Origin: an uncultured Bacilli bacterium
GTDB lineage: Bacteria > Bacillota_I > Bacilli_A > RF39 > UBA660
Length of the DNA: 64,000 bases
Assembly (NCBI GenBank): GCA_944371525.1
Contig: CALVXP010000001.1
Span: 24,860-88,859 of the forward strand
Direction: 5' to 3'
In this document: one piece after another, positions 1-64,000 of the stretch
Position numbering within the stretch: the stretch's first letter is position 1
How the letters are laid out: every line of letters starts with the position of its first letter
Position numbers and translations under genes: made by a program
Notes under the pieces: model-generated
Told to the model about the DNA's origin: nothing
Databases searched by the model: none
The model's input: only the letters and a program-made list of their open reading frames with translations

Positions 1-2
1 TA

Positions 3-357
3 TTAAATAATTTTATTGTTAGACCTGCTATTGCAGATTTATATGTTGATGGTTCAGGAATAATTTATTTAGATCAAGAGCAATCTTTAGAAAGTGAACA
101 AATAGAAAAATATTTAAACAGTGAACAAATTAAAGATAAAATTAAAGATTCAAAAGATATTTTTACTTACTGTAATGGTGTTTATCCTGCAGATATGTCG
201 TTTACTTTTTTAACATTGGGCGACACTGTTATAACAACTTCAATACAACATGATGTATTTGAAGAAAAAAACAATGCTTTAAAATCATGTAGAAGTTCAT
301 TTTCACAATTACAACAAGATTATCAATTAAGTCAAAATAATGAATTTAAAAGATAAA
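3..357 (+). CDS. 3' end of an upstream gene (partial), unknown product
   Basis: Open frame from the window edge to TAA at 355-357. No recognisable motif. Confidence 0.35.
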
Positions 358-480
358 AACTATTATATTATTAAAAAAGCAAAGCAACTTTCACTACTTT
401 GTTTTTTTATATAAGAAAAAAATTGTAATATTTTTATATTTTTTAAGCAAGCAATCTCTGTTCCATAAAATAATATATTA

Positions 481-912
481 TTATCTAAATTTCCATGAAT
501 ATCCACAATTTTGGCATATAGCATATTTTTTAGTCTTGCTACCTTTTTTTGTCAATAACGGTATTAGTATAATAAGAAATAAAGTACAAAGGCATAATAT
601 AATCCACACAATAGAAGCAAATATTCCGCGTTTTTTTTGCTCTGCAACCAATTGAAAAGTAATATTATTACTTTTACATCTAGGACAAATAATTGCATAT
701 TTACTAATTGAATCATTATTGAATATATTAGTTGGTGCAGTACTAAAATTATCACCTCTAACCTCTTTGACAATATCACATATCCATCCTACCAAAAACA
801 AACCACATGTAAAAAAATAAAGTACCCCAATTCCAATTTCCCCATCAATAAATTTATGTAGGCCAAACCATCCTCCAAAAATAGTACACAATATTCGTTT
901 TTTGTTTTTCAT
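481..912 (-). CDS. Small membrane protein with TM2-like N-terminus and two CxxC zinc-ribbon motifs
   Basis: 143-aa ORF with a hydrophobic N-terminal segment, then CPRC...CQNC pairs. Confidence 0.45.
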   Translation of the reverse strand: MKNKKRILCTIFGGWFGLHKFIDGEIGIGVLYFFTCGLFLVGWICDIVKEVRGDNFSTAPTNIFNNDSISKYAIICPRCKSNNITFQLVAEQKKRGIFASIVWIILCLCTLFLIILIPLLTKKGSKTKKYAICQNCGYSWKFR

Positions 913-1102
913 TTTTTCATACTCCTATACAATTAATTTAAAGAAACAATGAATCTTATCAAATATAAAAATTAGTTATATACCGTTAATATTTATATCT
1001 ATTTATTTTTTATTTTATTAAAAGCTTATACTACTATATTATATTTTTTTCATATATTATATAATTATTATATAATAACTAAATTTAATTGTAAATTAAT
1101 TT

Positions 1103-1131
1103 TTGACAATTATAATTAATTGTGCTATTAT
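1103..1131 (+). promoter_or_regulatory. sigmaA-type promoter (TTGACA-17 nt-TATTAT)
   Basis: Exact TTGACA at 1103-1108, a 17-nt spacer, then TATTAT at 1126-1131. No ORF starts downstream before the terminator at 1215-1249. Confidence 0.5.
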
Positions 1132-1138
1132 GTATATA

Positions 1139-1250
1139 GATGAAGGAATCTTCATATAATAAAAATGGAAAACATTTAATTACTTTATTAAATGTCTACC
1201 AGTTTAATTGGGTTGACACTTATTCAATATGAATGAGTGTCATTTTTTTA
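1139..1250 (+). ncRNA. Candidate small RNA or leader transcript (about 110 nt) between a consensus promoter and an intrinsic terminator
   Basis: Three hairpins: GAAGgaatCTTC, ACATTTAATtactttATTAAATGT, and the terminator. Only a 4-codon ORF inside. Confidence 0.3.
1215..1249 (+). terminator. Rho-independent terminator (12-bp stem followed by T7)
   Basis: gacacttattca-ata-tgaatgagtgtc, then attttttt. Confidence 0.6.
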
Positions 1251-1282
1251 TTGCTATTACCAATAAGGTAAGGAGTAATAAA

Positions 1283-1399
1283 ATGATAGAAATATATCTA
1301 AGAACTTTTATAGCAAAAATTCTCTTTGACATTTTATCAAACCTCCTCTCTATTATAATTGGAGGTAGACACTCAGTAACTAATGTTTTCCACATCTAA
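1283..1399 (+). CDS. 38-aa hydrophobic peptide (MIEIYLRTFIAKILFDILSNLLSIIIGGRHSVTNVFHI), candidate small membrane protein or type I toxin-like peptide
   Basis: ATG lies 8 nt after AAGGAGT. A single predicted TM helix. Internal CCTCC...GGAGG hairpin. Confidence 0.3.
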   Translation: MIEIYLRTFIAKILFDILSNLLSIIIGGRHSVTNVFHI

Positions 1400-1548
1400 T
1401 TTTATTATTATTATATATATTAATCAATATACTTAACACATATTTTACTATTAAATTTATTAAAATATGATTACATTTTTACCATTATAAATATAACTAT
1501 TTTACTTATTTATTTATAAATGTTATAATTACATCTAGAGGTGAAACA

Positions 1549-2421
1549 ATGATTAATATTAGTGATAAATGGGAAGATTATGAATGTATATTAACTGGCG
1601 ATGGAGAAAAATTAGAAAGATGGGGAAATATTATTCTAAGAAGACCAGATCCTCAAATCATATGGAATAAAGATAATTTTGATATATGGAATAAATATGA
1701 TGCTTTCTATCATAGAAGTAATAAAGGTGGAGGCTATTGGGAATACAATAAAAAATTACCAGAATTCTGGACTATAAACTATAATAATTTAACTTTTAAA
1801 GTAAGCCCTACTAATTTTAAGCATACAGGCATATTTCCTGAACAAGCTACTAACTGGGATTATGTTACTGAAAAAATAAAAGAATTTAAAAGTAATAATA
1901 AAGAAGAGATGCGAATTCTTAACTTATTTGCATATACCGGATGTGCTACAATTGCTGCTTCTGCAGCTGGAGCAGATGAAGTTGTACATGTTGATGCTTC
2001 TAAAGGTGTGATTGAATGGGCTAAAGAAAATATGCATTTATCTAATTTAGATAATAATAAAATAAGATTTATTGTAGATGATGTAATAAAATTTTTAGAA
2101 AGAGAAAAAAGAAGAGGTAGAACTTATCATGGTATTATTATGGATCCTCCTAGTTATGGAAGAGGACCTAATAAAGAAGTCTGGAGATTAGAAGATAATT
2201 TAAAAGAACTATTAGACAAAGCAAAAGATGTACTTGACCCTAATTATTCATTTTTATTAATTAATTCTTATACAACAGGAGTATCTCCAATTTCTCTTAA
2301 TAATTTACTTAGTTTAACTTTTAATAATGCTAATGTTGAAACAGGAGAAATAGGACTACCCGTTACTAAAAATAATCTTATCTTGCCTTGTGGTATTTAT
2401 GGAAAAGTTACAAGAAAATAA
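1549..2421 (+). CDS. Class I SAM-dependent RNA methyltransferase (RlmI/YwbD-like)
   Basis: AYTGCATIA SAM-binding region and a DPPSY motif. RBS agaggtga precedes the ATG. Confidence 0.6.
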   Translation: MINISDKWEDYECILTGDGEKLERWGNIILRRPDPQIIWNKDNFDIWNKYDAFYHRSNKGGGYWEYNKKLPEFWTINYNNLTFKVSPTNFKHTGIFPEQATNWDYVTEKIKEFKSNNKEEMRILNLFAYTGCATIAASAAGADEVVHVDASKGVIEWAKENMHLSNLDNNKIRFIVDDVIKFLEREKRRGRTYHGIIMDPPSYGRGPNKEVWRLEDNLKELLDKAKDVLDPNYSFLLINSYTTGVSPISLNNLLSLTFNNANVETGEIGLPVTKNNLILPCGIYGKVTRK

Positions 2422-3073
2422 TATAATATACGAAGATAATCATATTATAGTAGTTAATAAGCCTGTAAATATTCCTGTTCAAGAAGATAGTAGTAAAGAT
2501 ATTGATTTACTTACATTAATAAAAAATTATTTAAAAGTTAAATATGATAAGCCAGGTAATGTATATTTAGGGCTTGTCCATAGATTAGATAGACCTGTCG
2601 GTGGAATTATGGTATTTGCCAAAACTTCTAAAGCAGCATCTAGATTATCAGAAGAAGTTAGAACTAATAAAATTAATAAAACTTATTATGCCGTTGTTCA
2701 TGGAAAAGTTAATAATAAAGGTCATTTAGAAGATTATTTATATAAAGATAATCAAACTAATACTTCTTATGTAGTAGATAAAACAAAAGGAAAACTTGCT
2801 ATATTAGATTACGAATTAACCCAATATAAAGATAATTTAAGCTTAGTTAAAATTAATTTAATTACAGGAAGATCTCATCAAATAAGAGTACAATTTTCGT
2901 CTCGAGGATATCCTTTAGTTGGAGACCAACGTTATAATAAAAATCCTATAAAAAATGTAAATGTTGCTTTATTTGCTAAAAAATTAGAGTTTATACATCC
3001 CACAAAAAAAGAACATCTATCATTTGAAATTAATCTTCCTGATAGATATCCTTTTAATTTGTTTAATTTATAA
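2399..3073 (+). CDS. RluA-family pseudouridine synthase
   Basis: HRLDRPVGG catalytic Asp motif and GRSHQIR motif. ATG at 2399 is preferred over the GTG at 2390. Confidence 0.8.
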   Translation: MEKLQENNIIYEDNHIIVVNKPVNIPVQEDSSKDIDLLTLIKNYLKVKYDKPGNVYLGLVHRLDRPVGGIMVFAKTSKAASRLSEEVRTNKINKTYYAVVHGKVNNKGHLEDYLYKDNQTNTSYVVDKTKGKLAILDYELTQYKDNLSLVKINLITGRSHQIRVQFSSRGYPLVGDQRYNKNPIKNVNVALFAKKLEFIHPTKKEHLSFEINLPDRYPFNLFNL

Positions 3074-3119
3074 ACTTTATACAATTAATAATGCTTTATA
3101 AAATTTAAATTTTATTTAT

Positions 3120-3151
3120 ATAGTCAATTTTAAATTGACTATTATTTTTTT
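3120..3151 (+). terminator. Intrinsic terminator after the rluA-family gene
   Basis: Perfect 10-bp palindrome atagtcaatt-tta-aattgactat followed by a T-run. Confidence 0.6.
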
Positions 3152-3190
3152 ATGTGTTACTATTTATTTAATAATAGTAGGAGTGTTAGT

Positions 3191-4261
3191 ATGAAGAGAA
3201 TATTGTATAGTTTGATAAATTGTTTGAACTTAGGGTTTAACTTAATTATTAAATACAAAATTATTTATTTGTTCATATTATTTTTATCATTTTTATTAAC
3301 TTCTCATACAACATTTAAACTACTCACATTAGAAAATAAAATTAATACAATTAAAAATAATATAACTCTTAAATTAGAAAATTATGTAAAAATTGAATAT
3401 TCCAATGTAGAAAATAATTATCATAATGGAGCACTAGGTCTCGCAAATTGTTTAAAAATACCATTAAACGAAACAGAATTAACAAGCAAAATGAATGAGA
3501 TAAAAAATGAATTAGAAAATTTATTTAATGAAAGTGAATTAAATTTTGCTTTTAAATATAAAGATATTTATACTGGATTTTCTTTATCATATAACAGTAA
3601 TCAAAATATATTTGCAGCTAGTACAATAAAAGCCCCAGAAGCAATATATATATATAAAGAAGCAGAAAATAAAAACATTGATTTAAATGACACTTTAACT
3701 TATACAGATAATTTTTATTCTGATGGAACCGGTATTTTAAAAGACACTCCTCCAAACAAAGCATATAACATACATGATTTAGTTAAATATTCAATTGTAA
3801 ATAGCGATAATATAGCACATTTAATTTTGAATAGCAAATACGGAAGTCAAAACATTTATAATTATTGGAAAAATTTAGGAACTACTGTAATATATGATAA
3901 CAATGGACCATGGGGAAACATTAATGCAAATGATGCTACTATAATAATGGAAGAATTGTATAACTATTATATGGACAATAATTATAGTTTTAATGAAGAA
4001 TTGATTAATTATTTTATTAATTCATGGAAAATTATTTCTAACCCAAATAAAAACATAAAAATAGCAAGCAAATCAGGTTGGAGTAATACCTCTTTACATG
4101 ATATGGCACTTATTTTCGATGAAAATCCATATATTCTTGTTATATTAACAAATAGAGGATATGTTGAATACCAAAGTTTTTTTAACAAAGTTTCTTCCCT
4201 AATTGCTGAATTTCAAAATCTTTATTGGGAAAAGAAAATGAATCGATGCATTAACATATAA
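3191..4261 (+). CDS. Class A beta-lactamase-like serine hydrolase, membrane-anchored or secreted
   Basis: STIK (SxxK), SDN and KSG motifs. N-terminal hydrophobic segment. Start at 3191 with an AGGAG RBS; the annotated upstream extension is unlikely. Confidence 0.55.
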   Translation: MKRILYSLINCLNLGFNLIIKYKIIYLFILFLSFLLTSHTTFKLLTLENKINTIKNNITLKLENYVKIEYSNVENNYHNGALGLANCLKIPLNETELTSKMNEIKNELENLFNESELNFAFKYKDIYTGFSLSYNSNQNIFAASTIKAPEAIYIYKEAENKNIDLNDTLTYTDNFYSDGTGILKDTPPNKAYNIHDLVKYSIVNSDNIAHLILNSKYGSQNIYNYWKNLGTTVIYDNNGPWGNINANDATIIMEELYNYYMDNNYSFNEELINYFINSWKIISNPNKNIKIASKSGWSNTSLHDMALIFDENPYILVILTNRGYVEYQSFFNKVSSLIAEFQNLYWEKKMNRCINI

Positions 4262-4582
4262 TTACTTAACTTTTACTAAGTATAATCTCTTTCGAAAAGC
4301 ACCACGCTTTTCTTTTTTTATATTTCTACATTTAATTAGATCTTCTAATGTATAACCATTATACTCTAATAAAGCAATTAATACTTCTAATACATCAGAA
4401 CATTCTTCTAAAGTCTCTTGTTTGGTTTTAGATTCTATTACTTCCTTGTATTCTTCATATAACTTTTTTAATATTTCTTCTTTATATTCAATATCATCTA
4501 ATACTCTTATTATAGGCTCTTCTCCATTATTCTTTATTATTTCAGGAATTTTATCCCTGACTAATTTATTATATTCTTTCAT
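4262..4582 (-). CDS. MazG-like all-alpha nucleotide pyrophosphohydrolase
   Basis: KLVRDKIPEII motif and EExxD/E acidic helices typical of the MazG/PRA-PH fold. Confidence 0.5.
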   Translation of the reverse strand: MKEYNKLVRDKIPEIIKNNGEEPIIRVLDDIEYKEEILKKLYEEYKEVIESKTKQETLEECSDVLEVLIALLEYNGYTLEDLIKCRNIKKEKRGAFRKRLYLVKVK

Positions 4583-4584
4583 AA

Positions 4585-7509
4585 TTATCTCTCCAATACT
4601 TCTAGATTGCTTACTATAACCTGATACTTGTCATATCTTCTTTCTACGACTCCATTAAATTTAACTATATCATTTACTTTTATATCATTATATTTTTCAT
4701 ATACTTTAGGAAATATTGTTAAATTAACCATTCCATATTCATCACTTGCATATATAAATGCCATAACATCATTTTTCTTAGTTACTATTTCTTTTATTCT
4801 ATTTACTTTTAATATTATAGTTATTCTTTTATCAAATAAATTTGGTATATTTAATGAATTGGTATCATCAACATTTTTATATTTACTAATTGGATCTTCA
4901 TTTAAGTAAAAACCAAATGTATTAAGTTCAAGAGTTGCTAAATATTCTTTTGGATACTCTTCATATATTACTAATTCTGGTTTTTCTATTTCAATAAGTC
5001 CAATGTCTTTAGACAGTTCTGCATAATTTAAAATTTCATCCAAGTTGTTAACAAGTGTATTTTTATTATAATTAAATTCATTAAAACATCCTGCTTCAAT
5101 TAAAGAGGTTATTGTTTTTCTATTAATTCCTAATGTATAAGTTCTTGTAACAAAATCTATAAAATCTGTAAATATCCCTTTTTCTCTTTCTTTTATTATT
5201 TGATTAGTTATAGTAGTACCAACATTTCTTATTATTGATAAAGGACACATTATTCCGTCAGTTACTGCAATATATTTATTAGTACTTTTATTAATACTAG
5301 GAAGTAGTACTTTTAAATTATTTGCTCGACATTCACTAATATAAATTTTTGTTTTGTAATCACTTCCTATTACATTAGTAAGTAAATTAGACATAAAATA
5401 TTTAAAGAAATATGTTTTTATAAACGCCATTTTATAAGCAATTATTGTATACGCTACTGAATGCGCTCTATTAAATCCATAATTAGCAAACTTAAGAATT
5501 AAGTCATAAACTTTTTTAGCAATATCTTTAGAATATCCTTTATTAATACTCCTTTCTATAAATTTAGATTCTTCTTTTAATAAAATTTCTTCTTTCTTCT
5601 TAGACATTGCTCTTCTTAAAATATCTGCTTCTCCTAGAGTATAACCCGCTAAAACCTGGGCTATTTGCATTATTTGTTCTTGATAAATTATTATTCCATA
5701 TGTAGGCTTTAAAATATTTTCTAAATCTTTATGAATATAGTCTATTTGTTCCTTTCCTTCTTTTCTTTTAATATAAGTATCAATATTATCCATAGGACCA
5801 GGTCTATATAAAGCAATTGCTGCAATTAAATCTTCAATATTATTAGGTTGTAATTTTTTTAAGAAAGAACGCATCCCTGGAGACTCAAATTGAAATATTC
5901 CATCAGTATTAGCAATTTTAAATATTTCATATGTTTTCTTATCATCAAGAGGTATCCTACTAAATGTTATATTTAATTTTTCTTTTTCTCTTATTTCTTT
6001 TATTACAGAATCAATTAAAGTTAAATTACTAAGTCCTAAGAAATCCATTTTTAATAACCCTAATGGTTCTAAATAATTCATAGAGTATCCTGTAACATAC
6101 ATTCCTAATTGATTTTTATAAAGTGGTATAGTCTCATCAATATCGTATCTACTCATAACGATACCAGCTGCATGAATAGATACATGCCTAGGTAGACCTT
6201 CTAATTTAAGGGCAATTTTATATATTTTTTTAAATATATCCACTGAATCTACTGTCATTTTAAACTTTTTATCATTTATGTAATTATCTTCTAATTTATC
6301 ATACTTAATTAATTTAGCAAATCCATCAACAGAATTGTTATCAACTTTTAATACTCTTGCAACATCTCTTATTACTTGTTTAGCACCAAGAGTATTAAAT
6401 GTAATAATACCAGCAACTTTCTTTTCACCATATTTATCTATTACATATTCAATTACTTCATTTCTTTTTTCAGAATCAAAGTCAATATCAATATCGGGCA
6501 TTGTTACTCTCTCAGGGTTTAAAAATCTTTCAAATAGTAAATTATATTTAATCGGATCTATATCTGTAATTCCCAATGTATAACTTACTAAACTACCCGC
6601 TGCGCTTCCTCTTCCTGGTCCTACTAAAATATCATGAAATTTAGCATATTTAACATAATCCCATACAATTAAAAAATAATTACAAAATCCCATTTTATTT
6701 ATAATATCTAGTTCATAATCTAGTCTATTTTTATACTCTTTTGTTACATTACCATCTAATCTTTTATCAAGACCTTTATAACATAAGTTTCTTAAATATT
6801 CATATGCGTCAATACTTTTATCATATATAGGCAACAAATCAGGTGTATATTCAATATTTAAGTTACAATCATTTGCTATATTAATAGTATTTTTTATATC
6901 TTCAATATCGCAAATACTCTCTACTTCTCTTTGATCTATTAAATATTTACCAACATGTGTATTTAATTCATATTCCCCGATTACTTTACTATCTTTTATC
7001 ATATATAAATAATCTAAATATTTATAATCTTCTTTTTCTAAATAAGATACATCATTTATAAATACTTTAGGTTTATTAATTTTTACTTTTTCTTCTTTGG
7101 TAGAGTATCCTATAAATTTATCTTCATATATATTATAAATATTATTATCATAAGTAGATATAGGAATAATTAAAATAAGGTTATCTTTATGCCTAATTAA
7201 ATCATCTAATACTAATTCTCTATCAGATATAAGAGTAGATAATTTAATTAAATTTTTATAACCATCTTTATTTTTAGCATATAATAATATTTTACTATCA
7301 TTTATTTTTAATTCTATACCTATTATTGGTTTTATATCATTTTTCTTACATTCAAGATAAAATTCCATTACCCCAAACATATTATTTGTATCTGTAATGG
7401 CTAAAGAGGTGTAACCTAGTTCTTTGGCCTTCTTTACAAGTTTAGGTATATGATTTAAGCTTTCTAATATTGAATAACTTGTCTTAACCTGTAATGCCAC
7501 ATATTCCAT
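4585..7509 (-). CDS. dnaE: DNA polymerase III alpha subunit DnaE
   Basis: 974 aa. N-terminal PHP domain and the polymerase core. PDIDIDF. Confidence 0.9.
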   Translation of the reverse strand: MEYVALQVKTSYSILESLNHIPKLVKKAKELGYTSLAITDTNNMFGVMEFYLECKKNDIKPIIGIELKINDSKILLYAKNKDGYKNLIKLSTLISDRELVLDDLIRHKDNLILIIPISTYDNNIYNIYEDKFIGYSTKEEKVKINKPKVFINDVSYLEKEDYKYLDYLYMIKDSKVIGEYELNTHVGKYLIDQREVESICDIEDIKNTINIANDCNLNIEYTPDLLPIYDKSIDAYEYLRNLCYKGLDKRLDGNVTKEYKNRLDYELDIINKMGFCNYFLIVWDYVKYAKFHDILVGPGRGSAAGSLVSYTLGITDIDPIKYNLLFERFLNPERVTMPDIDIDFDSEKRNEVIEYVIDKYGEKKVAGIITFNTLGAKQVIRDVARVLKVDNNSVDGFAKLIKYDKLEDNYINDKKFKMTVDSVDIFKKIYKIALKLEGLPRHVSIHAAGIVMSRYDIDETIPLYKNQLGMYVTGYSMNYLEPLGLLKMDFLGLSNLTLIDSVIKEIREKEKLNITFSRIPLDDKKTYEIFKIANTDGIFQFESPGMRSFLKKLQPNNIEDLIAAIALYRPGPMDNIDTYIKRKEGKEQIDYIHKDLENILKPTYGIIIYQEQIMQIAQVLAGYTLGEADILRRAMSKKKEEILLKEESKFIERSINKGYSKDIAKKVYDLILKFANYGFNRAHSVAYTIIAYKMAFIKTYFFKYFMSNLLTNVIGSDYKTKIYISECRANNLKVLLPSINKSTNKYIAVTDGIMCPLSIIRNVGTTITNQIIKEREKGIFTDFIDFVTRTYTLGINRKTITSLIEAGCFNEFNYNKNTLVNNLDEILNYAELSKDIGLIEIEKPELVIYEEYPKEYLATLELNTFGFYLNEDPISKYKNVDDTNSLNIPNLFDKRITIILKVNRIKEIVTKKNDVMAFIYASDEYGMVNLTIFPKVYEKYNDIKVNDIVKFNGVVERRYDKYQVIVSNLEVLER

Positions 7510-7526
7510 GGTTACACCTCCCTATA

Positions 7527-7823
7527 TTAAAATTTTAAAGCAATATATGCAATTACTAATCCTGCAATAACTGTTATCGCAGATAAAGCAGCCACCCCAG
7601 CAAATCCACTACTTCTAATTCCTATATCAGCATTTAATATATTTTCATGATGTTTTTTAACTAGTGAATTATTTTTTGGGCGCATTGTTTCTGATAATTT
7701 ATAATGACCACCCTTTAAATTTGTATTGTATGAATTTTGTTCTTCAATTATGAGTGTTGATTTATCTCCTCTTTCATCAACAAACTCTCTTTCAATATTA
7801 TTATTTTTCATTAGTACCCTCAC
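7527..7823 (-). CDS. Small protein with C-terminal TM anchor, unknown function
   Basis: 98-aa ORF whose ATGA overlaps the dnaI stop. C-terminal hydrophobic helix. Confidence 0.4.
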   Translation of the reverse strand: MRVLMKNNNIEREFVDERGDKSTLIIEEQNSYNTNLKGGHYKLSETMRPKNNSLVKKHHENILNADIGIRSSGFAGVAALSAITVIAGLVIAYIALKF

Positions 7824-8740
7824 TTTCTTTTATTCTCACTTACCATAACTAATACTTCAGTAAGTTGTTTTATTCTTTCTATTATTCTTCTTGCTTTTAC
7901 TTTTTCCAAAGAATTATTTGATAAACTAAAATGTTCTTCCAATTCTTCTATTGTAAAGTTTGAAGTAAAAAATGTTGCTAATCCTTGTTGCATTCGATAT
8001 TGTAAAATTGTTCCTAATATTTCATCGCGTCCCCAAGGAGTTGTCGTTTCCGCTCCAATATCATCAATAAGTAGTAATTCTACTTTTTTAATATAATTAA
8101 ACTTTGTTTTATATTCTTCATCATCATTAAATGATTCTTTTAAACTCCTTAAAAATTCTGGGAAATATATTATTGCTACTTTTTTATCTAACTTAGCAAG
8201 TTCATTTAACATTGCCGATATTAAATATGTTTTTCCACATCCAAAATTACCCGTTAGATATAATCCTTTTCCTTTTTCTCCCTTTTTATAATTATCAATA
8301 TATTTTTTTAACCATTTAATTACTTCAAATCTATCGGGATCATCTGTATAAATATCTTTCATTGAAGCATTTTTTATATCTTTTGGCATATCATATAATT
8401 CTATATTTTTTTGATATTGAGTCTTTTTATCTAATTCTTTTTTATATTTACATGGCATATAACAAAATACAACATTATCGTTTTCAACAATTGGATAATA
8501 TACATAACCTTCAACCATATTTTTACATTCAAATATATTTTTACAATTAGCACAATTATTAAGTTCGCGGACTGTATCTTCAATTTTAGAAGTATGTTTC
8601 ATTATCTCTTTTTTCGATGTTTTTAAAGTACCTACTACTTTTTTAAATTTTTCATTTTCCATTGACTGATTAAAATCATATTCTAACTTATCAATATTAG
8701 TTCTATATGTATTCTTTATTAAATCTTTCATACTATCCAT
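7820..8740 (-). CDS. dnaI: Primosomal helicase loader DnaI
   Basis: N-terminal Cys cluster. Walker A GNFGCGKTYL. AAA+ DnaC/DnaI family. Confidence 0.8.
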   Translation of the reverse strand: MDSMKDLIKNTYRTNIDKLEYDFNQSMENEKFKKVVGTLKTSKKEIMKHTSKIEDTVRELNNCANCKNIFECKNMVEGYVYYPIVENDNVVFCYMPCKYKKELDKKTQYQKNIELYDMPKDIKNASMKDIYTDDPDRFEVIKWLKKYIDNYKKGEKGKGLYLTGNFGCGKTYLISAMLNELAKLDKKVAIIYFPEFLRSLKESFNDDEEYKTKFNYIKKVELLLIDDIGAETTTPWGRDEILGTILQYRMQQGLATFFTSNFTIEELEEHFSLSNNSLEKVKARRIIERIKQLTEVLVMVSENKRK

Positions 8741-8741
8741 A

Positions 8742-10040
8742 TTATTGATACTCCTTTAATAATTCTTCAATAGCATTCTTTTCTTCTATTTGCGCTTCTT
8801 TTTTCTCTATTTTTTTATCAAACCATTCTGGTAATTTTTCTTCTTTTACTGTACTAGTACTAGTTACTTTAACTACTTTTTTATTATACTTTTTATGCTC
8901 TTTTTCAGCAAGTTTCATTGCCTCATCTACTGTTTCTATTTTAAGTCTTTTCCATTGACCCGCAATAGTTTCAACAAAATTTCTATTTAATTTATTATTA
9001 TTTGTTTTTAATGTATAATCTAAAAGAACATTTACTACACCCGGTTTTAAACCATGTTCTACAATTAAATCTTCTGCCAGTTTTAAATCCCTTTTAAGAG
9101 GTTCTGCCCCATTATTTTTTTTCTTTAATATATCATATGGAGATATTGTTTCAAAACTATATATCATTCTTGCTCTTTTAGAAGTATCGCCCACAGGATT
9201 TCTTAAATATTCTGGTTGAGTATTAGCTACTATACTAGGAAGAATTCCCCCATGATCAAATTGATAATAGTTACGACAACTTTTTCTTAATTCCTCTTTA
9301 CTTATAGTTCCTCTTTCATTAAGACAGCCTTTTATAATGTTTTGCATATGCATCGCATCTATTTCATATAAAAATGATAAATTTAAAATTAATTCTTTAA
9401 TATCTTTAGTAAAACATCTATCTATATCAACGCTCTTAGGCATAGATGAAATTAAAAAATTAAAGTCAAAATTAGTATTAATATTTAATTTAAGTTTATT
9501 ACATTTTCTTATATCATCATTAATCACATCATAAGATGTTAAAGGAACAGAACTAAACACTTCGGAAAAAGATGCTGTAATTTCTTCATACCCACTTGTA
9601 TTTAGTTTAGGTATTTTAAAATATTCGACTAATTTGTCATATTCTTTTTTTCCTACATTATTATATAACACAACATTTAATATTGGATGATTAAATATTT
9701 CATGAACAGATAATGGAGAATATAATTCATAAATATAATTATTAATATTACCTTTTTTTACCCTTGTTCTAAGAAGACCTACAGCTTCTAATTTTTCCCT
9801 AATACTAATAATTTCTTCTAAAGTTAAATGCATATTAGTAGCTAAATGTTGATGACTACATTCATCACTCATAAATTCCATTTTATCTAAATCTGCCCAT
9901 AATGTAAAATATAATATAATTGGTAAAGGTCCTATTATAGGTTGATATAACATATTTAAAATTTTTCTATCTTCATTATTCATTATGCTTTTATTTACAA
10001 CAATATAAGTATCTGCTGGTAATATGTTATTCTTGTCCAT
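8742..10040 (-). CDS. dnaB: Replication initiation and membrane attachment protein (Bacillus-type DnaB/DnaD-like)
   Basis: DnaB_2/DnaD-like domains. Conserved dnaB-dnaI gene order. Confidence 0.7.
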   Translation of the reverse strand: MDKNNILPADTYIVVNKSIMNNEDRKILNMLYQPIIGPLPIILYFTLWADLDKMEFMSDECSHQHLATNMHLTLEEIISIREKLEAVGLLRTRVKKGNINNYIYELYSPLSVHEIFNHPILNVVLYNNVGKKEYDKLVEYFKIPKLNTSGYEEITASFSEVFSSVPLTSYDVINDDIRKCNKLKLNINTNFDFNFLISSMPKSVDIDRCFTKDIKELILNLSFLYEIDAMHMQNIIKGCLNERGTISKEELRKSCRNYYQFDHGGILPSIVANTQPEYLRNPVGDTSKRARMIYSFETISPYDILKKKNNGAEPLKRDLKLAEDLIVEHGLKPGVVNVLLDYTLKTNNNKLNRNFVETIAGQWKRLKIETVDEAMKLAEKEHKKYNKKVVKVTSTSTVKEEKLPEWFDKKIEKKEAQIEEKNAIEELLKEYQ

Positions 10041-10109
10041 AATATCACTTTCCTTAAAAATATTTTATAATAAATCACTATAAAAGTAAAGGAAAAACAA
10101 TTACTATAA

Positions 10110-10808
10110 CTAGGTATTTTTTGCTACTTTTTTATTCATTATTAAATAACTTATTAGAAGTCCTATAATTGATAAAATAAATATTAAAGTATTATATCCT
10201 GTTAAGTAAATTACAATAATATTAGCAGCCATATGCATTAATATAGTTAGTTTTATATTCTTATATTTTATATAGAATAATCCAAATACTATCCCTAAAA
10301 TAAAAGCATATATCATTGTTACTACTCCATTATGTAAAAAAGAAAATATAAACGAAGACAGTAGTAATGCTACATATTTATTATTAAATTTAAGTAATTC
10401 TGTTAATAATTTTTTTCTGAATAAAAGTTCTTCTAAAATTGGTCCTAAAATACCACTAGAAATAAATAATAAAATTTTATTTACTTCAATTACTTCATTA
10501 CCTTCTCCAAATTTAAAGATTATCATATTAAAGAAACATGCTAATGATATTCCAAATAGTACTGCGCCATAATAATCTTTTAAAGGTAATGATGGTTCTT
10601 TTTCACGATATTTATTTAATAATACCATAACTAATATAGCATAAATAAATGTTAATACTATATATCCTTTATTTATATAAAATGACATTAAATCTTCACC
10701 GTTTAGTATCATATATAAGATTCCAATTCCAAATATCAAAGAATATTGAATAACCATAACAACAATAATATCTTTCATTGCTTTAATTAATTTTTTTAAA
10801 TATTCCAT
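10110..10808 (-). CDS. CPBP-family (CAAX) intramembrane metalloprotease
   Basis: EELLFR, FSFLHN and MHMAAN motifs. Multiple TM segments. Confidence 0.75.
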   Translation of the reverse strand: MEYLKKLIKAMKDIIVVMVIQYSLIFGIGILYMILNGEDLMSFYINKGYIVLTFIYAILVMVLLNKYREKEPSLPLKDYYGAVLFGISLACFFNMIIFKFGEGNEVIEVNKILLFISSGILGPILEELLFRKKLLTELLKFNNKYVALLLSSFIFSFLHNGVVTMIYAFILGIVFGLFYIKYKNIKLTILMHMAANIIVIYLTGYNTLIFILSIIGLLISYLIMNKKVAKNT

Positions 10809-10845
10809 AGCAATTCCTCTTAAAAAAAGTAGACTAAAAACTAGA

Positions 10846-11709
10846 CTACTTCTCTATTCTTTCTTTTAAATATTCTTTTAACGGTTCTTTTAAGTCATCT
10901 CTTTCTAATGCATAGTCAAGCGTAGCCTTAAGGTAACCTAATTTACTACCAGTGTCATAATAAGTAGCATCCATTATACATGCATAAAAGTCTTGTTCTT
11001 TCATAAGTTCTTTCATTGCATCAGTAAATTGATATTCACCACAAGCACCTTTACTAATTTTTTCTAAAATATCAAAGATTTCTGGTTTAACAATATATCT
11101 TCCTAATCCTGCTATATTTGAAGGTGCTTCTTCTTGTTTAGGTTTTTCTACAATTGTTTTAATCTTATTAGTACTTTCATCTGCAAATGAAACGATTCCA
11201 TATCTACTTACTAAATTTTTATCAACTTCCATACATCCAATTATATTAGCATTATTTTTTTCATATGTGTCAATTAATTGTTTTAATGCTGGAACATCTG
11301 ACTTCATTATATCATCACCATATAGTACTGCAAAAGGGTCATTACCTACAAATGTTTTAGCAAGTCTTATAGCGTGTCCACTTCCTAATGGTTCACCTTG
11401 TCTAATAAAATAAATATTAACATTTCCTTTTATATTTCCTAATATTTCTAGTTCTTCTATTTTTCCTCTTTCTTCCATTCTTTTTTCTAGTTCATAGTTA
11501 ACATCAAAATAATCTTCAATTATCTTTTTATATGGACTAGTTATTAGTAATATATCTGTAATACCTGATGCAACTGCTTCATCAATTATATATGATAATG
11601 TAGGTTTATCTACAATTGGAAGCATTTCTTTTGCCACTGATTTTGTAATAGGCAAAAATCTTGTTCCCATTCCCGCGACTGGGATTACTGCTTTAGTTAC
11701 TTTTTTCAT
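10846..11709 (-). CDS. galU: UTP-glucose-1-phosphate uridylyltransferase
   Basis: AVIPVAGMGTRFLPITK nucleotidyltransferase signature. Confidence 0.85.
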   Translation of the reverse strand: MKKVTKAVIPVAGMGTRFLPITKSVAKEMLPIVDKPTLSYIIDEAVASGITDILLITSPYKKIIEDYFDVNYELEKRMEERGKIEELEILGNIKGNVNIYFIRQGEPLGSGHAIRLAKTFVGNDPFAVLYGDDIMKSDVPALKQLIDTYEKNNANIIGCMEVDKNLVSRYGIVSFADESTNKIKTIVEKPKQEEAPSNIAGLGRYIVKPEIFDILEKISKGACGEYQFTDAMKELMKEQDFYACIMDATYYDTGSKLGYLKATLDYALERDDLKEPLKEYLKERIEK

Positions 11710-11760
11710 AGATTCCTCCTAGTTTCATTATAACAAATATATTCAAAAAGGCAAGTATTT

Positions 11761-12330
11761 CTAATAACTTTCCATATCTACAAGATTACCAATGTATACC
11801 GTTTGCATATTATCATCATTAAGAGTACAAGTAATTAAAGTAATAGTTCTAGTATCATTATCTTTATGTATTGTTATTTTACCATTCTTTTTTTCATTAT
11901 AAATATTTACTATTTTATATGTATATTTCTTTCCATTATAGTAAATATAACAATAATCATTAATAACTAATTTATATAAATATCTAAAATATGATACTTC
12001 ACTAGTCCCTGAATGACCTGCAATTACCAAATTACCATTTCCTATATCTGGCATATTAGAAGAATCAATTATTTCTAAATTTTGATTAACATTATTTTGA
12101 AACGAATCTATATTATATAATCCTTTTTTTAAGTTTATTTTAGGTATTTCTAATATCATTAAATATTCATTTATATTAGTATCTTTCTTATTATTATCAA
12201 CTTTTTCTTTTTCAAAGAACATATTTATATTATTTTTTTCTATTATATCTTCTTTTTTATTATTAATAATTGTATTAAGTACCCACATTATACTAACCCC
12301 TATTAAAAGAAATCCTATTTTTTTTATCAT
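11761..12330 (-). CDS. Sortase
   Basis: N-terminal anchor, LVIAGHSG motif (His) and ITLITCT (TLxTC). Overlaps the upstream adhesin gene by 38 nt. Confidence 0.75.
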   Translation of the reverse strand: MIKKIGFLLIGVSIMWVLNTIINNKKEDIIEKNNINMFFEKEKVDNNKKDTNINEYLMILEIPKINLKKGLYNIDSFQNNVNQNLEIIDSSNMPDIGNGNLVIAGHSGTSEVSYFRYLYKLVINDYCYIYYNGKKYTYKIVNIYNEKKNGKITIHKDNDTRTITLITCTLNDDNMQTVYIGNLVDMESY

Positions 12331-13813
12331 ATATTATTAAACTAACTCCTGCACAAAAGATTCCTAAAATACTAAATGATTTAGTGTAATCTTTATTTAA
12401 TAAAGTATTAGGTACTTCTATTACTGGTTCATTTTCTACAGTTAAATTAATTACTTCTTTATTTTCTTTTATTTCAAAATATATTTTATTACTATCTAAA
12501 ATATATCCCTCTACTGTTTCTACTTCTATAAGATAATATTTTCCTAAAGGTAAGTTTTCTATTAAAATTTTTCCTTCTTCATTAGTTAATACTTCCAATA
12601 CAAATTCATCTTTTTCTGTATATAATTGAAATTTAGTATTAGGTAATTTATTCCCATTAGTTTTATCTATTTTTATTAATTCTAAATTACCTTTTGGTAA
12701 TTGATTTTCTATATTTAAATTCGATATAGCTAAACTAAGATTATCTTTATCATATATTAATTCAATTTTATGCTCTGTATCTGTTACAATATTTCCCATA
12801 GATGAAGATACTTCTTTTAAGATATATTTTCCAAAGTATAAATCGTTAATCGTTATTTTTCCTTCTTCATTCGTTTTGTAAATACCAATTACATCACCTT
12901 TATTATAAATAGTTTTACCTTGAACTATAATTGGCTCATCTACTGTTAATTCAAAAACTACATTACTTAAAGGTATATTTTCGTAGAGTATGCCATTATC
13001 TAATTTAAAAGTTTCTCCTATTTTATTTATTTCTATTTCTCCAGAATGAATATTGATATTCACATTAGCCATTTTATTTTCTAAATAACCTGATGTAAGA
13101 AATTTTTGAGAACTTCCTGCATAATAAAACATAAATACTTCATCTGTATAACTTTTTCTTTTTAAATTTATAGAATTAATATTATCTAATATATATAATT
13201 TGTTATCAGAAACATAAGATTTATCTGTATCCATTATTTCATAATCATTTAGTACTAAATTATTATCTTCAATTACAATATCTTGTCCTTTAATAAAATC
13301 AAAAGTATTGTTATTGAAAGACGGCAATAAATTGTTTTTATTTACTTTATCTAAAATGTTGTTTTTCTCTTGTTCTACATCAATTCTAGGTCCATGTACT
13401 TGATCTATGCTTGTCCAATATACTTCGCCTTTACCATTTAATACAGTTTCCCAAATTAATTCTTGAGCCGCTAAAAAATATTTTATATCACTTTTATTAA
13501 AGTAATCATATCCATAATAAGCAATTAACTTTATTCTTTCTTTTATTTCATTTGGTAAATTTAATTCATTAAAATTACTAGTAGAACTATAAATAGAAGT
13601 AGTTATATGGACATTAGGTTCAATACAATAGGCTGTTTTACCATTCATTATAAATAAATCTTGTAAATATAAATAATATTCCCCATCAGACATTTCAAAT
13701 ACTGCGTATATATCCCCAATATATTCTTGTTTTAATCTAGAATCATTTGTTTCCCCTTTTATGCTAATTGGCATAATTAATAACATTATAATTATAAATA
13801 TTATTTTTTTCAT
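12293..13813 (-). CDS. Cell-wall-anchored adhesin with a thioester domain (TED) and two CnaB-type domains
   Basis: Signal peptide. AYCIEPN (thioester Cys) and AAQELIW (TQxAIW-like Gln motif). Two prealbumin-like GKYxLxEVxxxxGY repeats. C-terminal hydrophobic stretch plus charged tail. Confidence 0.55.
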   Translation of the reverse strand: MKKIIFIIIMLLIMPISIKGETNDSRLKQEYIGDIYAVFEMSDGEYYLYLQDLFIMNGKTAYCIEPNVHITTSIYSSTSNFNELNLPNEIKERIKLIAYYGYDYFNKSDIKYFLAAQELIWETVLNGKGEVYWTSIDQVHGPRIDVEQEKNNILDKVNKNNLLPSFNNNTFDFIKGQDIVIEDNNLVLNDYEIMDTDKSYVSDNKLYILDNINSINLKRKSYTDEVFMFYYAGSSQKFLTSGYLENKMANVNINIHSGEIEINKIGETFKLDNGILYENIPLSNVVFELTVDEPIIVQGKTIYNKGDVIGIYKTNEEGKITINDLYFGKYILKEVSSSMGNIVTDTEHKIELIYDKDNLSLAISNLNIENQLPKGNLELIKIDKTNGNKLPNTKFQLYTEKDEFVLEVLTNEEGKILIENLPLGKYYLIEVETVEGYILDSNKIYFEIKENKEVINLTVENEPVIEVPNTLLNKDYTKSFSILGIFCAGVSLIIYDKKNRISFNRG

Positions 13814-13960
13814 AAAATCCCCCTAACTTAATTTTTATAATTATATTTTTAGCAAATATTATGTCATTAAATCTCCTCCTTCAACTAAACCCCTCTATAT
13901 ATATTATTGATAAAAAAAATGACAGATTACTTCTTTTTTCTAAAAAAAATAAAAAAACTT

Positions 13961-15340
13961 TCAAAATTTTACATATTCGTTCAATTTTAAAAGCTTATCG
14001 TTAATTTTTAAATACATTGTATATTTACCACTAAGTCCATATGAATTAATATATTTTACATTTTTATTAGTATCTATTTCGTATACTTTCTTACCTAAAA
14101 ATTTGTCTAAAACAAAATATACTTCATCATCTTTATTAAAATCATATTCTAAAACTAATCTATCATATTCTTTATATATATTTATTTTATCTTTGTACTC
14201 TTTAGAAAATAATATATTTATATTCTTATCAGTTGTTTCTGTTTCTCTATATTTTGATAAATATATTCCTTTAGTTATATTAAAATATATATCATTATCT
14301 AAATTAATATTTTCTATATCATATATTTGATTATTAGACTTAATTTTTATTATCTCGTCAACATTTATATTTGGTGTATCCACAAAGTATGTTGATAACT
14401 CATCAGGAACATAATCTTTATTCCCAATTATTTTTTTTATATCTGTTTTTTCATAATCATAATATAAGGTTATATTTTCTCCAGTTAAAATTACTTGATT
14501 AGTTTTCGAATCATATGATAATTGTATATAATTATCACTAGTTTTATATAAATTGTATTCTTTTAACACATTACCTGTTTGTATATCAATTAATTCTATA
14601 TTTTCACTTAAAGACAGTAATTTAGTATCATCAATTTTGTATATTAAACCTTTATATCCGTCTTCTAAATTATATTCATAATATATTTTCCCTAGTAAAT
14701 CGATATGAACTATTCCAGTATTGCTGTTATCATTATTAAGTCTATTGGTACTTAGAAATAAATGATTATTGGAATCTAATTCTATATCCTTAGAATAGCC
14801 TCCTTCTAAATAATATCTTATTTCTCCATATTTATCTATTCCTACAACTCCACTATCTGTACTTATTAAGTTAATTCCAGTAGTTGTTTCCACAACATCT
14901 GTGGATATATCATTATTTTCTACTAAATCTGTTTTTATTTTAATCTCTTTGTCCACAATATCTGTGGATAGAATTACACTATTTTCATAATTAGAATATA
15001 ATCCATAAATTGGTATATAATGCTCTTTCGTTTCATTTGCTTCTTTATATGTTATATCATCATTATTTTTTCCTTTTATAGTTATTGTAAATTTTTCTCT
15101 TTTATCCGTCTCAAACATAATAAGTGCCGTTAAAGGACTATTTTCATATGGATTTACTATTATTTTAGGATTATCAATAGTATACCCATAACAAGTAAAT
15201 GTACTTTCTATTTCACTTTGTAATGTAATTGTATCTTTTACTTCCCTTACTTCTTTTTTAGGAGAAATTAAAATAACTCCAACAATTGTTATAATTATTA
15301 TTGACACTATAAAAGTTATAATAAAATATAATTGTTTCAT
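13961..15340 (-). CDS. N-terminally anchored extracellular protein, possible beta-propeller (ASST-like), unknown function
   Basis: TM helix at residues 5-27. Repeated GxDxxGxIxYxYNL-like blades. Confidence 0.35.
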   Translation of the reverse strand: MKQLYFIITFIVSIIIITIVGVILISPKKEVREVKDTITLQSEIESTFTCYGYTIDNPKIIVNPYENSPLTALIMFETDKREKFTITIKGKNNDDITYKEANETKEHYIPIYGLYSNYENSVILSTDIVDKEIKIKTDLVENNDISTDVVETTTGINLISTDSGVVGIDKYGEIRYYLEGGYSKDIELDSNNHLFLSTNRLNNDNSNTGIVHIDLLGKIYYEYNLEDGYKGLIYKIDDTKLLSLSENIELIDIQTGNVLKEYNLYKTSDNYIQLSYDSKTNQVILTGENITLYYDYEKTDIKKIIGNKDYVPDELSTYFVDTPNINVDEIIKIKSNNQIYDIENINLDNDIYFNITKGIYLSKYRETETTDKNINILFSKEYKDKINIYKEYDRLVLEYDFNKDDEVYFVLDKFLGKKVYEIDTNKNVKYINSYGLSGKYTMYLKINDKLLKLNEYVKF

Positions 15341-15438
15341 TTAATCACTTCTTTACTACTTTTTTATTATACTATATATACTTCTTTATAACAAGTTATA
15401 GTTTAATAAATAATACATATACTAAAATAGGTGATTTT

Positions 15439-15972
15439 ATGAAAAAAACTCGAATTTATGCTGTTATTGGGATATTTATATTATCGTTTTTATGCCATTT
15501 TGTATTTGACTTTTTTCCTTGTATTTTAACTTCTATATTTTTTCCTGTTAATGAGAGTATTTGGGAACACATGAAAATTTTATTCACTGCCACTCTTATG
15601 TATGGTATAATTGACCATCTTATATTAACTAAAAAAAATATTTCTTTTAATAATTTTTCTTTACAACTATTTGCTTCATCCTTTTCAGCTATTCCAATAT
15701 TTTTAGTTATTTATATGCCAATACATTATTTATTTGGAGAATTTTTACCAGTTACATTAGTTATTATGCTACTAACTTATATTATTTGTCAGTATATTTC
15801 CTATAAGATATTAAATTTTAGAGATATACCTTTACTGAATCAGTTGTCTATTATTTTAATAATTATTATGTATGTTATATTTACTTATTTGACTTATTAT
15901 CCATTTGAAAGTTATATATTTTATGATACCACTAAAGGAATTTATGGTATAGAAAAAGAATCTCAAAATTAA
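15439..15972 (+). CDS. Polytopic membrane protein, unknown function
   Basis: 177 aa, five or six hydrophobic helices. Confidence 0.4.
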   Translation: MKKTRIYAVIGIFILSFLCHFVFDFFPCILTSIFFPVNESIWEHMKILFTATLMYGIIDHLILTKKNISFNNFSLQLFASSFSAIPIFLVIYMPIHYLFGEFLPVTLVIMLLTYIICQYISYKILNFRDIPLLNQLSIILIIIMYVIFTYLTYYPFESYIFYDTTKGIYGIEKESQN

Positions 15973-15980
15973 TGAGATTC

Positions 15981-16883
15981 TTATATTTTTAAGTATTTTT
16001 TTACAGCACGCCAACTACCAAACATACCAACTAACATTCCTATTCCTAATAATAATAATGAAGTTAAATATACAAATGGATTTGGTTCTATTAATTTAGC
16101 TAATGATGAAGAGAATAATTTTCCTCCAAAATAATCATATAAAGCAATATAACCATAAATAGTAGCAATTATCGGAATAATTGAACCTATAGCTCCTAAA
16201 AATAATCCTTCTATAATAAATGGTACTTTAATTGAAATATTAGAAGCCCCTACTAAACGCATTATTTCGATTTCTGTCTTTCTTGCAAATATAGCAAGTT
16301 TTATTGTATTGGCAATCAAAAATGCTGTTACTATTACTAATGCTATTACTGCTCCAATACATACTTTTTCAATTACTTTAAATACTGTTACTAATTGATC
16401 TACTATATCTTCACCATAATTTATGGTATTTACTTTATCTATCTTTTTAATTTCGCTTACAGTTTCTTTTATTTCTTCAACATTTTTCACTTTTAGCATA
16501 AAACTATCTAATAATGGGTTAGTATCATCAGTCCACCCATCAACTACTGTTTCAAATATTTCATTTCCTTCTTTGGCTTCGTCTGCAGCCTCTTGCTTAG
16601 TTTTAAATTCAATACTAGCTATATTATCCATTTTCTTTAATTTTTTTTCTATTTCATTTACTTGTTCTTCTGTTGTATCATTATCTAAGAAAACTACTAC
16701 TGTAACATCTTTTCTAATTGATTCAGCAAAATTTTCTACATTGTATGAAATAACTATTGATACAGCTACTACTATAAGTGTAATTGTAATACATGAAATT
16801 GATGCTAATGATAAAGGAAAATTTCTTACTACACTTTTGGCAGCATCTCTAAAATATCTTTTTATTGTTCTAAGCCCTTTCAT
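15981..16883 (-). CDS. ftsX: Cell division ABC transporter permease FtsX
   Basis: FtsX topology. Start moved to [10 protein letters not shown] (RBS AAAGGA 9 nt upstream), giving a 14-nt overlap with ftsE. Confidence 0.8.
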   Translation of the reverse strand: MKGLRTIKRYFRDAAKSVVRNFPLSLASISCITITLIVVAVSIVISYNVENFAESIRKDVTVVVFLDNDTTEEQVNEIEKKLKKMDNIASIEFKTKQEAADEAKEGNEIFETVVDGWTDDTNPLLDSFMLKVKNVEEIKETVSEIKKIDKVNTINYGEDIVDQLVTVFKVIEKVCIGAVIALVIVTAFLIANTIKLAIFARKTEIEIMRLVGASNISIKVPFIIEGLFLGAIGSIIPIIATIYGYIALYDYFGGKLFSSSLAKLIEPNPFVYLTSLLLLGIGMLVGMFGSWRAVKKYLKI

Positions 16884-17565
16884 TATAATACTGTCCTTTC
16901 TCATAATCTTTTACAAGTTTTCCTTCTTCAATAACAATTACCCTCTTCTTCATTTTATTTACTATTTCTCTATCATGAGTTGCCATAATAATAGTAGTTC
17001 CCATATTATTTATTTCTTCTAACACCTTCATAATTTCCATACTTGTATCAGGATCTAAGTTACCTGTGGGCTCATCGCATATCAATAATTTTGGTTTGTT
17101 TACTATTGCTCTTGCAATAACTACTCTTTGTTGTTCTCCTCCCGATAATTGATCCGGATATTGTCTTACTTTATGTTTAAGTCCTACTAACTCTAAAACT
17201 TGCATTACTCTTTTATATATTTCTTTTTTATCCCATGCAAAAACTTCTAGAGCAAAAGCAACATTTTCATATACTGTAAGTTTAGGTAATAATTTAAAGT
17301 CCTGAAAAACTACACCTAACTTTCTTCTTAATATATATACTTTCCTATTTTTTAACTTAGCGACATTAATGCCTCCAATTATTATTTCCCCTTTATCTGG
17401 TTTTTCTTCACGATAAAGCATTTTTATTAATGTACTTTTACCAGATCCAGAAGCACCAATTACAAAGACAAATTCACCTTTTTTTATACTTAAATCAAAA
17501 TCGTATAATGCAACTACACCATTTTTATATGTTTTTTGCACATCAGCAATTCTAATTAGTTCCAT
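16870..17565 (-). CDS. ftsE: Cell division ATP-binding protein FtsE
   Basis: Walker [18 protein letters not shown] signature, Walker B. Confidence 0.9.
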
Positions 17566-17650
17566 ACTTCATTCCACCTTTTTAACATTTATAATTATAA
17601 CATACTATTTTATTTTTTCATATAGATTTTTTTAAATCCAATAATTTTAC

Positions 17651-17674
17651 AAAAAAAAGAGGATTATCTTCCTC
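17651..17674 (-). terminator. Intrinsic terminator overlapping the yitT stop codon
   Basis: GAGGA-6 nt-TCCTC followed by U8 on the minus strand. Confidence 0.5.
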
Positions 17675-18554
17675 CACTAACCTCATAAGTATCTGTAATT
17701 AAGAAAAATGAATTTTTATCTAATTCTTGAACAAATTCTTTAACAATAAAATATTCTTTTGTAGGAATTGTAGCCATAATTATTTTATTTTTTTTGTTTG
17801 AATATCCTCCTCTTGCATCAATAATAGTAGCACTATGTCCTAACTTATTAATTATGAATTCCTTTACTTCCTCATCTTTATCTGTTACTATATAAAATGT
17901 TTTAGATTTTGATACACCAATTATAACTCTATCTGTAACCACAGAATATATATATATTGTTGATAATGCATAGATAGTTTTATCAATTCCAAATACGAAA
18001 GCACCTAAAATTAATATAGCAATATTTACAATTAAATTAGCATGTCCAATAGATATTTTACAATACTTATTTAAAATTTGATTTAATATCATTGTTCCGC
18101 CATTGGAAAATCCTGTTTTTAGCATTAAACCAAGACCTAAACCATATATAATTCCTCCAAATAATATTGTCAAAAACATACTTGAAGATCCAAACTGAAT
18201 ATATTTTGCAAGAATTTCTGTGATCATTATAAAAACCGGATATAAAACTGTGCCTACTACTGTTCTTGTTGTTGTTTCCCATCCTAAAAAAATTAAACTA
18301 AATATTAATAATATAAGAGATGATATAGCAATAAATAATGAAGGATTTATATTTAATAATTCTCTAAATATAATAGATAATCCAGTTGTTCCACCACATA
18401 CTATATCATTAGGAGAATAAAAAATAGTAAAAGCAAATGCAGTTAAAAATAGTCCAAATATAAATGTAATATATTTTTTTATTAAATGTTTTGTATTGAT
18501 ATTTAAGAGAAGTTCTGTTACATCAAAATTATCTTTTTTATCTAACTTTTCCAT
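17664..18554 (-). CDS. YitT-family membrane protein (DUF161/DUF2179)
   Basis: Paralog of the following gene. Same family architecture. Confidence 0.7.
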   Translation of the reverse strand: MEKLDKKDNFDVTELLLNINTKHLIKKYITFIFGLFLTAFAFTIFYSPNDIVCGGTTGLSIIFRELLNINPSLFIAISSLILLIFSLIFLGWETTTRTVVGTVLYPVFIMITEILAKYIQFGSSSMFLTILFGGIIYGLGLGLMLKTGFSNGGTMILNQILNKYCKISIGHANLIVNIAILILGAFVFGIDKTIYALSTIYIYSVVTDRVIIGVSKSKTFYIVTDKDEEVKEFIINKLGHSATIIDARGGYSNKKNKIIMATIPTKEYFIVKEFVQELDKNSFFLITDTYEVSGGR

Positions 18555-18559
18555 TTTAA

Positions 18560-19447
18560 TTACTCCTTATTACTTACCTCATATGCATCGCATACTAAGA
18601 AAAATATGTTTTTATCTATTTCTTTAAGTCCTTCTTTTACCACAAAATATGATCTAGTAGGAACGACACCTAATAATAGTTGTTGCTTTTCATCACTATA
18701 TCCACCTTTAGCATTTATTATTGTAACTCCACCATTCATAATGGATAACATAAAATCTCTTACTTCCTCTACTTTATCTGTTACTATATAAAATGCTTTA
18801 CTTTGAGAAATACCTAAAATAACTTTATCAGTAAGTATACTAATTATGTACAATACTATCGCTCCATATAATACAATTTCCCAAGAAAACACTATCTTAG
18901 CCGATAATACAACTAATCCATCAACCATTAACATTGATGTACCAAGACTAACTTTACTGTATTTTGATATGATTTGATTTATGATATCAGTTCCTCCTGT
19001 TGTAAAACCAGTTTTAAATATAATTCCATATCCTATTCCTGTAAGTACAGCTCCAAATATAGCAATAACTATCATTTCAACATCCCCTAATGGGATATAT
19101 GCAGTAAGAGGAGATGTTAATTTTACAAACAAAGGAAATATTAAAGAGCCTATAACTGAATTTTTAGTTTTATCAATACCTAATGTAAAAAAACTTATAA
19201 TTAATAAAACTATGTTACCTATAAAAATAAATAACGATGGATCTACTCCAAATTCATTTACAACTATTGATAAACCACTTATTCCAAAACATACAATACC
19301 ATATTGTAAAAAGAATAAATTAAATGCAAATGCAACAATAAAACAACCAATTACTAATAACATATATCTTCTAAATAAGTGTTTACTATTAATGTTTTTT
19401 AATATTTCATTTACTCTTTTTTCTCTTAATTTTCTAAAAAATATCAT
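18560..19447 (-). CDS. YitT-family membrane protein (DUF161/DUF2179), tandem paralog
   Basis: Similar to 17664-18554. Confidence 0.7.
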   Translation of the reverse strand: MIFFRKLREKRVNEILKNINSKHLFRRYMLLVIGCFIVAFAFNLFFLQYGIVCFGISGLSIVVNEFGVDPSLFIFIGNIVLLIISFFTLGIDKTKNSVIGSLIFPLFVKLTSPLTAYIPLGDVEMIVIAIFGAVLTGIGYGIIFKTGFTTGGTDIINQIISKYSKVSLGTSMLMVDGLVVLSAKIVFSWEIVLYGAIVLYIISILTDKVILGISQSKAFYIVTDKVEEVRDFMLSIMNGGVTIINAKGGYSDEKQQLLLGVVPTRSYFVVKEGLKEIDKNIFFLVCDAYEVSNKE

Positions 19448-20539
19448 ACTTGCCTCCTTATCCCTTCTATTATAAATTCTTCTATATTTCCATTTAATAC
19501 TCCTTCTACATCACCTGTTTCATATCCTGTATCATTGTCTTTAACTAAAGTGTACGGACACATAACATAACTTCTTTTTCCAGAACCAAATCCAATACTC
19601 ATTTGTCCTTCTTTTAATAATCCTAATTCCTTATTTTGTTTTTCTATTTCCAATAAATATAATTTGTTTTTTAAAATTTCAATTGCTTTTTCTTTATTTT
19701 GAATTTGACTTCTTTCATTTTGACAAGTAACTACAATCCCTGTTGGCAAATGAGTTACACGAACTGCACTATCAGTTGTATTTACACTCTGTCCACCTGC
19801 TCCACTACTACGATAAACATCTATTTTTAAGTCATTTTCATTTATTTCCACTTCAATATTTTTATTTATTTCTGGAACTACCTCTACTGATGCAAAAGAT
19901 GTATGTCTTCTTTTATTACTGTCAAAAGGGCTAATTCTAACTAATCTGTGCACTCCTTTTTCACCTTTTAAATATCCATAGGCATCTTTTCCAACAATTT
20001 TTATCATAACACTTTTTATTCCAACCTCTTCACCAAGTTGCTTGTCTATTTCTTCTACCATATAACCTTTATCTTTACAATATCTTGTATACATTCTAAG
20101 AAGCATGTTAGCCCAATCACAACTTTCCGTACCTCCCGCACCAGCATGTATTTCTAGTATACAATTATTATGGTCATATTCTCCTGATAAATAAGTCTCC
20201 AATTTTAAATTTTCTAATTGTTTTTGTATGTCTTCATATTCTATTTCTATTAATTCATATAAATCTTTATCATTTTCAGTTACCAATTCTAACATATTTA
20301 AATTATTTTTTACTTTTTTATTTAAAGATTCTATATTTTCAACTTCTCTTTTTATTAAATTAGTTTCTTTTATAATTTTATTAGCAGTTTCAGTATCATT
20401 CCAAAAATTATTTTCTTCCATTAATTTATTATTTTTATCTAAAATTTCTTTTTTACTATCTACTTCAAAGAAACCTCCATAAATTTTTTATTTCTTCAAT
20501 ACTTTTTTGATAATTATTTACTAGTTCTCTTTTTTCCAT
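19444..20539 (-). CDS. prfB: Peptide chain release factor 2, with programmed +1 frameshift at CUU UGA (20465-20470)
   Basis: Frame-0 ORF MEKRELVNNYQKSIEEIKNLWRFL-stop (20539-20465), with GGAGG 3 nt before CUU UGA. The +1 frame continues EVDSKK...MEENNFW, through the SPF and GGQ motifs, to 19444. Total about 364 aa. Confidence 0.85.
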
Positions 20540-20671
20540 ATATATCACCTATTTTAATTATACATTATAAAAATTTTATTTTAAATAGTTTTCTACTTTT
20601 TTCATATTTTTTTACTAACAATATTATTTTTTGATTTATCTATTATATCTATCCAATCTATAACTAAATAG

Positions 20672-20693
20672 AAAAAATAGACTATTAGTCTAT
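20672..20693 (-). terminator. Weak intrinsic terminator between the secA-fragment region and prfB
   Basis: atagact-att-agtctat hairpin followed by a U5 run on the minus strand. Confidence 0.35.
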
Positions 20694-20714
20694 CTCTTCT
20701 TTTATAAAAATTTA

Positions 20715-20738
20715 TTACTTTCCACAACAATTCTTATA
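20715..20738. repeat. Direct repeat (left copy), 24-nt exact ttactttccacaacaattcttata, extended imperfectly to about 20766
   Basis: Exact match to 25622-25645. About 52 nt aligns with 5 mismatches. Confidence 0.7.
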
Positions 20739-20927
20739 TTTCTTTCCAGAACCACATGTAGTGGGCTTCTCTATATTATCAATATTATTAGTATTTATAG
20801 TATTATCAGTATTTTCTTTAATACTGGTACAAGGTAACATCTGTATTATTAGTATTATTGGTATTATCTTTACTATAAATATTTTATCTACTGTGGACAA
20901 ATTGAGGACATTGTCAACATTCCACAT
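20715..20927 (-). pseudogene. Displaced secA 3'-end fragment: only the last 13 codons ([13 protein letters not shown]) are SecA-like
   Basis: Last 24 nt plus stop are identical to the true secA end (25622-25645). The upstream 57 codons are unrelated and low-complexity. Confidence 0.6.
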
Positions 20928-20994
20928 CCGTTCACTAATATAAGTATACTATATTTTATATAGTATATCAAATGTGCAAAATCAATAATATTTT

Positions 20995-21434
20995 TTATCT
21001 GATGTACTTACTCAAAAATTCTTCTAGCTCTTTTTCTGTACAAAATATTTCTTCAAAAATATTATATAACGTATCTGTTGCTTTGTATTCACCTATTGCA
21101 TAACATTTTTTGCCCATACCATAAGCTATTCCTGATTCTATATGAGCTGCTTTGCCGGCTGGTAATACAAGTAATAAATTTTTTGACCTCTTTTCACCTT
21201 CTAAATCTTGTTTAAATAAATTTAGAACAATATCACTTTTTAATCCCAATGATTCAAACTCTTGTTGTCTTTCTTCTGGTGTTTGATTTTTATTTCCATA
21301 TCCCCAATTATCTTCATTTTTTAGAAAGCAATAATAAGAAATGTTATATTTATCAAAAATATCACATATTTTAATATATTTTCTTTATTTCTTGCTCTTC
21401 CAGCAATGAAAAATTCATATTCTTCATTTATCAT
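20995..21434 (-). pseudogene. Nucleoside 2-deoxyribosyltransferase-like (NDT/DNPH1 superfamily) gene, frameshifted
   Basis: N-terminal frame MINEEYEFFIAGRARNKENILKY ends in a stop. The second frame gives ...LVLPAGKAAHIESGIAYGMGKKCYAI (FxExGxAYxxGK-like). Frame switch lies between about 21325 and 21390. Confidence 0.45.
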
Positions 21435-21471
21435 ATTCATCTTCCTTTCAAGTTAGGTATTATTTATACCA

Positions 21472-22704
21472 TTATATATTAAAATTATTAAAATTTCTAC
21501 TAGTTTCAAATAATTTAGTTACTTGTTTCTTATCTTCACTTTTACTTAAAACATAATATCTTTCAGTAGTTTCTATTCTCTTATGTCCTAGTACTTCAGC
21601 TATATCTTTTATTTCACATCCATTTCTTAAACTAACAGTAGCAAAACTTCCTCTTAAATCATAAAACCAGCAATTAATTCCTAACTCATGTTGAATTATT
21701 TTAAATGGATATCTTATAATATCTGTTCCAGAATATGTTCCATCTTTTCTAGTAAATACCATTTCAGCTCTATTAGATTTAGAATTATTTTCTACAACTT
21801 TATATTCTATTAACTTACCATATTTATTTCTTACTTGTTCTAAAACATATTGTTTATACTTCTTTCCATACGCTTTCTTATATTCATTTTGTGTTTTTTT
21901 ATAATTAAATAGTACTAAATACAGAGTGTCACAAATATAAACTTCTCTACAACTTCCAACTGTTTTAGTTGTCCCTAAATACCATCTACCTTTTTTCTCG
22001 TTATCTTTGGCATATACAGTTTTATTTATTTTTATAATTCTATTTTCTAAATCAATATCATCCCAAGTTAACACAAATACCTCTCCTGTTCTCATTCCTG
22101 TATAACAAGCGGTAAGAAATGCACATATAAACACTTTATTGTCCTTAAATCTATTCAATATAATTTCTATTTCTTCATTGGTATAAATGTGACCTACATC
22201 GTTTTTTTAATTCAAATGATAATATCCTAGGTATTTGTAAGTCACCCGCTGGATTATTTTAATAAATCCAAAATAATAAGTTGCATCTCTAAAAGAACTT
22301 TTAATTACTTTTTGATAATTTCTTAATGCCTCTTTCTTATTGGATGTTTGATACAATTTTAATAATGCTTGATTAAGAATATATGGTGTTAATTTTGATA
22401 ATTTATAATTACCTAATTCTTTTTTTATATTACTAAAAGATTCTCTATACCTTTTTGCGGTGGAATATTTATAATTTACTTCAAAATATTCTTTCATCCA
22501 ATAATCTAAATATTCAGAATATAACATTTCACATTCATTTACTTTTTCTCCATTTATAAATTCATCATAGGCTTTTTGTCCTGCTAAATATGCTTCGTTT
22601 TTATTTTTAAAACCTGATTTAGTAATTTGTTTTCTTTTTCCATTTACTTTTCCTGCTTCAAAACAATACTGATATACATTTCCTCTTTTCCTAATATTGA
22701 TCAT
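21472..22704 (-). pseudogene. Phage-type tyrosine integrase interrupted by a single in-frame TAA (22207-22209)
   Basis: N-terminal segment MINIRKRGNVYQYCFEAGKVNGKRKQITKSGFK (arm-binding). C-terminal segment with TGMRTGE...HxxR...Y catalytic region. 48 nt between the two ORFs is in the same frame. Confidence 0.7.
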
Positions 22705-22750
22705 CTTATCATCTTCCTTTCTCTTTGATCATTATTATTTTATACGAAAA

Positions 22751-22776
22751 AACAGTAGCACCTTAAATCTACTGTT
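22751..22776 (-). terminator. Intrinsic terminator downstream of the 73-aa ORF
   Basis: aacagtag-10 nt-ctactgtt, with a U-run on the minus strand. Confidence 0.4.
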
Positions 22777-22782
22777 TTAACC

Positions 22783-23004
22783 TTATATTAATTTTGATAA
22801 TATTTCATTTTTTTCTAATACATCTTTTGGTACTAAGTTCCCATTTTCTATTTTTATAAATTCCATTATCTGTACATTTTGTTCAACATATTTTCCTACA
22901 AATATGTATGCTAAACTACATTTTGAGATACTATTTTCTTTTAAAAACAAATTATAACTATCATCAACAGATGAGAAGTATAAATTCTTTTCCACAGGAT
23001 TCAT
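22783..23004 (-). CDS. Hypothetical 73-aa protein
   Basis: ORF only. Confidence 0.3.
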   Translation of the reverse strand: MNPVEKNLYFSSVDDSYNLFLKENSISKCSLAYIFVGKYVEQNVQIMEFIKIENGNLVPKDVLEKNEILSKLI

Positions 23005-23264
23005 CTTTTTTATTCATTATTTAAAATTTTACCGGAACTTAAACGTAAATGAGATTTTTAATAATTTTTAATTTACTATTGATAATTAAATATTTGCACT
23101 TAAAATACCAATAAAATTTAATATCTATACTAGTATAAAACAAAATTCAACATCTTAAAAATAAAGCTATATTTACAACTTTTCAATATTCTATATTTTT
23201 AACTTAATATTTTATGCATGAATATTTATATTTGGTGTATAATATTTTTGAAAGGAAAATGAAT

Positions 23265-24563
23265 ATGAAAAGGTTTTTAATTTTATTTTTGGTATTATTT
23301 TTATTAAGTGGGTGTAATGAAAAAGAAGTAGTTAAAGATGTTCAAGAAGATACATTGAATTATGCTTTTGTTATTGGTAAAAATGATGAGTTTCTTTTAA
23401 TTCAAGATAATAAAGGAATTATATATGAAAAAAATATATCTGGTTTAAATCCTGGTGATATGATAAAAACTTATGATGATATTAGTAATTTAAATGATTA
23501 TGAAATTATTTCTGATGATGATTTTCCGTTAGCTTTTAATGATAATGGGATTTTTAAAGATTATTATAATATTTCTTATCAAAAAGTAAAAAATATGAGT
23601 TTGGATGAGAAAATTGGACAAATTTTACTTGTTAGATATCCATCCGAAAATCAGACCGATGTTTTAGAAAAATATCAATTTGGTGGTTATGTGTTTTATG
23701 CGAAAGATTTTAATGATAAAACTAAAGATGAAGTTATTAAAATGATTAATGATAATCAAAATGTGGCTAAAACGCCTATTTTAACTGCAGTAGATGAAGA
23801 AGGTGGTAAGGTTAATAGAATTAGTACTAATTCTAACTTAGCTAATGAACCTTTTAAATCCCCTAGGGAACTTTATTTATCTGGTGGTTTTGATTTAATC
23901 AAGGAAGATACTATTAAAAAAAGTAAATTACTTTATGAACTTGGTATTAATTTGAATTTAGCGCCTGTTGCTGATGTATCTACTAACCCTAATGACTATA
24001 TGTATTCAAGAACACTTGGTGAAAACACTGATAAGACTAGCGAATATGTTAAAACGGTTATTAAATCTAGTAATGGTTTGGGTGTTACTTATACTTTGAA
24101 ACATTTTCCTGGTTATGGTAATAATACTGATACTCACCAAGGAACTTCTTTGGATAATAGAAGTTATGATGATATTTTAAATAATGATTTACCTCCTTTT
24201 AAAGTTGGTATTGATGAAGGGGCTTTATCTATTTTAGTTAGTCATAATATAGTGAGTAGTATAGATTCTGATTTACCTTCTTCTTTATCTTATAAGGTTC
24301 ATAATTTGCTTAGGGATAATCTTAATTTTACGGGCATAGTTATAACTGATGATTTGGATATGGGGGCAATCGGTGATGTTAAATCATCTACTGTTAAAGC
24401 TGTTTTAAGTGGGAATGATTTAATTATTACTACTGATTATGAAAGCAGTATAAATGCAATTAAAGAAGCTATTAATAATGGTGAAATTTCTGATAAATTA
24501 ATTGATAAGACTGCTACTAGAGTAATCGCTTTTAAATATTATAAAGGCATGATAAAAGGATAA
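23265..24563 (+). CDS. Glycoside hydrolase family 3 lipoprotein (NagZ-like beta-N-acetylhexosaminidase)
   Basis: Lipobox LLSGC. KIGQILLVRYP, KHFPGYGN...DTH and ITDDLDMGA motifs. Start set at MKRF, with an RBS 8 nt upstream. Confidence 0.75.
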   Translation: MKRFLILFLVLFLLSGCNEKEVVKDVQEDTLNYAFVIGKNDEFLLIQDNKGIIYEKNISGLNPGDMIKTYDDISNLNDYEIISDDDFPLAFNDNGIFKDYYNISYQKVKNMSLDEKIGQILLVRYPSENQTDVLEKYQFGGYVFYAKDFNDKTKDEVIKMINDNQNVAKTPILTAVDEEGGKVNRISTNSNLANEPFKSPRELYLSGGFDLIKEDTIKKSKLLYELGINLNLAPVADVSTNPNDYMYSRTLGENTDKTSEYVKTVIKSSNGLGVTYTLKHFPGYGNNTDTHQGTSLDNRSYDDILNNDLPPFKVGIDEGALSILVSHNIVSSIDSDLPSSLSYKVHNLLRDNLNFTGIVITDDLDMGAIGDVKSSTVKAVLSGNDLIITTDYESSINAIKEAINNGEISDKLIDKTATRVIAFKYYKGMIKG

Positions 24564-24579
24564 TTTTTGAGTTATCCTT

Positions 24580-25200
24580 TTAAATTTCACCAATATATTC
24601 TAATAATTTTAAGAATATTCTGATAAATTTCTTATCTAAACCTAACTTGCCTAATTTTCTTATAGCAATTCTTTTTTTCTTAATTGGTTCTTCTCCAAAT
24701 AATATTTCGTCTATTTTTTCTTTCATCTTTAATTCATTACTACCTGTAGCAATATTATATAATTCATCTATTCTCGTAATAAGATGATTAATTAAAATCA
24801 TTACTATGATAAGGATAACCATATAATAAAAGCTAAACATAAAACTACCAAATACTGCAAAATGTACAACTAATAGAATGATTTCTGGTAATAATAAAAA
24901 TCCTATAACAAACATTATTAATAATTCTTTTTCATTTAATTTTTTCTTAATTATCATAAATATCAATCCAAAAATAAGCATTATAATCATTACATTATAT
25001 ACATCGGTAATTAAATGTATAATCATATTCACATTAAATATTGTTACTCCAGATAAATATATAATACTTTGAGTAATTAATAATACAAATATAAATAGAG
25101 AAAACATTAATATAAATATCCTTAACACCTTTAATAGATTAGATATTTTATGATATGTTTGCATTCTTTTATTATTTCCTTCATCTTTCCAGTACTCCAT
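24580..25200 (-). CDS. Polytopic membrane protein, unknown
   Basis: 206 aa, four or five TM helices. Confidence 0.4.
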   Translation of the reverse strand: MEYWKDEGNNKRMQTYHKISNLLKVLRIFILMFSLFIFVLLITQSIIYLSGVTIFNVNMIIHLITDVYNVMIIMLIFGLIFMIIKKKLNEKELLIMFVIGFLLLPEIILLVVHFAVFGSFMFSFYYMVILIIVMILINHLITRIDELYNIATGSNELKMKEKIDEILFGEEPIKKKRIAIRKLGKLGLDKKFIRIFLKLLEYIGEI

Positions 25201-25283
25201 AGCACTACTATCATATAAGTCATTATATAAAAATTATAAGTTTTTAACTTTGACATATTTTTAAGTTTTGATGTTGACATTTA

Positions 25284-25391
25284 CATTTTAAATCCAGATT
25301 TACTTTTGAATTTTCTTTTCCCACCTTGGGGAGCAATTTCAAACTTATACTGAAATACCTTTCCTCTTTTTACTACATTTACTTTTCTCAT
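25284..25391 (-). pseudogene. Second integrase N-terminal stub (35 aa), truncated
   Basis: MRKVNVVKRGKVFQYKFEIAPQGGKRKFKSKSGFK resembles the arm-binding N-terminus of the 22704 integrase. Intact AAGGAGT RBS. Stops after 35 codons. Confidence 0.5.
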
Positions 25392-25432
25392 TACACAACT
25401 CCTTACTTTATGTAAACGGAGTTATCTTTAAC

Positions 25433-25464
25433 AAAAAAGTTAGCAAATGAATGCTAACTTTTTT
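25433..25464. terminator. Bidirectional intrinsic terminator downstream of secA
   Basis: aaaaaagttagca-aatgaa-tgctaactttttt, a perfect 13-bp stem with flanking A/T runs. Confidence 0.6.
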
Positions 25465-25564
25465 GTTTCCAAAATTGTTTCCAAAAATTTTTCCCTTATT
25501 TTATAAGGCTTTTCAGAGGTTTTGGTAACATCTTTTTTAATTTTGGAAACAAAATGGAAACAAA
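25463..25564. repeat. Imperfect inverted repeat whose arms each contain tandem TTGTTTCC(A)AAA units, flanking a 45-nt spacer
   Basis: tttgtttccaaaattgtttccaaaaatt ... aattttggaaacaaaatggaaacaaa. Confidence 0.5.
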
Positions 25565-25621
25565 TCGACTATTTTTTATGATTTTTTGATTTTTAAAACC
25601 TTCGCAAACCCTTATTTTATC

Positions 25622-25645
25622 TTACTTTCCACAACAATTCTTATA
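25622..25645. repeat. Direct repeat (right copy) at the true secA 3' end
   Basis: Identical to 20715-20738. Confidence 0.7.
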
Positions 25646-28117
25646 CTTTTTACCCGAACCACACGGACACGGATCATTTCTACCTACTTTAGTACTCTTT
25701 TTTTGTATTTTAACAGTATCTTTTCCATCATTAGTAATCTTGTTTTTTACGACTTCTTTTCTTTCAGTATTTTGTCTTATCTCAGATTTTAACAAATAAA
25801 TACTTACATCTTGATTTATTCTATTCATCATGTTATCAAATAACTCATATCCTTCTAAAGTATAAGCTTGAAGTGGATTTTCATTTGCATATCCTCTTAA
25901 TCCTATACCTTCTCTTAAATGGTTCATTGTACTTATATGCTCCATCCAATAATTATCAATTACTCTTAAAGTTATTGCTTTTTCAAATTCGTCTACTACT
26001 TCTTCTGGAATATCTTTTAATTTTTCATTATAATCAAGTAATACTTTTTCGTAAATAGTATCTATAACTTCTTCTGCAGACTTATTGTTAATTTCCGCTA
26101 ATGTAATACGATATTTCTTTAATAAATTTTCATTACTTGCTTCTAATATTTCTGAATAATCATTTTCTTTTAATGCATTTGTTTCTACTAGATGAGCATT
26201 TACCATTCCTGTTATATAATCTTTAAATAATTGTAATGTACTTTCATGAATTGATTCACTATCTAATATTTCATTTCTTCTTGCATACATTATTTCTCTT
26301 TGATTATTCATGACATCATCATAATTTAAAAGTTGCTTTCTTATATCAAAGTTATTTCCTTCAACTCTTTTTTGAGCACTTTCAACAGATTTAGAAAAAA
26401 CTTTATTTCTAATTGCTTGTTCTCCGGTGAAGCCCAAATTTTCAAGCATTCCACGATATCTATCTGATCCAAATCTTACCATTAAATCATCTTCAAAAGA
26501 TACATAGAATTGTGTATATCCAGGATCTCCTTGTCTTCCAGCACGACCTCTTAACTGATTGTCTATACGTCTTGATTCATGTCTTTCAGTACCTATAACA
26601 CAAAGACCTCCTAGTTCTTTTACACCTTCGCCAAGTTTAATATCAGTTCCACGACCAGCCATATTAGTAGCAATTGTTACAGCTCCTTTTTCTCCAGCAT
26701 GAGCAATGATTTCTGCTTCTCTAGCATGATTTTTAGCATTTAATACTTCATGTTTAATTTTCTTTTTATCTAACATTTTAGATAGTAATTCACTAGTTTC
26801 AATTGCTATAGTACCTACTAAAACTGGTTGCCCTTCATTGTGCCTTTTTTCAATTTCCTTTACTATTGCAGCATATTTTCCTGCTTTACCTGGATATAAT
26901 AAATCAGTTTCATCAATTCTTATAACTGGTTTATTTGTAGGAATGGTTATAACATACATATTATATATATTTCTAAATTCTTCTTCTTCTGTTTTAGCAG
27001 TACCAGTCATACCAGATAATTTATTATACATTCTAAAATAATTTTGGAATGTAATGGTAGCAAGAGTCTTAGTTTCTTGTTGAATTTTTACACCTTCCTT
27101 AGCTTCTATTGCTTGATGTAATCCTTCAGAAAATGCTCTTCCTTTCATTAAACGTCCTGTAAATTGGTCAACAATTATTACTGCATCATCTTGTACTACA
27201 TAATCCACATCTTTATGCATGGCATAATTAGCTTTTAATGCTTGATTAATATGATGAACTAATGCTGTATTACTGATATCATAAAGATTTTTAATATTAA
27301 ATCTTTGTTCGCATTTTTCTGCTCCACCATCAGTTAAACTTACAGCCTTTGTTTTTTCATCTAAAATATAATCTTCATTTTCTTTTAATATTTTAACAAA
27401 ATTATCAGCTTGAACATATAGATTTGCAGATTGCATTACTCCACCAGATATAATTAATGGTGTTCTTGCTTCATCTATTAATATAGAGTCAACTTCATCC
27501 ACTATACAATAGTTAAGTGGTCTTTGTACTCTATTTTCCTTTCTTACAACCATGTTATCTCTTAAATAATCAAAACCTAATTCGTTGTTAGTAGTGTATA
27601 AAATATCACAAGCATATGCTTCTTTCTTTTCTTTAGGGGATAATTCTCTTAAATTAAGCCCTACTGTTAACCCTAAAAATTTAAATATACTTCCCATCCA
27701 TTCAGAATCTCTAGTTGATAAGAATTCATTTACTGTAACAATATGTACTCCTTTTCCCGTAAGAGCATTTAAATATGCAGGAAGTACACAGGTTAATGTT
27801 TTACCTTCACCCGTTTTCATTTCTGCAATATTACCATAATGTATTGCAAGTCCTCCTAGTAGTTGGCAATAAAATGGTTTCATACCTAAACATCTACTAG
27901 CAGCTTCCCTAGCAACTGCAAAAGCTTCTACTAATATATCTTCTAATGTTTCACCATTTTCTAATCTTTCTTTAAATTTATTAGTATATTCTTTCAATTC
28001 ATCATCAGATAATTTTTGCATATCCTCATCTAATGCGTCAATTTCATCTGCTATTTTAGTAAATCTTTGTAATTCTTTATATTCTGTATCAAATAATTTT
28101 TTTAATACTTTTAACAT
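25622..28117 (-). CDS. secA: Preprotein translocase ATPase SecA
   Basis: DEAD motor domains. C-terminal zinc finger [15 protein letters not shown]. Start placed at [10 protein letters not shown] (GGAGA RBS 8 nt upstream), matching conserved SecA N-termini. Confidence 0.9.
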
Positions 28118-28207
28118 CTTAATCATCTCCAATGTATATTTTATCAAAAAATATTCTAAAATACTAGTTGTATAAAGAAAAAAAGCAATTTCTTGCTTAT
28201 TTCTAAA

Positions 28208-28741
28208 CTAGTTAACTGTTATAATTCCGTAGTTACCATCTTTTCTTTTATATAGTACACATAATTCATTACTATGCATATCTTTATATACAAAGAATGA
28301 ATGTCCTAACAATTCCATTTCTAATATTGCTTCTTCTTCATCCATTGGTTTCATTTCAATTGTTTTTCTTTTTACGACAGTGTTTACTTCTTCTTCATCT
28401 TCTACTGGTAATTCAAAATCAAAATTAAATTCTTTATATTTATTATTAACATTTCTCTTTTTTAATTTTGTTTTATTTTTTCTTATTTGTCTTTCTAATT
28501 TATCTAATACCAAATCAATTGCAGCATACATATCCTCATGTTCTTCTTCACTTCTTAATATAAAATTATCTGTTGGGATAGTTACCTCAATTATTTGTTC
28601 ATTTCCCCTTATCTTTAGCAAAATATTTGCTGTGATAGAATCCTCTTTGAAATACTTATCAAGTTTTCCAATTTTTGTCTCAATATAATCTTTAATTGCA
28701 TCAGTTACAACAAGTTTGTCGCCGCGTACATTAAATTTCAT
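28208..28741 (-). CDS. hpf: Ribosome hibernation promoting factor (long form)
   Basis: S30AE N-terminal domain plus C-terminal dimerisation domain. Conserved position next to secA. Confidence 0.85.
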   Translation of the reverse strand: MKFNVRGDKLVVTDAIKDYIETKIGKLDKYFKEDSITANILLKIRGNEQIIEVTIPTDNFILRSEEEHEDMYAAIDLVLDKLERQIRKNKTKLKKRNVNNKYKEFNFDFELPVEDEEEVNTVVKRKTIEMKPMDEEEAILEMELLGHSFFVYKDMHSNELCVLYKRKDGNYGIITVN

Positions 28742-28847
28742 TATATCAAATCCTTTCTTACAACTTAATTATATCACACTTTTTATTTTTTTAAACAAAA
28801 TTGCTAACAATAACATAATTTCACATAATATTAAAGGAAAAGTATAT

Positions 28848-29804
28848 CTACTTCTCCTCTTTATAAAGTTTAGACAAATTGTCTAACTCTTCAACTAAAC
28901 TATCTACTTGTGACCAACTAGTAAGTCTTGCACCAGACGCATATTTATGTCCTCCGCCACCAAAACGTGCTGCTAAATCATTTATGTATGGACCACTAGA
29001 TCTTATATTTGCTCTAATTAAGTTACTTTTCTTATCTTCTGAAAAGAAAACCCACACTAATATTTCATCAACATATTTTAAATTATTAATCATATTTCCA
29101 GCACTTGCAGAGTCTACACCAAACTCTTTCATTAAATCCTCAGTTATTTTAATATATGCAACCCCATTATCCGTAATTTGTAAATTTTGATAAACATATC
29201 CTTGAAATTTAATTTCCGCAAATGGTCTTATGTATAATGGCTCATATATACTAGTAAAATTTAAATGAGTTTTATTAATTAATTTAGTTACTAAATCAAA
29301 AGTTTTTATAGATGTATAATCATGTAAAAATCTATCCGTATCAGATACTATTCCTGTATAAATATTTTTAGCGATATTTTCTGTTAATGGTAATTTTAAA
29401 CTAAATATCATATCTAGTATTATTTGACAAGTACTAGAAGCATTGTCATCTACACAATCTATATTGGCATAGTTATCAACGATTGGGTGATGATCCATTT
29501 TTATAATATAATTATACTCTTTCAAATCTACACCATCTATTCTTTTAATGTCAGGAGTATCTAAAACAATTAATAACGAATTTTGAGGAACTTCTTCTAT
29601 TTTATCTAACATTCCTAAATATTTAAACCTACTAGCAGGGTTACCAATTGCATATACATTTTTATTAGGAAATTTAGTTTTTATAATATCTCTAAGTGCT
29701 AGTTGTGAACCTAATGCATCTGGATCTGGACCAATATGTCTAGCTATTACTATATTATTATATTCCTTTATTCTTTTATATATTTTTTTATATATACTTT
29801 TCAT
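28848..29804 (-). CDS. nrnA: DHH-family phosphoesterase (NrnA-like oligoribonuclease/pAp phosphatase)
   Basis: DHH motif (MDHHP) and DHHA1 GGGH motif. Confidence 0.7.
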   Translation of the reverse strand: MKSIYKKIYKRIKEYNNIVIARHIGPDPDALGSQLALRDIIKTKFPNKNVYAIGNPASRFKYLGMLDKIEEVPQNSLLIVLDTPDIKRIDGVDLKEYNYIIKMDHHPIVDNYANIDCVDDNASSTCQIILDMIFSLKLPLTENIAKNIYTGIVSDTDRFLHDYTSIKTFDLVTKLINKTHLNFTSIYEPLYIRPFAEIKFQGYVYQNLQITDNGVAYIKITEDLMKEFGVDSASAGNMINNLKYVDEILVWVFFSEDKKSNLIRANIRSSGPYINDLAARFGGGGHKYASGARLTSWSQVDSLVEELDNLSKLYKEEK

Positions 29805-29805
29805 A

Positions 29806-30987
29806 TTACCTTTCTACAATATTATAGGTATCTCTTGCAATCATCAATTCTTCATCAGTAGGAATTACATAGCAAGGAATAGATGAATTATCAGTAGTTA
29901 TACATATAGTCTCGCCTCTTGTATTATTTTTTTCTTCATCTATTTCAATACCTAATATTTTCAAAGAATCTAACACTTCTCTTCTTGTAGATATAGAATT
30001 TTCTCCGATACCCGCTGTAAATACTATTCCATCACAGCCTTCCATTTCTACATAATATTTAGCTATATAATCAACAATTCTTTTTACAAACATTTTTTGA
30101 GCAAGAGCACATCTTTTATTACCATGATTTATTCCATCTTCTATATCCCTAGAATCGCTACTTACCCCACTTATTCCTAATAATCCACTTTCTTTATTCA
30201 AAAAAGTGTCAACTTCTTTTGGGGTCAAATTTAGTTTTTCCATAATATATGGGATTATTGTTGCATCAATATCACCACATCTTGTTCCCATCATTAAACC
30301 AGCATTAGGAGTTAATCCCATCGAAGTATTAATACATTTTCCATCTACTACGGCACTAATGCTTGCACCATTTCCAATGTGACATGTAATTAATTTAGTA
30401 TTATACCTACCTAATATTTCATTCATTTTTAAACTTACATATTTATGCGAAGTTCCATGAGCACCATACCTGCGAACCTTGTAATCAGTATACCAATTGT
30501 ATGGGACTGCATACAAATAATTTTCTTCTTCAATGGTTTGGTGAAATGCTGTATCAAATACAGTTACATGTCTAGCACTAGGTATTACCGCTTGGGCAGC
30601 TTTTATTCCTACTATTGCTGCAGGATTATGTAAAGGAGCCAAACTAGATAATTCTTTTATTTTCTTTATAACATCTTCGGTAACTTCAACACTCTGATCA
30701 AAGTAACTGCCACCTTGAACTATTCTATGTCCAATTCCTTTTATCTCACTTAATGATGAAATTACACCATTTTCCATTAATTCTTCCATTAATATTTTAA
30801 AGGCTGCTTCATGATCTTTTAATTCAACTTCTTTTTTTATTTTTTCTTTATCTGTTTTTATTGTATAGAACGAATCCTTTAAGCCAATTTTTTCAAACAC
30901 TCCTGATATTAATCCCTTTTCTTCTGGCATTTCATACAATTTAAATTTTAGTGATGAACTACCTGCATTTACTGATAAAATTTTCAT
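29806..30987 (-). CDS. ackA: Acetate kinase
   Basis: MKILSVNAGSSSLKF N-terminus. Acetokinase signatures. Confidence 0.9.
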   Translation of the reverse strand: MKILSVNAGSSSLKFKLYEMPEEKGLISGVFEKIGLKDSFYTIKTDKEKIKKEVELKDHEAAFKILMEELMENGVISSLSEIKGIGHRIVQGGSYFDQSVEVTEDVIKKIKELSSLAPLHNPAAIVGIKAAQAVIPSARHVTVFDTAFHQTIEEENYLYAVPYNWYTDYKVRRYGAHGTSHKYVSLKMNEILGRYNTKLITCHIGNGASISAVVDGKCINTSMGLTPNAGLMMGTRCGDIDATIIPYIMEKLNLTPKEVDTFLNKESGLLGISGVSSDSRDIEDGINHGNKRCALAQKMFVKRIVDYIAKYYVEMEGCDGIVFTAGIGENSISTRREVLDSLKILGIEIDEEKNNTRGETICITTDNSSIPCYVIPTDEELMIARDTYNIVER

Positions 30988-31047
30988 TATTTACACCTCT
31001 TTCGTCTTTATTATAACATAAATAAATTTATTATGTGTATTATTTTA

Positions 31048-32679
31048 TTAATCTTCACCCATTTGATTCATTATTTGTGGTAACATTTGTTTTTTTCTAG
31101 AAACCAATTTATTAACAAAAATTAATTGTTCTACTTTTGGTAAATCAAATGATAATTTTAAAATTTCTTCTGCTCTATCACTATATATTATGTATGACCC
31201 ATTTTTTAATATATCTGTTACAAACAAAGTTACAAAATAAAAATTATTTCTTTCACATACATCGTTAAGTAAAGTTATATATTCATCTATGTCTTTTGAA
31301 ATTTCTTCTATATTAGTTGTTATTATTTGACCTAATCCGATTTTCTTATTATCTACTGTATAAGTCTTAAAATCTGTATACAATATTTCTTCTATTGTTT
31401 TTCCTTTTAATGATGTACCCGCTGTTATCATATCATATCCATATTGATTATAATCAACATTGGCAATTTCACTTAATTTTTTTACTATTTCTCTATCTAG
31501 TTCTGTTGTAGTTGGAGAAGTCAAAATTAATGTATCTGATAAAATTCCTGATAACATTAATCCTGCCATATCTTTTGGAATATCTATGTTGTTTTCTTTG
31601 TATAAAGTATATATTATAGTATTTGTACTACCTACGGGCATATTTCTAAAATTAATCGGCATATTTGTACCTATTGTTCCTATATTGTGATGATCTATTA
31701 TTTCTAGTATATTAGCATCTTCAAGACCAATGGCGCTTTGCTCATAGGAATTATGGTCTACTAAAATTACATTTTTCTTATTATCATATCCTACATCAGA
31801 AAATCTAAGTATACCCATACATTTTTCATTTTTTCCAAGTACTGGATAATAACTATATCTTGTTTTATTAGCTATCTTTATAAAATTGTTTATATCTTCG
31901 TTTTCATCTATACACAACACTTTCCTATCATTCAATATAGTTGTGACATTATTACACAAACTAAATAATTTAATAGTTTCTAATGTTGAATATTCAGTAA
32001 ATATAATGTTTACATTATTTTCTTTTGCTAATTCAATGTGTTCTTCTTTTATTTCTCTTCCGCCCGTCACTATAATTAACTTTACACCATTTTTTATTGC
32101 ATATTCTATTATACTATGACGATCTCCTACTATTAAAATGTCACTATTATTTAACTTAATTTCCTCTATAAATGTAGTACTTCTATAACCAGCTACTAAT
32201 AAATTACCTTTAATTTCATCATTATATCTAAGTATTTCTTTCCCTTTTATTGCATCTATTATATTGTCATATGAAGTGTCCACTAAATTATAGTTCCCCT
32301 CAAATTGTGCTTTAGCAATATCCTTCATACCAATTATACCTAACATTTGTTTTTTACTATCTACTACCGGTATTTTACTAATTCCTGCCTTTTGCATTTT
32401 ATAATATGATGTAAAAATTGATTCACCCTCATTAATTGTATAATTTTTTGTATACTTTAAATCTTTTACTTTTATATTTACATCATTTAAAAACATTGGT
32501 TCAGGTACATTAAAATAATTTAGAGCATATTTTGATTCTAAATTTATCGAACTTAATACAGCTGGTATTGTGTTAAGACCTAATTTATTTTTTAAATATG
32601 ACAATGTTATTGCTGCTGTTACGCTATCCGTATCTGGATTTCTATGTCCAAATATGTATATCTCATCTTTTTTTTGCAT
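31048..32679 (-). CDS. ppaC: CBS-domain-containing family II (Mn-dependent) inorganic pyrophosphatase
   Basis: DHH N-terminus (HRNPDTDS), inserted CBS pair, DHHA2 C-terminus. Confidence 0.75.
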   Translation of the reverse strand: MQKKDEIYIFGHRNPDTDSVTAAITLSYLKNKLGLNTIPAVLSSINLESKYALNYFNVPEPMFLNDVNIKVKDLKYTKNYTINEGESIFTSYYKMQKAGISKIPVVDSKKQMLGIIGMKDIAKAQFEGNYNLVDTSYDNIIDAIKGKEILRYNDEIKGNLLVAGYRSTTFIEEIKLNNSDILIVGDRHSIIEYAIKNGVKLIIVTGGREIKEEHIELAKENNVNIIFTEYSTLETIKLFSLCNNVTTILNDRKVLCIDENEDINNFIKIANKTRYSYYPVLGKNEKCMGILRFSDVGYDNKKNVILVDHNSYEQSAIGLEDANILEIIDHHNIGTIGTNMPINFRNMPVGSTNTIIYTLYKENNIDIPKDMAGLMLSGILSDTLILTSPTTTELDREIVKKLSEIANVDYNQYGYDMITAGTSLKGKTIEEILYTDFKTYTVDNKKIGLGQIITTNIEEISKDIDEYITLLNDVCERNNFYFVTLFVTDILKNGSYIIYSDRAEEILKLSFDLPKVEQLIFVNKLVSRKKQMLPQIMNQMGED

Positions 32680-32821
32680 ACTTCCACTTCCATTTCTATA
32701 AGGGTATTATAACATTGTTATATTACATTGTAAATAATTATGCATTCAATTTTATTTAAGATTATTGTCAAATTATGTCGAAAATGTTATAATAAGTAAA
32801 ATAGAAAAGGTGGTAAATTTA

Positions 32822-34168
32822 ATGGCAAATGATTCAAATAATAATTTAAACAAAAAAGTTATAAAGAGAAGAAAAATTAGTTATCAAAAAGTCTTTTCTT
32901 TTATAAGCGCTGGTTTTATAATTGGATGTTGTATATTTTATGGAACCAGATTTTTAACATTATACTTAGATAATAAAAAAGAACAAATAAAATTAGAAGA
33001 TACTTTATCACAAGCTATTAAAGAGAATAACAATTTAAAAGAAATTAATGGAGATTATTACTTTCAAAATGATGTAGATAATAATTATGTAATGTATTCT
33101 AATATATTATGGAGAATAATAAAAGTTAATAATGATAACACCATAAAATTAATCAGTAATGATGTGATAACATATTTATCATATGGGCAAAATGATTATG
33201 AAAATTCTTATATGAATACATGGTTAAATAAAACTGATGATGATAATACAGGGATACTAGAAAATTTGCTTAACACTCCATATAATTATTTAACAAATGA
33301 CAGTATTTGCAAAGATAACATTAGCGATACTAAACACATAACATGTGATAAAATTAGTGATACAGATTTGATTGGAACTTTATCCGTATTTGATTATGTA
33401 AATGCTGGGGGAAAGGATTCTTATTTAAATATCAATAAATATTATTACTTATCTACATTAGATAGTAATAATAATATATGGTATGTTAATGATAATGGCA
33501 ATGTTTCTAGTGCAGATGGAAGTGATATTTATGGTATAAGACCTACAATTACATTAAAAAGCAATAGCAAAAGTCTTAGTGGAAATGGTACTGCTAATAA
33601 TCCTTATATAATAGATGAAAATTATTTATTTGGTAGTTATGTAAAACTAGGAGACGATATTTGGAGAGTTTACGATATTGATGAAGATAACATTAAACTA
33701 TCTTTAAATGATTATTTGAAAGAAGATGGAGAAGATTTTTTATATAAATATTCTACTAATGGATATTATCATAATGATACAAAAAAAGGATCTCTTGCAT
33801 ATTACCTAAACAATACATATTTAAATAGTTTATCATATAAAAACAGTATAATTAACATTAAATGGTCAAACGGAATTTATGGTTCTAGTAATGATTACAA
33901 TTATAAAGACACATTAAATACAAAAGTAGATACAAAAGTTACTGTTCTTAGTATTGGAAATGTTATACTAAATGGAGAATTATCAGATTACTACTTATCA
34001 ACCGGAATTTCTGAATCCAGTTCATTAGTATATACGGTAAAAGATAACGGTACATTATATGGAAAAAGTTCTACTAGCGAAGCTAGAGTTGTACCAACAA
34101 TAAGTATTGATAAAAATGTTTTAACAAAAGGAAATGGTACTATTAATAGTCCTTATGAAATGGAGTAA
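32822..34168 (+). CDS. Type II membrane-anchored extracellular protein with two domains, each ending in a GNGTxNxPY motif
   Basis: Start moved to MANDS (AAAGGTGG RBS). TM helix, then repeats ...GNGTANNPYIID and ...GNGTINSPYEME. Confidence 0.45.
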   Translation: MANDSNNNLNKKVIKRRKISYQKVFSFISAGFIIGCCIFYGTRFLTLYLDNKKEQIKLEDTLSQAIKENNNLKEINGDYYFQNDVDNNYVMYSNILWRIIKVNNDNTIKLISNDVITYLSYGQNDYENSYMNTWLNKTDDDNTGILENLLNTPYNYLTNDSICKDNISDTKHITCDKISDTDLIGTLSVFDYVNAGGKDSYLNINKYYYLSTLDSNNNIWYVNDNGNVSSADGSDIYGIRPTITLKSNSKSLSGNGTANNPYIIDENYLFGSYVKLGDDIWRVYDIDEDNIKLSLNDYLKEDGEDFLYKYSTNGYYHNDTKKGSLAYYLNNTYLNSLSYKNSIINIKWSNGIYGSSNDYNYKDTLNTKVDTKVTVLSIGNVILNGELSDYYLSTGISESSSLVYTVKDNGTLYGKSSTSEARVVPTISIDKNVLTKGNGTINSPYEME

Positions 34169-34171
34169 GTT

Positions 34172-35209
34172 ATGAAAGAAAAGAAAAATAAAAAGAAAAA
34201 AAAGATATATAAATCCACAATAGTGTTCATAATTTTAGATATAATTGTAGCTGCATGTTTCTTTATTACTTATGGACCTTATGACAAATTAAGAAACCTT
34301 TATGTCACAACTGCAATGAAAACTATGAACCATCAATATTTTGCTAAAATATTCTATAGCGATGCAACTATTGAAAAAATTATGGCGTCAAATTATTTTG
34401 TTGAAATAAATGAAGACTCTGACTTAGATGAATTAGTTATTGATACATCAGAACGTGATCATTATGACAATGAATATCAAGAAGAATTATTAACTAGGGA
34501 TCCAGGAAATGACTTATACAAAATAATTGACTTAAAGGTTGGTAGTAGTAATGGCTATTTAGTAGCTATTTACCAACCAGAAAAAGTAAAATTAATTTCA
34601 AGCAAACAATTTAACGCAGGAACATACGGAGAAAGAATTTTAACGATGTGCGAAAGATATGGTGGAGTTGTTTGTATTAATGGTGGCGGTTTTGTTGATA
34701 ACGGAATGGGATCTGATATACCAATAGGATATGTAATAAAAGATGGAGAAATTGTATGGCCTGCTGATGGAAATAGTGATGCAAGAGGAAATTTAGTAGG
34801 AATGACAGCAGATGGTAAACTTAAATTAATGAGTAATGCTAATGGACAAGAAGCATTAGATGCTGGCGTTATTGATGCAATGGAATTTGGCCCTTTCCTT
34901 ATCGTTAATGGTAAATCACTAGAAATTACTGGTGATCCTTGGGGTAAAGCACCAAGAGTAGCTATTGGTCAAACAAAAGAAGGTGTATTATTATTCTTAG
35001 TTGTTGATGGTGAAAACTATATAAATGGTGCTTCACTTAGGGATATGGTAGAAATATTTGAAAGATATGGAGCAATTAATGCTGCCAACTTAGATGGTGG
35101 ACAATCATCTTCATTAGTAATTAATAACAAATTATATAACAATCCTCCAGCTGCTGCAAAAGCACAAGGTGGAAGATATGTTGTTACAGGATGGGGATTA
35201 ATCCCATAG
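34172..35209 (+). CDS. Phosphodiester glycosidase family protein (NAGPA-like), membrane-anchored
   Basis: CINGGGF...DGGQSSSL motifs. N-terminal TM helix. Confidence 0.7.
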   Translation: MKEKKNKKKKKIYKSTIVFIILDIIVAACFFITYGPYDKLRNLYVTTAMKTMNHQYFAKIFYSDATIEKIMASNYFVEINEDSDLDELVIDTSERDHYDNEYQEELLTRDPGNDLYKIIDLKVGSSNGYLVAIYQPEKVKLISSKQFNAGTYGERILTMCERYGGVVCINGGGFVDNGMGSDIPIGYVIKDGEIVWPADGNSDARGNLVGMTADGKLKLMSNANGQEALDAGVIDAMEFGPFLIVNGKSLEITGDPWGKAPRVAIGQTKEGVLLFLVVDGENYINGASLRDMVEIFERYGAINAANLDGGQSSSLVINNKLYNNPPAAAKAQGGRYVVTGWGLIP

Positions 35210-35210
35210 A

Positions 35211-35237
35211 AAAAAGACTTCATTTTGAAGTTTTTTC
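35211..35237. terminator. Bidirectional terminator between convergent genes
   Basis: aaaaaagacttca-ttt-tgaagtttttt. Confidence 0.55.
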
Positions 35238-35239
35238 TT

Positions 35240-37552
35240 TTATTTAGAATTATTTAATATGGTATCTATATTTATTTCTTTTTTATTATCTATAATAGTA
35301 TCTATTATTATATTTTCAATATTAGATACTATTATTTTATTTATTTTTCTTGCTCCAAACTCTTCATAATTACTTAAATTTATTATTTCCTTAATTACAT
35401 TATTTGATATATTAATTTTATATTTTGAATATTTGTTTTTTAACTTTAATAATTCATTTTTTATAATTTTTTTAATATTTTCTTCATTTAATCTATTAAA
35501 ATCAACTATTCCATCTATTCTATTAATAAAAGCTAAGTTAAATTCACTTTTTAATGATGATAAAATTTGATTTTCATGTTCAATATTAAATCCTACACTA
35601 TTATTTTCATATCCTATATTAGTGGTCATTATTATTATATTATTATTAAATTTTATTGTATTTCCTTTTGCATCTTTAATTTCTCCTTCATCTAATATTT
35701 GATATAATAAATTTATAATTTTAGGATGTGCTTTATCTATTTCATCTAATAAAATTACACTATTAGGTTTATTTCTAATTTCTTCTAAAATATTTTTATT
35801 ATCATCATATCCAACATATCCCGGGGCAGATCCAATAATTTTATTTACAGACATTGAATCTGAATATTCACTCATATCTAATCTAATAAAATTATTTTCT
35901 CCAACTAATTCTTTAGCATATATTTTAGCAAGGAAACTTTTTCCTACTCCCGAAGGTCCTACAAACATAAGCGAATAAACTTTATTATCTTTATATCCAA
36001 GTTTAATTCTTTTAGTAATATTTACTAATTTATTAATTGCATTTTCTTGTCCAATAATATTATTTGTTAATTTATTTTCTATGTTTTTAATTGTTTTTGC
36101 ATTATCTTGTAATATTTCATAAACCGGTATTTTTGTCTTAATGTTAATAATATTAGCAACATCTTTGATTGTCACTTCTTTATATTCTGTTCTTTCATTA
36201 TTATTTAATTGAAGTTCATTAATTTTTGACAATATTTCTTTTTCTTCTTTTCGATATTCATATGCTTTTTCTAAATTATTTTCTATAATAAAATCATTCT
36301 TTAATCTACCTAATTTCTTTAATCTTTCATTCAATACATCAATTTCACTTTTATTAATATTACTTTGTATACTTACTTTAGCACATACTTCATCTAGTAC
36401 ATCAATAGATTTATCTGGTTCATTTCGATCATATATATATTTCTCGGTTAAATTTAATATTTCATCTATCAAAAAATCAGATATTTTTACTTTATGATAT
36501 TTCTCATATATAGGTCTTAACTTTAATAATATATTTTTAGTTTTTTCTTTAGAAGGAGATTCTACTATTATTTTCTGAAATCTTCTTTCTAGAGCACCAT
36601 CTTTTTCTATAAATTTTTTATATTCAGAAATAGTTGTAGCCCCAATACATTTTATTTTTCCTCTTGCTAAAGCAGGTTTTAATATATTTGAGGCATCTAT
36701 TGCTCCTTCGGCTCCACCGGCTCCTACTAATGTATGTATTTCGTCAATAAATAAAATTATATCTCCATCTTCTTCAATTTCTTTTAATACTTTTTTTATT
36801 CTTTCTTCAAATTCTCCTCGATATTTTGTTCCTGAGACAGCAGAAGCCATATCTAAGGATATTACTTTTTTATTTTTTAAAGTTTCCGGAACTCTATTAG
36901 ATACAATTAAATTACATAATTCCTCTACTATTGCTGTTTTACCTACCCCTGGTTCACCTATTAATATAGGATTATTTTTAGTTCTTCTACATAATATTTC
37001 AAGTACCCTACCAACTTCTTCTTCTCTTCCAATAACTGGATCTAATTCATTATTTTTAGCTTTATCAGTTAAATTAACTCCTAATTCTTCTATCAATAAC
37101 TTTTTATTTCTTTTATTTCGTACTTTTTTATTTTTTTTAGATATAAAATATTCATAAATATCATCCATATCTACATTCATTTTAATAAATATTCTAATTG
37201 CTATTCCTTCACCCTCTTCAATTAATGATGAAAATAAATTTTCAATTCCAACCTCACCATTTGAATTATCTTTGCTATCAATGATAGCATTTTCTATTAT
37301 TTTCTTTAAAAGCGGTGTATATAAGAATAATTCTGTTTCCTTAATGCCTTGACCTATTATATTTATAATTTCAGTTTTAAATGAATCATAATTGACACCA
37401 TAATCATTTAACTTATTAGAAATTATATTTTTTTCTTTTAATATTGACAATACCAAATGTTCTGTACCAACATAAGGATGTTTTAAATCTTTCATCTCTT
37501 CTTTTGCATTGTTTAAAATAATTTGTGCTTCTTCGCTAAAATTACCTAACAT
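35240..37552 (-). CDS. clpC: Clp ATPase, ClpC-like (Clp_N, D1, M-domain, D2, VGF ClpP-binding loop)
   Basis: Walker A GEPGVGKTA and GPSGVGKS. VGF tripeptide. 770 aa. Confidence 0.8.
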   Translation of the reverse strand: MLGNFSEEAQIILNNAKEEMKDLKHPYVGTEHLVLSILKEKNIISNKLNDYGVNYDSFKTEIINIIGQGIKETELFLYTPLLKKIIENAIIDSKDNSNGEVGIENLFSSLIEEGEGIAIRIFIKMNVDMDDIYEYFISKKNKKVRNKRNKKLLIEELGVNLTDKAKNNELDPVIGREEEVGRVLEILCRRTKNNPILIGEPGVGKTAIVEELCNLIVSNRVPETLKNKKVISLDMASAVSGTKYRGEFEERIKKVLKEIEEDGDIILFIDEIHTLVGAGGAEGAIDASNILKPALARGKIKCIGATTISEYKKFIEKDGALERRFQKIIVESPSKEKTKNILLKLRPIYEKYHKVKISDFLIDEILNLTEKYIYDRNEPDKSIDVLDEVCAKVSIQSNINKSEIDVLNERLKKLGRLKNDFIIENNLEKAYEYRKEEKEILSKINELQLNNNERTEYKEVTIKDVANIINIKTKIPVYEILQDNAKTIKNIENKLTNNIIGQENAINKLVNITKRIKLGYKDNKVYSLMFVGPSGVGKSFLAKIYAKELVGENNFIRLDMSEYSDSMSVNKIIGSAPGYVGYDDNKNILEEIRNKPNSVILLDEIDKAHPKIINLLYQILDEGEIKDAKGNTIKFNNNIIIMTTNIGYENNSVGFNIEHENQILSSLKSEFNLAFINRIDGIVDFNRLNEENIKKIIKNELLKLKNKYSKYKINISNNVIKEIINLSNYEEFGARKINKIIVSNIENIIIDTIIDNKKEINIDTILNNSK

Positions 37553-37612
37553 TTTATACCCCTTTCTTTATATCCTATGAATATTATGTATAACTTTTGC
37601 TAGTTTTAAACA

Positions 37613-37636
37613 CACACAACAAAAAAAGATAATTTT
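37613..37636 (-). terminator. Intrinsic terminator after the T4CP-like gene
   Basis: agataat-tttc-attatct followed by U7 on the minus strand. Confidence 0.5.
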
Positions 37637-37643
37637 CATTATC

Positions 37644-39677
37644 TTAATCATCTGCAAAAAAGTCATCAAAGAAAGCATCATCACTAGTTCCATCTTCATA
37701 TATATTATCAGTTGGATCTGCTTTATCTTCTTCTTGAACCCTAGCTTGTACTTCTTTTTCTTTCTTTTCTTCTTCCTCAAGTTCTGCTATTTTAGCATCT
37801 ATTCTTTTAACTAAATCATCTACATTAAATCCCGAATCACTTGAATTGCTAGAAGAGCCAAATGAAGGTAATCCACCCATACCACCAAATGGTGAACCTC
37901 CTAATGAACTTCCTCCAAACATTGATGACATATCTGGTCCAGACAACATTTCATTCATTTTTTCTTTTTTCTTTGCTTTTACAAATTCTCTTATTTCAAA
38001 TAATTCAACCGATCTTCTTTCCCTAGTAGGAAATACAGCTTTACCATAAGTTTTTCCCCAATCCATCTTAAAATTAGGTACTAATTTTGTTTTAAAAGGC
38101 ATCATCCTAAGTCGCATAGTTATAATTTCAAACTGACTTAATCTTTGTAAATCACTTACTGTAACAAGTGGTGTAGATGCAGTTTTATCTTTCTCTTTTG
38201 ATTTTACTTCACCACACATTTTACTTATTTCCTCTAATGCTGCTAATTCGTTACTTATTAGATACATTATATTACAGTTACCTTTTATAGTTTCTGCATT
38301 ATCTTTACCATATACTTGTGTTAATTGCGCATAGTTTTGAATGATAAAGTTAAATCTAATCAATCTACTTCTTGCCGCTGTTACCATTGTTGTAACATCT
38401 TTTAATGGTGGCATATTAGCAAACTCATCCAATATAAAGTTTGTTCTATAAGGAAGTTTTCCTCCACTTTCTTGAGCTACATCAATCAAAGTTTCATAAC
38501 ATTGTTTAATAAAAATTGTAGCAAGAGGATGCAGTGTCTTCTTTTCATCTTGAATTATCATAAATACTGCTGTCTTCTTTCTTCCAATATCTTTCATATC
38601 AAAATCACTATAACTTAACATTTCAGATAAATTTTCACGAGAAGAAAATATTTTAATTTTTTGTTTAAAAGTTGATAAAATACCACCTTTTGTTTCTTCT
38701 GGCGCATATACGGTACCTGAAGCATTAATATATGCTGGTTTAGAAGGATCTTTTCCATTAAAATATTCTTTGATATAGTTACTATTTGGACCTCCAAATC
38801 TTTCTTCACCAATTGTAGCCATTAAATTTATACTATTTAAATTTATTTGATTTTCTGTTCCATCTTCAAAAAGTCCAAGTGAAAGTCCGGAGAAATAGTC
38901 CGCTCCTGATTTTTCCCAGAAAGGATCAGCATTTCCACTCTTTTCTTCATACAATATATTTAAAGCTAAATCATCCAGTAATTCTATTGCTTTATCCATA
39001 TTTCCTTCTTTATATAAGTTATAAGGAAGCGTCATCGGGTTCCATGCATTACCCTTCTGAGGATCACGGAAATTAAGAACAACTATATTGTATCCTCTTT
39101 CTCTAAGCATCTCTGCCGTATTTTCATATATTTCACCTTTAGGATCTGTTATAATCATTGATTCTTCGTGTTTAGCTAAACTTTGAACAAGTGGGAATAC
39201 AACAATTTGTGTTTTACCCGAACCTGTGGCACCCACTATTAAATTGTGCATTTCACCATCGTCTACCCACATCTTATGTCCATCATTTATAACAACAAGA
39301 CCTGCAGCATCTGCTGAATATGCTTTAGGATCAACTTCTTTCAAAGTTTTCTTCATTTCTCCATCTTTACACCATCTTGAATATCCCTTATCTTTCTTCT
39401 TTGTGGAAAATCCAAATCCCTTTTCTCTATCAAAAAAATAAGAACCTACTGCTGTAAAAATACCTACTAACGCTAATAAAAACAAAGTTAATGTCGCACC
39501 AATAAAATCAGGTGTAAAAGCTTTAAAAGGAACAATTCCATATACTTTTCCTTCGGTAGCCAAAGAATTAGCATTTAATACACCAATTGCACACATATAT
39601 AATAAAAATATACAAAATCCACAAAAAATTGCTATATCTTTTGGTTCTGCTCTAAATTTCATACTATTCCTCCTCAT
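37644..39677 (-). CDS. VirD4/TraG-family type IV coupling protein-like ATPase (orphan), with Gly/Ser-rich and acidic FFDDFFADD C-terminal tail
   Basis: Two N-terminal TM helices. Walker A LIVGATGSGKT. Walker B ILDEFANM. T4CP-like all-alpha insertion. Confidence 0.7.
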   Translation of the reverse strand: MRRNSMKFRAEPKDIAIFCGFCIFLLYMCAIGVLNANSLATEGKVYGIVPFKAFTPDFIGATLTLFLLALVGIFTAVGSYFFDREKGFGFSTKKKDKGYSRWCKDGEMKKTLKEVDPKAYSADAAGLVVINDGHKMWVDDGEMHNLIVGATGSGKTQIVVFPLVQSLAKHEESMIITDPKGEIYENTAEMLRERGYNIVVLNFRDPQKGNAWNPMTLPYNLYKEGNMDKAIELLDDLALNILYEEKSGNADPFWEKSGADYFSGLSLGLFEDGTENQINLNSINLMATIGEERFGGPNSNYIKEYFNGKDPSKPAYINASGTVYAPEETKGGILSTFKQKIKIFSSRENLSEMLSYSDFDMKDIGRKKTAVFMIIQDEKKTLHPLATIFIKQCYETLIDVAQESGGKLPYRTNFILDEFANMPPLKDVTTMVTAARSRLIRFNFIIQNYAQLTQVYGKDNAETIKGNCNIMYLISNELAALEEISKMCGEVKSKEKDKTASTPLVTVSDLQRLSQFEIITMRLRMMPFKTKLVPNFKMDWGKTYGKAVFPTRERRSVELFEIREFVKAKKKEKMNEMLSGPDMSSMFGGSSLGGSPFGGMGGLPSFGSSSNSSDSGFNVDDLVKRIDAKIAELEEEEKKEKEVQARVQEEDKADPTDNIYEDGTSDDAFFDDFFADD

Positions 39678-39876
39678 AATAAATCATTTTAATTATAACA
39701 CATTAAGTAAAATGTATCAATTATTTTTGTTTTATCTAGTAGATTATTTTCTTTTATGATATTATTAAAATAAGGAGATGTTTTATGAATGATTTTTTTG
39801 TTAATGAGGAAATAAAAAAATTTATTTTTAAGTATAAAAAATTTATGACTAAAGATATATATATATAACAAACAAG

Positions 39877-42155
39877 ATGTACTATACATTTTTAAAAAAA
39901 TATAAATACTTATATACTTATATTCATTATAATGATAACAATTATAATTTTTTAAGAAACATTATTATTAACCAAAAACAACTAATTAAAAGACACAACT
40001 CTAATTATATTAATCGCAAACTAATAGAACATAAAGAATATTTTGATAATATGTTTAAAAATATTGATGAAAATATTTTACTTGATGATAATCAACGAAA
40101 AGCAATTATTTGCGAGGAAAATAATCTCTTAGTAATCGCAGAGAAGCAGGTTCTGGGAAAACTACTACAATGACTGCTAAAGTAAAATACTTAATAAATA
40201 AATGTAATTACAACGAAAAAGATATTGCTATTGTCTCTTTTACTAATAAAGAATGTGATGAAATTAAAGACAAATTACAAAATGGATTTGAATTAAATAA
40301 TATTGATGTGTATACATTTCATAAATTAGGTCTTATTTTACTAAGATCTTCTACTAATAAAAAATTAGACATTATTGAAACTAGTGGTCAATTTAAAATA
40401 TTCATAAATTATATAAAAAACATTTTATTTAAAAATAAAGAGAAATTTAATAATTTTTATAATGCATTTAACGATATATTAAATTTAAGTGATAATTTTA
40501 AAAATTTTAACAACTTTAAAGAATATCATGACTATTTATATAAAAGAAAATATACTAAAAATAATACTGATTTAAAAAAATATATTGAGGCTGAGGTTAA
40601 TAAAAGAAAAAACTATTATAAAACAATTAAAGGAGAAGTTGTAAAATCTAAAGAAGAAGTTGATATTGCCAATTTCTTATATTTAAATTCTATTGATTAT
40701 GAATACGAAAAAAGTATAAACAAAAATATTAAAAATAATAAAACTTATAAACCTGACTTTTATATCTATGAAAATGAATTGTTTAACTATGTAGAACATT
40801 TTGGTGGAGATGAATTAGAAAATAACAGTAGTTTTACCGAAAAAGAACTAAAAAATTATTTATCAACATTAAAACTAAAAAAAGAATATCATAAAAAATA
40901 TTTTGATAAAGATTTATTCATAATAAGTTATTCTAACAAAGATAGAAATAAAATTATTAATAACTTAAGAGAAGAAATAAAAAAACGAGGATATACTTTT
41001 AGAAAAAGAAATTTAAACGAAGTATATGAAACACTAAAAAATACTAGTGAAGATGTTTACTTTTATGATTTTATAAATAATCTATTAATACCATTTATTA
41101 GTTATTTTAAAGGAAGTAATAGAGATAAAAATAACTTTAAAGAATTATATAAACAAATACATGATAATAAACTTTTACTAAAACTTAAAGTTATTGAAGA
41201 TTTTTATAATTATTATGAAAATAAACTTAAAGAAAATAATTTAATTGATTTTGAAGATATGATCAACTTAACATATGAAAATATTAATAATATAAAAGAA
41301 AAAGATTTAGAAGTTAATTACAAATATATAATTATTGATGAATATCAAGATATATCAGTACAAAGATATAATTTAACTGCTAAAATTGCTAATTTATTTA
41401 AAGCTAAAATATTTGCAGTGGGAGATAATTATCAAACTATCTTTTCTTTCGCAGGTTCTAGAATTGATTTGTTTACTGAATTTAAAACATATATGAAAGA
41501 TGCAAGTGTAATACCAATTGAAAATACATATAGAAATTCTCAAGAATTGTTAGACCTAGCCAGAGACTTTATTAATAAAAATAAATGTCAAATTGAAAAA
41601 AGATTAAAGTCAAGTAAGCATTTGGATAAACCTGTAGAAATATTTACATATGATGATAGTAATGTATATGCAAGAGATACTAACAAATCTAAAGTAATTA
41701 ATGATATTATTATAAACGTCTATAAAAATAATTATAAAGATAAAATATTACTACTAGACAAATATAAAAAAGATATTGAATCTATTACCAACAATGATTA
41801 TTTTATTAAAAAAAATAAAGAAAAAATAATATGTAATAATTGTAAAGAAGCCAACATTACATATTTAACTATTCATTCTTCAAAAGGATTAGGATTTGAT
41901 CAATGTATTTTAATTAATTCCACTGATGATAAATATGGATTTCCTTCAAAAATTGAAGATGACCCATTAATAAAGTTAATTAAACCTAATAATGAAGAAA
42001 ATATATTATTTCCTGAAGAAAGAAGATTATTTTATGTTGCACTAACTAGAACTAAAAATAAATTATATATAGTTTGTCCTAAATCTAAAGTATCAACATT
42101 CGTAAAGGAAATTGCTTATAACAAAAATGTTTTAATACATAAGAATCCAGAATAA
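39877..42155 (+). pseudogene. UvrD/helicase IV-like SF1 helicase, frameshifted inside Walker A (about 40120-40140)
   Basis: Frame A carries LDDNQRKAI (Q motif) ...NLLVIA. Frame B continues AGSGKTTT, IIIDEYQD (motif II), VALTRTK (motif VI). Sequence gcagagaagcaggttctggg where gcaGGAgcaggttctggg is expected. Confidence 0.6.
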
Positions 42156-42195
42156 TACTTGGATTCTTTTTTGCAAAAAAAAAGAGTAGTATCTA
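42137..42195. terminator. Two hairpins forming convergent terminators (helicase on plus, mbl on minus)
   Basis: gaatcca-9 nt-tggattc then T6, and gagtag-tat-ctactc flanked by an A9/T-run. Confidence 0.5.
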
Positions 42196-42201
42196 CTCAA
42201 A

Positions 42202-43194
42202 TTAATGATTATCAATTAAATGAACATTATCTAGAAGAACTCCTGTTCCTTCCGCTACACATGTAAGTGGACTTTCTGCAATAAATACAGGAACTTTTAA
42301 TTCTTGTGATAATAATTGATTAAATCCATCTACTAGTGCACCTCCACCAGTAAGTACAATACCCTTATCTATAATATCTGCAGATAACTCAGGTGGAGTT
42401 TGTTCTAATATACTTTTAGCAGCCTTAACAATAGTATAAACACTCTCTCTTAATCCTTCTTCTACTTCATCTGAAGTAAGAGTTATTGTATGTGGAAGTC
42501 CCGTAACTAAATCTCTTCCACGAACTTCCATCTTTTCTACTTTAGAACCAGGAAATACTGTACCGATTGTCATCTTTATATCTTCAGCAGTTCTTTCTCC
42601 TACTAAAAGCTTGTACTTGTCTTTTATATATTTAATTATATCATTATCAAAAGCATTACCTGCTACTCTAATTGATGTGCTATTTACAATTCCTCCTAAA
42701 GAAAGTATTGCTATGTCTGTTGTTCCTCCGCCAATATCAATTACCATATTAGCACTAGGTTTAGATATATCCATACCTGCCCCAATTGCAGCCACTTTAG
42801 GTTCTTCTTCCAAAAATACTTTTTTAGCTCCCGTTCTTTCAGCAGCTTCTTTTATAGCATTTTTTTCTACTTGTGTAATATTTGAAGGACAACAAATAAG
42901 TATTCTAGGACGAGAAAAAAAATTCTTACCATTTACTTTCTTTATGAAATAATTAAGCATAACTTCCGTTGTTTCAAAGTCCGCAATTACACCATCTTTC
43001 ATTGGTTTTATTGCTTTTACTTTTCCTGGAGTTCTCCCTAACATTTCATGAGCATCTATTCCTACTGCAAGTGGTCTTTTTGTTTCTGAATCAATTGCCA
43101 CTACACTTGGTTCATTTAATACTATGCCTTGTCCTTTTATATATATAAGTACATTTGCAGTACCTAAATCTATTCCGATGTCTTTATTAAACAT
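42202..43194 (-). CDS. mbl: Rod shape-determining protein MreB/Mbl family
   Basis: Actin-fold GIDLGTANVLIY N-terminus. Start moved to MFNKDIGIDLGT. Confidence 0.85.
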   Translation of the reverse strand: MFNKDIGIDLGTANVLIYIKGQGIVLNEPSVVAIDSETKRPLAVGIDAHEMLGRTPGKVKAIKPMKDGVIADFETTEVMLNYFIKKVNGKNFFSRPRILICCPSNITQVEKNAIKEAAERTGAKKVFLEEEPKVAAIGAGMDISKPSANMVIDIGGGTTDIAILSLGGIVNSTSIRVAGNAFDNDIIKYIKDKYKLLVGERTAEDIKMTIGTVFPGSKVEKMEVRGRDLVTGLPHTITLTSDEVEEGLRESVYTIVKAAKSILEQTPPELSADIIDKGIVLTGGGALVDGFNQLLSQELKVPVFIAESPLTCVAEGTGVLLDNVHLIDNH

Positions 43195-43238
43195 TAAATC
43201 ACCATCCCTAGTTCTTATTTTACCACATTTAGCCATTT

Positions 43239-43496
43239 TTAGTTGCTTTTTTTAAGTAAAAACTTCATTTTTGTCGCTTCTCCACCTCTTATATGTCTAA
43301 TATCAGTGTGATACTGTAAAATTTTAGCAACTTCCTTATATTTTTCTTTATTTATTTCTAATAATCTATCACTTAAATCTTTATGAACTGTACTTTTACT
43401 TACTTTAAATATACTTGCTATTTCTCTTACTGTTTTATTTGTTTTTATTATATAATCACTTTCTTCTATTACTCTCTCCATAATCTTTTTATTCAT
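43239..43496 (-). CDS. spoIIID: Sporulation transcriptional regulator SpoIIID
   Basis: TVREIASIFKVSKSTVHKDL HTH and HIRGGEATK. Start at the ATG after the AGGTGA RBS. Confidence 0.85.
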   Translation of the reverse strand: MNKKIMERVIEESDYIIKTNKTVREIASIFKVSKSTVHKDLSDRLLEINKEKYKEVAKILQYHTDIRHIRGGEATKMKFLLKKSN

Positions 43497-43562
43497 ATAA
43501 TTCACCTAGTAAATTATATTTATTAATTATGAGTTTATGTGAAAAAAGCGGAAAAATACCGC

Positions 43563-44267
43563 TTAATCTAAATCTTCTAAGTTTTTATCATAGTATTCTT
43601 CAGGATTAACCACTAATCCTTGGTAATACAATTCAAAATGTAAATGATTACCCATATCACTATTTATATTAGAAGTTCCACTTTTACCAATTGCTTGTCC
43701 AGAAATAACTTTATCGCCTTCTTTAACATTAACTTCTGACAAACTTTGATATACACTAACAAGTTCAGTATTGTGTCTTATTTCTACTACATTCCCTAAA
43801 ATACTATCTTCTTTAACACTTATAACATCTCCGTCCATTATAGATAATACATCAAATACATTATCTGATTTATAATCTACACCAGAGTTTTGCATATAAG
43901 TATTTTCATAATAAACAATAGCATTTTGTTGATCTTTTGCATCAGCTTTGTAATCGTAAAAACTTTTTGCAATAGTAACACCTTCTGCTACATAAGGTTT
44001 ATTAATTTTTGTTTTAGTAGATACTACAGGTAGTTCTTGATCCTTATCATCAGTAATTTCTCCATCGACATATTCAATTTCATTTTTCATTTCATTAGCA
44101 TCAAACATTGAATTACTAATAATAGATTGAATTAAGTACATACTAAGTACTAACATAATTACTGATAAAGCATAAATAGTAGGTAATACAAATGGTTTTA
44201 ATTTTCTCTTTGTCATCTTTCTTTCACCTCTATTATATTTTTTTACCAAAACAAAAATTATATACAC
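43563..44267 (-). CDS. spoIIQ: Membrane-anchored LytM (M23) domain protein, SpoIIQ-like
   Basis: N-terminal TM helix. GNHLHFELY intact, but NSGVD where HxGxD is expected and ...VYQSL where the HL motif is expected. Located in the spoIID / spoIIID neighbourhood. Confidence 0.55.
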   Translation of the reverse strand: MYIIFVLVKKYNRGERKMTKRKLKPFVLPTIYALSVIMLVLSMYLIQSIISNSMFDANEMKNEIEYVDGEITDDKDQELPVVSTKTKINKPYVAEGVTIAKSFYDYKADAKDQQNAIVYYENTYMQNSGVDYKSDNVFDVLSIMDGDVISVKEDSILGNVVEIRHNTELVSVYQSLSEVNVKEGDKVISGQAIGKSGTSNINSDMGNHLHFELYYQGLVVNPEEYYDKNLEDLD

Positions 44268-45193
44268 TAATTTTGAATTTTTTTTATTTCCGCACCAGTA
44301 TAATAATATTTTAATATTTGCATATAGTTGTAACCTTCTTTTGCCATTCCAAGTGCTCCATATTGACTCATTCCAACTCCATGTCCATAACCTTTAGTAT
44401 CTATTACAACATTTGTACCAACTTGTGTTAAATTAAAATCAGTTGAACGAAGTCCTAATTTGTTATAAACATCAGTTGCATTTAACATATTTCCATTTAT
44501 TTCTAATTTTATTATTCGATTAGTATCACTTCTTTCAAGTACATTAAAACTTAATTCACTTTTATATTCAAGTCCTAATTTTTCATAAAATTCTTGTAAT
44601 GAGACTGTTTTTTGGCTATTAAAAACACTAGAAGTTTGTGCATCCCATTTTGATTCTACACTTTTTAAATAAGGAAGTTCTAAATTAAATACCACACTAG
44701 CGTCTTCAGTATATCCATTGCTTGTAGAAAAAAATAAAGCATCTATAATTTCTCCATCATATTCTAAATATTCATCTATCGTCTGGTTAACCGCTGTTCT
44801 AAGTTTATTTATATTTACAACATAATCTTTTCCCCATGCTTCTTTTAAATAATTATCATCTAAATATACTTGATTTAAAACACTGTCTACTACATCATAT
44901 TCACTATCTTTATTATACTCTAATCTTTTTAAAACATAACTTCTTGACGCTACCGCTTGTGCTTTTAATGCTTCTAATTCAAAATATACTGGCATTTCAC
45001 CTGCTAAAACTCCTACTATATATTCTTCTAGTGGAACTATTTGTATTTCGTTTGTACTGAGTCTTTTAACTCTAACATTTATATTATTTATATATTTTAA
45101 TTCTATTTCTTCTATTTCATTTATACCAAGTATATTGACAATAAAAAAAGGAATAAAAATTAATATTATGGTAAATAAGATTATCTTCTTCAT
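44267..45193 (-). CDS. spoIID: Stage II sporulation protein D (SpoIID/LytB family lytic transglycosylase)
   Basis: SpoIID domain. Signal anchor. EALKAQAVASRSY. Confidence 0.8.
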   Translation of the reverse strand: MKKIILFTIILIFIPFFIVNILGINEIEEIELKYINNINVRVKRLSTNEIQIVPLEEYIVGVLAGEMPVYFELEALKAQAVASRSYVLKRLEYNKDSEYDVVDSVLNQVYLDDNYLKEAWGKDYVVNINKLRTAVNQTIDEYLEYDGEIIDALFFSTSNGYTEDASVVFNLELPYLKSVESKWDAQTSSVFNSQKTVSLQEFYEKLGLEYKSELSFNVLERSDTNRIIKLEINGNMLNATDVYNKLGLRSTDFNLTQVGTNVVIDTKGYGHGVGMSQYGALGMAKEGYNYMQILKYYYTGAEIKKIQN

Positions 45194-45206
45194 TTTTTAC
45201 CTCTTT

Positions 45207-45398
45207 TCAATAATTCATTACTCCTACAAAATCACTTAAAAAACTAACTAATAAATATGATATACAAAATGCTAAAATTATATAAAATACTCTTGCTTGA
45301 TATTCTTTGTTTTTTTTAAATATTCCATTAATATTTATACTGTCTAAACTCCATATAACAAGTGGGAATATAAGTACATATAAAATAATTTTAGTCAT
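45207..45398 (-). CDS. Small two-TM membrane protein
   Basis: 63-aa ORF overlapping the rpiB stop. Confidence 0.3.
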   Translation of the reverse strand: MTKIILYVLIFPLVIWSLDSININGIFKKNKEYQARVFYIILAFCISYLLVSFLSDFVGVMNY

Positions 45399-45831
45399 TA
45401 TCTATCACTTTTATTTTATTATTTCTAATTACATATTTTTTTACATTTGAAAATGGTGTTTCTATAAACTTAATTACTACTTGCTTAGTAGTTTCATCAT
45501 CCATTTCTTCAGATATTGCTAATACATTTGCATCATTATGTGCCTTAGATAAAATTGCTTCAGCAACACTAGATACTTTAGCACAAATAATATCATGCAT
45601 CTTATTTAATGCTATACTCATACCTATTCCTGTACCACATATTGCTATTCCTAAATCAACTTCTTTTTCTCTAACAGCGATTCCTAATTTTTTAGCATAA
45701 TCAGGAAAATCTACTGATTCTTCACTATCAGTACCATAATTAATTACAGTATATCCTAATTTTTCTAAAAATTGTGTCAAATATTGTTTTTTCTTATAAC
45801 CTCTATGGTCATTTGCTATTCCTATTTTCAT
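45391..45831 (-). CDS. rpiB: Ribose-5-phosphate isomerase B
   Basis: MKIGIANDHRGY and ICGTGIGMSIALNK (RpiB/LacAB). Start moved to MKIG (RBS GAAGG). Confidence 0.85.
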   Translation of the reverse strand: MKIGIANDHRGYKKKQYLTQFLEKLGYTVINYGTDSEESVDFPDYAKKLGIAVREKEVDLGIAICGTGIGMSIALNKMHDIICAKVSSVAEAILSKAHNDANVLAISEEMDDETTKQVVIKFIETPFSNVKKYVIRNNKIKVIDND

Positions 45832-45899
45832 ATTATTACCTTCTTTCATTATTATTATATCATTATATAGAGAAAAAAAGAAACTAAATAATTTCTTTT

Positions 45900-46196
45900 C
45901 TACTCATTTATAATATCAATTGTGGCATAATCTGTATTAACTAATTGCACTAATACAGGAATATTAAACTTACTTAATTTTTTTATAAATTTATCAAATG
46001 AACTTAAAAACAAATCTATTCTGTTTATTAATAATTCATCAATGCAAGTAAATCCTATTTCTTTCATATAGTTAATTATTTTTATACATTCATCTTCATT
46101 TATTGATAAGCTACTTAATGCCGATGGATTATTATTTTTTATTATTTCAATTAATATATCTTCATTTATGTTTGTTTTTTTTAGAAAATCTATCAT
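45900..46196 (-). CDS. Hypothetical 98-aa protein, fourth gene of a coupled operon
   Basis: ATGA overlap with the upstream gene. Confidence 0.4.
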   Translation of the reverse strand: MIDFLKKTNINEDILIEIIKNNNPSALSSLSINEDECIKIINYMKEIGFTCIDELLINRIDLFLSSFDKFIKKLSKFNIPVLVQLVNTDYATIDIINE

Positions 46197-47986
46197 ATTC
46201 TATAAGACCTCCCTGGATTAAATATTTTATCAACACAATTTTTTATTGTCTTATATTGTTCTTCTGTTAAAATGCTGTCTTTACATACTGCATACATAAT
46301 ACTATCAACAGTACCCGCAATTGATTTTTTTATCATTGTTTCATAATATCTTAATACTTTAAATCTTGAAATAATAACTCCATTAAAATTATATCTATAA
46401 TCATCTTCTTTACACATTTCTTCAAGTCTTTTTATAAAGGAATCGTTATATACTAACACTAGTGGTCCAAAATTATCTTCTTGCATTATTATTTCATTAT
46501 ATTTTGGAGAAAAATCAGGATGATATTGTCCTATTACAGTAGAACCATTTGTTTTATTTATGCCATATCCGTTAAACTTATCAACAGTAATATTTGATGG
46601 CAAAACAACTTTTTTATCAAACTTTTTATATAAATCATTATTAGTTAATCCTTCTTGTTTTGCTTTTATTATTCTATATATCATTGAGTTACCAACTGTA
46701 ACCTTAGAAAAATTACTTAACACATAATCAAAGCATCCAACCTCTATAAAATGATCTAACATAGTTAATGGTTCTGGTGCTTTCATACAACTAAATGTTG
46801 AAGAAATAGTTTCTACTGGTATATTATATAATTCAAAGCCTTTAAATTTTAACGCAAAAGTATTATGTGCAATTACCATAGACGATGAACATTTTTTCAT
46901 AATATCATTTATGTTCGATACACCTTTGTTTAATAAAAATTCTCTATTTTTTATATAATGTTCAAAACCACCGACCATATATTTTTTATCACTTGGCGGT
47001 CCACCTATTCCTGTTTTCTTATATGTCCTTTTTCCTTTTATAAACAAACTTATTTCATCTAAATAATTATCAAATACTTGATTTAATATTAAACCTTCTT
47101 CTTTGCTATCTATTTTAATATTTTCTATTATTGTATTAACTATTTGTGGAGTTGACAAAGTTAATAATGTTACAAATTGATTTTCTCTACTAGAAATATC
47201 GATTCTTATATTGTTTTCTTGCAATATTGACAAAATAGAACTCATATTAATCATACTACCAAATTTTATAATTAATTCTTTGTTTTTATCCTTTAATACA
47301 TTAAAATTATAATTATATTCTTTTAATAAATTTATAATATCTTCTTCATTATTATTAACTTCTAATAATTCTTCTATTTTTTCATCATTATTATCATCTA
47401 TTAAGGAAACATCACCTTTTGTTATATTTGCGATTGAAGAATTAGTTAAATTAATAATTATTTCTATATATTCTTCAATTGATAAATCAGTTCCAATATA
47501 TTTATCTAATATTTTTCTTAACTCTTCTATATCTTTTGCGCTAAAATAATCATTTGCATCTAATCCACTAACTTTTGTTATCAATTCATTTATTTCATCT
47601 GTTTCCTTCATTCTTTTATTTTGCTCTATTTGATTACCAATCTTATCTAATTTATCATTTATTTCATTAATAATATTACTAATTAAATTTTTTATATAAT
47701 TAATTTGCTCTTCTGTTATACTAATTAAATCATTTGCATTCTCAAAAATGAAACGATAAAAATTAATTTTTTCTTTTACTTCCTCAGTAATCTTTGATGT
47801 ATATTTTGATAACTCTTCTAAATTTAAGTCTACTATACTTTTAGGAGTGTTTACTATTTTTTGCAATTCTATTAATAATTTTTTTAATTGATTTTTTTCT
47901 ATTTCTAACTTAGAAATTTCTTTATTGTTTTCACTTATATGGTTTATTTCTTTTTGTAATAATTCAATTATTTTATTTTTTCCCAT
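46193..47986 (-). CDS. Hypothetical 597-aa protein: coiled-coil N-terminal half plus globular C-terminal half, no recognisable catalytic motif
   Basis: ATGA overlap with the 657-aa gene. Heptad-rich N-terminus. Confidence 0.5.
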   Translation of the reverse strand: MGKNKIIELLQKEINHISENNKEISKLEIEKNQLKKLLIELQKIVNTPKSIVDLNLEELSKYTSKITEEVKEKINFYRFIFENANDLISITEEQINYIKNLISNIINEINDKLDKIGNQIEQNKRMKETDEINELITKVSGLDANDYFSAKDIEELRKILDKYIGTDLSIEEYIEIIINLTNSSIANITKGDVSLIDDNNDEKIEELLEVNNNEEDIINLLKEYNYNFNVLKDKNKELIIKFGSMINMSSILSILQENNIRIDISSRENQFVTLLTLSTPQIVNTIIENIKIDSKEEGLILNQVFDNYLDEISLFIKGKRTYKKTGIGGPPSDKKYMVGGFEHYIKNREFLLNKGVSNINDIMKKCSSSMVIAHNTFALKFKGFELYNIPVETISSTFSCMKAPEPLTMLDHFIEVGCFDYVLSNFSKVTVGNSMIYRIIKAKQEGLTNNDLYKKFDKKVVLPSNITVDKFNGYGINKTNGSTVIGQYHPDFSPKYNEIIMQEDNFGPLVLVYNDSFIKRLEEMCKEDDYRYNFNGVIISRFKVLRYYETMIKKSIAGTVDSIMYAVCKDSILTEEQYKTIKNCVDKIFNPGRSYRI

Positions 47987-47988
47987 AA

Positions 47989-49962
47989 TTACACTCCTTT
48001 CTTTTCTCTGTTTTTAGCTATTTTTTCTAATTGTTTTACTGTTACTATTCCATCAAGTAGCATTTTTTGAGCTTTGTCAAAACTTTTTTCATCAAAATCA
48101 GTACCAAATAAATTAAATATTTGTGTTATTTGCTTAATATAAATGTCATATATTCTATTAAACTCATCATATACACTTTGATTTTTGGAATCACTGTATT
48201 TAAAACCAAAATTAACTACTAACACCAAATTAAATCTTTTACTATTTTTAAATTCTTTGCCTATTTTATCTCTATTTTTACTAGAAATTGGTACTTGAAT
48301 AAAGGCTACTCTCGATTGATTTCTTCTTACTTTATACATTTGCGGTTCTCTAATTGGTTTAACAATACTTGTTGTATATTTCTCCATAAATTCGAAATAA
48401 CTTACATTATTCATATTATTTATGCTTCTATATGTATCCATTAAATTATCATTTGCAGATATATTTTCAATTGTATTAAGCACTATTGGAATACCAGCAG
48501 CATCATTTAAAAATATTACATAATTTTCTTGGTCGTTAGAATTTACTACTGTTTCTTCTGGTGAAATTACTATACCTTCACTTTTTATTTTTTCATAATC
48601 TTTATCTAAGTTATCCAAAGATGAAACAATACTATCACTTATTTCTTTTATACTTTCTTTATATTCTTCTACTCCAAATGATAAAATTTCTTCATCAGTT
48701 AATTCCGTTAACATTTTCCAATCATTTATTAATGATTTCATCTTATCTAAATTTTTCATAAATACAATATCAGTAAGTGAAATATCTAATTTAAGAGATT
48801 TTAATCCAACTTCATCTCCTTTTTGTAAATAACCATATGCTATATCAATAAGTTTTTGTTTATCTTTATCATAAGTTGCATATATAAATCTTGACTTTTT
48901 AGATAACTCTAAATACTTATTTATTCTAACTTCTTCTACCAATAATATATCATCATATTTTATATCTAAATATTGTGGCATTTGTTTTTCTTCTGTTTTA
49001 CCTGTATAAGTATTAATTATATATTCAAATATTTCTAATATACTATCTTTATTTTTTTCTAAATTAGGTAATAAATTTTGATTTATATCATCATATATTA
49101 ATTTCCATTTATCTGTTCCTGCGGCTTCATATATTTCTTTTCTTCCATTAATAGTAAATTCACCATCTAAAAGTTCTAATAAGGAACTATCACCAGTTAC
49201 TCCCCTTAATTCAGATATAATGATTTTTATTTTGTTTAATATACTTTTTTCTTCCGGAGTTAAATTTTCTTGTGGTATTTCTTTTGGAGGTTCTAATTCC
49301 AATGTTTGTGATGATTCTTCTCCAATTTCTTTAGTTATCTCACTAGCCCTTGTATCTATCTCTTTTATTCTACTATTTGTTTTTAATTTTTGCTTATTTA
49401 TTTGATATGTTATATTGAATTTAGAAAATTCCATTATTAAATTTAATATTACTTCTTTATCTAATGTTGAACTTTTAAGAAATTCAAAAAATGCATTTAA
49501 TTCATCTGTTTCTAAATATTTATTAATACCATCCTCGTTAAATAAAGTTAAATAATTTTCATAAATACTTATAAGTGCTTGTGATTCTTCATTTTTTCTT
49601 TTTAACTTATATATCTGAATCTCAAGAGTTTTTAAGAGATGGTTTAATCTGTCTGAAATTATTTTGTAATATTTATTTGCTTCAATTATTTGGGGATCAT
49701 TACTTAAAAACGGATTATCAATATAACTACTGTATGCACACAACAACTGGTATTTTTTTATTAAAGATTGATCATTTTTTAAAATTTCTGTACAAATAAC
49801 TTCATGAGTAGAATTATCCAATTTGTTTAATTGATTTCTAGGAGTACTCAAAAACAATTTGATAGCATCATACAATTTTAAAGTATCTTTACTTTTATCT
49901 TGCCTTAAATTACTAATTTTCAATTCTAAATATTCTTTTAGTATTTCATATATATTTTTCAT
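47989..49962 (-). CDS. Hypothetical 657-aa protein, helical N-terminus plus basic C-terminal domain
   Basis: Starts 10 nt after the 161-aa gene's stop. No Walker or nuclease motif seen. Confidence 0.5.
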   Translation of the reverse strand: MKNIYEILKEYLELKISNLRQDKSKDTLKLYDAIKLFLSTPRNQLNKLDNSTHEVICTEILKNDQSLIKKYQLLCAYSSYIDNPFLSNDPQIIEANKYYKIISDRLNHLLKTLEIQIYKLKRKNEESQALISIYENYLTLFNEDGINKYLETDELNAFFEFLKSSTLDKEVILNLIMEFSKFNITYQINKQKLKTNSRIKEIDTRASEITKEIGEESSQTLELEPPKEIPQENLTPEEKSILNKIKIIISELRGVTGDSSLLELLDGEFTINGRKEIYEAAGTDKWKLIYDDINQNLLPNLEKNKDSILEIFEYIINTYTGKTEEKQMPQYLDIKYDDILLVEEVRINKYLELSKKSRFIYATYDKDKQKLIDIAYGYLQKGDEVGLKSLKLDISLTDIVFMKNLDKMKSLINDWKMLTELTDEEILSFGVEEYKESIKEISDSIVSSLDNLDKDYEKIKSEGIVISPEETVVNSNDQENYVIFLNDAAGIPIVLNTIENISANDNLMDTYRSINNMNNVSYFEFMEKYTTSIVKPIREPQMYKVRRNQSRVAFIQVPISSKNRDKIGKEFKNSKRFNLVLVVNFGFKYSDSKNQSVYDEFNRIYDIYIKQITQIFNLFGTDFDEKSFDKAQKMLLDGIVTVKQLEKIAKNREKKGV

Positions 49963-49972
49963 TTGTTCACCC

Positions 49973-50458
49973 CTATTTTAATCGCTTATTGTATTCTGAT
50001 ATTTTCAAATTATTATATTTTTCATTAAACAAGTCATATGCTGATTTCAAGAAAGTTATATCTAATTTTAATAAGATTTGTAACTCTACTATTTTTTTCT
50101 TTATATATTCCAATATACTGTCACTAAAATATAATTTGTTATTTAATAGTTCCTCTATTTCTTTTATAATTTCGTTTACTGTTTGTTTAACCTCGGGATT
50201 TATTACCTTTACTCTTTTAATTCTAACTAATTCTAATCTTATTTTGTCTTCCTCTGTTATTTCTTTGTCATCAATATTATATATTTTCTTTTCATATTTT
50301 TTTAATTCTTCTTCTATATCTTCAAGATGATTTAATCTATTTGCTTTCTTATAAAAATTAAATAAACTAACAAATAATAACTTGTTTTCGGTTGATACTA
50401 AATTATCATTATATATATACTTCTTTATTAAATTAATATCTAATTCTTGTTTATCCAT
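49973..50458 (-). CDS. Hypothetical 161-aa all-helical protein, first gene of the operon
   Basis: AGGAGG RBS and its own promoter. Confidence 0.45.
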   Translation of the reverse strand: MDKQELDINLIKKYIYNDNLVSTENKLLFVSLFNFYKKANRLNHLEDIEEELKKYEKKIYNIDDKEITEEDKIRLELVRIKRVKVINPEVKQTVNEIIKEIEELLNNKLYFSDSILEYIKKKIVELQILLKLDITFLKSAYDLFNEKYNNLKISEYNKRLK

Positions 50459-50482
50459 TTTAAGACCTCCTTACCTACTATA

Positions 50483-50511
50483 ATTTTACCATTTTTTTAC
50501 CTTAAAGTAAA
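50483..50511 (-). promoter_or_regulatory. sigmaA-type promoter TTTACT-17-TAAAAT driving the four-gene operon
   Basis: Read on the minus strand. Followed by AGGAGG and the ATG at 50458. Confidence 0.45.
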
Positions 50512-50512
50512 T

Positions 50513-50536
50513 AAAAAAGAAACCTTATTTAGTTTC
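50513..50536 (-). terminator. Intrinsic terminator overlapping the rpmE stop
   Basis: gaaac-8 nt-gtttc then U6 on the minus strand. Confidence 0.5.
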
Positions 50537-50737
50537 TTGATTAAATCCATATTTCTTATTGAATTTTTCTACTTGTCCTTTTCTTCCACCAAGAGTTTGT
50601 TTTCCTGTATAGAAAGGATGACATTTAGAACATACTTCAACACTAATATTTTCTTTTGTTGATTTTGTCTTAAAAGTATTACCACAAGCACATGTTACAG
50701 TAGCTTCAACATAATTTGGATGAATATTTGCTTTCAT
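50525..50737 (-). CDS. rpmE: 50S ribosomal protein L31 (zinc-binding type)
   Basis: MKANIHPNY...CxC...[10 protein letters not shown]. Confidence 0.9.
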
Positions 50738-50796
50738 TTTATCTCTCCTTCCGCCATGACAAAAGTCATAGAAATATAAATACGCATAATATTATA

Positions 50797-51489
50797 TCAG
50801 TATTTATTTATTTTTTCAACTATTATTTGTGAAATTTTTTGATATCCTTCATTATTTAAATAAAAATTAGTATTATTTGTAAAGTAATTATTATTATTAA
50901 TTATTTTATCTATATCTATAAATTCAAATCCTCTTTTCTCAACTATATTTTTAAGTTTATAATTGACATAATTAAATATATCATTATTATTATTTGTTGT
51001 ATTGTAATACCCTAATACTATTACTTTTTTATGATTATATCTATCTACTTCTTTTAATAATAATTCCATATCGCTAAGCATTCCATCGATATAACTATAT
51101 ATATTATTATTATCTACAAGTATTTTATAGTAAAGTTCATTCATACCTAATGATATAGTTACAATATCAGCTTTTTTTAACAATTCATTAATAGATACAT
51201 GATCATTATTAACTACTATTTCTTCTTTATATTTTATTATTCTAAGTAAATCTGTAATTCGATAATCTTTATCCACAAAACTATTGTTAAAACCTTTTAA
51301 TTTATTTTTACTAGTTAAATAATTTTTAATACTATCTGTATAATTATAAACTGACACATTACCTTCGTCTGTTATACCCTTAGCTATACCGTCTCCAATA
51401 GAAAGATAGAATAATTCATTATCAATAGTTAAATTATATATAAAATAACAAGATAGAAAAAGAATTAATATAGATATAATTTTTTTCAT
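50797..51489 (-). CDS. SGNH/GDSL-like hydrolase family protein (block I reads GDG, not GDS)
   Basis: Signal anchor. LSIGDGIAKG. Family-level only. Confidence 0.4.
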   Translation of the reverse strand: MKKIISILILFLSCYFIYNLTIDNELFYLSIGDGIAKGITDEGNVSVYNYTDSIKNYLTSKNKLKGFNNSFVDKDYRITDLLRIIKYKEEIVVNNDHVSINELLKKADIVTISLGMNELYYKILVDNNNIYSYIDGMLSDMELLLKEVDRYNHKKVIVLGYYNTTNNNNDIFNYVNYKLKNIVEKRGFEFIDIDKIINNNNYFTNNTNFYLNNEGYQKISQIIVEKINKY

Positions 51490-51511
51490 AGTTTTACCTC
51501 ATTAAATTATA

Positions 51512-52762
51512 TTATATTAATTCTATTTTAGCACCAACCTCTTTTAGTTTTTCAACAATGTTATCGTATCCTCTTAATATATATTTTATATTATCAATAG
51601 TTGTTGTACCCTCTGCAATTAGTCCACAAATTAACATAGATGCTCCTCCTCTTAAATCTGTTGCACTAACATCGCACCCTGTTAATTTTGTTTTACCTCT
51701 TATTATTGCAGTTCTATTTTCATTAACTTTTATATTTGCACCCATTCTTATAGTATCTGGGATATTCTGAAATCTATTTTCCCATATTGTTTCAGTTACT
51801 TTACTTAATCCATTACATTGGGTTAAAAATGGTATTAATGGTTGTTGTAAATCTGTAGGAAATCCTGGATATACTAGTGTTTTAACTTTTACAGCTTTAT
51901 AATTTCCTACTTCTTTTACTGTTATGTAGTCTTCTCCTACTTCCATTTTTACTCCTGCTTCTTTTAATTTAGAAATCAATGATTCTATATGACTTGGTAT
52001 TATTTTATTTATCGTTAAATCATTTCCTAATAACGCCGCAATTATTAAATATGTTCCTGCTTCTATTCTATCAGGTATTACTTCATGGAAACATCCTTTT
52101 AAAGTGTTTACTCCTTCTATTTTAATAATGCTAGTTCCTGCTCCTGTTATTTTAGCACCCATGTTATTTAAATAAGTAGCTACATTCACTATTTCTGGTT
52201 CCTGAGCAGCATTTTCTATAACAGTTTTACCTTTTGCTTTTACTGCTGCTAGCATTATATTTATTGTTGCTCCAACACTTGGAATATCTAAATATATTTT
52301 ATTTCCTTTAAGTTCTTTAGCTTCTAACTTAATATAACTTCCTTCTTCGCTAATAGTAGCTCCTAACTTTTCAAAACCTTTTAAGTGCAAATCTATTGGT
52401 CTTTCTCCAATTGAACATCCTCCTGGAAAATACATTTCAACTTTATGAAATTTACCAAGTAAAGCTCCCATAAAATAATATGATGCTCTTAATTTTACTG
52501 ATAATTCTTCTGGAATTATTTTGTTTTCCACATTTTTAGAATCAATAATGACAGTATTTTTTTCTCTTTTAACATCAGCATTTAAACACATTAATATTTC
52601 TTCTAAACTATCAACATCTGAAATTTCTGGAACATTCATTATTGTTGTTTCTTCATCGCATAATATAGCCGCAGGAATTAAAGCTACTGCACTATTTTTA
52701 GCACCACTTATATTAATTACTCCTCTTAATAAATTCCCACCTTCTATTTTAAATTTAGACAT
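51512..52762 (-). CDS. murA: UDP-N-acetylglucosamine 1-carboxyvinyltransferase
   Basis: EPSP synthase fold. Catalytic Cys in GGCSIGERPID. Confidence 0.9.
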   Translation of the reverse strand: MSKFKIEGGNLLRGVINISGAKNSAVALIPAAILCDEETTIMNVPEISDVDSLEEILMCLNADVKREKNTVIIDSKNVENKIIPEELSVKLRASYYFMGALLGKFHKVEMYFPGGCSIGERPIDLHLKGFEKLGATISEEGSYIKLEAKELKGNKIYLDIPSVGATINIMLAAVKAKGKTVIENAAQEPEIVNVATYLNNMGAKITGAGTSIIKIEGVNTLKGCFHEVIPDRIEAGTYLIIAALLGNDLTINKIIPSHIESLISKLKEAGVKMEVGEDYITVKEVGNYKAVKVKTLVYPGFPTDLQQPLIPFLTQCNGLSKVTETIWENRFQNIPDTIRMGANIKVNENRTAIIRGKTKLTGCDVSATDLRGGASMLICGLIAEGTTTIDNIKYILRGYDNIVEKLKEVGAKIELI

Positions 52763-52866
52763 AATGTTTCCTCCTAACTTATTATATGTAATATAATATT
52801 TTGTGTTTTTGTCTTAAAAATATTATTTACTCCTCCTTTTTAGCCAAATTATTGTAGCATATACAA

Positions 52867-53439
52867 TTATTCATTGTCAATTATTTTATTTTTTATAATA
52901 CTTTCTATTTCTTTTACTGCTGTGACTAAGTCGTCATTAATTATTATATAATCATATAAATAAGTATTTCTATTTTCAATAACTGCCGTTTTTAATCTTT
53001 CTTCTATTTGTTCTTGTGTTTCAGTTCCCCTTTTTATAAGCCTATTTTTTAATTCATCCATTGAAGGAGGCAATAAATATATTAATAAACTGTTTTTAAA
53101 ATCTTTCTTTATTTGTTTTGCACCTTGCACATCTATTTCACTAATTATATTTTTGCCATTTTTAATTTTACTTAAAATTTCACTTTTTAGTGTCCCATAA
53201 TATTCATTATTATATATTGCATATTCCACAAACTCATCATTTTCTATTTTCTTTTTAAAATTCATTTTATTAGTAAAATAGTAATGCACCCCTTCTTTTT
53301 CATAATCTCTTTTTTCTCTTGTAGTCATTGATACAGAATATTCTAAATCTATATTTTTATTTTTCATAAGAATATCACAAATAGTACCTTTTCCCACTCC
53401 AGAAGGACCTGATATAACAATAAATAATCCTTTTCTCAT
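52867..53439 (-). CDS. gmk: Guanylate kinase
   Basis: GPSGVGKGT P-loop. Confidence 0.9.
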   Translation of the reverse strand: MRKGLFIVISGPSGVGKGTICDILMKNKNIDLEYSVSMTTREKRDYEKEGVHYYFTNKMNFKKKIENDEFVEYAIYNNEYYGTLKSEILSKIKNGKNIISEIDVQGAKQIKKDFKNSLLIYLLPPSMDELKNRLIKRGTETQEQIEERLKTAVIENRNTYLYDYIIINDDLVTAVKEIESIIKNKIIDNE

Positions 53440-54062
53440 TAAATTTTCTTCTTTCCTTTTTTATTTGTAACTTTTTTCTTTATCGGTATTTCTTTTGTTA
53501 ATTCTTTATCTTCTTCTATATCAATATTTTTTTCCTTTTCACTATCTTGTATTTCTTCTAGATGTATTTTTTCATTATCATTATTATTTTTTTTATTTAA
53601 ATTTATTTTGTCTAATAAATTTCTAAAACTAGGAACAAAAAATCCAATGACTGGCATTTTATAATTTTCATAATACCAAGTTTTCATTGATGTAACTATA
53701 ACAACTAATGTAATTAACACCGTTATAGTTACAGATAATATATTCATTGTAGATACCACTAAAGTAGAACCTGAAAAGTTATTTAAATTTAGACCTACAT
53801 TATAACTAGTTGGAAACATCACAATCCATATTAAATTAAATATTAAAGTTATTATCGATACAAATATATATAAAATTGTTGCTTGAGCCATTTGATTCTT
53901 TACATATTCACTTTTTTTCTCTATTATATATATGAATAAAGGCAATAGCCATGCAAAATAATTAATAATTATTATCCATGTTAAAAATAAACCGCCTAGA
54001 TATCCTATTAAAACAACTATGTTTGCATCTATTCCTCCAATTGATGATTTATTATCTTTCAT
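53439..54062 (-). CDS. Membrane protein, unknown (4 TM, lysine-rich C-terminal tail)
   Basis: ORF plus hydrophobicity. Confidence 0.4.
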   Translation of the reverse strand: MKDNKSSIGGIDANIVVLIGYLGGLFLTWIIIINYFAWLLPLFIYIIEKKSEYVKNQMAQATILYIFVSIITLIFNLIWIVMFPTSYNVGLNLNNFSGSTLVVSTMNILSVTITVLITLVVIVTSMKTWYYENYKMPVIGFFVPSFRNLLDKINLNKKNNNDNEKIHLEEIQDSEKEKNIDIEEDKELTKEIPIKKKVTNKKGKKKI

Positions 54063-54230
54063 ATAGTCCCTCCATTTTCAAATTAATTATACTATATTTT
54101 CAAAATTTAGTCATTGTTTTTATTAGATTAAAGATTTTTTTACATAAATTATGATATAATTAAACATATATTAATGTTTTCACATATTTTAAACATAATT
54201 TTATTATATTTTTATATGGAGGGATTTTTT

Positions 54231-55544
54231 ATGAAAATATATAATTCATTAACAGATAAAATTGAAGAATTTAAGCCAATAAAGGAAAACGAAGTTACAA
54301 TGTATGTATGTGGACCTACTGTTTACAATTATGTGCATATAGGAAATATGAGACCTGTAATAACTTTTGATATGGTTTATAAATACTTTAAATATTTAGG
54401 ATATAAAGTTACTTATGCATCTAATTTTACAGATATTAACCCCAAAATAATTACTATGGCCAAAGAAATGGGAATAACTGAAAGAGAAGTTGCTGATAAA
54501 TTTATTGATGCTTATTTAAAAGATTTAGAAAGTTATAATTGTTCAAACATCGATGAAAGACCAACTGTTATAGAACACTTAGATGATATTTTTACTTTTA
54601 TAAAAAAATTAATTGAAAAAGATTATGCTTATGAAAAAGATGGCGATGTTTATTTTAGAGTTAATAAAATTAAAGATTATGGGATTCTATCTAACCAAAA
54701 TATATTAGAATTAGAATCTGGTTCCAGAGTAGAAATTGACGATAAAAAAGAAGATCCGCTTGATTTTGCTTTATGGAGAAAAACGACTGAAGGAGAACAA
54801 TTTTTATCTCCTTGGGGAAAAGGTATTCCTGGATGGCATACTGAATGCGTAGTAATGATTAATAGCATATTTGGTAATAAAATAGACATTCATGGAGGAG
54901 GAGTTGACTTAAAATTCCCACATCATGAAAATGAAATTGCTCAAAGTATGGCTTTAAATAATAATCATTTAGCAAATTACTGGATGCATAACGGTCATAT
55001 TAATGTAAATGGAGAAAAAATGAGTAAAAGTTTGGGTAATTTTATATTAGCAAAAGACTTTATAAAAATGCATGATGCTAATATAATTAAAATTGCTTTG
55101 TTTAAAACACATTATAGATTACCACTTAATTTTACTGATGAATTATTTAATGAAGCAAATATTATAAACGATAAAATCAAAAACGGATTAAAGCAGGCAA
55201 ATATTTACCTTAATACCAATCAAATAGATAATAATTTTAATATTAAAGATACAACATTCGAGGAATACATGAACGATGATTTTAATACACCAAATGTTAT
55301 TAGTTATTTAATTGAATTAGTAAAAAATTTAAATAGTGAATTGAGAAATAATGGAAATAATATAGTTAATATAACTAAAAAAATTGTAACTATTACTAGT
55401 GTTTTAGGACTTAAATATGACCTTCCAAAATGGGAAAAAGATGATTTTGAAAATTATAACAAATGGCAAGAATATAGAAATTTAAAAAATTTTGAAAAAG
55501 CTGATATGTATAGAAAAAAATTAATCGAAAAAAATATTATTTAA
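54231..55544 (+). CDS. cysS: Cysteinyl-tRNA synthetase
   Basis: HIGN and KMSKS motifs. Start moved to MKIYNSL (GGAGGG RBS). Confidence 0.9.
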   Translation: MKIYNSLTDKIEEFKPIKENEVTMYVCGPTVYNYVHIGNMRPVITFDMVYKYFKYLGYKVTYASNFTDINPKIITMAKEMGITEREVADKFIDAYLKDLESYNCSNIDERPTVIEHLDDIFTFIKKLIEKDYAYEKDGDVYFRVNKIKDYGILSNQNILELESGSRVEIDDKKEDPLDFALWRKTTEGEQFLSPWGKGIPGWHTECVVMINSIFGNKIDIHGGGVDLKFPHHENEIAQSMALNNNHLANYWMHNGHINVNGEKMSKSLGNFILAKDFIKMHDANIIKIALFKTHYRLPLNFTDELFNEANIINDKIKNGLKQANIYLNTNQIDNNFNIKDTTFEEYMNDDFNTPNVISYLIELVKNLNSELRNNGNNIVNITKKIVTITSVLGLKYDLPKWEKDDFENYNKWQEYRNLKNFEKADMYRKKLIEKNII

Positions 55545-55556
55545 GGAGATGATAAA

Positions 55557-56240
55557 ATGGATTATTTTTTTATCAATTATGGACTTTTACTTTTAGGGGC
55601 TATTATTACAATAATAGCCCAAATATTTGTTACTTCTAGTTATAATAAATATAAAAAAGTAAAAAATAAAAATGGATTAACGGGATTTGAAGTTGCTAGA
55701 AAAATTCTTGATGAAAACGGATTACAAAATATTCATATAGTAGAAATTAAAGGAAATTTAACAGATCATTATGATCCAAGCAGAAAAGTTGTTCGTTTGT
55801 CTACTGAAATATTTAATGGTACTTCTATTGCATCAACTTCGGTAGCAGCTCATGAATGTGGCCATGCTATTCAAGACAAAGATAATTATAATTTTATGCG
55901 AATAAGAAGCAAGTTAGTTCCTATAGTTAATTTATCATCCAAACTAGGTTATCTTGCAGTGTTCATAGGACTTATTTTTAGTTTATTTGATTTAGCTATT
56001 TTTGGAATTATATTATTACTAGCAATGTTACTATTTGAATTAGTAACTCTTCCTGTTGAATTAGACGCCTCAAATAGAGCAGCAAAACAAATAGATAAAT
56101 TAAATTTATTAGAAAATGAGGAAAAAGATTATAGTAAATCAATGCTAAAAGCAGCAGCATTTACATATGTAGCATCTTTAATTACTACATTATTACAAAT
56201 ATTGAGATTATTTTTAATTGCAACAAACAGTAGAGATTAA
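55557..56240 (+). CDS. Putative neutral zinc metallopeptidase (YpfJ-like), membrane-associated
   Basis: HECGHAIQ (HExxH). TM helices. Confidence 0.6.
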   Translation: MDYFFINYGLLLLGAIITIIAQIFVTSSYNKYKKVKNKNGLTGFEVARKILDENGLQNIHIVEIKGNLTDHYDPSRKVVRLSTEIFNGTSIASTSVAAHECGHAIQDKDNYNFMRIRSKLVPIVNLSSKLGYLAVFIGLIFSLFDLAIFGIILLLAMLLFELVTLPVELDASNRAAKQIDKLNLLENEEKDYSKSMLKAAAFTYVASLITTLLQILRLFLIATNSRD

Positions 56241-56243
56241 AAT

Positions 56244-56289
56244 AAAACCTATAAGTTTTTTAAGACTTATAGGTTAATTTTTTTTCTCT
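56244..56289. terminator. Bidirectional terminator
   Basis: aacctataagt-tttttaag-acttataggtt followed by T8. Confidence 0.55.
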
Positions 56290-57774
56290 TGAATCATTCA
56301 ATATAAATACTAATTCTTCATCACCATTTATCAAATCAAATGAAAATCCATTTGTATTTAATTCATATTTTATAACATCAGCTACAGTTATTATGTCACC
56401 TTTGTTTTTGCCTAAATTCATTACATAATAATTATATATTAATTTACTAACAATTTCGTTAATTTTTATTAAAATTGGATTTAATTTTTTAGGCATTTCT
56501 ACACTTATATACCTTCTTGTTTCAAAATCAGAATTTTCATAAAAATCTGTTTCCTTTTTGTATGCATTTAACCACTTAAATAATATATTATCCCTTTCTG
56601 TTAAATTATATTTTATATTACTTAAAATATACACTATTTTTTCCTTCAAAGTACCATAATGAAGAGTATTATATAAAAACATAATATTCCTAATATCTTT
56701 ATTAGCAAAATCTTTAACTATAAATATGCTTATTATATCATTAGCAGGTATTTCATAAAAAGCATATAATTCATCTATATAATTACTTTTATCATAAGGA
56801 AGACCTTTACAAATTGCCTCAGCCCTTCTGTTATAATCTAATGGTTTATATAGTTTTTGATTATTACATAAAAAAGTTATTCCACTTCTTATGAAATTTT
56901 TAAATGCTTCTCCATTTTTATCAATTAAACTAGTAGGAACAACAGATATCCAATGTAAATAATTTCCACCATCAAAATTTTTTGGAAATCTCAAGTTCTC
57001 TGATTGCATTTTTTTATAAGATAATATTCCTTTTGTCAATATACTTTTTAACCTAAAAAAATCAAATCCTACACTATGTAAACAATCTCCATTAATACAC
57101 TCCAATTCAGTTATATCAAAATTATTTATTTCCATTAACCTATAATATTCTTTATTCATTTCTACTGCTAAAGGTATTAATTCATGCGTTATATTAAATC
57201 TTAAAAATTTACTGTTTAATGCTGCATTACTTTTATCTACAAATCTTTTTCTATCAAGTGCATCTGCATCTTTTAATATTTTAGCTAAAATTTCATAACG
57301 CTCATAATGTTCTTCATCTATTTCATAATTTTCAAAATTAATTCTTAATTTTCTATCATTTTGAGAATGATAATCTATTATAGCTTTTAATATTTTTAAA
57401 TTATTACTATCGCTATATATATCGGTATTTACTACCTCTTCTATCATATTTGCACTAGCTAATCCATGAAATGAATCTTCAAAATCATTAATTCTTCCTA
57501 TATCATGATATATTGCAGCATCTAATAATATTTCCATATCGACTTGATCTAATTTTTGATCTAAACCTATCAAATATGCATTAAGTGCTACTTTCTCACT
57601 GTGATAAATACCATGTATATCACTTTTATACATATATTCTTTTTTTATTTCTCTTATTCTTTTTTTAAAATATTTTATTTCTTCATAAGATAATTTATTT
57701 AATATTTGTTTTAAAATAGATTTATTTTCTAATTTATCTGTGTCTTTTATTAAAGTTTCCATAAAGCTTTCCAT
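56260..57774 (-). CDS. HD-domain phosphohydrolase N-terminus fused to an unknown 300-aa C-terminal region
   Basis: H...HD...H...D pattern: IHGIYHSEK / AIYHDIGR / DADALDRKRF. Confidence 0.55.
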   Translation of the reverse strand: MESFMETLIKDTDKLENKSILKQILNKLSYEEIKYFKKRIREIKKEYMYKSDIHGIYHSEKVALNAYLIGLDQKLDQVDMEILLDAAIYHDIGRINDFEDSFHGLASANMIEEVVNTDIYSDSNNLKILKAIIDYHSQNDRKLRINFENYEIDEEHYERYEILAKILKDADALDRKRFVDKSNAALNSKFLRFNITHELIPLAVEMNKEYYRLMEINNFDITELECINGDCLHSVGFDFFRLKSILTKGILSYKKMQSENLRFPKNFDGGNYLHWISVVPTSLIDKNGEAFKNFIRSGITFLCNNQKLYKPLDYNRRAEAICKGLPYDKSNYIDELYAFYEIPANDIISIFIVKDFANKDIRNIMFLYNTLHYGTLKEKIVYILSNIKYNLTERDNILFKWLNAYKKETDFYENSDFETRRYISVEMPKKLNPILIKINEIVSKLIYNYYVMNLGKNKGDIITVADVIKYELNTNGFSFDLINGDEELVFILNDSREKKLTYKS

Positions 57775-58963
57775 GTTGTATCTCCTCTATTTTTTCTTTT
57801 TCATATTCTGACAAATCAACATATTCTGATATTTCTTCATATGTTTTTTTATATATATATTTTGTTCTATCATAAACAGCATCATAATAAAACCAGCCAT
57901 CAACAGTTTTAATTCTCAATAAAGCATGATTATTTACTATCGAATAATTATATCTTCGATCATGGCAATGAACATTCTCACTATCAATACCTAACATACT
58001 AAGCATTATATGCATTAAATTGACTATTCCTTCACAATTACCATAATTAAAATGAAAAGTACTATAACTATTGTGTAAAAAACTTAATCTTTTTTTATAG
58101 AAATCTGGTATTCCATTATATTTGTTTAATATTTCTTCATATAATGTTTCTCTTTCAATTAATTCATTTTGGGCAAATTTAATTCTTAAACCATATTCAT
58201 AAACATATTGTATTTTTTCTTCTTCTGTTTTTTCAAAAACTTTATTTGCTTGTAATCTTCTTCTTAACTTTGTGTATAATTCAGTAATATTAGATAAATA
58301 TGTAGTAGTATATTGTAATAATCCACTTTTTTCTGAAAATTGAACATTTATTTTACCACTTATTGATTTTTCGTACAATTTTTTAGAATCTTTTACTGAT
58401 TTTATTTTTGAAAAATATGTGTCTGAATCTAATATATTTACAGTAGCATCTAGGGTATTATTTAAATATTCATCAAAATCTTCAAAAACTTTTATATTAT
58501 TGCCATACATTACAACCATTTCTAAAAAATGAAGATTGCCCATATTAAGTAAATGAGTTAAATTAGGATTATTCGCTAAAGTTAATTTCTTTAAATTAAC
58601 TAGTTCTTTTAAACTTATCTTTTCTATATTAATATCATTTATTATTTCTAATTCTTCTAGTTGAACAAGATTTTCTATTACACTAAAATCTTTTATATTA
58701 TTAAATAATATATTATTTTGATAAGAGCCTCCTTCTAAAACATTACTATAATCTTCACTATATATTCTTAGTTTTTTTAAACATGGTAAATATGCTAAAA
58801 AATTTATATCTTCCATTCCTTGAATAGTTAATTCTTTTATTTTAGACAAATCTTCCATATTAAAATAACTAAAATTTTTAGATGTTATCGATAAAAATCT
58901 ATCAACACCTTGTTTCTTTAATTCATTATCTAAAAATATTGCCGTTACTAAATCAAAATCCAT
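57734..58963 (-). CDS. Leucine-rich-repeat N-terminus plus transglutaminase-like cysteine peptidase C-terminus
   Basis: LRR blocks such as LxxLxxLxLxxN. GNCEG (Cys), NHALLRI (His), WFYYDAVYD (Asp). 41-nt overlap with the HD gene. Confidence 0.5.
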   Translation of the reverse strand: MDFDLVTAIFLDNELKKQGVDRFLSITSKNFSYFNMEDLSKIKELTIQGMEDINFLAYLPCLKKLRIYSEDYSNVLEGGSYQNNILFNNIKDFSVIENLVQLEELEIINDINIEKISLKELVNLKKLTLANNPNLTHLLNMGNLHFLEMVVMYGNNIKVFEDFDEYLNNTLDATVNILDSDTYFSKIKSVKDSKKLYEKSISGKINVQFSEKSGLLQYTTTYLSNITELYTKLRRRLQANKVFEKTEEEKIQYVYEYGLRIKFAQNELIERETLYEEILNKYNGIPDFYKKRLSFLHNSYSTFHFNYGNCEGIVNLMHIMLSMLGIDSENVHCHDRRYNYSIVNNHALLRIKTVDGWFYYDAVYDRTKYIYKKTYEEISEYVDLSEYEKEKIEEIQHGKLYGNFNKRHR

Positions 58964-59092
58964 AAATTCACTTCCAAAACTTAAATTTGTTAATATTTTA
59001 TCATATTAGTAAAAATAGGTCAAATTATTTGATTTTTAACAAATTTGCTTTATTTATTTTTTTTTGTTATAATTAATTTGGGTGGTTATATT

Positions 59093-59674
59093 ATGAAAAT
59101 TAATAATGTGAATTTACCAATTACTGCTGTTAGAAAAAGTCAATATCCCGCTGATGATAAATGTGAATTTTTATTAGTTGGAAGAAGTAATGTTGGTAAA
59201 AGTAGTTTTATTAATACATTAATTAATCGTAAAAACTTTGCTAGAACTTCAGCAACTCCTGGGAAAACTCAAACATTAAACTTTTTTTTAATAAATAATG
59301 AGTTTTATTTAGTTGATGTTCCAGGATATGGATTTGCTAGGGTTAGTAAAAAGCTTAAAAATAAGTTTGGAATGATAATTGAAGATTATTTAGAATCTAG
59401 AAAAAATTTGAAAAATGTGTTTATGCTTGTTGATTTTAGACATAAACCTACTTATGACGATGTTTTAATGTATAATTTCTTACAATACTACAATATACCT
59501 GTTACTATAGTAGCCACTAAAATTGACAAAGTAAAAAAATCTTTACACGATAAAAACAAAAATTTAATAATTAAAGAATTAGGAATATCTGAAAATGATA
59601 TAATATTATTCTCTACGATAACAAAAGTAGGAAAAGAAGAAATACTAAATAAAATTGAAACTATGTTGAACTAA
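59093..59674 (+). CDS. ysxC: Ribosome biogenesis GTPase YsxC/EngB
   Basis: GRSNVGKSS G1 box and DVPGYGF. Start moved to MKINNVNL. Confidence 0.85.
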   Translation: MKINNVNLPITAVRKSQYPADDKCEFLLVGRSNVGKSSFINTLINRKNFARTSATPGKTQTLNFFLINNEFYLVDVPGYGFARVSKKLKNKFGMIIEDYLESRKNLKNVFMLVDFRHKPTYDDVLMYNFLQYYNIPVTIVATKIDKVKKSLHDKNKNLIIKELGISENDIILFSTITKVGKEEILNKIETMLN

Positions 59675-59721
59675 CTAGTTTCCTTTTTTATAAAATTTCA
59701 TACATTATTTTAGGTGATATA

Positions 59722-60198
59722 ATGTATTTTAAATGTTTAAGTGATAACCAATATTTATTAATTGTTGATAATATAGAAATTAATAATATTGATGTATTTG
59801 ACAATGCAGAATTAAAAAAATTTATTGGTAAAATATTGCCTAAATATTTAAAAAAAATTACTAATAATGGTTTTTTTACTCTAGATATTTATTGGAATAA
59901 TTATTTTGGAATGATTTTTGATATAAAAAAAGAAAAAAGGAATAATAAATTTAATTATATAGATTTAAAAATAAAATTTCATCTTAATAGTGAGATTTTA
60001 TATAAAATAGATTATTTTAATTTGAAAGAATTAAATAATATAAAAAAGCAGAAAATATTTTATTATAAATGTAATTATTACTTAAAACTAATTAATCCTA
60101 TTTCCAACAATAGTTTTATTAAACTAATGGATTATAGCGAAATTATTTATAGTAATTATCAAGATATTGTACATAAAGGAATTAAACTATATATATAG
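59722..60198 (+). CDS. Hypothetical 158-aa protein (weak MecA-adaptor-like N-terminus)
   Basis: ORF only. Confidence 0.3.
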   Translation: MYFKCLSDNQYLLIVDNIEINNIDVFDNAELKKFIGKILPKYLKKITNNGFFTLDIYWNNYFGMIFDIKKEKRNNKFNYIDLKIKFHLNSEILYKIDYFNLKELNNIKKQKIFYYKCNYYLKLINPISNNSFIKLMDYSEIIYSNYQDIVHKGIKLYI

Positions 60199-60249
60199 TT
60201 TGATTTTATTTTAATAAATGGTATAATAATCAAGGAAAGAGGTGTTATT

Positions 60250-61560
60250 ATGAAATTACCAACTGTTGCTTTAGTAGGAAGACCTAATGTTGGAAAATCA
60301 ACAGTTTTCAACAGACTTGTGGGAAAAAGAGTTTCAATTATTGAAGATACTCCCGGTGTTACTAGAGATAGAATCTATGGAGATGTTTATTACAAAAATT
60401 TTAAATTTCACTTAATAGATACTGGTGGTATAGATGTAAGCAAGGATATCTTTAATGATGAAATAAGAATACAATCTCAAATTGCTATTGACGAATCAGA
60501 TATAGTTGTTTTCATTGTTGATGGAAAAGATGAATTAAATGCTAATGACTATGAAATTAGAGATATACTAAAAAAATCTGGAAAAGAAGTTATTGTAGCC
60601 GTTAATAAAATAGATAACAAAAATAGAGATGAATATGTATATAACTTTTATGAATTAGGATTTGAAAATGTAATTGGAATATCAGGAGAACACAATTTAG
60701 GTATAACAGAATTACTAGATAACATAACAAAAAATTTTAAGCCTATTACTGAGGAAAATAGTGATGACTCTGTTATTAAATTTTCTATCATTGGAAGACC
60801 TAATGTTGGAAAAAGCAGTTTAACTAATGCTATATTAAATGAAGAGAAAGCTATTGTTAGTAATATACCAGGTACTACAAGAGATGCTGTTGATACACCA
60901 TTTAAATATGACGGCATGAACTTTGTTGCTATTGATACTGCGGGAATTAGAAAAAGTGGAAAAATTTATGAAAACATAGAAAAATATAGTGTTTTAAGAA
61001 GCATGAAAGCTATTGAAAGAAGTGATGTTTGTGTACTTGTTATTAATGCCGAGGAAGGAATTATTGAACATGATAAACATATAGCAAGCTACGCATTAGA
61101 ATCTGGTAAAGCAATGGTTATTGTGGTTAATAAGTGGGACACTGTTAAAGATAAAAATGATATAGCTTCATTTACTAAATTAGTACGAGCAGAATTTAAA
61201 TTTTTATCATATGTACCAATTGTATTTCTATCAGCACTTACTAAAAAAAGAATACATACTCTTATGCCAGAAATAATTAAAGTTTACGAAAATAGTAAAA
61301 AAGAAATGAAAACCAGCATACTTAATGATGTTATAAGAGATGCCGTATTATTAAACGAACCACCTTCTTATAAAGGAAAAAGATTAAAAATTTATTTTGT
61401 TAATCAATCAGGAATAAAACCTCCTAAATTTACTTTTAGTGTAAATAGTAAAGGACTTGTCCATTTTTCTTATGAAAGATATTTAGAAAATAAAATAAGA
61501 GAAAATTTTGATTTAGAAGGGACTCCGATAATACTACAATTTAAAAATAAAAATGAATAA
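60250..61560 (+). CDS. der: Ribosome-associated GTPase Der/EngA (tandem G domains plus KH-like)
   Basis: Two G domains: GRPNVGKST and GRPNVGKSS. Confidence 0.9.
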   Translation: MKLPTVALVGRPNVGKSTVFNRLVGKRVSIIEDTPGVTRDRIYGDVYYKNFKFHLIDTGGIDVSKDIFNDEIRIQSQIAIDESDIVVFIVDGKDELNANDYEIRDILKKSGKEVIVAVNKIDNKNRDEYVYNFYELGFENVIGISGEHNLGITELLDNITKNFKPITEENSDDSVIKFSIIGRPNVGKSSLTNAILNEEKAIVSNIPGTTRDAVDTPFKYDGMNFVAIDTAGIRKSGKIYENIEKYSVLRSMKAIERSDVCVLVINAEEGIIEHDKHIASYALESGKAMVIVVNKWDTVKDKNDIASFTKLVRAEFKFLSYVPIVFLSALTKKRIHTLMPEIIKVYENSKKEMKTSILNDVIRDAVLLNEPPSYKGKRLKIYFVNQSGIKPPKFTFSVNSKGLVHFSYERYLENKIRENFDLEGTPIILQFKNKNE

Positions 61561-61605
61561 CCAAATTAGGCCTTCTACATATATTATATTGTAGGAGGTT
61601 TTTTA

Positions 61606-61857
61606 ATGAGTTTTTCAGATAGCTTTTTTAAAAAAATAGAAAAAAAAACTAATGTTAATAAAGAAACTATATTATCGTTAGCTAGTAAATTACAACAAGG
61701 GAATATGAAAGATGAAAATACTTTAAGAGAAGTAATACATGATATATCTAATATGACAGGTAGAGAGGTATCAAAAGAAAAGGAACAAAAAATTATTAAT
61801 GCCGTATTAAATGATAAAGTTCCTTCTAATTTAGATAAATTTATTGATAATGACTAA
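61606..61857 (+). CDS. Small hypothetical protein, possibly sporulation-associated (SpoVIF-like)
   Basis: 83 aa. Weak resemblance only. Confidence 0.3.
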   Translation: MSFSDSFFKKIEKKTNVNKETILSLASKLQQGNMKDENTLREVIHDISNMTGREVSKEKEQKIINAVLNDKVPSNLDKFIDND

Positions 61858-62488
61858 TATTACTATTGGAATTATAGGTAGAGATGAAGAAATAAACAAT
61901 ACTAAATATCAAGCAATAACTAAAAATAATCTTAAATATTTACACAACAAGTGTAATTATATTGGTATATTAAATTATAATAATAAAGATAATATTAATA
62001 CTAATATTTTAGATTTATGTGATGGAATTATATTTCAAGGAGGAAGCACAATTTATGAATATCATTTCAACATTCTAAAATATGCAATAAAAAAGAAGAT
62101 ACCTGTATTAGGAATATGTATGGGACATCAAATTATTGGATTATACAGTAATAATCAAAAAGAAAAAGACCTAATTAAAATAAATAATCATTATATGTTA
62201 AACAATACACACAAAATAAATATTAATAAAAATTCTATTTTATATAATTTATTTGGCGATCAAATTAATGTTAATTCAAGACATCTATATAAATTAGAAA
62301 AAGTAACAAAACCTTTTATTATTTCAGCTTATTCTGATGACAATACAATAGAAGCAATAGAACTTGTTGATAAAGAAAATTTTATCTTAGGAATTCAATG
62401 GCATCCAGAGGATATGAATAATATGAGTGCTTTATATGATACTTTTATAAACGAAATAAAAATAAGAAAAAATAAGAAAATTAATTAG
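61844..62488 (+). CDS. Class I glutamine amidotransferase-like / peptidase C26 family hydrolase
   Basis: GICMGHQ catalytic Cys and the WHPE His region. Confidence 0.6.
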   Translation: MIMTNITIGIIGRDEEINNTKYQAITKNNLKYLHNKCNYIGILNYNNKDNINTNILDLCDGIIFQGGSTIYEYHFNILKYAIKKKIPVLGICMGHQIIGLYSNNQKEKDLIKINNHYMLNNTHKININKNSILYNLFGDQINVNSRHLYKLEKVTKPFIISAYSDDNTIEAIELVDKENFILGIQWHPEDMNNMSALYDTFINEIKIRKNKKIN

Positions 62489-62559
62489 TCTTATTTTTTT
62501 CATATTTATATTATCTATTACATAATATTTTAATGAATAAAAGAAAGAAGAGGTATAAT

Positions 62560-64000
62560 ATGGAAAAAATAGAAGTTATTAAAAGTATTGCTGAAAGAAC
62601 TGGAGGAGACATTTATTTAGGAGTTGTTGGTGCTGTAAGAACAGGAAAATCTACTTTTATAAGGAAATTTATGGAGACATTGGTTATTCCAAATATTCAA
62701 GATGAATTAGAAAGAAAAAGAACTTTAGATGAATTACCACAAGCTGCTGCTGGTAAAACAATTATGACAACTGAACCAAAATTTGTACCTGCAACTGCTG
62801 CTAAAGTACAAATTGATGATTTCAGTGCCAATATTAGAATGATCGATTGTGTTGGCTATGTTATTAATGCTGCAAAAGGTTATGAAGATGAAAATGGTCC
62901 TAGATATGTTATGACACCATGGTATTCAGATCCTATTCCTTTTGTAGAAGCTGCTGAAATAGGAACAGAAAAAGTTATAAAAGATCATTCAACAATTGGT
63001 ATTGTAATGACAACAGATGGATCTATTGGGGATATTCCTAGAAATGAATATGTAGAAGTAGAAGAAAATGTAGTATCTGAATTAAAAACTATTGGTAAAC
63101 CATTTATTGTAATATTAAATTCCGCTCACCCAATGCTACCAGAAACAGAAAATCTTGCAGAATCTCTAAAGGAAAATTATGGTGTACCAGTCATGCCAAT
63201 TAATGTAGAAAACATGCAAGAACGAGATATGTATAACATTTTAAAAAATGCACTATATGAATTTCCTATTGAAGAAGTAAAGGTTAACATGCCTGAATGG
63301 ATCGCTATATTAAATCACGAACACGAACTAAAAAAAACATATATTGAAAAAATAAAAGAAAGTGTTATTGAAGTTAATAAATTAAAAGACATTGATAATA
63401 TAACTAAACACTTTAATGATTGTGATTATATATCAAAAGCATATTTATCAGAAGTAAATACTTCAACTGGGGAAGTAACTATAAATTTAGAAGCCCCAAA
63501 TGGTTTATATAATCAAGTATTAAATAATATAATAGGTACTGATATTACTTCAAAAGCCAATTTACTATCATTATTTCAAGAATTTAATGTTGCAAAGAAA
63601 GAATACGATCAAATAAAAGGTGCACTTAAAATGGTAAAACAAACAGGATATGGTATTGCCTCTCCAACATTAGATGATATGAAACTTGAAACTCCTGAAA
63701 TTATTAAACAAGGAGGAAGATATGGAGTTAAATTAAAAGCCAAAGCTCCGTCAATTCATATGATAAAAGTTGAAGTTGAAAGTACTTTTGAACCTATTAT
63801 TGGTTCTGAATTACAAAGTAAAGAATTAATTAACTATTTAACAAAAGATAGTGAATCTTCTAACATATGGAAATCAGAAATATTTGGTAGAAGTTTAGAT
63901 GCAATAGTACAAGAAGGTATACAAGCTAAATTATCTATGATGCCAGAGTCTATTAGATACAAATTAGGTCAAACTCTTACAAAAGTTATAAATAAAGGAT
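62560..64000 (+). CDS. spoIVA: Stage IV sporulation protein A (partial, runs off window)
   Basis: MEKIEVIKSIAERTGGDIYLGVVGAVRTGKSTFI Walker A N-terminus typical of SpoIVA. Confidence 0.85.
   Translation, partial: MEKIEVIKSIAERTGGDIYLGVVGAVRTGKSTFIRKFMETLVIPNIQDELERKRTLDELPQAAAGKTIMTTEPKFVPATAAKVQIDDFSANIRMIDCVGYVINAAKGYEDENGPRYVMTPWYSDPIPFVEAAEIGTEKVIKDHSTIGIVMTTDGSIGDIPRNEYVEVEENVVSELKTIGKPFIVILNSAHPMLPETENLAESLKENYGVPVMPINVENMQERDMYNILKNALYEFPIEEVKVNMPEWIAILNHEHELKKTYIEKIKESVIEVNKLKDIDNITKHFNDCDYISKAYLSEVNTSTGEVTINLEAPNGLYNQVLNNIIGTDITSKANLLSLFQEFNVAKKEYDQIKGALKMVKQTGYGIASPTLDDMKLETPEIIKQGGRYGVKLKAKAPSIHMIKVEVESTFEPIIGSELQSKELINYLTKDSESSNIWKSEIFGRSLDAIVQEGIQAKLSMMPESIRYKLGQTLTKVINKG

Follow-up and report, generated by a model that had tools for sequence, protein, structure and literature searches.

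A probable decayed, composite integrative island at the 3' end of secA in an uncultured Bacilli bacterium

Introduction

In distant Bacillota, prfB directly follows secA, and the two genes adjoin each other in most of the Bacillota loci that we fetched, in line with the gene order on which an earlier note on this DNA had relied. In the window (the whole 64-kb stretch of DNA analysed here), the two genes are split and the last codons of secA recur beside prfB. This arrangement raises the question of what came between secA and prfB, how the secA tail came to be present twice and whether the intervening DNA could still move. Our answer, to which we attach a probability of about 0.88, is that positions 20715-25663 (4.9 kb) form a decayed, composite site-specific integrative island.

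Results

A repeat of the secA tail bounds the interval

The 831-aa SecA product, of which an identical copy was called in two further metagenome samples, ends in a 42-nt segment that recurs with 38/42 identity at the far end of the interval (Table 1). All four mismatches are synonymous third positions. Pairwise alignment bore out the identity of the last 24 nt, stop codon included, between 20715-20738 and 25622-25645; the imperfect identity of about 50 nt claimed beyond them shrank to 18 nt, the sequences upstream of the two TGTGG copies being unrelated. There are exactly two copies of the 24-mer in the window, whereas none is expected from shuffled sequences (n=100) even with up to three mismatches permitted. 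In Markov simulations (n=500), the longest exact match reached 18 nt versus the 24 nt observed, and the best 42-mer match 27/42 versus 38/42 for the real repeat. The similarity thus exceeds what this composition yields, as the note had required, and a chance origin of the secA-tail repeat is excluded.

Table 1. Features of the secA-prfB interval, in minus-strand order
Feature	Position	Strand	Evidence or remark
secA	25622..28117	minus	831 aa, intact ORF; Pfam SecA_SW and SEC-C matches at C-terminus
attL core, present secA tail TGTGGTTCGGGTAAAAAGTATAAGAATTGTTGTGGAAAGTAA	25622..25663	minus	42-nt direct repeat with attR
P' arm (element left arm)	25391..25621	minus	inverted repeats and terminator
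Integrase N-terminal stub, 36 codons (MRKVNVVKRGKVFQYKFEIAPQGGKRKFKSKSGFKM, then stop)	25283..25390	minus	Arm-DNA-bind_4
Membrane ORF, 206 aa, multi-pass, cargo	24580..25200	minus	hydrophobic segments at about residues 19-147
GH3 lipoprotein gene (NagZ-like N-terminal domain), cargo	23214..24563	plus	PF00933, E = 1e-57
orf73, small ORF immediately upstream of integrase	22783..23004	minus	ORF call
Tyrosine integrase pseudogene	21472..22704	minus	Pfam domains; lesions relative to intact and A8 alleles
NDT-like gene, frameshifted	20995..21440	minus	A5 to A4 at 21369-21372
P arm (element right arm), about 235 nt	20757..20990	minus	spans most of 70-codon ORF
attR core, displaced secA tail TGTGGTTCTGGAAAGAAATATAAGAATTGTTGTGGAAAGTAA, presumably ancestral	20715..20756	minus	repeat with attL
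Intrinsic terminator	20670..20700	minus	directly 3' of displaced secA tail
prfB, right-hand chromosomal flank	19444..20539	minus	canonical programmed +1 frameshift site GGAGG..CTT TGA, 20470-20465

Conserved arms flank both repeat copies

Each copy of the repeat is followed or preceded by an arm that recurs in other hosts (compared loci carry the prefix L). The P' arm holds inverted repeat pairs GTTTCCA/TTGGAAAC starting at 25561, 25550, 25484 and 25472, together with a terminator composed of an A-run, a hairpin and a U-run at about 25433-25464 (hairpin dG -21.2 kcal/mol, z -7.45). It shares 84% identity with the arm that stands behind a tail remnant in L092 (12994-13219), and the L113 counterpart is almost the same. 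The P arm carries the inverted repeats TTGACAATGTCC..TTTGTCCACA and at least six copies of (G/A)ATAATA(C/T)N; it is 88% identical to L086 12282-12538, and an alignment shows it conserved in 10 elements. The terminator at 20670-20700, the sole terminator-like site returned in a search of 20400-25700, is presumably the original secA terminator. Both att cores and both arms are intact and conserved while the recombinase is inactive, as in CIME-like elements.

The integrase is broken and a second one has apparently left a stub

The translation of the integrase gene, bridged across its stop, matches PF00589 (E = 1e-17), PF14659 (E = 2e-6) and PF14657 (E = 3e-6), i.e. a C-terminal catalytic domain preceded by SAM-like and arm-binding N-terminal domains, as in tyrosine recombinases of the phage integrase family. 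Its homologue P0001 matches a PHROG integrase (E = 2e-57), and the candidate catalytic motifs MRTGE, KTVGSCRE, YDLRGS (with Tyr where His is usual) and LGHKRIETTERYY were picked out by eye. The in-frame stop noticed earlier is real; it is not a single lesion, since it results from two homopolymer indels, an A5 tract shortened to A4 (22257-22260) and an A9 tract present as A7 (22202-22208). The approximately 17 codons between them are out of frame and are terminated by TAA at 22207-22209. Compared with the intact alleles of L092 and L086, the latter 92% identical at the nucleotide level, the window copy has no uninterrupted frame. Through these lesions, the window integrase is dead and the island unable to excise by itself.

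The second integrase N-terminus also proved genuine. Its Arm-DNA-bind_4 match (E = 0.0015) lies under the curated cut-off, it is linked to 22605-22689 by repeats D4 and D9, and by eye it seems most like the N-terminal sequence of the 422-425-aa integrases in L095 and L097. Still shorter integrase stubs stand behind the same P' arm in L113 and L086. This 36-codon stub is the relic of a second element. The insertion proposed in the earlier note holds, and its single element becomes a composite or tandem relic of at least two.

Cargo genes

The 206-aa ORF, a membrane protein with several hydrophobic segments as had been read from the sequence, has no match in Pfam, PADLOC or PHROG and is also present in L002 and L083. 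The GH3 assignment is sound: the product has a lipoprotein signal with lipobox LSGC and is 100% identical over 354 aa in L098. No family match was obtained for orf73 in Pfam and PHROG searches; it is kept in L002, L083 and L098. Alignment with intact 148-aa homologues in L098 and L097 confirmed the frameshift in the NDT-like gene. Its identity as a nucleoside deoxyribosyltransferase is weaker, being based on a PHROG match of the intact homologue (E = 9e-6) with no Pfam match. Copies 95-97% identical exist in L114 and L110, and the gene is still intact in L098, a strain of the same species; together with the integrase indels, this agrees with the inactivation after insertion that had been suggested.

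Searches against phage and element libraries, as the earlier note had recommended, returned only the integrase and the weak NDT match in PHROGs, with no phage structural, packaging, replication or repressor module. IMG/VR yielded no relatives, and the best integrase of the GenBank phage collection shares about 34% identity at most. No Pfam domain of a relaxase, coupling protein or T4SS was found in the window ORFs, nor were such genes among those called within the islands of relatives; these islands hold no conjugation or phage genes that would account for movement from cell to cell. PADLOC had no match for the two proteins queried, namely the 206-aa membrane protein and the NDT-like homologue that is intact in L098. 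There is no tRNA in the window and no difference in composition between island and flanks.

Related islands occupy SEC-C motif tails in other hosts

Other metagenome contigs have, directly 3' of secA, integrases 77-84% identical to that of the window, some of them intact. P0001 (84%) and P0006 (77%) are intact integrases that adjoin the 3' end of secA in at least 10 contigs, with the layout secA, variable ORF, int, cargo, P arm and tail remnant. These relatives carry the same P arm and the same tail repeats but different cargo, and tandem arrays are frequent. Intact relatives at secA tails, with shared arms and repeats, uphold the main claim of the earlier note, namely site-specific integration at the secA 3' end with reconstruction of the tail and separation from prfB.

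The degree of relatedness of the islands does not follow that of the hosts. The SecA proteins of the window and L086 are 70.6% identical at the amino acid level, against 92% nucleotide identity for the integrase gene and 88% for the P arm. L114 and L116 (SecA 50-59%) have integrase genes 80-87% identical at the nucleotide level to the intact L092 allele, L114 additionally having an NDT-like gene 95% identical. Since hosts with SecA at 50-70% share integrase genes at 80-92%, these comparisons indicate that the island family has spread by horizontal transfer.

The target appears to be broader than secA. Across hosts, the sequence class of the tail co-varies with the P' arm. In L099, L100 and L101, an L092-type P' arm stands behind the tail KQCCGKNA (with stop) of a 653-aa protein that is not SecA, and the displaced tail at L099-type loci is KKCCGK (with stop), matching a paralogue of the 653-aa protein. 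The former tail has replaced the latter, and the tail therefore travels with the P' arm. Because the same element type sits in the tail of a non-SecA SEC-C protein, its real target is apparently the coding sequence of the SEC-C motif and not secA as such. In L095, whose island and core are 100% identical to those of L092, the left flank is the P arm of another element instead of secA, with the junction ...ACA/TGTGG.

The variable slots of relatives also inform on cargo. PADLOC matches comprise PDC-M59A (E = 1e-101, a 341-aa ORF), PDC-M59B (E = 8e-35, Fic), PD-T4-6-like kinases, an OLD/AriA/GajA-like ATPase and MqsR-SocA. Judging by these matches, the cargo of relatives often consists of candidate anti-phage systems.

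A common frameshift in the integrase gene

Most relatives share an A8 tract in the integrase gene, and nine A8 alleles were recorded (eight from the tract table and L114 by inspection). In the four aligned alleles read (L097, L098, L099/L102 and L103) and in L114, out of these nine, the context is TTA AAA AAA ACN NNN TA(A/G), with a slippery heptamer, A AAA AAA, where the two frames meet and a 0-frame stop close by, and a -1 shift at A8 restores ..KKN(D/N)... The window allele is A7 and is devoid of this slippery context. For almost all pairs of A8 alleles, dN/dS is 0.06-0.21 in both halves of the gene at dS up to about 1; the exception is L097 versus L098, whose C-terminal halves are nearly identical. 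Both frames thus appear to be under purifying selection, which, despite the common A8 frameshift, hints at recoding. Alternatively, the A8 alleles may be recurrent recent slips from A9.

Discussion

Taken together, the repeats, the arms and the lesions suggest the following history. A tyrosine integrase bearing an arm-binding domain at its N-terminus would have recombined the att site of an element, laid out as P arm, 42-nt secA-tail mimic and P' arm, with the final 42 nt of secA, where 13 residues of the SEC-C zinc motif and the stop are encoded. Sequence-class switches among natural sites place strand exchange probably at the far left end of the homology, inside or beside TGTGGTTC. With a crossover at that position, the present secA tail and the terminator hairpin would be element DNA, and the last 13 secA codons and stop would have been supplied by the element. 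The original tail and its terminator would then have been displaced by 4.9 kb, to beside prfB. At least two elements may have accreted in tandem before an internal deletion took most of the left-hand integrase and the internal att site, leaving a single island with the membrane gene, the GH3 lipoprotein gene, orf73, the integrase and the NDT-like gene. Tandem accretion plus deletion may be one among several routes to two integrase N-termini.

The flanks and the sampled relatives of the host are compatible with this history. The right-hand flank (prfB-YitT-YitT-ftsEX) is also found in L083-L085 and in L103, and the structure of the island is unchanged in the independent samples L002, L083 and L084. 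L002 has an identical SecA but a different core and an extra P' arm beyond the island, and L115 has a SecA 97.8% identical to that of the window, yet a different island. Against this history weigh the uniform composition of island and flanks and the state of L003 (SecA 84%), the nearest genome of the species-level collection, which is rearranged, with no prfB nearby. Neither this species nor a sister species yielded an empty junction of secA and prfB, so we infer the insertion from comparison without having seen it directly.

Could the island still be moved by others? Given its intact and conserved cores and arms, it might be a cis- or trans-mobilizable, CIME-like element, which a related integrase elsewhere or in tandem could excise or move. 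Tandem arrays are the rule among relatives (L086, L092, L095, L097 and L114), their individual members are present or absent between L092 and L095 as well as among the near-identical hosts represented by the window, L002 and L115, and integrase-less islands persist between tail repeats in L092 (MqsR/SocA) and L003. However, the 64-kb window contains no further integrase of the family and no further SEC-C core, the same broken state is fixed in all samples of the species seen, and no excised or circular form was observed. Present mobility is thus doubtful in our view.

The decayed composite island also has to be weighed against a more modest insertion, in which the membrane/GH3/orf73 block would be native chromosome and only the int-NDT unit and, separately, the stub region would have been inserted. 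The opposite strand of GH3, the lack of compositional contrast with the flanks and the absence of matches in mobile-element or defence libraries (for PADLOC, with the membrane protein as the query from this block) would fit such a view. It is nevertheless very unlikely, as no att core or arm separates the block from either integrase copy and its genes occur in 0/80 related secA loci. The block is missing between secA and the integrase in the sister lineage L115, and also from L103 despite the same flanks, where a TrpRS-like gene, int, a 340-aa ORF and Fic stand between secA and prfB. Finally, in L097 the slot ahead of int is filled by another ORF, of 308 aa, and the int-NDT unit behind it is closely related (dS about 0.13 in the N-terminal part and about 0.32 in the C-terminal part).

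The minus-strand ORF of 70 codons (20927-20715) next to prfB, whose final 13 residues are those of SecA, could in principle be a true gene whose product is a small protein with a SEC-C motif, the likeness to the secA tail then reflecting conservation of the motif. The frame is open and has a Pfam SEC-C match (E = 7e-5), but this match is confined to residues 58-70, the first Cys pair is absent (TTCGSG instead of CPCGSG), and the identity to secA holds at the DNA level, stop codon included. Ahead of the motif, the ORF consists of conserved, non-coding P-arm sequence, and this sequence has stop codons in the same frame in most other elements. A genuine gene is accordingly highly improbable: the ORF is the P arm of the element joined to the displaced secA tail. 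A chimeric assembly, or a segmental duplication without site specificity, is hardly credible even for metagenome-derived sequence with one sample's contig breaking within the P' arm: the same junctions were assembled independently in at least three samples and the same architecture recurs in many other hosts.

Beyond the decayed copy, the A8 alleles allow a tentative proposal for the family. Its integrase may normally be made by recoding. The A8 tract (A AAA AAA C) of most alleles would split the gene into a first product, a 170-aa N-terminal part binding arm and core, and a second, full-length integrase obtained by -1 ribosomal frameshift, transcriptional slippage or reversible change in tract length. 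The att site, in addition, may be the DNA for the SEC-C zinc motif at any place where this motif is found: in the tail of secA, in those of further SEC-C proteins, even in a SEC-C motif at an N-terminus. The conserved peptide could then perhaps provide a portable, multi-gene, broad-host landing pad where small defence islets accrete. The window island belongs to an apparently undescribed family of small islands, found in uncultured gut Bacilli, with integrases that aim at the DNA of the SEC-C zinc motif.

Several known systems share part of these features. Like islands at tRNA and tmRNA genes, the secA-tail islands have an integrase beside att, a restored target 3' end and a direct repeat at both ends. 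Unlike them, their target encodes a protein motif and the repeats tolerate synonymous change; the att site is therefore constrained by the conserved peptide. As in the anti-phage hotspots of P4-like and integron-like type, the variable slots of relatives hold known or candidate defence genes, while in the window neither the membrane protein nor the NDT-like protein (via its L098 homologue) resembles such islets by a PADLOC match.

Parallels also exist in streptococci, where ICEs and IMEs target the 3' ends of rpsI, rplL, rpmG, guaA and similar genes, and where ICE/CIME accretion takes place at the fda 3' end in Streptococcus thermophilus. Use of protein-gene 3' ends, tandem accretion at one att site, decayed integrase-less elements that are still att-flanked and cargo modules swapped between similar elements are common to both. 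The secA-tail islands differ by their lack of conjugation or mobilization genes, by their hosts, uncultured gut Bacilli of about 25% GC, and by the distance of their integrase from those of GenBank phages (the 34% ceiling mentioned above).

A further parallel comes from e14 and phage 21, which integrate at the 3' end of the Escherichia coli gene icd. There too, the insertion is made by a tyrosine integrase into a conserved, protein-coding housekeeping gene, at its 3' end. The target gene stays intact because the element brings a substitute 3' end, and the original end, displaced to the far junction, persists there as a pseudo-tail; the differences between the two tails are mainly synonymous. 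The features of this type found here are the boundary repeat of the target 3' end, the replacement tail borne by the element and horizontal transfer. In contrast to e14, the secA-tail elements are 3-5-kb islands without phage genes, stacked in tandem arrays. Their duplication in the coding sequence of the SEC-C motif of secA measures 42 nt versus about 165 nt in icd, and the same element type also uses a gene other than secA with a SEC-C motif.

Probable insertion between secA and prfB

The secA gene and a 70-codon open reading frame beside prfB have C-terminal ends that read alike over their last 13 residues, and alignment of both regions confirmed an identity of 24 nt including the stop codon (20715-20738 and 25622-25645). 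The earlier note had claimed about 50 nt of imperfect identity beyond this segment, but the actual extent is 18 nt; the tail repeat therefore has a full length of 42 nt, with 38/42 positions identical and 4/4 mismatches at synonymous third positions. Exactly two copies of the 24-mer occur in the window, for a shuffle expectation of none even with three mismatches. Since simulations yielded maxima of 18 nt for the longest exact match and 27/42 for the best 42-mer, the repeat is beyond chance for AT-rich DNA. No other core encoding SEC-C, the zinc-binding motif at the SecA C-terminus, is present in the 64-kb window.

The interval had been considered an insertion on the ground that prfB directly follows secA elsewhere, and this order holds in most of 80 Bacillota loci retrieved with a SecA query, where the distance from the secA end to the prfB match is typically 150-700 nt. 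An assembly artefact is excluded, because the same island structure was assembled independently in three contigs of the same species from separate samples (L002, L083 and L084). An empty secA-prfB site was not found in this species, as contigs with an identical prfB all hold the remnant or begin inside it, and a metagenome scan with the 30-mer of the remnant/B' right-hand junction gave no matches. An empty-site junction would read secA...CCG|TGTGG...GGAAAGTAA|TAAATTTTTATAAAAG.

We consider the loci of integrase relatives as the decisive evidence for insertion, as judged from sequence comparison. The stop-bridged translation of the tyrosine integrase, used as query, retrieved intact proteins 74-84% identical together with many split ones. 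In many samples, these relatives share a layout in which secA is followed by a single variable gene, either a 260-aa ORF or that of a 433-aa protein kinase, and then by the integrase, a 341-aa ORF, a Fic gene and a repeat of the secA tail. Among close relatives, the contents of L103, L115 and L002 reveal turnover of the genes that separate secA from its neighbour downstream, in every case at the tail repeat. L103 has the flanks of the window itself (secA ... prfB-YitT-YitT-ftsE-ftsX) around a TrpRS-like gene, an integrase, a 340-aa ORF, Fic and a 167-aa ORF; L115, whose SecA is 97.8% identical (92.5% at the DNA level), has at the same place an island of other content (451-aa ORF, integrase and 208-aa ORF); and L002, with an identical SecA, holds the window's island and behind it, where the window has the prfB flank, a different tail copy and then another element arm. 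The presence of these integrases at secA tails supports the interpretation of the earlier note, in which site-specific integration into the secA 3' end would have restored the tail and split secA from prfB. Every feature of e14/icd-type integration that could be tested was found, except an observed empty site.

Features of the window locus and of comparison loci
Feature	Locus	Coordinates	Strand
hpf	window	28741-28208	minus
secA	window	28117-25622	minus
Core, present secA tail (attL)	window	25663-25622	
P' arm	window	25621-25391	
Integrase N-terminal stub, 36 codons	window	25390-25283	minus
Membrane ORF, 206 aa	window	25200-24580	minus
GH3 lipoprotein gene	window	23214-24563	plus
orf73	window	23004-22783	minus
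Integrase gene	window	22704-21472	minus
A tract of integrase gene	window	22202-22208	
NDT-like gene	window	21440-20995	minus
P arm	window	20990-20757	
70-codon ORF	window	20927-20715	minus
Core, displaced tail (attR)	window	20756-20715	
Terminator of displaced tail	window	20700-20670	
prfB	window	20539-19444	minus
Cargo	L086	10810-12281	
Cargo	L092	8635-9936 and 13309-14606	
Cargo	L099	10798-12597	
Cargo	L103	8404-9396	
A8 integrase allele	L097	9453-10687	
A8 integrase allele	L098	1573-2807	
A8 integrase allele	L102	1286-2556	
A8 integrase allele	L103	9453-10696	
A8 integrase alleles	L113-L116		

No tRNA was found in the window, no Rfam family in 19000-29000, and no island signature in the GC and skew profiles; promoter-like sites did not exceed shuffle expectation in this AT-rich DNA. 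An exact-protein look-up of SecA with a TTG start had no match, the called gene using an ATG start 30 nt downstream. The prfB gene has an ordinary, canonical programmed +1 frameshift site (GGAGG..CTT TGA; 20465-20470, minus strand), which explains its apparent ORF start at 20421. In contig L001, a gene adjoining clpB about 10 kb upstream of secA encodes domains of a T4SS coupling protein (T4SS-DNA_transf, TrwB/TraG; L001 1-474, corresponding to window ~37640-38120 and beyond, minus strand). It may belong to a conjugative element in another part of the window.

Attachment-site anatomy and proposed crossover point

In all tail copies lined up, the sequence left of TGTGG is either secA coding sequence or a conserved AT-rich P arm of ~235 nt (block sequence TGTCCTCAATTTGTCCACAGTAGA). 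The P arm of the window is 88% identical to that of L086 and alignable across ten elements. Within it lie one inverted repeat (TGGACAnTGTCC...TTTGTCCACA) and at least six (G/A)ATAATA(C/T)N repeats, which are plausible binding sites for the arm-binding domain of the integrase. The 70-codon ORF was rejected as a gene: it consists of P arm plus tail, has in-frame stops in other elements and misses the first Cys-Pro-Cys of SEC-C. Where annotation of these genomes shows a 'small SEC-C protein' downstream of secA, it is thus likely an att relic and not a gene.

Right of the stop codon, tail copies continue into either chromosomal sequence or an element P' arm. Behind the displaced tail of the window, this side is chromosomal, with a terminator and then prfB. 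The P' arm of the window shares 84% identity with an L092 arm and is a near match to an arm in L113. Besides GTTTCCA/TTGGAAAC repeats, it includes a strong hairpin set between an A-run and a U-run (dG -21.2 kcal/mol, z -7.45); the element therefore supplies secA with a terminator as well as a tail. With both supplied in this way, and with prfB keeping its own upstream region, the essential secA gene and its usual operon partner can be separated without harm. The short repeats of the P' arm vary in copy number between strains, as the L113 arm misses one 12-nt GGAAACAATTTT unit. Contig L001 ends inside this arm, just before the hairpin (window ~25460).

Comparison of tail copies revealed that the sequence class of the core tracks the right-hand neighbour and not the left-hand one. 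A core starting with TGTGGCTCAGG and the same P' arm type are common to the first remnant of L086 and the secA tail of L005. Similarly, the secA tail of L092, an internal site of L095 and the site of L099 have essentially one core (tail KQCCGKNA*, with a few synonymous differences in L099) and one P' arm behind three left flanks, L092 and L095 being 100% identical over 200 nt. The window and L002 have the P arm in common and diverge from core position 9 onward. Because core class co-varies with the right side only, the crossover is placed in or beside the first ~8 nt of the core (TGTGGTTC). With strand exchange within or next to these nucleotides, the present secA tail would be element DNA, and the copy beside prfB, with its terminator, would be the displaced ancestral tail.

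The target is not restricted to secA. In L099, L100 and L101, an element occupies the 3' end of a gene for a 653-aa protein other than SecA, with a terminal SEC-C motif; its present end is KQCCGKNA*, and the displaced copy reads KKCCGK*, as in an intact 655-aa paralogue nearby. This gene (L099/L100 6291-8252 and 12852; L101) sits behind a DUF2398/SbcC-like (1345 aa)/DUF3323-JetD_C-DUF2399 gene cluster, and the element there is of the same type, with an identical P' arm. A related element, encoding a 423-aa integrase and an HTH_17 excisionase, lies directly against a SEC-C motif in L106 (5097-5756); there the motif is at the N-terminus of a 219-aa ORF, whose call begins inside the P arm. The arm may thus supply the start codon of this ORF. 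Elements with 423-aa integrases were seen in 268 collection blocks; those of L104 (6000-11600) and L105 (4800-10350) end in P arm plus SEC-C core, and no left-junction SEC-C core was found within 3-10 kb upstream. The sites outside secA indicate that the target is DNA encoding the SEC-C motif, of which secA is the most widespread carrier. A peptide motif would in this way keep ~40 nt of AT-rich coding sequence constant in hosts that are far apart, from which the presence of integrase genes with 80-92% DNA identity in hosts with SecA proteins only 50-70% identical would follow. Such a motif-defined, multi-gene target deserves follow-up.

Cargo, transfer and accretion

The islands are minimal and have, apart from their arms and integrase, one to four cargo genes. 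These occupy two slots, between P' arm and integrase and between integrase and P arm. As the earlier note had listed, the GH3 lipoprotein and membrane protein genes of the window lie inside the boundaries. Neither here nor in the relatives' islands did we find conjugation, mobilization or phage genes within the boundaries, and by gene content the islands are not ICEs, IMEs, prophages or satellites. A prophage origin is unsupported, with 0 IMG/VR matches to the 24-nt core, the P-arm 24-mer or the integrase relatives, and with GenBank phage integrases at or below 34% identity only.

The relatives' cargo is largely defence-like. In PADLOC, the 341-aa ORF and Fic correspond to a candidate system, PDC-M59A/B (E = 1e-101 and 8e-35). 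The kinase is similar to those of PD-T4-6 and mad6, L099 has an OLD/AriA/GajA-like ATPase, and L092 has MqsR-SocA(Panacea). A class Ib tRNA-synthetase paralogue also occurs as cargo of sister islands. Neither the membrane ORF nor the NDT-like gene (searched as its intact L098 homologue) matched the defence library, and the 'NDT-like' label itself (nucleoside deoxyribosyltransferase-like) has no Pfam match and a PHROG match of E = 9e-6 only. The secA tail acts as a small defence-island hotspot in these genomes, where tiny islands stack in tandem and exchange cargo, including candidate anti-phage systems.

Horizontal transfer is indicated by integrase and NDT-like genes that are closer between hosts than SecA. 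DNA identity between the integrase gene of the window and the intact L086 gene is 92%, for SecA proteins only 70.6% identical; the integrase genes of L114 (SecA 59%) and L116 (SecA 50%) are 80% and 87% DNA-identical to the intact L092 allele, and the NDT-like gene of L114 is 95% identical. In L086, L092, L095, L097, L114 and L003, two or three islands form an array in which a tail copy bounds each island, and some islands are without integrase (e.g. the MqsR-SocA island of L092). Among 80 species-representative secA loci, extra tail copies were found in L003 only, so the phenomenon is confined to one clade and not general in Bacillota. L003 is also the closest species-representative genome (SecA 84%); it has three tail copies (12455, 13522 and 14247) and two tiny integrase-less islands, and its secA-prfB linkage was lost via a rearrangement placing ppaC and ackA downstream of secA.

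The window interval holds two integrase N-termini but only two cores. The second N-terminus is the stub reported in the earlier note, and even shorter stubs lie behind the same P' arm in L113 and L086. Two elements would have accreted, and deletion would then have removed the att site between them together with most of the integrase on the left.

Decay and the A8 tract of the integrase

The in-frame stop described for the window integrase is present, but it results from two homopolymer indels and not from a single lesion. Relative to intact alleles, the gene has A4 for A5 at 22257-22260 and A7 for A9 in the A tract, a net change of -3 nt that leaves ~17 codons out of frame, ending in TAA at 22207-22209. 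The NDT-like gene is indeed frameshifted (A4 for A5 at 21369-21372), and its 148-aa homologue is intact in L098, which belongs to the species of the window and encodes a GH3 protein of 100% identity. With both lesions and no other integrase of the family in the 64 kb, inactivation is the right description of the window copy. Mobilization by a related integrase, for which the island has kept intact arms and cores, is unlikely.

We compared twelve integrase alleles, eleven tabulated and that of L114 read by eye. In 9/12, from hosts with SecA proteins 50-98% identical to that of the window, the same tract is A8, and a common break point divides these alleles into parts of 170 aa and about 230-250 aa. 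The L092 allele is A9 and intact, the L086 allele is A7 with a 13-nt deletion restoring the frame, and the window allele combines A7 and A4. By hand tally, a protein search among close relatives gave ~22 clusters of C-terminal halves versus ~8 full-length clusters. Slips from A9 to A8 may arise repeatedly and be tolerated or favoured when an island has become useful; extra lesions in L099, in the window and possibly in L103 fit decay in some members of the family at least. More tentatively, and on the doubtful side, synthesis of the integrase might normally involve a -1 frameshift or transcriptional slippage, like that of IS1/IS3 transposases, or the tract might be a reversible on/off switch. 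In the A8 alleles read through, the context is TTA AAA AAA ACN NNN TA(A/G), which holds an A AAA AAA heptamer; the 0-frame stop comes two codons later, and a -1 shift restores ..KKN(D/N)... Between A8 alleles, dN/dS is 0.06-0.21 for both halves (dS up to ~1), and the nearest relatives of each intact allele are A8 alleles. Recoding is a regulatory device known from IS transposases, and the literature searched held no description of frameshift-dependent tyrosine integrases. This side observation may matter more than the window finding and is worth following up.

Relation to known systems

The literature searched does not describe secA or SEC-C as an att site, although this silence does not prove novelty. 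A classic strategy, used by e14 and phage 21 at icd, is to enter a conserved gene at its 3' end and to provide it with a substitute end; the secA-tail islands follow it mechanistically. Their tandem accretion, in turn, is that of the ICE/CIME elements at fda in Streptococcus thermophilus.

What the first reader, a model, noticed from the sequence alone, without database searches (positions are those of the whole stretch)
45900..50458. Translationally coupled four-gene operon of large unannotatable proteins inserted in a conserved sporulation neighbourhood
Four minus-strand genes (161, 657, 597 and 98 aa) are packed with 10-nt, ATGA and ATGA junctions. They have their own TTTACT-17-TAAAAT promoter and AGGAGG RBS (50459-50511), and a terminator separates them from rpmE. 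None shows a Walker, nuclease, HD or other standard catalytic motif. Two have long heptad-rich (coiled-coil-like) N-terminal halves followed by globular C-terminal domains (for example ...MYKVRRNQSRVAFIQVPISSKNRDKIGKEFKNSKRFNLVLVVNFGFK). The block sits between rpmE/murA and rpiB/spoIID/spoIIQ/spoIIID/mbl, which form a contiguous locus in other Clostridia, so it looks like a lineage-specific inserted module. This is the strongest candidate in the window for an undescribed multi-protein system. Possibilities include a sporulation or coat morphogenetic complex, a cytoskeletal or partition-like system, or a defence module.
Basis: partly seen in the sequence, partly recalled or inferred. Interest (0 to 1): 0.7.

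Follow-up and report, generated by a model that had tools for sequence, protein, structure and literature searches.

The report
Conserved orphan four-gene operon, gut Bacilli
Four tightly packed genes of unknown function are real, are kept together in many uncultured low-GC gut bacteria, and match no described protein family, so they probably encode an undescribed soluble protein complex whose function is still only a guess.

Summary
The four minus-strand genes exist as described: gA 161 aa, gB 657 aa, gC 597 aa and gD 98 aa. One junction was misread: gB/gC is TAAttATG, not ATGA. The genes are under purifying selection. The order A-B-C-D is kept in about 20 species-level MAGs of uncultured Bacilli, and a variant B'-HTH-C-D occurs in six more. 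The gC family alone has 520 clusters at 50% identity in 1.84 billion representatives.

No protein reaches the threshold of any Pfam, NCBIfam or PADLOC family, any PDB sequence, or a convincing PDB fold. The only significant PHROGs match is to a family of unknown function.

New anatomy:
- gB and gC share an N-terminal ~190-aa helical domain.
- The centre of gC holds two copies of the helical module that gD carries alone.
- The basic C-terminal module of gC is duplicated in some relatives.
- The basic C-terminal domain of gB may be Gp49/HigB-like. This is a weak lead.

The block is not a recent insertion, because its GC content equals the background. It is not tied to sporulation genes, because its neighbours differ between lineages: ftsAZ/rpsO-pnp, rpoA-rplQ, thrS and tgt.

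My best guess, at low confidence, is a non-enzymatic cytoplasmic complex that binds a ligand, possibly nucleic acid, through its basic C-terminal domains. Interest is moderate.

The parts
50483..50511 (-). Promoter-like site TTTACT-17-TAAAAT with a TG extended -10, upstream of gA
   Evidence: 9 of 12 matches, TG present. Such sites are no more frequent here than in shuffled sequence (50 found, 52.5 expected), so this is a candidate only.
50518..50537 (-). Weak hairpin (7-bp stem, 2 G-C pairs) overlapping the rpmE stop codon and followed by a U-run. Possible leaky terminator between rpmE and the block.
   Evidence: z -1.7; 11 of 200 shuffles fold as well. The terminator scan did not detect it.
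50466..50471 (-). AGGAGG ribosome-binding site, 7 nt upstream of the gA start codon
   Evidence: Read from the sequence.
49973..50458 (-). gA, 161 aa. Small helical protein, pI 7.7. Present upstream of gB in type-1 clusters only.
   Evidence: No similarity to gB, gC or gD, or to the type-2 HTH-like protein. dN/dS 0.14-0.16.
47989..49962 (-). gB, 657 aa. N-terminal domain shared with gC, an acidic helical middle, and a basic alpha/beta C-terminal domain.
   Evidence: dN/dS 0.21-0.29.
49402..49962 (-). gB N-terminal helical domain (aa 1-187), paralogous to the N-terminal domain of gC
   Evidence: hhalign gB family vs gC family: probability 94.6%, E 7e-8. Also matches the N-terminus of type-2 B': probability 97.8%, E 1e-12.
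47992..48552 (-). gB C-terminal domain (aa 471-657), pI 9.3, invariant R551. Possibly a Gp49/HigB-like (RelE/ParE superfamily) fold with an insertion of about 18 residues.
   Evidence: Chain of weak links. The type-1 and type-2 C-terminal domains align at hhalign probability 76%, E 2.4e-5. The type-2 domain hits phrog_2523 (function unknown) in 4 of 5 B' sequences from L021-L023/L025/L026 (L024 gave no hit), best E 1.4e-5. It hits Pfam Gp49 in 2 of 6, below threshold. The AlphaFold model here has pLDDT below 50. PDB and NCBIfam gave nothing.
46193..47986 (-). gC, 597 aa. The most widely detected gene of the cluster, together with gD.
   Evidence: The family has 520 clusters (E<=1e-3) among 1.84e9 representatives, nearly all 560-650 aa and matched over their full length.
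47423..47986 (-). gC N-terminal helical domain (aa 1-188), paralogous to that of gB
   Evidence: Modelled at pLDDT 70-89.
47012..47359 (-). gC helical module M1 (aa 210-325), of the same type as gD
   Evidence: hhalign gD vs M1: probability 86%, E 5e-6. Controls against the N- and C-terminal parts of gC give probability below 1%.
46697..46984 (-). gC helical module M2 (aa 335-430), of the same type as gD. Contains invariant D411 and E415.
   Evidence: hhalign gD vs M2: probability 88%, E 3e-6. M1 vs M2: probability 75%, E 2.5e-5. Invariant residues.
46196..46459 (-). gC C-terminal module (aa 510-597): helix, beta-hairpin, three helices. Basic, with invariant Y532, S540 and K543 and near-invariant I539, R541, V544 and R546.
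   Evidence: Six longer family members carry this module as a tandem duplicate.
45900..46196 (-). gD, 98 aa. Acidic (pI 4.6) free-standing helical module. The best-conserved protein of the block. Its start overlaps the gC stop codon (ATGA).
   Evidence: Pfam mTERF matches are below threshold only.
45874..45901 (-). Terminator-like hairpin (12-bp stem) that starts in the gD stop codon and marks the end of the operon
   Evidence: -14.9 kcal/mol, z -3.75, 0 of 200 shuffles fold as well.

Best explanation
The block is a single transcription unit that encodes a soluble, non-enzymatic, mostly alpha-helical multi-subunit complex. It is specific to a clade of uncultured, very low-GC gut Bacilli and is inherited vertically there.

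Shown:
- gB and gC are paralogues in their first ~190 residues.
- The centre of gC is built from two copies of the helical module that gD encodes on its own.
- Both large proteins end in basic C-terminal domains with a few invariant Arg, Lys, Ser and Tyr residues.
- The C-D pair was detected in most loci, and B (or B') precedes it.

Inferred:
- The shared N-terminal domains let gB and gC pair with each other or dock on a common partner (gA is a candidate).
- gD associates with the cognate modules of gC.
- The basic C-terminal domains are the working ends and bind a ligand, most likely nucleic acid or the ribosome. These are the possibly HigB/Gp49-like domain of gB and the helix-hairpin-helix module of gC.

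On this reading the complex is a tethering or regulatory nucleoprotein scaffold, not an enzyme, a filament or a membrane machine.
For: - Real genes under purifying selection: dN/dS 0.04-0.29.
- Tight junctions, and hairpins at both ends of the block.
- Conserved order and gene sizes in 24 loci from different species.
- Present, and 99.7-100% identical, in all 10 contigs of a sister species.
- No compositional anomaly.
- Housekeeping neighbours that differ between lineages, with no mobile-element genes.
- Paralogy of the gB and gC N-terminal domains: probability 94.6%, E 7e-8.
- gD-type modules in gC: E 3e-6 to 5e-6, with clean negative controls.
- No catalytic motifs and no transmembrane segments. 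No enzyme families.
- Basic C-terminal domains, pI 9.3 and 8.8, on otherwise acidic proteins.
- Invariant Y532, S540 and K543 and near-invariant I539, R541, V544 and R546 in gC, and invariant R551 in gB.
- The gC C-terminal module occurs as a tandem duplicate in some members, as independent binding domains often do.
- Weak pointers to nucleic-acid-binding folds:
  - Pfam mTERF hits below threshold in 3 of 20 gD and 1 of 78 gC sequences.
  - Gp49/HigB-like and phrog_2523 hits in the B' C-terminal domain.
  - An HTH-like gene inside the type-2 cluster, whose best PDB hits are both Cro/C1-type HTH proteins as I recall them (the output does not say so), at E 0.12-0.49.
- Prokaryotic mTERF-like DNA binders from Bacillota MAGs have been reported (PMC11417379).
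Against: - No ligand or interaction was tested. All assembly steps are inferences.
- gD is acidic (pI 4.6), which is unusual for a nucleic-acid binder.
- The mTERF and Gp49 matches are all below the curated thresholds.
- Foldseek found no fold match: best E 0.85.
- The C-terminal domain of gB is modelled too poorly to judge.
- PDB profile searches found no toxin, HTH or mTERF chain at a significant E-value.
- Protein sequences diverge 2-4 times faster than the neighbours between species. That would also fit a low-constraint structural protein.
Confidence: 0.35

Rival explanations
1. It is a cytoskeletal or cell-division scaffold. The long helical proteins would act like EzrA, DivIVA or SepF, organising the divisome or cell shape in this lineage.
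For: - The proteins are mostly helical, with long helices and no enzymatic motifs.
- In the type-2 lineage (L021-L023, L025, L026) the cluster directly follows ftsA-ftsZ.
- In the window it lies 2.7 kb from mbl.
- It is a core-genome gene set, always present.
Against: - The ftsAZ adjacency is confined to one sub-lineage, so it counts as one evolutionary event. All other contexts are unrelated to division.
- There is no membrane anchor or amphipathic targeting segment.
- No Pfam or NCBIfam division family matches.
- It does not explain the basic alpha/beta C-terminal domains or the HTH-like gene in type-2 clusters.
Confidence: 0.22
2. It is a domesticated toxin-antitoxin or abortive-infection type defence system. 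The C-terminal domain of gB would be a HigB/Gp49-like RNase held in check by partners: gA in type 1 and the HTH protein in type 2. gC and gD would act as sensor or scaffold.
For: - Gp49-like Pfam hits below threshold in 2 of 6 B' proteins, one of them covering profile positions 2-88 of 90.
- phrog_2523, a 108-position profile of a phage protein family, hits 4 of the 5 B' C-terminal domains from L021-L023/L025/L026 (L024 gave no hit), best E 1.4e-5.
- B' is followed by an HTH-like gene, which is the HigB-HigA gene order.
- The type-1 C-terminal domain aligns with the type-2 domain, E 2.4e-5.
- Between species, gB evolves fastest: 71% identity where the neighbours are 94-100%.
Against: - No PADLOC match for any of the four proteins.
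- Never seen next to integrases, transposases or other defence genes.
- Present in every contig examined of a species, and 99.7-100% identical there.
- No relatives in viral contigs.
- Consistent vertical divergence of all four genes.
- No toxin or antitoxin chain among PDB hits.
- The window's own gB has no Gp49 or phrog_2523 hit.
Confidence: 0.15
3. It is a sporulation or spore-coat morphogenetic complex, as its position beside spoIID, spoIIQ and spoIIID suggests.
For: In the window and its closest relatives the block lies between rpmE and rpiB-spoIID-M23 peptidase-spoIIID-mbl.
Against: - The linkage disappears in all more distant genomes.
- There is no similarity to SpoIVA, SpoVID, SafA, CotE or any sporulation family in Pfam or NCBIfam.
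- The promoter-like site looks sigma-A-like, though that match is not significant.
Confidence: 0.05

Closest known systems
mTERF / pTERF helical-repeat nucleic-acid-binding proteins (Pfam PF02536; prokaryotic pTERF of PMC11417379)
   Different: All scores are below the Pfam cut-off (13.3 bits for the window's gD, where 23.1 are needed). Foldseek does not find mTERF. gD is acidic, whereas I recall mTERF and pTERF as basic DNA binders (not checked). pTERFs are single proteins with 3-11 tandem repeats. Here the modules sit inside a four-gene complex between a paralogous N-terminal domain and a distinct C-terminal module. I could not obtain the pTERF1 sequence for a direct comparison.
HigB/Gp49-like toxins of the RelE/ParE superfamily, with a HigA-type HTH antitoxin (Pfam PF05973)
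   Same: The C-terminal domain of B' has the pattern strand, two helices, three strands, with a conserved 'RQARVVY' strand. It has sub-threshold Gp49 hits and a phrog_2523 hit. A small HTH-like gene follows it, in HigB-HigA order. The C-terminal domain of gB aligns to it and keeps the Arg as R551.
   Different: The domain is fused to about 330-470 residues of helical protein, rather than standing alone at about 100 aa. The window version has an insertion of about 18 residues and no HTH partner. Nothing reaches threshold in Pfam, NCBIfam or PDB for the window protein. The genomic behaviour is that of a core gene, not a mobile toxin-antitoxin pair.
EzrA / DivIVA-type helical division scaffolds of Firmicutes
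   Same: Large cytoplasmic helical proteins without enzymatic motifs. In one sub-lineage the cluster is adjacent to ftsA-ftsZ.
Coiled-coil anti-phage systems (Lamassu LmuB and similar)
   Same: A multi-gene cluster that includes a long helical protein.
   Different: PADLOC gave only LmuB at E 0.47. There is no ATPase or nuclease partner. The cluster is not in a defence island, and its presence does not vary.

Membership tests
mTERF (Pfam PF02536) | Score at or above the Pfam gathering threshold (23.1 bits) for the mTERF repeat profile | tested here: not met
   gD scores 13.3 bits, E 0.039. 3 of 20 gD homologues hit, best E 0.0052. 1 of 78 gC homologues hits, E 0.0084.
mTERF (Pfam PF02536) | Superhelical array of three-helix repeats that superposes on a solved mTERF structure | tested here: inconclusive
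pTERF (PMC11417379) | Sequence homology to pTERF1 (MBQ3414883.1) and sequence-specific dsDNA binding | not testable with these tools
   The held supplements give only the accession number.
Gp49/HigB-like toxin (Pfam PF05973; RelE/ParE superfamily) | Score at or above the Pfam gathering threshold (23.9 bits) | tested here: not met
   The window's gB has no hit. Type-2 B' scores 16.7 and 18.4 bits in 2 of 6 sequences. NCBIfam found nothing.
Gp49/HigB-like toxin (Pfam PF05973; RelE/ParE superfamily) | RelE/ParE fold (strand, two helices, three-stranded sheet) in a confident structure | tested here: inconclusive
Gp49/HigB-like toxin (Pfam PF05973; RelE/ParE superfamily) | Adjacent cognate antitoxin | tested here: inconclusive
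   An HTH-like gene of about 80 aa follows B' in type-2 loci. Its best PDB hits are Cro/C1-type HTH proteins as I recall them, at E 0.12-0.49. No such gene is present in the window.
Known anti-phage defence systems (PADLOC-DB 2.0) | Match of any component to a PADLOC model | tested here: not met
   Only LmuB at E 0.47 for gC. Nothing for gA, gB or gD.
SMC/condensin-like or other P-loop coiled-coil machines | Walker A and Walker B ATPase motifs | tested here: not met
   The regular-expression scan found none in any of the four proteins. No AAA or SMC Pfam hits.
Sporulation / coat morphogenetic proteins (SpoIVA, SpoVID, SafA, CotE) | Family match in Pfam or NCBIfam, and conserved linkage to sporulation genes | tested here: not met
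   No family match. The linkage to spoIID and spoIIID holds only in the closest relatives.
EzrA-type division scaffold | N-terminal transmembrane anchor plus spectrin-like repeats, and a Pfam EzrA match | tested here: not met

The most novel reading that the evidence does not exclude
The operon encodes a lineage-wide, domesticated nucleoprotein machine. A HigB-like RNA- or ribosome-binding head (gB) and mTERF-like repeat modules (gC and gD) are joined through paralogous N-terminal domains. The machine has taken over a housekeeping step of gene expression, such as transcription termination or roadblocking, RNA surveillance or ribosome-associated control, in a reduced-genome clade of gut Bacilli. 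It would then be the first bacterial multi-subunit mTERF-type system and a case of a toxin fold recruited to a core function.
Probability: 0.1. Interest if true: 0.8.

Novelty: categorically new. Interest (0 to 1): 0.5.

Why it matters
The gC family is large: 520 clusters at 50% identity. It appears fixed in the core genome of a widespread but uncultured group of gut Bacilli, yet it is absent from Pfam, NCBIfam, PADLOC and the PDB. A 4.6-kb operon that is always present in small, AT-rich genomes is likely to do something important for these organisms.

The domain map produced here gives concrete constructs to test:
- the shared N-terminal domain of gB and gC;
- the repeated gD-type module;
- the two basic C-terminal domains.

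If the weak mTERF-like and HigB-like leads hold, the system would connect a eukaryotic-organelle repeat family and a toxin fold to a bacterial housekeeping complex. If they fail, it is still a clean example of a new protein-complex family that needs structural and genetic work.

Tried and rejected
Searches that found nothing:
- Pfam, NCBIfam and PADLOC on all four proteins gave nothing significant.
- Pfam gave nothing on 20 gD, 13 gB and 78 gC homologues.
- PDB profile searches with six alignments found nothing.
- No gC relatives were found in viral contigs.
- Rfam and tRNA scans of the whole window were empty.

Searches limited by the tools:
- A second word-indexed protein search with a 22-sequence profile returned the same 10 proteins.
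The gB model therefore rests on sequences at least 65% identical, and its C-terminal domain is unusable.
- The afdb50 library was not available.
- The pTERF1 sequence is not in the held supplements.

Fold searches:
- Foldseek against the PDB with the gC model returned only coiled-coil noise.

Ideas rejected:
- That the long gC family members are C-D fusions. They are duplications of the C-terminal module.
- gA as a relative of gB, gC or the type-2 HTH-like protein.
- A second gD-like gene at 15439-15972. It is a membrane protein and unrelated.
- Recent horizontal insertion. The composition is flat.
- Strain-level hypervariability. Copies within a species are 99.7-100% identical.

Full report
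**Observation.**
- gA, 49973-50458, 161 aa
- gB, 47989-49962, 657 aa
- gC, 46193-47986, 597 aa
- gD, 45900-46196, 98 aa

The A/B gap is 10 nt and C/D overlap as ATGA. AGGAGG lies 7 nt before the gA start codon. TTTACT-17-TAAAAT, with a TG extended -10, is at 50511-50483. In this 24% GC DNA such sites are no more frequent than in shuffled sequence (50 found, 52.5 expected), so the promoter is only a candidate.

The 'terminator' after rpmE is a weak 7-bp hairpin with a U-run. Its fold z-score is -1.7 and the terminator scan missed it. A much stronger hairpin begins in the gD stop codon: 12-bp stem, z -3.75, 0 of 200 shuffles as stable. It bounds the unit on the other side.

None of the four proteins has a Walker, HD, DEAD or Fic motif or a transmembrane segment; the only hits to the loose HNH and PD-(D/E)xK patterns are three isolated matches that I take to be chance.

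**Are the genes real?** Against two sister species (L003, L004), dN/dS is 0.04-0.29 for the four genes and 0.00-0.25 for the neighbours. That is purifying selection, but more relaxed than on the neighbours. Protein identity is 71-86% where murA, the GDSL-like gene, rpmE, rpiB and spoIID are 94-100%.

Ten further metagenome contigs encode the identical L31 protein. All ten carry the block between rpmE and rpiB, intact and 99.7-100% identical to one another. So there is no presence/absence polymorphism and no strain-level hypervariability.

**Distribution and context.** A scan of one genome per species found 25 loci. All are uncultured gut MAGs labelled Bacilli, 'Tenericutes', Firmicutes CAG:321 and the like.

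The order A(~146-178 aa)-B(~580-706)-C(~578-616)-D(96-99) recurs in L003-L020.

L021-L023, L025 and L026 carry a variant: ftsA-ftsZ-B'(~490 aa)-[~80-aa HTH-like gene]-C-D-rpsO-pnp. L024 has tgt-B'-C-D.

Other contexts are:
- rpoA-rplQ upstream and an S41 protease downstream;
- a U32 peptidase upstream and thrS downstream;
- a transglutaminase-like gene and an AAA ATPase upstream, and an HD-domain gene downstream;
- an AMP-binding enzyme and a hybrid kinase upstream, and an HTH-WYL gene downstream;
- prsW downstream.

Only C (24 loci) and D (23 loci) were detected in nearly every locus when the neighbours were clustered. I saw no integrase, transposase or defence gene nearby. The block's GC content (22-23%) equals the window's.

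An exhaustive HMMER search with the gC profile over 1.84 billion representatives gave 520 clusters at E<=1e-3 and 128 at E<=1e-30. Almost all are 560-650 aa and matched over their full length. No relative was found in viral contigs.

The block is therefore a vertically inherited, lineage-wide core cluster. Its position beside sporulation genes is particular to the window's genus-level group. It is not an island inserted into a sporulation locus.

**Comparison with known families.** Everything was negative:
- Pfam, NCBIfam and PADLOC gave nothing at threshold for any protein.
- Pfam also gave nothing for 20 gD, 13 gB or 78 gC homologues.
- Six profile searches of PDB sequences were negative.
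- No source gives any of the proteins a name.

The AlphaFold models are of moderate quality:
- gC has pLDDT 64. It is good for residues 1-190, 214-318, 340-420 and 530-590.
- gB has pLDDT 64, but its C-terminal 200 residues are below 50.

**New anatomy from profile-profile comparison.**
1. The first ~187 residues of gB are homologous to the first ~188 of gC: probability 94.6%, E 7e-8. The N-terminus of type-2 B' matches gB at probability 97.8%, E 1e-12.
2. gD matches two separate central segments of gC: aa 210-325 (probability 86%, E 5e-6) and aa 335-430 (probability 88%, E 3e-6). The two segments match each other (probability 75%, E 2.5e-5). gD against the N- or C-terminal parts of gC gives probability below 1%. 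So gC carries two copies of the module that gD encodes alone.
3. The last ~90 residues of gC form a helix, a beta-hairpin and three helices. Y532, S540 and K543 are invariant; I539, R541, V544 and R546 are nearly so. D411 and E415, in M2, are also invariant. Six longer family members carry this module as a tandem duplicate, not as a fusion with gD.
4. The C-terminal domain of gB (aa 471-657, pI 9.3, invariant R551) aligns end to end with the C-terminal domain of B': probability 76%, E 2.4e-5. The type-1 version has an insertion of about 18 residues. The B' domain hits phrog_2523, a phage family of unknown function with a 108-position profile, in four of the five B' proteins from L021-L023, L025 and L026; L024's gave no hit. 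The best E is 1.4e-5. It hits Pfam Gp49 (HigB-like) below threshold in 2 of 6 sequences.
5. In type-2 clusters an HTH-like gene follows B', which is the HigB-HigA gene order. Its best PDB hits are 3op9 and an MBF1-like protein, both Cro/C1-type HTH proteins as I recall them, but at E 0.12-0.49.
6. gA is unrelated to all the others.

Charge is uneven along the proteins. They are acidic overall (pI 4.6-5.4 for gB, gC and gD) but have basic C-terminal domains and a basic linker in gC.

**Interpretation.** What is shown is a conserved, co-oriented, tightly packed gene set. It encodes soluble helical proteins that share modules pairwise: gB and gC through the N-terminal domain, gC and gD through the helical module. 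Sharing of this kind is typical of subunits of one assembly.

What is inferred is the following. gB and gC pair or dock through the shared N-terminal domain. gD binds the cognate modules. The basic C-terminal domains bind the ligand, and I think nucleic acid or the ribosome most likely. The grounds for that are:
- the charge distribution and the invariant Arg, Lys and Ser residues;
- the duplicable C-terminal module of gC;
- the weak but repeated mTERF pointers;
- the Gp49/HigB-like and HTH leads;
- the 2024 report of DNA-binding prokaryotic mTERF-like proteins from Bacillota MAGs (PMC11417379).

I put this at about 0.35. Against it:
- gD is acidic;
- every fold or family pointer is below threshold;
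- no interaction was tested.

**Rivals.**
- A division or cytoskeletal scaffold (0.22) fits the helical, motif-free proteins and the ftsAZ adjacency. That adjacency is one sub-lineage event, and there is no membrane anchor.
- A domesticated toxin-antitoxin or defence system (0.15) fits the HigB-like lead and the fast evolution of gB. It is contradicted by the negative PADLOC result, the core-genome behaviour, the within-species invariance and the lack of mobile context.
- A sporulation or coat role (0.05) loses its only support once more distant genomes are examined.

**Novelty and score.** No component passes a membership test for any known family, and I found no description of this cluster architecture. 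I therefore rate it categorically new. One caveat applies: conserved operons of unknown function are not rare in poorly studied lineages, and part of the negative evidence reflects shallow alignments and strongly biased composition.

Interest is 0.5. It is a well-defined, large, core-genome orphan family with a testable domain map, but there is no demonstrated mechanism and no direct bearing yet on a long-standing question.

Noticed in passing
window 35240-42155: A VirD4/TraG-type type IV secretion coupling protein lies at 37644-39677 (minus strand; PF02534, E 4e-54). On one side is a ClpC-like ATPase (35240-37552). On the other is a plus-strand UvrD-like helicase (40170-42155) in the lowest-GC stretch of the window (19.6%). 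This may be a remnant of a conjugative element.
   Followed up: partly
window 50797-52762: Between murA and rpmE there is a GDSL/SGNH-like gene. In B. subtilis, as I recall, the order is murAB-glpX-rho-rpmE. I could not test whether this lineage lacks Rho.
   Followed up: no
P0047, P0048, P0055, P0062, P0081, P0073 (gC family members): These 680-746-aa members carry a tandem duplication of the last ~100-aa module (...YNFxGVxISRxKVLR...). This shows that the module is an independent domain.
   Followed up: partly
L021-L026, e.g. L022 5161-14529: A variant cluster: ftsA-ftsZ-B'(~490 aa)-[~80-aa HTH-like gene]-C-D-rpsO-pnp. It has no gA, and the C-terminal domain of B' gives sub-threshold Gp49/HigB-like and phrog_2523 hits.
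   Followed up: partly
L028-L037 (10 metagenome contigs): The L31 protein is 100% identical between the window's species and a sister species, while gB is only 71% identical. Within the sister species the block proteins are 99.7-100% identical. That is more uniform than the adjacent GDSL-like gene (98.3%) and spoIID (98.5%).
   Followed up: yes
window 1-64000: No tRNA gene and no Rfam family at gathering threshold anywhere in the 64 kb, and GC content of 20-29% throughout.
   Followed up: no
window 45207-45398: A 63-aa DUF1146 membrane protein overlaps the end of rpiB. It is 98-100% identical across sister species, which is very high conservation for so small an ORF.
   Followed up: no

Follow-up and report, generated by a model that had tools for sequence, protein, structure and literature searches.

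Two overlapping genes of an uncultured Bacilli bacterium constitute a conserved, undescribed enzyme set, and its most likely function, as judged from structural modelling, is NAD+-dependent ADP-ribosylation coupled to phosphodiester processing. The genes lie in a 64,000-nucleotide stretch of DNA that was analysed as a whole (the window). Gene 1 encodes a protein with LRRs and a transglutaminase-fold core, and gene 2 a protein in which an HD phosphohydrolase domain is followed by a putative ADP-ribosyltransferase (ART) domain and a helical tail.

Bacterial ADP-ribosylation systems (DarTG, SidE and others) are an active field, to which the module would add an ART family beyond Pfam coverage and a new partner combination, one that has an HD phosphodiesterase where a macro or NADAR hydrolase is usual and that invariably includes an LRR-targeted transglutaminase-fold enzyme. 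Given that the module is apparently fixed and vertically inherited in uncultured, small-genome gut Bacilli, its distribution points to a cellular regulatory role and not to a mobile weapon. This raises the questions of whether HD domains are able to process ADP-ribose adducts and what role a DarT-like enzyme has as a core gene; we know of no HD enzyme that has been shown to act on such adducts.

Gene layout, linkage and inheritance

The two reading frames and the 41-nt overlap between them, which the initial annotation had proposed, were recovered at the same coordinates, both on the minus strand. The features of the region are as follows.

57734..58963, minus strand: gene 1, LRR-transglutaminase protein, 409 aa (ORF list)
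56260..57774, minus strand: gene 2, HD-ART protein, 504 aa (ORF list)
57734..57774, minus strand: overlap of the gene 1 end and the gene 2 start, 41 nt (ORF coordinates)
57130..57774, minus strand: HD phosphohydrolase domain, gene 2 residues 1-215 (Pfam and invariant columns)
56680..57129, minus strand: putative DarT-like ART fold, gene 2 residues about 216-365 (AlphaFold2, Foldseek, hhalign and conservation)
56260..56679, minus strand: helical hairpin or bundle and small C-terminal beta unit, gene 2 residues about 366-504, stop codon included (secondary structure)
58995..59023, minus strand: sigma-70-type promoter-like site (TTGACC, 17 nt, TG-n-TAAAAT) upstream of gene 1 (consensus match only)
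56246..56275, both strands: terminator-like hairpin at the junction with the convergent Zn_peptidase_2 gene (prediction)

Hundreds of full-length homologues exist, and both ORFs are therefore genuine genes and not chance ORFs. A Shine-Dalgarno-like AGAGGAG (57782-57788) lies inside gene 1, 7 nt before the gene 2 ATG (57774), and translation of gene 2 is probably coupled to that of gene 1. The promoter-like site falls in the 81-bp divergent gap between gene 1 and engB and is the best consensus match of the region (10/12 plus an extended -10 TG), where such sites are no more frequent than in shuffled sequence. The terminator-like hairpin overlaps the last codons of gene 2, and two terminator-like sites were observed where shuffles predict 0.3. 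The neighbours near the pair had been correctly named as cysS, engB/ysxC and der, and a Zn_peptidase_2 membrane protein is encoded there as well. That the pair is a self-contained two-gene operon forms part of our best explanation, to which we give slightly less than an even chance.

Linkage was assessed at 59 non-redundant loci having a full HD-ART gene and enough upstream DNA, all from genomes of uncultured gut Bacilli and "Tenericutes". A transglutaminase-family gene stands directly upstream on the same strand in every one of them (59/59), which upholds the claimed pairing and marks the two genes as a genuine functional pair. At most junctions the genes overlap by 0-71 nt, with 20-41 nt the commonest range, and the flanks vary, the next commonest neighbours recurring in only 12-18 of the 59 loci. 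In L098 the three modules are split over three genes (3797-5032, 5001-5651 and 5667-6539), and in P0167/L094 they are joined in one 852-aa polypeptide.

Pairwise identities of the gene 1 and gene 2 proteins are strongly correlated (Pearson r 0.88, 1711 pairs), and as the HD-ART protein diverges, so do the neighbouring IF3 (correlation 0.81) and L20 (0.80). Divergence in step with infC and rplT suggests vertical inheritance, and on these sequence comparisons the pair appears to be inherited vertically rather than to be mobile. Its flanks are of the housekeeping kind (infC-rpmI-rplT, Mur ligases, Clp ATPase, cysS, engB, der), and among the flanking clusters that recur at the 59 loci no match to an annotated integrase or transposase was seen. 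A one-genome-per-species collection yielded relatives of the HD-ART protein in 257 stretches, and stand-alone relatives of the ART-like domain occur in RNA/housekeeping operons, for example at L088, where the gene overlaps trmK after dnaG-sigA. The pair evolves fast, with a mean identity of 42% compared with 74% for IF3, a rate that would fit a conflict role too.

The initial annotation had not recognised a housekeeping pair here, and library searches agree with it: PADLOC-DB 2.0 gave no defence-model match for the pair beyond Cas3-HD at E 0.18, PHROGs gave no useful matches and NCBIfam none above cut-off, and the architecture is not described in the literature searched.

Domains and catalytic residues of the two proteins

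In the gene 1 protein, internalin-type LRRs at about residues 32-170 are joined by a helical linker to a transglutaminase-fold core at about 295-365, and no transmembrane segment is present (highest Kyte-Doolittle 19-residue average 1.14). The window protein alone matches Pfam LRR_4 (E 1.6e-4) and Transglut_core (E 4.5e-4, residues 295-362), the former under the gathering cut-off and the latter at 20.9 bits against a cut-off of 23. Of 15 family members, 13 are recognised by Transglut_core (best E 4e-8) and 11 by LRR_4; a search with the family profile retrieved internalin, InlA and InlB structures over residues about 32-160 (E 1e-17 to 1e-9), and the 852-aa fusion exceeds the cut-offs of both PF04473 and PF01841. 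The LRRs and transglutaminase-like Cys-His-Asp core that had been read from the single sequence are thus borne out by family-level Pfam matches and by the internalin structures. The triad itself aligns across the 59 loci, C310 (GNCEG) and H346 (NHAL) being invariant (59/59 each) and D361 (YYD) nearly so (D in 52, E in 6, N in 1).

The canonical HD domain claimed for the N-terminus of gene 2 was likewise confirmed, by a Pfam HD match above cut-off (PF01966, residues 56-175, E 1.8e-9, 38.4 bits against 22) and by conservation of its ligands. Every sequence covering the relevant columns keeps H54, H58, H90, D91, H103, H136, D169, D171 and D174, and the full two-metal ligand set (H58, H90-D91, H103, H136 and D169/D171/D174) is invariant (alignments A1 and A5; 59 loci). 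Foldseek with the full-length gene 2 model retrieved the cyclic-nucleotide phosphodiesterases PDE5/2/9/10/4 (E about 3e-3), its matches being of the PDE/HD kind only and none falling on the C-terminus.

The domain belongs to an HD subfamily marked by the motif KDADALDRxRF. We considered whether this subfamily is generally fused to ARTs and rejected the idea: the best 120 of 998 profile matches (A5) are mostly proteins of 200-320 aa, and those 120 carry no precomputed Pfam domain besides HD. As the subfamily mostly stands alone, HD-ART coupling is not general in it, and the link was seen only in the gene 2 family and in L074, in which the same HD subfamily is fused to the Pfam ART domain PF03496 (ADPrib_exo_Tox, E 1.8e-24).

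To the remaining 300 aa of gene 2 no fold had been assigned. Over the C-terminal ~290 residues the region is indeed without a Pfam match, a scan of 23 C-terminal domains giving nothing at E up to 5, no shared family and no DUF4433 (PF14487), but modelling largely resolves it as a probable ART fold with a helical tail. An AlphaFold2 model of the C-terminal domain alone (pLDDT 88.3, pTM 0.87) was compared with the PDB in Foldseek, as the initial annotation had suggested, and its top matches were ARTs: DarT1 with NAD+ (8baq) came first (probability 0.99), and pertussis toxin S1, EcPltA, TreTu/TreX, Scabin and Pierisin-1 were among the others, all of them weak matches (E about 1e-2, TM-scores 0.27-0.42). 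Foldseek against the viral BFVD library gave nothing interpretable.

A putative ART triad is conserved across the 59 loci (H233 59/59, S277 54/59, E335 59/59), and the predicted strands that carry its residues follow the order to be expected of an ART core. The three are nearly invariant also in 43 stand-alone relatives, and the nearly invariant residues of alignment A4 are H, G, S, G and E. Further motifs of the domain are C-x-H-[SG]-[IV]-G, SIL..GILS, RNFxGGN, ISVV and DE-x-[YF]-V. In DarT1 a serine stands in place of the Y of the H-Y-E motif, and E152 is the catalytic glutamate (PMC11543638). Comparison by hhalign with 10 annotated DarT/DUF4433 proteins gave two co-linear local matches (probabilities 23-38%), one on the SIL..GILS helix (P 3.4e-4) and one on the catalytic-Glu strand (P 8.6e-4). 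HMMER profiles A1, A3 and A4 found no significant ART match among PDB sequences, the sole signal being a 25-residue match to DarTG 7omu (E 0.28). In fold and motifs, as modelled, the domain is DarT-like, yet it is not a DUF4433 member.

The ART-like family is small, with only 265 representatives among 1.84 billion proteins, and the helical C-terminal part accompanies the domain always, in stand-alone relatives included. A second ART-like domain suspected in giant HD-terminated proteins (LIHSxxAYG...RHTHNE) was rejected on an hhalign probability of 0.3% against the ART-like profile.

Proposed mechanism and competing readings

With the ART-like domain, the pair no longer reads as a peptidase with a nucleotide hydrolase but as an NAD+/ADP-ribose modification system of three catalytic modules. 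We propose, at a confidence that stops a little short of even, that these form a cytoplasmic assembly working by a write-then-trim chemistry, in which a cellular target is probably first marked and afterwards trimmed. The ART-like domain, with its DarT1-type H-S-E triad, would use NAD+ to ADP-ribosylate a macromolecular target, which may be a protein or, as with DarT, a nucleic-acid base. The HD domain, as a two-metal phosphodiesterase, would then break a phosphodiester or pyrophosphate linkage in the ADP-ribose just attached, so that AMP is freed and phosphoribose stays behind, or transfer the group; alternatively it may process an ADP-ribose-derived by-product. The two would thus be a write-then-trim pair and would share their logic with the PDE-mART core of the Legionella SidE enzymes. 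The gene 1 protein, made in step with gene 2 via the overlapping frames, may use its LRRs to bind the target or the enzyme, and its Cys-His-Asp site to cleave, deamidate or cross-link a protein of the same pathway.

A bolder version, which we regard as improbable, is that the module is a bacterium-internal counterpart of SidE chemistry, with the fused HD phosphodiesterase converting ADP-ribose into a phosphoribosyl mark or cross-link and the LRR-guided enzyme selecting, cross-linking or cleaving the substrate. If so, a clade of reduced-genome gut Bacilli would possess a vertically inherited physiological phosphoribosylation pathway, and the HD domain would represent a new class of ADP-ribose-processing enzyme.

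A rival reading is a fused DarTG-type toxin-antitoxin or anti-phage module, in which the DarT-like domain is a growth-arresting DNA/RNA ADP-ribosyltransferase, the HD domain restrains it or serves as a second effector (a nuclease or NAD-product hydrolase), and the LRR-transglutaminase, on detecting a protein of an invader, sets free or switches on the effector by proteolysis. DarT1, the nearest fold, is a TA/defence toxin; 7omu, also the weak sequence match, is a natural single-chain DarT-macro fusion; a hydrolase gene comes after annotated DarT genes; and LRRs are typical sensor modules. The pair's evolution, much faster than that of its housekeeping neighbours, and L074, with the same HD subfamily behind a classical toxin-type ART, fit as well. 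We nevertheless judge such a module unlikely, though the strongest of the rivals. The PADLOC matches are noise only, the flanks are housekeeping genes with no recurrent cluster at the 59 loci matching an integrase or transposase, divergence tracks IF3 and L20 as for vertical descent, and recovery of the pair at 59 non-redundant loci, and of HD-ART relatives in 257 stretches, does not resemble the patchy distribution that defence genes show. To our knowledge, and as a matter of established chemistry, the glycosidic bond between ribose and base is beyond the reach of an HD phosphoesterase, and the HD domain is therefore no simple equivalent of DarG or NADAR.

Both remaining alternatives change the role of the C-terminal domain. 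Were it a Tpt1/KptA-type enzyme or an NADase in an RNA- or nucleotide-repair pathway, it would generate an ADP-ribose-derived small molecule (e.g. ADP-ribose 1'',2''-cyclic phosphate) that the HD domain hydrolyses, with the transglutaminase partner as a regulator. Yeast tRNA splicing needs an ART and a phosphodiesterase to make and clear Appr>p, which is the combination of enzymes proposed here, the HD domain resembles cyclic-nucleotide phosphodiesterases, and stand-alone ART-like relatives sit in RNA/housekeeping operons (L088). Against this, no Tpt1 structure appears among the top 50 Foldseek matches, the Arg-His-Arg-Arg set with which Tpt1 catalyses its reaction is missing from the nearly invariant residues of alignment A4 (H, G, S, G and E), and the LRR-guided Cys-His-Asp enzyme invariably coupled to the HD-ART protein is left with no role; we think such a pathway more doubtful than the SidE-like one. 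Least probable, by a little, is that the domain is inactive, an NAD+/ADP-ribose-binding or structural regulator of the HD hydrolase, so that the pair would comprise, much as the initial annotation proposed, a peptidase or cross-linker and a regulated nucleotide phosphohydrolase, possibly with a sporulation role. ART homology is weakly supported at the sequence level, Bacillus spore coats are cross-linked by transglutaminases, and the organism encodes SpoVIF, which makes it a spore former, with SpoIIP and SspI encoded by related genomes. However, the putative catalytic Glu and His are present in 59/59 loci and strict also in distant stand-alone relatives, which favours catalysis over mere binding; both proteins are without signal peptides and transmembrane segments, and the promoter looks sigma-A-like.

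Comparison with known systems

Among the closest known systems is DarTG. DarT1 (8baq) is the best structural match of the gene 2 C-terminal model and shares the H-S-E triad, two co-linear motifs are common to DarT proteins and gene 2 (the hhalign matches at 23-38% probability), and in DarTG, too, the transferase adjoins or is fused to a hydrolase acting on ADP-ribose chemistry, as the HD domain would here. In contrast to DarTG, gene 2 has no Pfam DUF4433 match, and its hydrolase is an HD phosphoesterase and not a macro or NADAR glycohydrolase, neither a macro (DarG) nor a NADAR gene being among the recorded neighbours in the window and the loci examined. The LRR-transglutaminase partner is obligatory and the helical C-terminal domain is additional, and the module's spread is clade-wide and syntenic, whereas that of DarTG is mobile and patchy. 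A chromosomal DarT system with a physiological role is reported for M. tuberculosis (PMC12170906).

The gene 1 core resembles the enzymes of Transglut_core (PF01841) and DUF553 (PF04473) in Cys-His-Asp spacing and in the motifs GNCEG...NHAL...YYD. It differs from them in following an internalin-type LRR domain in a cytoplasmic protein, and in belonging to a family found only beside an HD-ART gene.

The classical ART-HD toxin-like protein L074, the one instance of its type noticed among 80 loci, likewise carries an ART and the same HD subfamily (KDADALDRxRF) in one polypeptide. Its order is reversed, however, with the ART before the HD domain; the ART is of the R-S-E class, and the protein carries a long Gly-rich stretch at its N-terminus and lacks a transglutaminase partner.

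The likeness to Legionella SidE (DUB, PDE, mART, coiled coil) is one of architecture only, and is clearest in P0167, with its order of Cys-enzyme fold, HD phosphodiesterase, ART and helical tail. There is no detectable homology, SdeA/SidE being absent from the top 50 Foldseek matches of both gene 2 models. SidE carries a CE-clan deubiquitinase, whereas gene 1 encodes a transglutaminase fold, and the triad of SdeA is of the R-S-E type, whereas that of gene 2 is H-S-E. Neither protein of the pair has a signal peptide or transmembrane segment, and they are therefore probably cytoplasmic, not secreted effectors like SidE. [quoted passage not shown]

Layout and linkage of the gene pair

The two overlapping ORFs that the initial annotation had described were both recovered, in DNA of about 22% G+C, as follows.

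57734..58963, minus strand: gene 1, ORF of 409 aa (LRR-transglutaminase protein)
56260..57774, minus strand: gene 2, ORF of 504 aa (HD domain followed by a C-terminal part resembling ADP-ribosyltransferases, ART)

The gene 1 stop sits 41 nt inside gene 2, whose ATG at 57774 has a Shine-Dalgarno-like AGAGGAG 7 nt 5' of it. The top promoter-like match in the region (a consensus match, TTGACC, 17 nt, TG-n-TAAAAT) is located in the 81-bp gap between gene 1 and the divergent engB, and a terminator-like hairpin is predicted on both strands at the convergent end of the pair. Given these features, the consensus matches suggest an autonomous two-gene operon. Neither protein has transmembrane segments, and both are probably cytoplasmic.

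The neighbours in the window are cysS, a Zn_peptidase_2 membrane protein, engB, a 158-aa ORF, der and SpoVIF. Lying between engB (ysxC) and der, the 158-aa ORF (59722-60198, plus strand) matches no Pfam family and keeps its position in two related contigs, L095 and L096. An 83-aa ORF (61606-61857, plus strand) matches SpoVIF in related contigs, which makes an endospore-forming host probable in spite of the very low G+C.

A one-genome-per-species scan yielded 257 stretches encoding relatives of the gene 2 protein, from which 80 loci were kept and, together with other fetched loci, searched locally with HMMs. All 59 loci with a full HD-ART gene and upstream DNA (duplicates removed) showed a same-strand transglutaminase-family gene immediately upstream, so that the co-occurrence on which the initial reading of the pair depended held throughout. 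The junction usually comprises an overlap of 0-71 nt. The flanks vary, the commonest neighbours (Mur ligases, a 176-aa ORF, a Clp ATPase, infC-rpmI-rplT) occurring in just 12-18 of the 59 loci. In two loci (L098, L099) the set is split over three successive genes, for transglutaminase, HD (216 aa) and ART-like protein (290 aa), while P0167 is one 852-aa protein with the order LRR, transglutaminase, HD, ART-like; the existence of split and fused forms confirms that all three modules belong together. Immediately 5' of the transglutaminase gene, 17/59 loci carry an ORF of about 170 aa (L001:6287-6796 and 16 others; mean identity 65%, no Pfam match), which may represent a fourth component specific to that lineage or a mere syntenic neighbour.

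Domains of the two proteins

Taken alone, the gene 1 protein of the window gave weak Pfam matches to LRR_4 and Transglut_core. Across its family, Transglut_core was matched in 13 of 15 members (best E 4e-8) and LRR_4 in 11 of 15, and the family profile matched internalin structures (E 1e-17), which upholds the initial assignment of both domains. The proposed transglutaminase triad also aligned: C310 and H346 are each present at 59/59 loci, and position 361 is Asp in 52, Glu in six and Asn in one. This family is small (29 clusters in a word-indexed search), and among the loci examined all of its strong matches (E < 1e-20) lie directly upstream of an HD gene.

The HD domain recognised initially at the N-terminus of gene 2 scored above the Pfam cut-off (residues 56-175). 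Its invariant residues (H58, H90-D91, H103, H136 and D169/D171/D174) correspond in sequence to the extended H-HD-H-H-D set of ligands that two-metal HD phosphodiesterases typically have. The full-length AlphaFold2 model (pLDDT 88.4, pTM 0.81) gave Foldseek matches to cyclic-nucleotide phosphodiesterases, and the best PDB match by sequence was an HD-GYP cGAMP phosphodiesterase (E 0.017).

The remaining C-terminal part of some 300 aa, described at first as of unknown fold, indeed matched no Pfam family in any of 23 family members, but now appears to be an ART-like domain with a helical tail. The first lead was a weak phmmer match to a DarT-DarG fusion, 7omu. When residues 215-504 were modelled separately from the 23-sequence alignment (pLDDT 88.3, pTM 0.87), Foldseek against the PDB returned ADP-ribosyltransferases at nearly all top ranks, including E. 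coli DarT1 with NAD+ (E 8.7e-3, probability 0.99), pertussis toxin S1, EcPltA, the Rhs toxins TreTu and TreX, Scabin, Pierisin-1 and mosquitocidal toxin. The TM-scores of these matches were modest (0.27-0.42), and independent support was therefore sought. H233, S277 and E335 are among the residues near-invariant across the 59 loci and 43 distant stand-alone relatives, and fall on successive predicted strands; DarT1, whose variant of the H-Y-E motif has S63 in place of Tyr and E152 as the catalytic residue (PMC11543638), shows an identical H-S-E arrangement. Comparison by hhalign with ten plasmid genes annotated as DarT/DUF4433 gave two local matches, separate and co-linear, one at the SIL..GILS helix (P 3.4e-4) and one at the catalytic-Glu strand (P 8.6e-4), which reads DE-x-[YF]-V...I....I-G-I in the ART-like family and AE-x-L-[IV]...P...L-G-I in DarT/DUF4433. 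Singly weak, these lines are concordant, and make an ART fold probable and a specifically DarT-like one somewhat favoured. The domain itself falls outside DUF4433. For residues ~366-504 the prediction is a long helical hairpin or bundle and a small beta unit, and this tail always accompanies the ART-like domain.

Wider relatives

Searched exhaustively with a profile of the C-terminal domain, 1.84 billion proteins yielded just 265 representatives, including stand-alone proteins of ~250-290 aa in other housekeeping contexts. One such gene, of 252 aa and covering the ART-like and helical parts (L088:6001-6759, also L089 and L090), lies downstream of dnaG-sigA, overlaps the trmK 3' end by 23 nt and is followed by an HTH gene.

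The HD subfamily is far larger and mostly stand-alone (best 120 of 998 profile matches). Two loci (L066:3860-5393, L067:3806-5407) carry two tandem HD-only genes of this subfamily, with no transglutaminase or ART-like gene detected within 4 kb. A 1001-aa protein (L074:1640-4642), by appearance a polymorphic or secreted toxin, combines a Gly-rich N-terminal region with a bona fide classical R-S-E ART (PF03496, E 1.8e-24) and, behind it, a C-terminal HD of the same subfamily. Giant proteins of 1200-1600 aa also end in it:

L072:677-4759, L073:1232-4783, L077:2-3847, L079:542-4618, L081:2-4741, L083:2-4753: giant HD-ended proteins

They share a middle region (LIHSxxAYG ... NHG[IC]CCS ... RHTHNE..ER ... 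QPSY) with no Pfam match; considered as a second ART-like domain, it was rejected, having no profile similarity to the one in gene 2.

A candidate modification pathway

The module is present clade-wide in its hosts, uncultured gut Bacilli and MAGs labelled "Tenericutes/Mollicutes", among them Coprobacillus sp. CAG:605, Acholeplasma sp. CAG:878, Ca. Faecisoma and Ca. Caccenecus. Pairwise identities of the two proteins are correlated (r 0.88, 1711 pairs). At the 13 loci sharing infC and rplT, the HD-ART protein diverges in parallel with IF3 (r 0.81) and L20 (r 0.80), which fits vertical descent, the pair evolving much faster (42% identity versus 74%). PADLOC gave no matches for the pair, and mobile-element genes were not prominent among recurrent neighbours. 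Beside these observations, a fused toxin-antitoxin or defence module, for all the likeness to DarT, seems unlikely. We consider improbable a pathway of Tpt1 type that handles small ADP-ribose products, which would also join ART and HD chemistry, and about equally improbable a non-catalytic, regulatory C-terminal domain, set beside its near-invariant H-S-E residues.

Given three modules with intact catalytic residues, their obligate coupling, the fusion and fission variants, the probable cytoplasmic location and the clade-wide presence, we infer instead a pathway of NAD+-dependent modification, in which the DarT-like domain would ADP-ribosylate a target, the adjacent HD phosphodiesterase would process the ADP-ribose phosphodiester or a by-product, and the LRR-transglutaminase-fold enzyme would recognise and act on a protein of the same pathway. 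The initial reading is partly supported and now sharpened. All folds in the module are already known; by sequence the ART-like family falls outside Pfam, and no description of the three-module combination was found in the literature searched.

We class the module with ART-based modification systems. For a role outside mobile elements, the chromosomal, physiological DarT system of M. tuberculosis (PMC12170906) provides a precedent. Among working systems, the SidE family of Legionella effectors offers the closest parallel. Its PDE domains, which "resemble classical HD domains", process ADP-ribosylated ubiquitin (PMC6941232), and the SidE order of Cys-enzyme, HD-like PDE, mART and helical tail is that of P0167. 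No homology to SidE was apparent, and the likeness is therefore one of analogy, not membership.
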